DNA from: Planctomycetales bacterium
GTDB taxonomy: Bacteria > Planctomycetota > Planctomycetia > Isosphaerales > Isosphaeraceae
Length of the DNA stretch: 15,836 nt
Assembly: GCA_027459775.1 (NCBI GenBank)
Contig: DAIDHE010000177.1
Span: forward strand, 1-15,836
Direction: 5' to 3'
Shown here one piece after another: positions 1 to 15,836 of the stretch (position 1 is the stretch's first letter; each line of letters opens with the position of its first letter). The notes below the pieces were generated by a model. It saw nothing but the letters and a program-made list of their open reading frames with translations, was not told the DNA's origin and did no database searches. A program made the position numbers and the translations under genes.

Positions 1-153
1 AAGCGGGCGCGGAACGATGCCGAGATGAGACAACGAACCGAGGGAGACACTTGCTCCCAGACGCCGGGAGCAGCGAGTTCTTAACACAAGATCCGACCTC
101 TGGCTAGTCGGTTTGGAGCAGCCCTGGCGGGCGAGATTCGCGCTGAGGCGTCG

Positions 154-729
154 TCAGGAGGTGGACCGCGCTTGGGACTGGGCCTCGAGTATCATCCGAA
201 GATAAGATCTGGGTTCGAGATCGGTCAGGCCGAGCGACCCGGCGAGGGCGGTCACGGCGGCCTGTGCCGCGGGGATTTCGGAGTCAGTCGCCGCCAGGGC
301 CTCGATCTCGGCGAATGCACCGAGCCCCAGGACCTGGTCGAGGGTGATCAAGATCGGGATCGCCCCGGCGACAAGGCGATAGGTGGTCCGTGTTTTTTCG
401 ACCAGGCCGACCGGCCGAAAGCCGAGCCTGGCGAGCAGGGCTGAAAAGTCGCCAAAAGACGCCGGCCCTTCAGCGATCGCGATTTCGATTTCTTCGCGGG
501 TCTTGGTCGGCCCGGCCTGGCGTGGCCCTTTATAGGTGACACAGTTCGAGCCGCCGACCTGGCGGATGCGAAAGGCCTCGTGGGTTTGAGCGAAGTCGCG
601 GGCCGGGTGGTTCCAGTACAAGTCGCGCTCGACGACGGCGGGCGAGGGGGTCGCGCCTTGGGCCAGGAGCTCGGCGGCCAGTTGGTCCAGGCCGGCCAGG
701 CGGAATTTCATTTCGATTTCGTAGGCCAT
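154..729 (-). CDS. CYTH-domain protein (CyaB / class IV adenylyl cyclase / thiamine-triphosphatase family), 191 aa
   Basis: N-terminal MAYEIEMKFRL matches the CYTH signature (h-E-h-E-h-K-h). Size is about 190 aa. ATG at 729. No stop in frame. Confidence 0.55.
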   Translation of the reverse strand: MAYEIEMKFRLAGLDQLAAELLAQGATPSPAVVERDLYWNHPARDFAQTHEAFRIRQVGGSNCVTYKGPRQAGPTKTREEIEIAIAEGPASFGDFSALLARLGFRPVGLVEKTRTTYRLVAGAIPILITLDQVLGLGAFAEIEALAATDSEIPAAQAAVTALAGSLGLTDLEPRSYLRMILEAQSQARSTS

Positions 730-961
730 GATCTGATGAGATTAAAGGGATCGTTTCGTCTGGGTCAATCGCGTGCATCTGAATCGCGCCTCCGGCGGTG
801 GTTTGAAATAATCACGACGGGGGACGAATATCCCCTGAGCGCGGGGGGCTGAACGACCCTTCAAGGTCGGTTTTCACCGGCACGCGCGAGGGGCGGGCGG
901 CGCGATTTGCGGCCGTTACTCTCAACCACCCACACCAGATCGTTCAACGAGGAGAATCGTC

Positions 962-3232
962 GTGGATTGGCTGTTCACAGGCCCGTCGGCATTTGGAGGT
1001 CAGGCTGCGGGCTGGTCACAACTTGATGTACTGCTGGCAATTGGGGAGTTCCCCAGCGGGCTGGGCTGGGTCATCGGCCTGGCGATCGGGCTCTTGCTGA
1101 CGACTGAGGTTCTTGGGATGCGCTACATCGCCAACAGCTCGGTCGGGGTGGTGGAAAAGCTCTGGTCGCTGAAGGGTTCGGTGAGCGAAGGGCGGATCAT
1201 CGCCCTGGACGGCGAGGCGGGCTATCAGTGCGACCTGTTGCGCGGCGGTCTGCATTTTGGGCTATGGCGCTGGCAATACCGGATCCACAAGGTTCCGCTC
1301 GTGACGGTGCCACAGGGCAAGATCGGATATGTGTATGCGCGAGACGGGCAGGCACTCGCTCCCAGCCAGACGCTGGGCCAGGTGATCCCTTGCAACAATT
1401 TCCAGGACGCGCGGCGGTTCTTGATCGGCGACGCGACGAGCCCCGACCAGGAGCCTGCGCTGGGCCAACGCGGCCGCCAGCGGGCGATTCTGCGCGAGGG
1501 TGTGTACGCAATCAACCTGGCGCTCTTCACGGTGATGACCGAGGCCATGGTCTATCGTCTGGCGGCGTGCGGCCGGCAAGAGTTGGCCACGCTGGCGGCC
1601 TGGCAAAAAGAGCTGGGCGACGTCGAGGGCTTTGATCCCGTGCGGATCGGTCGGCCGGTGGACACCCCCGATCCTTTGAACACCGAGCGGAAACTCTCCA
1701 TCGACAGCATTGGCATCGTGACCGTCCACGACGGCCCGTCGCTTCCCCCCGGCGAGATCATCGCGCCGGCCGTCGGCGTCGACCGTTCCGACAAGGATTA
1801 TCACAACAACTTCCAGGACACCGAGGCGTTCCTCCGCTCGGGTGGGCGCAGGGGGCTGCAGTACGTCCCGCTCACCGACGGCACCTATTTCATCAATCGC
1901 TGGTTCGCCACCATCGAGACCAAGCCCAAGACGTTGGTCCCGATCGGCTACGTCGGCGTGGTCGTGAGCTATTTCGGTCGCAGCGGCAACGATCTGTCCG
2001 GCCAAGGGTTCCGCCACGGTGAGCGGGTCTCGGAGGGCGAGCGCGGCGTTCAAGAAAAGCCGCTCGGGCCAGGCAAGTACGCCTTCAACACCTACGCCGG
2101 AAGCATCGTCCTCGTGCCAACGACAAACTTTGTTTTGCACTGGGTCACCGGTCGATCGGAATCGCACCGCTACGACGAGAGCCTGCGCTCGATCGACCTG
2201 GTCACGCGCGATGCCTATGAACCCACGCTGCCGCTTTCGGTGGTCGTCCACATCGACTATCAGAAGGCCCCCAACGTCATCCAGCGGTTCGGGGACGTCA
2301 AGAAGCTGATCACCCAGACCCTGGACCCCATGCTCTCCGCGTATTTCCGCGACGTCGCTCACAAGCGGACGATGCTGGAATTGCTCCACGAGCGCGACTC
2401 GATCCAGCAAGAGGCCGCCAACGAGCTGGGGCGCAAATTTCACAATTTCGACATCGAGTGCGTGGACGTGCTGATCGGGAAGCCAGACACCGAGCAGTCG
2501 GGCGGGAAGATCGAGACCTTGCTCGAGCAATTGCGGCTGCGGCAGCTTTCGCTGGAGCAGGTCGAGACCTATAGCAGGCAGGTGGCGGCCGCCGAGAAGC
2601 TGCTCAAGCTCAACGAGGCTCAGGCACAGGCGCAGATGCAGACGGAGCTCTCGAACTCGCTGGTGCGGATCAAGATCACCGAGAACGAAGCCGAGGCCCA
2701 GCTCGCAAAATCGCGCAAGCAGGCCGAACAGGTTGTGGTGATGGCCGAGGCCGACAGCCGGCAGCGGATTCTGGCGGGCCGGGGCGAGGGCGCGCGGATT
2801 CTGCAGGAGGGTCTTTCGGAGGCTTCGGTCCAGCTCCAGAAGATCGAGTCGTACTCGGACCCGCGGCTGTACGCCCTGGCAAAGGTCGCCGAGAACCTGG
2901 CGCAGTGCACCCAGCCGCTCGTGCCCGAACGGGTCTTCATGGCCGGCGGCTCGGGTGCGGGCGATTCGCAGGCCGGTGGGGCGGCCGGCAACGGCCTGGT
3001 CGGCCTGCTCGTGTCCTTGCTGGTGGCCGAGAAATCGGGCTTCCATCTCGCTGACCATCCCCAGGCTTCCGAGCTCCGGGCCTTCACCGAGCTCGTGACC
3101 AAGGGCGCGATGGACTCGATCAAACAGGCCGTCAGCGAGAGCGCCATCGCCAACCCCGTAGCCCCCGCAAACCGAATCGCGACCGCGGCAGCCCGGCTCG
3201 ACGACCCGACGACCACCCAGAACGGCGTCTGA
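962..3232 (+). CDS. Flotillin-like SPFH/band-7 family membrane protein (YqiK/FloT-like), unusually long at 756 aa
   Basis: GTG start at 962 with a GAGGAG Shine-Dalgarno 9-14 nt upstream. N-terminal TM helix (GWVIGLAIGLLLTTEVLG). Core IGYVYARDGQALAPSQTLGQVIPCNNFQDARRFL is typical of YqiK-type flotillins. C-terminal Glu/Ala-rich coiled-coil (ITENEAEAQLAKSRKQAEQ...ADSRQRILAGRGEGARILQEG) is typical of the flotillin C-domain, followed by a Gly/Ala tail. Confidence 0.6.
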   Translation: MDWLFTGPSAFGGQAAGWSQLDVLLAIGEFPSGLGWVIGLAIGLLLTTEVLGMRYIANSSVGVVEKLWSLKGSVSEGRIIALDGEAGYQCDLLRGGLHFGLWRWQYRIHKVPLVTVPQGKIGYVYARDGQALAPSQTLGQVIPCNNFQDARRFLIGDATSPDQEPALGQRGRQRAILREGVYAINLALFTVMTEAMVYRLAACGRQELATLAAWQKELGDVEGFDPVRIGRPVDTPDPLNTERKLSIDSIGIVTVHDGPSLPPGEIIAPAVGVDRSDKDYHNNFQDTEAFLRSGGRRGLQYVPLTDGTYFINRWFATIETKPKTLVPIGYVGVVVSYFGRSGNDLSGQGFRHGERVSEGERGVQEKPLGPGKYAFNTYAGSIVLVPTTNFVLHWVTGRSESHRYDESLRSIDLVTRDAYEPTLPLSVVVHIDYQKAPNVIQRFGDVKKLITQTLDPMLSAYFRDVAHKRTMLELLHERDSIQQEAANELGRKFHNFDIECVDVLIGKPDTEQSGGKIETLLEQLRLRQLSLEQVETYSRQVAAAEKLLKLNEAQAQAQMQTELSNSLVRIKITENEAEAQLAKSRKQAEQVVVMAEADSRQRILAGRGEGARILQEGLSEASVQLQKIESYSDPRLYALAKVAENLAQCTQPLVPERVFMAGGSGAGDSQAGGAAGNGLVGLLVSLLVAEKSGFHLADHPQASELRAFTELVTKGAMDSIKQAVSESAIANPVAPANRIATAAARLDDPTTTQNGV

Positions 3233-3346
3233 CCATCGAGAACCGACGGTCGGGAAGCTGGGCATCGGCGTCGATGCGTGCAAGATCGCACCCCTTGCCC
3301 AGCGTTCCGGCTTCCTTTCGTGGTCCGCCTGGCATATCTTGGGTGA

Positions 3347-3371
3347 CCGGACGAGGACGTCCCTCGTCCGG
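3347..3371 (+). terminator. Perfect 10-bp GC-rich inverted repeat (CCGGACGAGG-acgtc-CCTCGTCCGG) between the flotillin-like gene and the GT2 gene. Candidate U-tract-less terminator or attenuator stem-loop.
   Basis: Read directly: 3347-3356 is the exact reverse complement of 3362-3371, with a 5-nt loop. No downstream T-run. Confidence 0.3.
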
Positions 3372-3417
3372 GCCGTGATCAGAAACCGGCATCCGAAGGA
3401 CCGAGAGCGAGCTCGAG

Positions 3418-4305
3418 ATGGAATCTGGACTCCAAAACCACGGCGCGGATCGGTCGGACCTCGGGCGAGCCGCCATGGAAGCCGCGCCGGAGTTCGCAAC
3501 CGAGGCCGAACGCAAGGAGTGGCTGCTCCAGACCCTGGGCGAGCCACTCTGCCGACGCATCGGGCTCTACCGGATCCCCGCCGACTTCGTCTTGTCGGTC
3601 GTGATCCCCGTCTATAACGAACGAAAGACCATCCACGAAATCCTGCGGCGCGTCCGTCAGGTTCCCGTGCCGACCCAGATCATCGTGGTCGACGATCACT
3701 CGAAGGACGGCACCCGCGAGATCCTGCGCGACCTCAAGGACCGCGAAAGCGACCTCGTGGTCGTGTTTCACGAGCGCAATCAAGGCAAGGGGGCCGCGCT
3801 ACGGACCGGCTTCCGACACGCCACAGGGCAACTGGTGATCGTCCAGGACGCCGACCTGGAATACGACCCCGACCAATACCCCGAGCTGATCCAGCCAATC
3901 ATCGAGGGCAAGGCCGACGTGGTCTTTGGCTCGCGATTCGTGGGCGAGACGCATCGCGTCCTCTATTTCTGGCATTCGGTGGCGAACAAATTCTTGACAC
4001 TTCTTTCGAACATGTTCACGAATCTCAACTTGACAGACATGGAGGTCTGTTACAAGGTCTTCCGCCGCGAGATCATCCAGGGGATCACCCTCAAGAGCGA
4101 CCGGTTTGGATTCGAGCCCGAGGTGACGGCCAAGGTCGCGCGCTTTCAGATGCCGGGCGCGAACGGCGAGGGGCCGCGGTCGTGCCGGATCTACGAGATC
4201 CCGGTCTCCTACCACGGCCGAACGTATCGTGAGGGGAAAAAAATCGGAATCAAGGACGGTTTCCAGGCGCTTTATTGCATCGTGCGCTACGCTTTCACCG
4301 ACTAG
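3418..4305 (+). CDS. Family 2 glycosyltransferase (DPM1/ArnC-like polyprenyl-phosphate glycosyltransferase) with an N-terminal extension of about 58 aa
   Basis: Classic GT2 N-terminal motif VLSVVIPVYNE. DxD region (VVDDHSKDGT ... VQDADLEYDP). Length 295 aa. ATG 3418. An alternative ATG at 3475 or TTG at 3592 (MSVVIPVYNE) is possible. Confidence 0.75.
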   Translation: MESGLQNHGADRSDLGRAAMEAAPEFATEAERKEWLLQTLGEPLCRRIGLYRIPADFVLSVVIPVYNERKTIHEILRRVRQVPVPTQIIVVDDHSKDGTREILRDLKDRESDLVVVFHERNQGKGAALRTGFRHATGQLVIVQDADLEYDPDQYPELIQPIIEGKADVVFGSRFVGETHRVLYFWHSVANKFLTLLSNMFTNLNLTDMEVCYKVFRREIIQGITLKSDRFGFEPEVTAKVARFQMPGANGEGPRSCRIYEIPVSYHGRTYREGKKIGIKDGFQALYCIVRYAFTD

Positions 4306-4315
4306 GACTCGCCCC

Positions 4316-5167
4316 ATGCGGAAGATCGCGCCGGCTCGGCTGCTCTTGGTTTGGGGATTGGTCGGGTGTCTGGCCGGCCTGGAGGCCCCCGCCTGGGCGC
4401 AGACGACCCAGGCCGGCGTCAACACCGACGCGAATGCGGCCGCGAAGAAGGCGGCTGGCAAGCGCAAGCCCGGGGTTGATCGAGGGCGAACCAAGCACTC
4501 CGCGGCCAATCCCGACGGCACGTACATGGGGCGGCGGATCGCCGACGTGATGTCGTGGGAGGGCGCCGACTGGCTGTTTCGCGAGACCCGGGTCCAGGAA
4601 GAGCAGCCCGAGGCGATGCTCGACGCGCTCAAGATCCCACGCGGGGCCGTCGTGGCCGACGTCGGGGCGGGCGCGGGCTATCATAGCATCCGCCTCGCCC
4701 GGCGGGTGGGGGCCAAGGGGATGGTCCTGGCGACCGACCTCCAGCCCGAAATGCTCAGGATGCTCAGGGAAAACGCCCGCACCGCCCGCGCGACCAACAT
4801 CAAGCCCATTCTGGCGTCCCAGGACGACCCCAAGCTGCCGGTCAACAAGCTCGATTTGGTCTTGATGGTCGACGTCTACCACGAATGCACCGACCCCGAG
4901 ACGATGCTCAAGGCGATCAAGCAAGCGCTCAAGCCTTCAGGCCGGCTGGTCCTGGTGGAATTCCGCGCGGAAGATCCCGAGATCCCGATCAAGCCCGAGC
5001 ACAAGATGAGCCTCAAACAGGTGCGCCGCGAGGTCGAGCCAATCGGATTCGTCTTCAAGGAATCGCTCGAGTTTCTCCCCTGGCAGCACGTCATCGTCTT
5101 CGAGAAGCCGGCCGAGCCCAAGAAACCTGAGACGAGCAAATCGGCGGCCAAGACAGGCGCACCGTAG
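4316..5167 (+). CDS. Class I SAM-dependent methyltransferase with a predicted N-terminal Sec signal peptide (exported or membrane-anchored)
   Basis: ATG 4316 lies 10 nt after the GT2 stop. N-terminus MRKIAPARLLLVWGLVGCLAGLEAPAWA-Q has a signal-peptide shape. Rossmann motif I VADVGAGAGYHSIRLA. Later motifs LDLVLMVDVYHE and PSGRLVLVEF. The long ORF from 4229 overlaps the GT2 gene and is unlikely. Confidence 0.65.
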   Translation: MRKIAPARLLLVWGLVGCLAGLEAPAWAQTTQAGVNTDANAAAKKAAGKRKPGVDRGRTKHSAANPDGTYMGRRIADVMSWEGADWLFRETRVQEEQPEAMLDALKIPRGAVVADVGAGAGYHSIRLARRVGAKGMVLATDLQPEMLRMLRENARTARATNIKPILASQDDPKLPVNKLDLVLMVDVYHECTDPETMLKAIKQALKPSGRLVLVEFRAEDPEIPIKPEHKMSLKQVRREVEPIGFVFKESLEFLPWQHVIVFEKPAEPKKPETSKSAAKTGAP

Positions 5168-5281
5168 CGGGCGATGGCGCGATCCTCGCGATCCACGGTC
5201 TTCCCGACGGCGACCGCGAGAGTACACTCGAGAGATCGGTTGCCACGGTCGTTGGATTCCACGACTGGAGGATACGCCATC

Positions 5282-6250
5282 ATGGCCGGCGATTTCGAGC
5301 TCGAGACGGCGGAGCTGGAGATTCTCATCTCACCCTCGGCGCACGATGGGGGGGCACCCAAGCCGGCCTCGTCGGCAGTGCAAGCGCGGATTGCCGCGCT
5401 GTCGCATCCAGGCAAGGTCCGCCCGACGAACGAGGACCATTTCCTGGTCACGCAGGTACGTAGGGAACAGCACGTCCTGGTCACCAACGTCCCCCAGAAG
5501 CATCTGCCGAATCTGGCCAGCGACGAGGGATACCTGATGGTGGTCGCCGATGGAATGGGAGGAATGGCCGCCGGCGAGGTCGCCAGCCGGCTGGCGATCA
5601 CGACCGGGCTGAAATTGGTGCAAAAATCGGTGAAATGGGGCTTCAAGATCAATCAGAAAGAGGCCCGCGAGCTGGTCGAGCGGGTCCACCGCCAGCTTCA
5701 GGAGATCGACCGTGTGCTCACCGAGCGCGGCGATTCCGACCGCAAGCTCTTTGGCATGGGGACGACACTGACGGCGGCGTACTCCGTTGGCGTCGATCTT
5801 TTTGTGTTTCACATGGGGGACTCGCGGGCCTATCTCTATCGCAAGGGCAAGCTCAGCCAGCTCACCAAGGACCACACCGTCGCCCAGGCCATGGCCGACG
5901 CGGGCTACATCGCTCCCGAGGAAGTGCGAACGCACAACAAGCGCAACGCGCTCACCAACTTTCTGGGCGGGCATTCGGGGAAGGTCAAGGCCGACGTGCG
6001 CTGGCTGCGACTGGCCGACGGCGACCGGATCCTGCTGTGCAGCGACGGCCTGACCGAGATGGTCGAGGACGCCGCGATCGCGCGCATCCTGAGCAAACAT
6101 CCCGATCCGACCACGGCGGTGCAGGCCTTGGTCGACCAAGCCCTCGCGGGGGGCGGACGAGACAATATCACGGTCGTGGTCAGCCAGTACGCGCTTCCGA
6201 CCTCATCGCTCGCGGCGCCCGACGACGCGTCGGACCCGACCCGGTCATGA
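5282..6250 (+). CDS. PP2C-family Ser/Thr protein phosphatase (Stp/PrpC-like)
   Basis: Motifs NEDHF, VADGMGG, HMGDSRAYL, LCSDGL and GGRDNITVVV. ATG 5282 is preceded by GGAGGA about 10 nt upstream. The Arg/Ser-rich extension from 5174 is probably non-coding. Confidence 0.75.
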   Translation: MAGDFELETAELEILISPSAHDGGAPKPASSAVQARIAALSHPGKVRPTNEDHFLVTQVRREQHVLVTNVPQKHLPNLASDEGYLMVVADGMGGMAAGEVASRLAITTGLKLVQKSVKWGFKINQKEARELVERVHRQLQEIDRVLTERGDSDRKLFGMGTTLTAAYSVGVDLFVFHMGDSRAYLYRKGKLSQLTKDHTVAQAMADAGYIAPEEVRTHNKRNALTNFLGGHSGKVKADVRWLRLADGDRILLCSDGLTEMVEDAAIARILSKHPDPTTAVQALVDQALAGGGRDNITVVVSQYALPTSSLAAPDDASDPTRS

Positions 6251-6298
6251 AGGTCGTGGTCTCCGTCTCGAGCAGGTGGCGGCTTCTGGGATCGAGCT

Positions 6299-7204
6299 TC
6301 AGCGTGATGGCGAGCGGTCGCCGGCGGGTCGGCGGTGTTCGAGCTCGCCGATGAGTTTTTCGAGATCCTGGGGAATGGGGGCCTCGACGCGAATGGGCTT
6401 GCCGGTACGGGGGTGAACAAGCCCAAGCGCCTGGGCGTGAAGCGCCTGGCGTGGGAAAGGAACGGGGAAGGGGGGTGTACTTCGGGGCCGATAGACGGGC
6501 TCGCCAACGACGGGATGGCCGAGCTCGGCCAGATGGATTCGAATCTGGTGTGTTCGCCCGGTCTCGAGCCGGCACGCGAGCCGGGTTGCGAGAGGGCCGT
6601 AAGAGTCGGTGGTTTCGTAATGGGTGATGGCGGGAGAGCCCTGGCCGGGCCTGCGCGCGGCCCCGCGCCTTCCGTCGCCGCGATCGGCGACCAGGGGAAG
6701 GTCGATCGAGCTCCGCTCGGGTACGATTCGCCCCTCAATGATTGCGAGGTAGAGCCGCTCAACGTCGTGGGCCCGAAACAGGGCCTGAAACGGGCGCAAG
6801 GCGGCAGGCCGGGTGACGATCAGGATCGCACCTGACGTCCATTGATCGATCCGATGCACGATCCCCACATAGGGTCGCTCGCGGCCGCGAACGCGTTTCA
6901 GATACTGGCCGGCCCGCTCGAGTAACGTGTCGGGCTCGCGCAGTGTCGTCGGCTGGGTCAACACGCCCGCCGGCTTGTCGACGATCAGGAGGTCGTCTTC
7001 CTCGTACAAAATCCTGAGCTTGCGCCCAACCCGATCGGGACGCGGTCGCGATCGCTCCAGCACAACCTCGACGGTATCGGGAACCTCGCGTGCCGGGTCG
7101 TCGCAGACCTCGCCCGCGACGTCGACCTGACCCCGCTCGACGGCGTTGACGGCCGAGCGCCGGGATAATCCAAATTGCTCGGCGACTCGCTTGTCCAAAC
7201 GCAA
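6299..7204 (-). CDS. RluA-family 23S rRNA pseudouridine synthase (RluD/RluC-like) with an N-terminal S4 RNA-binding domain
   Basis: S4-like N-terminus MRLDKRVAEQFGLSRRSAVNAVERGQVDV. Catalytic motif HRIDQWTSG (HRLDxxTSG). Also RTHQIRIHLAELGHPVVGEPVY. Length 301 aa. Confidence 0.8.
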   Translation of the reverse strand: MRLDKRVAEQFGLSRRSAVNAVERGQVDVAGEVCDDPAREVPDTVEVVLERSRPRPDRVGRKLRILYEEDDLLIVDKPAGVLTQPTTLREPDTLLERAGQYLKRVRGRERPYVGIVHRIDQWTSGAILIVTRPAALRPFQALFRAHDVERLYLAIIEGRIVPERSSIDLPLVADRGDGRRGAARRPGQGSPAITHYETTDSYGPLATRLACRLETGRTHQIRIHLAELGHPVVGEPVYRPRSTPPFPVPFPRQALHAQALGLVHPRTGKPIRVEAPIPQDLEKLIGELEHRRPAGDRSPSR

Positions 7205-7411
7205 CGCGGAAACCGTGAAAGGGTCAGAGGATCAAAATCACACCGCCAAAACCCACCACTCGACTTTACCCCCGCGGAAGACAGGCTTGCAAGATTCCTC
7301 CCTTCTTAGCCGGGACAGCGTTCCTGGCGAAAAGTTTGGTTGCTGGACTCCTGGGCCTGGTAGAGTAGTCCCTCGAACCCTTCCATGCCTGGTACTGAGG
7401 CGTAGACGACG

Positions 7412-7912
7412 ATGCGATGGACTCAGCGGTTGACCATCATTCTGATCGCGGTCGTCGCTACCGCGGCCCGGTTCGCCACCGGGCTCAGAAGACGAACCCG
7501 CTTCGGGCCATTACCGCAAGTCGAGCCGATCTGGGAAGCTCCCGACCCAGGCACCCCGAGCGACTTCGCACTGTACATTGGCAACAGGGCGTTCGAGCCG
7601 GGCGCGATCGATATCCGCGTCGAGATCGACGGCCGCACCGTCGTACAAGAGGTTTTCGAGATCGACATCCAGGTGCCCTACACGCGCTTCCGACTCGACC
7701 TCACTCCCGGGAAGCACCGGCTCAAGGCCGAGACGCGGCGGGGCCAGGCCATCCTGGAGAGAGAAATCTCCATCCCTGAAGAATCGCATATCACGATGAG
7801 CTACTATTACTACGAGCCCTGGTTCCTCGGTGGGGAAACCGGACCGATGATCACGTACCATGCGGAGGAAACTCCGTCGCTACCCCCATGGCTCTGGGGG
7901 GATCATGGCTAG
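7412..7912 (+). CDS. Hypothetical protein with an N-terminal TM/signal-anchor segment, 166 aa
   Basis: Hydrophobic N-terminus MRWTQRLTIILIAVVATAARFA. GAGG 11 nt upstream of ATG 7412. Non-Arg-biased composition, unlike overlapping ORFs. No recognisable family. Confidence 0.4.
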   Translation: MRWTQRLTIILIAVVATAARFATGLRRRTRFGPLPQVEPIWEAPDPGTPSDFALYIGNRAFEPGAIDIRVEIDGRTVVQEVFEIDIQVPYTRFRLDLTPGKHRLKAETRRGQAILEREISIPEESHITMSYYYYEPWFLGGETGPMITYHAEETPSLPPWLWGDHG

Positions 7913-7918
7913 ATGCCT

Positions 7919-8764
7919 TCAGGGTTCGCCCCGCGCTGCGCGAACGGCTTCCTTGTCCGCTCGGTCCGCGGCCTGCGCGAAGAGCCGGTATTGCCTCCGC
8001 ACGGCTTCGACGAGCGTGAGGTGGAGCGGCGCGGCGGGCGCGACGGTTCGGAGGCGACTCAGGATCACCGGCTCCATGGCGGGGGTGGACGGCTGGAGAA
8101 TCGTCGCCGTGGGAGCAAAAGGGAGGAGGAATGCCTGCGTGACCGCCAAACACGCGGCCCCCAGCGCCAGCCCGACGATGTGAGCGTCCGAGAACAGACC
8201 TCCCTGGAGAGCCGTCTCGAAGCCGCTTCGGCTACGGATTCGGGAGAGGGCCTCGGCAGGCGCTCTGCCACCCGATTCCGCCTCCGCGAGCATCCGGGCG
8301 TCGAGGAATTCCTCGAGCACCGCGACGTCCCGCCAGTCCAGGGCGCGCTCGGTCTCCTTGCTCTTGATCAGATCAGGGAGCGCCAGAAATGACAGAGTGC
8401 GTCCACCGTAGAGCCCCTTTTCCTTGCGAGCGTAGAGCTCCGAGAAAGGGGCCAGCAGGTGGTTTCCACACCAGAACTCGAGCCATTCCTCGCGGCCGTC
8501 CGCTAGCCGGCCTATCTGAAACCGTCGAAACGAGTGTGGACGCCAAGTCGGCCCCTCGATCACGGGTTTCCCGGCGAAAAGCGGGGTTGCCGGAAGTCGC
8601 GACGAGAGATCGGCCCAACTGTTAGGCGCAAGATGCAGGGCAAAGTCGGTGGTGTTACGACTCAACCCGTAGTACCTGACGGCGTGCCCCCCCATGACGA
8701 GGCAGGGAATCCCAACGCCGTCCAAGGCCGCGATGATTTCGGCGAGCCGGCTCTCGGGGTTCAC
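7919..8764 (-). CDS. Hypothetical protein, 281 aa, with an N-terminal nucleotidyltransferase-fold-like motif (GG..A..YG..R.T.D) in which the second Asp is degenerate
   Basis: LAEIIAALDGVGIPCLVMGGHAVRYYGLSRNTTDFALHL resembles the hGG..A....G...R..DhDh NTase signature (for example the aminoglycoside 2-double-prime adenylyltransferase LinB/Lnu type), but reads TDFA rather than D-x-D. GTG start at 8764 overlaps the stop of the upstream small ORF (GTGA junction). GAGGA 9 nt upstream. Confidence 0.45.
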   Translation of the reverse strand: MNPESRLAEIIAALDGVGIPCLVMGGHAVRYYGLSRNTTDFALHLAPNSWADLSSRLPATPLFAGKPVIEGPTWRPHSFRRFQIGRLADGREEWLEFWCGNHLLAPFSELYARKEKGLYGGRTLSFLALPDLIKSKETERALDWRDVAVLEEFLDARMLAEAESGGRAPAEALSRIRSRSGFETALQGGLFSDAHIVGLALGAACLAVTQAFLLPFAPTATILQPSTPAMEPVILSRLRTVAPAAPLHLTLVEAVRRQYRLFAQAADRADKEAVRAARGEP

Positions 8765-8997
8765 AAGAACGAGTCCTCGCGGCCCCGGCTGCCGCGGACG
8801 CGGAGGAGCGTGATGAGCGGATGCTCCGCGAGTTCTTCATCGGGGATCGGCTGCCCGAGCAATGCGAGGATCTCGGGGAGCGACTCGTCGAGGTAGATTT
8901 CCTCGGCCTCGTCCAGGGTTCTCGCCCTCCCGTCGAGGATGAGGCGCAGAACCGGATCGTCCGACACGCCAGGGATTTCCCCGTCCTTTGTCTCCAT
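8761..8997 (-). CDS. Small acidic hypothetical protein (78 aa), translationally coupled to the downstream 281-aa gene
   Basis: ATG at 8997 with GAGGGA 6 nt upstream. Acidic composition (many D/E). 4-nt overlap with the start of the downstream gene. No family recognised. Overlapping plus-strand ORF 8821-9027 is judged spurious. Confidence 0.3.
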   Translation of the reverse strand: METKDGEIPGVSDDPVLRLILDGRARTLDEAEEIYLDESLPEILALLGQPIPDEELAEHPLITLLRVRGSRGREDSFL

Positions 8998-9139
8998 CGA
9001 TCTTCCCTCGGCCGCCGTCGAGCTTGATTCTCGTCAGATCCACTTTAACACAAACGTCGACCGCCGTCGGGAGGGTCAGCCAAGGACGCCTACTTTTCGC
9101 CGCCAACAATGCGCGCATGAATGGATAGTCAGGCCAAAC

Positions 9140-9147
9140 GGGGGGGG
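9140..9147. repeat. G8 / C8 homopolymeric tract in the intergenic region upstream of the minus-strand small-ORF / NTase-like pair
   Basis: Read directly: aaacGGGGGGGGccaaat. About 145 nt upstream of ATG 8997 on the minus strand. Confidence 0.8.
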
Positions 9148-9238
9148 CCAAATGGTGGCTGTCCGCGATCGTTCGAGTTGGTCGATCAGGTCACGCGACA
9201 GTGAGACTACCTATGAATACCCACAACTTGTCAACCAA

Positions 9239-12191
9239 TCAAAATGTCCTTTTTAGGATTTCCCATTGATACTCAGCGATGGTCACTCCGGACTTGCCAT
9301 CGCGGCGTGGAGGGAACGCCGCGATCGCCGGTTGCACCGGCGCCGGCATCCCCGAGCCCTGCGCCGCCGGCTGGAACGTGGCGCCGGTGGAATCTTCGCC
9401 CACGCCGTCAAACGCACGCCGCTTCCCCGTGTCGTCCAGTTGCACGAACAGCTTCGATCGGTCCACGTGCTCGACGAGGTCAAAACGCGTCTCTCGCTTG
9501 CCGTCGGCGGTGACCCGCACCAGCCGAGGCCGACCCCAGAAGCCCCATTTCCAGCTCGGTGCGTTGCGGTCCATGGCCCGCGAATACGCATCGGTAATCA
9601 ACCGCAAGTGGACCGCGCCGGTTTTCTCAACGACCGCGTCCAGCGGGATGTCCCAATGCTGCCAGCCGGGATCCTTCTTGAGCAGCGCGCGTCGGAAGAT
9701 GGTGTGCCAGGCCCCATCGCCGCCGCGCGCCTGCACCGTGAAGACACTGCCAAGACAGAAGTAGTCGACGTCCCTGCTCAGACCGAGGTCGGTGCTGAGA
9801 TACAGGCCCGGCTCGTCCGCCTTGGCCTTTCGCGGGAGGACATCCACCTGTTTTTCCCAGTCGATGACAGAGCGGCGTTTCGTGGCGTTTCTTACCGACT
9901 CCGGAACCGGCCGGTTCCGGGAGGTCTTCAACCCGGCCTCGCCGCCGCAGTCCGACACGAACCGAGCGCGCAGGGATTCCAGCTTCTTCCGGAGCTGTGT
10001 TCCTTCGTCGCCGGTCTTGTAATCGTCTTCGTAATTGGCGAAGTAGAGAAGCTCGCTGGTTCTGGCGACATCCACCGCCGTGTCAAGATGCTTGGCCGCG
10101 GCATCGATCGGGCCGCCCTCGACGATCACCTGCTTCGCCTTGCGCGAGGCCAGGGCGGCCGTGCAAAGCAACTGCGATCGCCGGGTCGACACGCAAAAGA
10201 GGCGCAGCCTCTCCGTTTTGAAGAGCGTGTCGGCCGCCGCGTCGTAGCCATCCCATCGGAAGGCATCCGGGTCGTAGACCGGATGGTACAGGTCAGGCTC
10301 GCGGCCCGCGTAAAGCTTGAAGGCTTGCCGCGCAAGTCGGTCGGCTTCGTCCGCCATCACGGCCAGGAGCTGAAAGTCCCTGTGCAGCGGACCTCCGAAG
10401 AAAACGATGAAGGGATCGTCCTCGAGCACATGACTTTCGGACACGCAAGAATTCACGCCGTACGCCTTCCCGACCAAGGCGCCCACGTCACCCCCGTAAT
10501 AGATCCGGTACGCGTAATCCAGGAATCCGAAGTCGTCGTTGTTGTTGATGCCGGGCACGCCGCCGGGCCGCCAGAGATACTGCGCGCCCAGATAGCCGAA
10601 GACCTCGGTATTGGTCCACTGGAAGATGTAAGCCGTCGAGCCGAAGCCGCCGGCCGCGACCATCCGCCGCTGCTTGGCGCGATCCTCGGCGATGTCCACG
10701 CCGAGGTCGCCATGCACTCGATCATTGTTGATGTTGGAGATCCGCCAGCAGCCCGCCGCCGCTCCGCCGCGCCCGCCCAGAGTGGCGGCGCGATCCTTGC
10801 CCAGCAGCCTCACGTATTCCTCCTCGTTGTCCTCGAACAAGACGAACGGCAGCTTGCGACCCTGCTTCCGATCGATCAGCGCGAACCATTTCTCCCGATC
10901 CGCCCGGTCCTTGCCCTCTTTCATGATCCTGTTCATAAGAATATGGGAAATCAAATACATGTCTGGATCCGGTCGGCCGAGCGCCCGCGCGTGCTTGCGG
11001 ATGATCTGATCGAACTCGCGGGCGAGCCATGTGTAGTACTCGACATGCACGCCCAGCGGCGGTTGGTTGTTGTCCGTATCGGCGACGGATCGGAACCCGT
11101 ATTCCTCGGCCCAGGGCGCCCAGAACGTGTTGTAGCACTGCTCGTTCTGGTTCGGAACCTGGTAGGTTTCGGGGTCTTCGAAGACGAAGCCGTTGAAGCC
11201 CTGTTCCAGTATCCGCTTGATGAAGGCGTCCCAGTACTCGTGGACTCCAGGCGTGAACGGGATCGCCTCCCGAACGAAACTTTTCGCGTCAGCCTCGGGG
11301 TGGCGCTGGATGTAGAGGCCGTTGAACGTGTTCTTGCCGATGTAGGCGTGAACCTGGACGCCGCGGGCATTGGCATACCGGATCAGCTCGGGCAGGAACT
11401 CTTTCTTGATGTTTCGGTGGGTGTAACGGTAAGGAGTCTTTCGACCGGTCATCGGGTCATGGCGAAAGGAGTCGAAGTCGAGAGTATCCGCCTCGTAACC
11501 CGGCAGTGAGAAGGGCCACATCCCATACATGCAGACGGCCCAGGCGTTGCACTTGTGGAGCAGGGACCAATCGGCCATCCATTTCCACTCATCTAGGCTC
11601 CAGTTGCCGTTGTCGTATCCCTCGAAGCGGCTTCCCCATCCGGCGTACCAGGCCAACTGCGGCGCCAGGCAGCGCCATCTTGCATCAGGCCAGTCGCGAA
11701 TCGCGAGGCAGGGAATCGAGTCACGGTTCTCCCTGGCGGCCTGAATGGCCAGTTGGTTGACGGTCTGCACCCCGTAGAGCATCCCCCACTTACCCTTGCC
11801 GACGACCGTGACGCCGTCGGCGGTGATCGTCAGCACCGACGCCTCGGGACTGGTCTCGGCCTTGTCGAGGAACGACCTTTGCTCGTCCGTCAACCACCGA
11901 GCTTGGTATCCTTCCTCCACCGAGCCCAGACGGAAGGTCACCGACCGTCCTTGTTTCGGCAGATACCCGCGCAGCGACCGGACCGCGATTTGTTCCGTTT
12001 CCGAGGGCGCACGATCCGACTTGCTCTCTGGCGGACCCAGGACGAAGCGGCCGCCCTGGTGCTTGATCTCTTGTGGATAGGGCAACAGCTCCAACGTGTC
12101 CGCGCGAGCCGCCCCGTGGGCGACGCCCACGCCGCTGCCTACACCAACCGCCAGCGTGAAGGCCAAAACCAAAATAATATGAGCATTCATC
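9239..12191 (-). CDS. Large secreted glycoside-hydrolase-like protein with a GH20-like (beta-hexosaminidase / DUF4838-type) N-terminal domain and a C-terminal beta-rich (possibly carbohydrate-binding) domain
   Basis: Likely start ATG 12191 (MNAHIILVLAFTLAVGVGSGVGVAHGAARA, a signal peptide) with GGAAGGG 9 nt upstream. The ORF track's M at 12247 is an upstream in-frame extension. LLPYPQEIKHQGGRFVLG, GMLYGVQTVNQLA and IRDWPDARWR resemble the GH20 N-domain and the start of the catalytic domain (P-x-P ... G-x-FYG-xQTL ... I-x-D-x-P-x-x-x-WRG). Trp/Tyr-rich TIM-barrel-like middle region. Confidence 0.6.
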
Positions 12192-12746
12192 AGGCGGCCC
12201 TTCCGGATGGCGCCGTCGACCGATGGCAATACAATCCATTCACGCATTATTCAGACCCGGCCGGCACGTTTCGCGGCCAGGGCTGGAGCGCACATCGTAA
12301 CGCATCGGCGTCGCCGAGAACCTTCTGATTGCGCTCATGACGTGAGACCCGAGGCCAACCACAGCGTGCATGCGTGCATTCAAGGGAGTGACTCAAGATC
12401 TTTGCCGAGAGGGGTCGAAAGGAAGAAGGAATCGTTTCAGACGGCGCGGTTGGCGGGATGGGCGGGGGTGAATTCGGGGAATTGGCCGGAATCATTGGTC
12501 TTTGCCGGCTGATTCGTCCGATTCCATAAGCGAGAAATGAACCCGACGACCGCGCGTTCTTGCTGGTTGGGATTGACCGGTATGGCGTGCCGGGTCGATA
12601 CGCCTGAACGATCCTGACCTGGTCGCGGAGACCGGGACGTCGAATCAAGGACTGTTTCGAGAGGGAATGGATTCCCGACGGTGGTCGAGGCTCGCCATAG
12701 CGGTGGGCGGGAGCGATCGCCGGGTATGCCAAGGAGGGTGGATACG

Positions 12747-13199
12747 ATGGGTTTGCCCCGCATGAGCTCGCCACGAGGGTCCAAGAGGCGGCGCGTGGCG
12801 TTATGGTCGGCGCTGGCGGTGGGCTCGATCATGCCCTCGGTCGGCTGCCAGGTGGAATACGCTGGCATGACCTTGCCCACGGGCCGGTACATGCACGACG
12901 ACGTCCAGTATTTTCCGACGGCCCCGGATTTTCCCTGGGCGAACACGCAGGCCGCGACCCAACGAGCGCGGATGCGAGCGATGGGGATCGAGCCGCCGCC
13001 TCCGCCCGGCACGCTCGCGCCGGCCGCGGGGACGCTTGATCCGACCCAGAACCCGATTACGGGTCGGTCGACGAACGTGAACACGCAGCCAGAGCCGCCC
13101 ATGCCAGGTGTGCCCGCGCCCGCCCAGCCCGTGCCGGCCCAACCCTCCGCGCCGCAGGGCGTCCCCGCCCCAGGCGGAACCCCGCCTCCGGGGAACTGA
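12747..13199 (+). CDS. Putative lipoprotein / secreted proline-rich protein (about 150 aa)
   Basis: ATG 12747 with GGAGGG 8 nt upstream. N-terminus MGLPRMSSPRGSKRRRVALWSALAVGSIMPSVGC has a basic n-region, a hydrophobic core and an SVGC lipobox-like Cys. C-terminal half is Pro/Ala/Gln-rich (PAPAQPVPAQPSAPQGVPAPGGTPPPGN). Confidence 0.4.
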   Translation: MGLPRMSSPRGSKRRRVALWSALAVGSIMPSVGCQVEYAGMTLPTGRYMHDDVQYFPTAPDFPWANTQAATQRARMRAMGIEPPPPPGTLAPAAGTLDPTQNPITGRSTNVNTQPEPPMPGVPAPAQPVPAQPSAPQGVPAPGGTPPPGN

Positions 13200-13398
13200 A
13201 CGCAAACGACGCCATCACGGTGAAGTCCTGGCCACGCCCCGGCTCACCACCCGTGGAATTGATGAATCGCGGCGAGATCGTTTGATCCCCGAGGCCCAGG
13301 CCCAGGGAACGGACTATCTCGTCGCGATTCATTTGTTTATGGTTGAGGATCGTCAACGCGGTCGCTCGGCGTTTCCCCAATCTGGAAGGCTTCCGATC

Positions 13399-13728
13399 AT
13401 GCACAATCTCGCGATCGGCACTCTGGTCGTGTATGCGGTCCTCCTGGGCGTGGGAGGAGTGATCGGCTATCGCAAGGCGGGAAGCCGGCCCTCGCTGATC
13501 GCCGGCTCGGCCAGCGCCGCGGCAGCACTCGCCGCGACGGCGCTGATCTTCTGGAAGCCGTTTTGGGGCGAAGCCCTCGGCGTCTTTCTATCCTCGAATT
13601 TGATCAGCCTGTTTGGCTATCGATACGTCGCCCGCACACGCAAATTCATGCCCAGCGGAATGCTGGCCGTCTTGAGCGTCTTGGTCTTCGTGATCCTGAT
13701 CAGCGCGCTCGTGAAAGGCGGCTCCTGA
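13399..13728 (+). CDS. TMEM14 / UPF0136-family small four-helix membrane protein (109 aa)
   Basis: MHNLAIGTLVVYAVLLGVGGVIGYRKAGSRPSLIAGSASAAAALAA...RKFMPSGMLAVLS matches TMEM14 family hallmarks (GG-I-GY-x-K-x-GS-x-PSL-AG ... GKFMP-x-G). GGAAGG 9 nt upstream of ATG 13399. Confidence 0.65.
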   Translation: MHNLAIGTLVVYAVLLGVGGVIGYRKAGSRPSLIAGSASAAAALAATALIFWKPFWGEALGVFLSSNLISLFGYRYVARTRKFMPSGMLAVLSVLVFVILISALVKGGS

Positions 13729-13748
13729 CCGAGGAAACCGCCTCTCGG
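13729..13748. terminator. Weak imperfect hairpin (CCGAGG-aaaccg-CCTCTCGG) in the 42-nt gap between convergent genes. Possible bidirectional terminator.
   Basis: Read directly. 5-6 bp imperfect stem, no U-tract. Confidence 0.15.
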
Positions 13749-13770
13749 AAGGCCGCGCCCTGGCGGTTCG

Positions 13771-14679
13771 TCAGGGGATCTGGGCGGTCACCTGATGGAG
13801 CTGGCCGTCCTTGATCGCCTGGTAGTTGATCTTGAGCGCGGTGTCGGGCAGTGCGTTGGCGATAATCCAGGCCAGGTTGCCCGCGACCTCGGTCTTGTAG
13901 CCGTTGGCCGACAGAAGCACGTCGCCAACCTGAAGCCCCGCCTTTTCCGCGGGCATGCCGGAATAGATCTTGCTGATCCTCATCCCGCGCGCGCCCGTGC
14001 TGGAGACGGCCGGTTGCTCGTCAATGCCCAGGAAGCGCTGCTGGGTCGTGGCCGCGACCCCGCCATAGCCCGAGGAGTATCCAAAGCCGCCCACGCCGGG
14101 ATACGAATAATCATAGTATGGGTAAGCTCCCCCATAACCGAGGGCGCTGCCATAACCCAGGCCAAAGCCGTCCCAGCCATAGCCGCCCAGACCGTAGCCG
14201 CCCAGACCATAGCCGCCCAGACCATAGCCCAGACCGTAGCCCAGACCCAGGCCGTAGCCGCCCAACCCGTACCCGAGGCCATAGCCATACCCCAGGCCGT
14301 AGCCGCCCAGACCGTAGCCGCCGAGTCCGTATCCCAGGCCGTAGCCGCCATAAAAGCCGGGGTAGAAGCCGCCATATCCGCCAAAGCCACGACCGTAGCC
14401 GTAGCCGCGACCGTAGCCATAGCCGCCATAGCCGCGACCGTAGCCGCCCATGCCGCCGTAGCCGCCCATGCGGCCGCCAAAGCCGCCCATGCCGCCGCCA
14501 AAGCCGCCCATATGGCCGCCGCCGAAGCCACCGCCACCGAAGCCACCGCCATGCCCACCGCCTCCACCACCACCTCCGCCATGGGCGAAGGCCGAGGACG
14601 CACCCAGGCCAAGGAGCCCGAGCGCGGACCCCAGGGCCAGAACAACCAGCCACCTCTGATGCCGCACAGAATTCTTCAT
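13771..14679 (-). CDS. Secreted protein with a long Gly/Tyr/Met/His low-complexity repeat region fused to a C-terminal PDZ domain
   Basis: Likely start ATG 14679 (MKNSVRHQRWLVVLALGSALGLLGLGASSAFA-HG, a signal peptide) with GGAGAGGAG 7 nt upstream. The track's M at 14745 is an in-frame extension. About 190 aa of G9-H-G3-F..., MGGFGGGMGG, GYGRGYG and (GYGLG)n repeats. C-terminal GMRISKIYSGMPAEKAGLQVGDVLLSANGYKTEVAGNLAWIIANALPDTALKINYQAIKDGQLHQV is a canonical PDZ. Confidence 0.6.
   Translation of the reverse strand: MKNSVRHQRWLVVLALGSALGLLGLGASSAFAHGGGGGGGGGHGGGFGGGGFGGGHMGGFGGGMGGFGGRMGGYGGMGGYGRGYGGYGYGRGYGYGRGFGGYGGFYPGFYGGYGLGYGLGGYGLGGYGLGYGYGLGYGLGGYGLGLGYGLGYGLGGYGLGGYGLGGYGWDGFGLGYGSALGYGGAYPYYDYSYPGVGGFGYSSGYGGVAATTQQRFLGIDEQPAVSSTGARGMRISKIYSGMPAEKAGLQVGDVLLSANGYKTEVAGNLAWIIANALPDTALKINYQAIKDGQLHQVTAQIP
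14050..14580 (-). repeat. Coding tandem-repeat / low-complexity region: degenerate 15-nt (GYGLG) and related Gly-codon repeats
   Basis: Plus strand shows reiterated ccgtagccgcccagacc / catagcc / gccaaagccgcccatgccgcc units. Overlapping Arg/Trp- or Ala-rich ORFs in other frames and on the plus strand are frame artefacts of this repeat. Confidence 0.7.
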
Positions 14680-14970
14680 CTTTGGGCTCCTCTCCGCAAA
14701 GCTCACGTCCCTCGCCAGTGAAATGAGATCACACGCTCCGGACAATCGCCGGTCGCGACCCCAATCGCGAAGGGCCTCCTCTTATAGAATACGCACAACA
14801 CGCTTCGCCGGACCATGGATCCTGGAAAACCCGCTCGCGAGGAACCAGCACACGATTCGACTTGAATCAACGAAAATCCACGCCACGATTTGCTCGAGGA
14901 CTCCTGACCACCGCGTTTTCCCCAAGCGAACAGCAGCCCGAAATCGCGCCGGGGAAAAATCTCCAGACCC

Positions 14971-14999
14971 TTGACGACCGCCGTCCGAGCGGATAATCT
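14971..14999 (+). promoter_or_regulatory. Candidate sigma70-like promoter: TTGACG, then a 15-17 nt spacer, then GATAAT/TAATCT, reading toward the gene at 15137
   Basis: Read directly in the 390-nt lower-GC divergent intergenic region: cccTTGACGaccgccgtccgagcgGATAATCTg. It would give a 5'UTR of about 130 nt. Confidence 0.25.
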
Positions 15000-15136
15000 G
15001 CTCAACGCATCTGATTCTGATCACGTTTCCGCGATCTGCTCCGCGTCAAGCATTCAAAACGATTGCTTTTCTGAATCCGTTCCGTGCGTCGTTTGTCGGT
15101 CTCTCTCCCAGATCCGCAAGCACCAAGGTTCGCTCC

Positions 15137-15526
15137 ATGAGTCGCCCCGGCCGCCGCAAAGGTGCTCCGCGCACCGCACCGCACCGCACCGCACCGCACC
15201 GCACCGCACCGCACCGCGCGGCGAGGCTCTCCGTTGAGCCGCTCGAGCCCCGCTGGCTCATGAACGCCGACGGCCGTCACCCGCGGCCGGATCCGCCGGT
15301 GGGTCTGCTCGACAAGTCGTTTGGATCGCTGCTCGAATCGCACTCCGACGCCGGCTCGTTCGCACGGAGCCTCCTTCAGCATCCCGGTCGGGCGAAAGCG
15401 GCTGGGCTTGAAGGATTGCGGCACGCCCTCCGCGAACACGCCGGCTATGCGGGCCGGTACGGCTGGGGCGCGACCCTGACGCATGAGCTCGACACCCACA
15501 GGCGATACGCCGCGGCCCACCACTAG
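15137..15526 (+). CDS. N-terminal segment (129 aa) of a putative large surface protein. Basic N-terminus with three RTAPH repeats, then LSVEPLEPRWLMNADG. Terminated by an in-frame TAG at 15524-15526.
   Basis: ATG 15137 with a weak AAGG 9 nt upstream. (GCACC)9 at 15171-15215 encodes (RTAPH)3 in frame. The same reading frame continues open after the TAG into an Ig-like domain. Confidence 0.4.
   Translation: MSRPGRRKGAPRTAPHRTAPHRTAPHRAARLSVEPLEPRWLMNADGRHPRPDPPVGLLDKSFGSLLESHSDAGSFARSLLQHPGRAKAAGLEGLRHALREHAGYAGRYGWGATLTHELDTHRRYAAAHH
15171..15215 (+). repeat. (GCACC)x9 perfect pentanucleotide microsatellite within the 5' coding region (or leader) of the surface-protein gene
   Basis: Read directly: nine uninterrupted GCACC units, 45 nt. 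Confidence 0.9.
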
Positions 15527-15836
15527 ACCACCTTTCTGGCGACCCCAGCACCAGCCCCCTCCCCGAGCATCCCCGCCCCGACCTCGGCGAACCGGCCGGC
15601 CCGCTCATCCCCCGCGCCGGTCGCTCAAGAGCCACTGACGATCTCCGTCGGCGGCACCCTCGACGTCAACCTGCCCAACCTCGGCCTGGGCGCCGCCGGG
15701 CTGACCTACACCATCACGCCCCAACCGCTGCCGGCGCATATGACCTTCTATCGCGGCACCGGCGAATTCATCTTCTCGCCCGCGCCCGGCCAGACGGGCA
15801 CTTACGATTTCTCGGTCGCGGTGAGCGGCCCGGGCG
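15527..15836 (+). CDS. Continuation, partial because the window ends, of a large surface protein: Pro/Ala/Ser-rich linker followed by a putative-Ig / cadherin-like (Dystroglycan-type, He_PIG-like) domain
   Basis: Same frame as 15137-15526 and no stop through 15836. TTFLATPAPAPSPSIPAPTSANRPARSSPAPVAQEPLTISVGGTLDVNLPNLGLGAAGLTYTITPQPLPAHMTFYRGTGEFIFSPAPGQTGTYDFSVAVSGPG. The L-x-Y-x-I-x ... G-x-F-x-F-x-P-x-x-x-x-x-G-x-Y-x-F-x-V pattern is typical of bacterial putative Ig domains. No canonical start codon between the TAG and 15747. Confidence 0.5.

What the first reader, a model, noticed from the sequence alone, without database searches (positions are those of the whole stretch)
15171..15215. 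(GCACC)x9 pentanucleotide microsatellite at the 5' end of a large surface-protein gene: candidate phase-variation switch
Nine perfect tandem GCACC units lie 34 nt downstream of the ATG at 15137, translating in frame as (RTAPH)3. Because the unit is 5 nt, gain or loss of a repeat by slipped-strand mispairing shifts the reading frame (only multiples of 3 units are neutral). The present count of 9 (45 nt) keeps the frame open. This is the architecture of simple-sequence contingency loci (for example pentanucleotide and tetranucleotide repeats in Haemophilus and Neisseria surface-antigen genes). Here it sits in a gene encoding an Ig/cadherin-like surface protein, a plausible target for ON/OFF switching. 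If translation instead starts at the downstream ATG 15260, the repeat would lie in the leader and could still alter expression. Pentanucleotide contingency repeats are not, as far as I know, reported in high-GC environmental lineages.
Basis: partly seen in the sequence, partly recalled or inferred. Interest (0 to 1): 0.65.

Follow-up and report, generated by a model that had tools for sequence, protein, structure and literature searches.

The report
Frame-shifting microsatellite in a broken gene
A perfect nine-unit five-base repeat sits just after the start codon of a planctomycete export-signal/Rhs-type surface-protein gene and looks like a classic on/off frameshift switch, but this gene copy already has a premature stop codon, so the repeat is more likely a recent slippage expansion in a decaying gene than a working switch.

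Summary
A perfect (CGCAC)9.6 tract lies at 15170-15217, 34 nt after ATG 15137, and reads in frame as (RTAPH)3.

Relatives show that ATG 15137 is the true start. The tract lies between it and the planctomycete export motif RLxxExLExRxL (codons 30-42).

Unit number sets the frame:
- n = 0 mod 3 joins the ATG to the motif.
- n = 2 mod 3 joins only a poorly placed GTG at 15162.
- n = 1 mod 3 joins no start.

This is the architecture of Neisseria opa.

It replaces a near-invariant Leu (TTG in the closest relatives). TAG is an ordinary stop elsewhere in this window, and two invariant Asn residues downstream are also replaced. The ORF is therefore 129 aa, not a large open gene.

The closest relatives (about 95% nt identity, eight contigs) carry 2 units (seven) or 1 unit (one). 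Those copies are frameshifted or truncated too. No allele from the same strain could be found, so switching is untested.

(GCACC) arrays of 5 or more units occur in over 120 species' genomes, mostly actinomycetes.

Most likely this is a lineage-specific slippage expansion in a decaying copy of an Rhs-type gene. It is a structural candidate, not a demonstrated contingency locus.

The parts
15062..15136 (+). Leader shared with the related gene copies. Homology to L001-L008 begins here; everything upstream is unrelated.
   Evidence: blastn of the window against L001-L008 starts at 15062. There are 5 mismatches in 75 nt. No sigma-70-like promoter was scored and there is no Rfam match.
15137..15139 (+). 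ATG, the ancestral start codon (MSRP..).
   Evidence: Family N-termini are MSRRPRKP.., MSRRKDTRR.., MSRRAPRK.., in frame with the export motif. An AAGG lies 9-12 nt upstream (reading it as a ribosome-binding site is inference).
15162..15164 (+). GTG in the +1 frame. It is the only start that reaches the export motif when the unit number is 2 mod 3.
   Evidence: Frame enumeration. In the 2-unit relatives, tblastn alignments of P0015 start exactly at this GTG (L001 position 9104). The AAGG abuts the GTG, so initiation is probably weak (inference).
15170..15217 (+). Perfect (CGCAC)9.6 microsatellite, equal to (GCACC)9 at 15171-15215. It encodes (RTAPH)3 and has no stop in any frame.
   Evidence: Relatives carry 2 units (seven loci) or 1 unit (L002) at the same site.
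15224..15262 (+). Coding sequence of the planctomycete export motif RLSVEPLEPRWLM (codons 30-42).
   Evidence: PF07595 Planc_extracel matches residues 30-45 at 16.8 bits, below the cut-off of 25.5. It fits the published consensus RRLxxExLExRxLLA (PMC8567305). Its DNA is conserved even in the 54%-identity relative L139.
15137..15526 (+). The ORF as it now stands: 129 codons plus TAG.
   Evidence: The identical 129-aa protein P0002 is the only member of its cluster.
15524..15526 (+). Premature in-frame TAG. The closest relatives have TTG (Leu), and Leu is near-invariant in the family.
   Evidence: TAG ends the GT2 and methyltransferase genes in this window, so there is no codon reassignment.
15527..15836 (+). 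Same-frame continuation running to the window end: Pro-rich linker plus a partial He_PIG/Big_9 Ig-like domain (about 15614-15836). Not translatable from any start after the TAG.
   Evidence: It is 95% identical to L001-type copies without indels. The window lineage has derived changes N201H and N205Y at invariant positions.

Best explanation
The tract is a slippage-prone pentanucleotide microsatellite that expanded, in this lineage only, from a 1-2-unit proto-repeat. It lies between the initiator ATG (15137) and the planctomycete export motif of a gene whose intact relatives are extracellular proteins of more than 1,200 aa with Ig-like, FG-GAP and RHS-repeat domains.

Mechanically it is a translational frameshift switch of the opa type. 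Unit numbers of 0 mod 3 link the ATG to the export motif and the rest of the protein, as 9 units do now. Numbers of 2 mod 3 link only a poorly placed GTG. Numbers of 1 mod 3 link no start codon.

In this genome the switch has nothing left to control. A TTG-to-TAG nonsense mutation at codon 130 cuts the product to 129 aa, and conserved residues downstream are already being replaced. The tract is therefore best read as a recent microsatellite expansion in a decaying, probably multi-copy, Rhs-type gene. It is a potential or former contingency locus, not a demonstrated one.

Shown: the tract, its position, the frame arithmetic, the stop codon and the unit numbers in relatives. Inferred: slippage as the origin, weak use of the GTG, and pseudogene status.
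For: - Perfect 9.6-unit tract.
- ATG 15137 is the ancestral start and is in frame with the motif.
- Frame model for 0-12 units.
- Relatives with 2 units (seven contigs) and 1 unit (one contig) at the same site, about 95% identical elsewhere.
- In-frame TAG where the eight relatives aligned across that column have Leu, one garbled sequence apart; the closest have TTG.
- TAG is a normal stop here.
- Eight amino-acid changes are derived in the window lineage against four in the sister lineage. Six of the eight lie downstream of the TAG, including two at positions where all eight outgroups have Asn.
- The sister copies are also compromised: the ATG is out of frame, or the motif is destroyed by a compensating extra C, and homology to long relatives stops at about aa 341.
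- No other SSR was found in about 45 kb of the same or sister genomes.
- Arrays of the same motif are widespread in high-GC bacteria, so such tracts arise readily.
Against: - dN/dS between the window and sister copies is about 0.35 (14 synonymous and 14 non-synonymous changes over 576 nt). The gene was therefore under constraint for much of the divergence, and any decay is recent.
- The tract is in frame with the ATG, which has a one-in-three chance if neutral.
- The tract is uninterrupted and lies exactly where a switch would act.
- The TAG could be a minority or strain-private lesion in a population that still carries open alleles.
- The window ends at codon 233, so the rest of the gene is unseen.
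Confidence: 0.55

Rival explanations
1. This is an active contingency locus. Slippage of the (CGCAC)n tract switches the exported Rhs-type protein among strong (ATG frame), weak (GTG frame) and off states within the population. The TAG is a recent, strain-private or polymorphic lock-off mutation.
For: - The tract exceeds the cut-off of 5 or more units used for pentanucleotide phase-variable loci and falls in the opa range of 7-21 units (PMC5953494).
- It lies in the export-signal region of an extracellular protein family.
- Two start codons sit in two frames.
- The 5' end shows repeated frame changes among relatives (9, 2, 1 units, plus a C4-to-C5 change).
- dN/dS of about 0.35 indicates function until recently.
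Against: - The premature TAG and the replaced invariant residues.
- Seven relatives from different samples all have exactly 2 units.
- No allele of the window's own copy with a different unit number is on record.
- No second SSR locus was found in the available DNA.
- No read data were available.
Confidence: 0.25
2. This is an in-frame length polymorphism. The tract grew in 15-nt steps (3 units, one RTAPH each), simply lengthening the basic segment before the export motif. Frame-breaking variants are removed by selection rather than used.
For: - Nine units equal exactly three RTAPH inserts, in frame.
- The tract encodes the same R/T/A/P/H cycle in every frame and contains no stop. This follows directly from the sequence.
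- Family N-termini vary in the length of the basic segment.
Against: - Relatives with 1 and 2 units show that single 5-nt steps occur and persist.
- The gene is interrupted anyway.
- No relative has 3 or 6 units.
Confidence: 0.12
3. This is an assembly artefact. Either the tract length is wrong, or the join at 15062 is a chimera between the PDZ-gene neighbourhood and a copy of a multi-copy gene.
For: - Homology to the related copies begins abruptly at 15062 and the upstream context differs.
- The contig ends inside the gene at 15836.
- The syntenic contig L137 breaks in the neighbouring Gly/Tyr repeat.
Against: - A 48-nt tract is shorter than a normal sequencing read, so its length is unlikely to be mis-assembled (inference).
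- The flanks of the tract align base for base with the relatives.
- The window is otherwise 97.7-99% collinear with independent assemblies up to 14284.
Confidence: 0.05

Closest known systems
Neisseria opa genes: (CTCTT/CTTCT)n pentanucleotide coding repeat in the signal-peptide region
   Same: Both have a pentanucleotide unit within the first codons of the ORF, in the region encoding the export signal of a surface protein. In both, the unit number sets the reading frame. The tract length of 9 falls within the opa range of 7-21. Alleles with 1-4 units are scored non-variable, like the 1-2-unit relatives here (PMC5953494). That the opa repeat lies in the signal-peptide region is from my own knowledge.
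   Different: There is no sequence or protein relationship. This is a single locus rather than a family of 4-12 switching paralogs. The organism is a free-living planctomycete, not a host-adapted pathogen. The downstream ORF is broken by a TAG. No switching has been observed.
Haemophilus influenzae lic1 (CAAT)n, with alternative start codons in different frames
   Same: Two start codons in two frames lie upstream of the repeat, so unit number would give strong, weak and no expression (frame model). The lic1 comparison is from my own knowledge and was not checked in a paper here.
   Different: The lic1 unit is a tetranucleotide, not a pentanucleotide. The second start here is a GTG with no properly spaced ribosome-binding sequence, and its use is not shown. 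The gene product is unrelated.
Planctomycete cell-surface proteins with the N-terminal export motif RRLxxExLExRxLLA (Pfam PF07595, Studholme et al. 2004)
   Same: The N-terminus RLSVEPLEPRWLM fits the consensus. Relatives carry the motif right after a short basic segment (PMC8567305).
   Different: The Pfam score is below the gathering threshold (16.8 against 25.5 bits). A 15-aa repeat-encoded insert separates the start from the motif, which no relative has.
Rhs/YD-repeat giant extracellular proteins (polymorphic-toxin type)
   Same: Relatives at 42-45% identity carry the same N-terminal domain, He_PIG and CarboxypepD_reg domains. These are followed by FG-GAP, TcdB_toxin_midN and RHS repeats. 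Truncated, displaced copies are typical of such loci (my own knowledge).
   Different: The window ends at codon 233, before any FG-GAP or RHS region. The closest copies stop being homologous at about aa 341. No toxin or immunity module was seen.

Membership tests
SSR contingency locus (translational phase variation, opa type) | Perfect simple-sequence tract above the length at which slippage is frequent (5 or more units for pentanucleotides in PhasomeIt) | tested here: met
   9.6 perfect units. Cut-off taken from PMC5953494.
SSR contingency locus (translational phase variation, opa type) | Unit length not a multiple of 3, and tract inside the ORF downstream of the true start, so that gain or loss shifts the frame | tested here: met
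   ATG 15137 is confirmed as the start by family N-termini. Frame enumeration.
SSR contingency locus (translational phase variation, opa type) | An intact ORF downstream, so that the in-frame state gives the full-length product | tested here: not met
   In-frame TAG at 15524-15526 where relatives have Leu. TAG is an ordinary stop here.
SSR contingency locus (translational phase variation, opa type) | Unit number varies among closely related strains or within a population | tested here: inconclusive
   The window has 9 units; copies about 95% identical have 2 (seven) or 1 (one). These lie in a different genomic context, and the 2-unit state is fixed. No allele of the window's own copy was found. 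The syntenic contig ends before the gene.
SSR contingency locus (translational phase variation, opa type) | Measured high-frequency, reversible ON/OFF switching | not testable with these tools
   This needs raw reads or culture work.
SSR contingency locus (translational phase variation, opa type) | Part of a repertoire of SSR-bearing genes in the same genome (usual, but not strictly defining) | tested here: inconclusive
   No other SSR above threshold in the window, L001, L003, L008, L137 and L138, about 45 kb of non-redundant sequence. The rest of the genome is not available.
Planc_extracel (PF07595) export-signal proteins | N-terminal RRLxxExLExRxLLA motif scoring above the Pfam threshold | tested here: inconclusive
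   16.8 bits against a cut-off of 25.5 for residues 30-45; relative P0015 scores 22.2 bits. The consensus is matched by eye.
Rhs/YD-repeat extracellular proteins | RHS/YD repeats (with FG-GAP and TcdB-midN) in the same polypeptide | not testable with these tools
   The window ends at codon 233. These domains are present in relatives L130 and L131 at 42-45% identity and next to L139.
He_PIG / bacterial Ig-like domain proteins | Domain match above the Pfam threshold | tested here: inconclusive
   He_PIG scores 21.0 bits against 24 and Big_9 scores 19.4 against 23.6, on a domain cut by the window end. Relatives pass at 27.9-28.4 bits.

The most novel reading that the evidence does not exclude
The tract is a working three-state switch (ATG frame strong, GTG frame weak, third frame off). 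It controls export-competent expression of an Rhs-type giant surface or toxin protein in a free-living Isosphaeraceae planctomycete. This would be the first simple-sequence contingency locus described in that phylum, and one acting through the planctomycete-specific export signal. The TAG would be a lock-off lesion private to the assembled strain.
Probability: 0.17. Interest if true: 0.6.

Novelty: new member of a known kind. Interest (0 to 1): 0.35.

Why it matters
Contingency loci are known almost only from host-adapted pathogens and commensals. A full-text search for planctomycetes together with 'contingency loci' found nothing relevant. If the tract did switch, it would show stochastic control of a cell-surface or competition protein in an environmental planctomycete. 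It would also give a genetic handle on the poorly understood RRLxxExLExRxLLA export signal, because frame changes uncouple the signal from the protein.

As it stands, the value is mainly cautionary. An opa-like architecture can arise in a gene that is already broken, and arrays of the same motif are common in high-GC genomes. Architecture alone is therefore weak evidence.

Tried and rejected
- **Exact-product look-ups.** Searches for the 129-aa ORF and for the 88-aa product from ATG 15260, which a gene caller would report if the tract were out of frame, found nothing.
- **Leader scan.** A 24-nt leader pattern gave no match in JGI metagenome contigs.
- **Orthologous allele through the neighbouring GH20b gene.** The 97.7%-identical contig L137 ends inside the Gly/Tyr-rich repeat at window position 14284. 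L138 is too short.
- **Stop-codon reassignment or read-through of TAG.** Rejected, because the GT2 and methyltransferase genes end in TAG.
- **ATG 15260 as the true start.** Rejected, because relatives carry the export motif upstream of it, in frame with an MSR.. start.
- **RNA element or promoter in the leader.** No Rfam match and no sigma-70 or terminator consensus. A TTGACG...GATAAT pair at 14971-14997 has a 15-nt spacer and lies outside the conserved block.
- **Transposase after the L001-type copy.** My guess that the DNA there encodes an IS200/RAYT transposase got no Pfam support and is withdrawn.
- **Context of (GCACC)n arrays elsewhere.** A GC3-based classification was too crude. It labels even the window's flanks as non-coding, so it is reported only as a lead.
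- **The one planctomycete hit of the motif scan.** In L106 (Phycisphaerae) the array lies in apparently non-coding DNA near a contig end.

Full report
**Observation**

The tract is real. Tandem Repeats Finder gives period 5, 9.6 copies, 100% matches and no indels at 15170-15217. A (GCACC)3 probe with up to 2 mismatches matches 9 times in the window, against 0.10 expected from 200 shuffles.

ATG 15137 precedes the tract by 34 nt. The frame reads MSRPGRRKGAP(RTAPH)3RAARLSVEPLEPRWLMNADG....

The frame ends at TAG 15524-15526 after 129 codons. The Pro-rich linker and the Ig-like domain follow in the same frame, beyond the stop. No ATG, GTG or TTG occurs before ATG 15741.

**What the gene is**

A protein search with the read-through translation found 16 relatives. 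Their alignment shows three things.

- The position of the TAG is a near-invariant Leu (..YAAAHH-L-T..). The closest relatives have TTG there, so the window carries a TTG-to-TAG nonsense change.
- Full N-termini in the family read M-S/N/T-R-R-(basic, about 10-15 aa)-hExLExRxLL. Examples are MSRRAPRKPLRIEVEALERRQLLS and MSRRKDTRRARPELKLLLEPLEPRWLL.
- The ancestral start is therefore ATG 15137, in frame with the motif, and not ATG 15260.

The motif is the planctomycete 'extracellular' signal. PF07595 hits residues 30-45 at 16.8 bits, below the cut-off of 25.5. The literature describes it as a putative N-terminal export signal, RRLxxExLExRxLLA (PMC8567305).

Long relatives (42-45% identity, more than 1,230 aa and still open at the locus end) contain He_PIG, CarboxypepD_reg, FG-GAP, TcdB_toxin_midN and RHS repeats. 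The family is therefore giant Rhs/YD-type extracellular proteins. In the window itself only a sub-threshold He_PIG/Big_9 match is visible before the contig ends.

The neighbouring GH20b protein is closest (73%) to a protein named as coming from an Isosphaeraceae MAG. That places the window in Planctomycetota.

**The tract in relatives**

Eight contigs from independent samples or assemblies carry a copy about 95% identical in the coding region. Homology with the window starts 75 nt before the ATG, at 15062, and the upstream neighbourhood is different: Uma2, T2SSE and MlaDE genes rather than the PDZ gene.

Unit numbers at the tract site:
- Seven contigs carry 2 units.
- One contig (L002) carries 1 unit.
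- The window carries 9 units.

In the 2-unit copies the ATG frame stops after 21 codons. Only a GTG (window 15162) remains in frame with the motif, and tblastn alignments of distant relatives begin exactly at that GTG.

L002 has 1 unit plus an extra C in the C4 run after the motif. This keeps the ATG frame open but reads the motif in the wrong frame (protein P0019).

These copies also lose homology to the long relatives at about aa 341, followed by unrelated DNA. My first guess that this DNA encodes an IS200-like transposase got no Pfam support.

**Frame model**

Rebuilding the window with 0-12 units gives this result.

| Unit number | Start codon in frame with the motif |
|---|---|
| 0 mod 3 | ATG 15137 |
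| 2 mod 3 | GTG 15162 only |
| 1 mod 3 | none |

The GTG is abutted by the AAGG that might serve as its ribosome-binding site, so initiation there is probably poor (inference). The tract has no stop in any frame and encodes the same R-T-A-P-H cycle in each, which follows directly from the sequence.

**Is it a working switch?**

For:
- The tract exceeds the cut-off of 5 or more units used to call pentanucleotide phase-variable loci.
- It sits in the opa range of 7-21 units. opa alleles with 1-4 units are scored non-variable (PMC5953494), which mirrors 9 units against 1-2 here.
- It lies in the export-signal region of an extracellular protein.
- dN/dS between the window and the sister copies is about 0.35 (14 synonymous and 14 non-synonymous changes), so the gene was constrained until recently.

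Against:
- The TAG. TAG is an ordinary stop for two Pfam-supported genes in the window.
- Polarising the amino-acid differences with eight outgroups gives 8 changes derived in the window lineage and 4 in the sister lineage. Six of the eight lie downstream of the TAG, and two (N201H, N205Y) replace residues that are Asn in all outgroups. This argues that the stop is real and not very recent.
- The 2-unit state is fixed in seven assemblies.
- No other allele of the window's own copy is on record.
- The syntenic contig of a 97.7%-identical strain breaks in the adjacent Gly/Tyr repeat before reaching the gene.
- No other SSR above threshold exists in about 45 kb from the same or sister strains, nor in eight family loci from metagenomes.
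Of these, 32 have 9 or more units. The array type is therefore not unusual and arises readily.

**Conclusion**

But the gene it would control is broken in this genome, and its nearest copies are compromised too.

| Reading | Weight |
|---|---|
| Lineage-specific slippage expansion in a decaying copy of an Rhs-type gene | 0.55 |
| Active contingency locus with a private lock-off mutation | 0.25 |
| In-frame length polymorphism | 0.12 |
| Assembly artefact | 0.05 |

Read-level counts of unit number and of the base at 15525 would decide between the first two readings.

Noticed in passing
window 7238-9280: About 2 kb between the RluD-like gene and the GH20b gene is absent from the 97.7%-identical syntenic contig L137, which has only about 144 nt there. 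This is a strain-specific insertion. Its ORFs (7412-7912 +, 7913-8392 +, 7919-8764 -) have no Pfam hit and only a marginal PADLOC hit.
   Followed up: partly
window 13771-14745 (- strand): The gene encodes a signal peptide, about 190 aa of Gly/Tyr-rich low-complexity repeats of (GYGLG)n type, and a C-terminal PDZ domain. At the DNA level it carries repeats of period 12-60 nt at 14155-14581. The related assembly L137 breaks inside this repeat.
   Followed up: partly
L002 1325-1335 (window equivalent 15249-15252): The 1-unit allele carries an extra C in the C4 run just after the export motif. This restores the ATG frame but reads the motif out of frame. The two frameshifts compensate each other and bracket the motif.
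   Followed up: partly
L001 10174-11002 (likewise L005, L006, L008): The closest gene copies lose homology to the long family members at about aa 341 and run into unrelated, lower-GC DNA. An Rhs/YD-shell fragment (229 aa) lies 7 kb upstream on the same contigs. This suggests a rearranged Rhs locus.
   Followed up: partly
L009-L128 (genome-contig hits): (GCACC) arrays of 5 or more units occur in more than 120 species-representative genomes, mainly actinomycetes; 32 of the 120 fetched have 9 or more units and the longest has 53. In a crude GC3 frame test, 78 of 104 arrays lie between flanks with no coding signal, 21 lie on the 5' side of a coding region and 4 on the 3' side.
   Followed up: partly
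window 15737-15751 (codons 201 and 205): The family-invariant Ig-domain motif PQPLPANMTFNRG reads PQPLPAHMTFYRG in the window. Two invariant Asn residues are replaced downstream of the premature stop.
   Followed up: yes
window 15269-15523 (codons 45-129) and relatives: A conserved domain of about 85 aa (..D.D.FA..L..HP..A...GLG.L...LR.HAGYAA.HGWGA.L..EL..HP.YAAAHHLT) follows the export motif in all family members. It has no Pfam or NCBIfam match.
   Followed up: no
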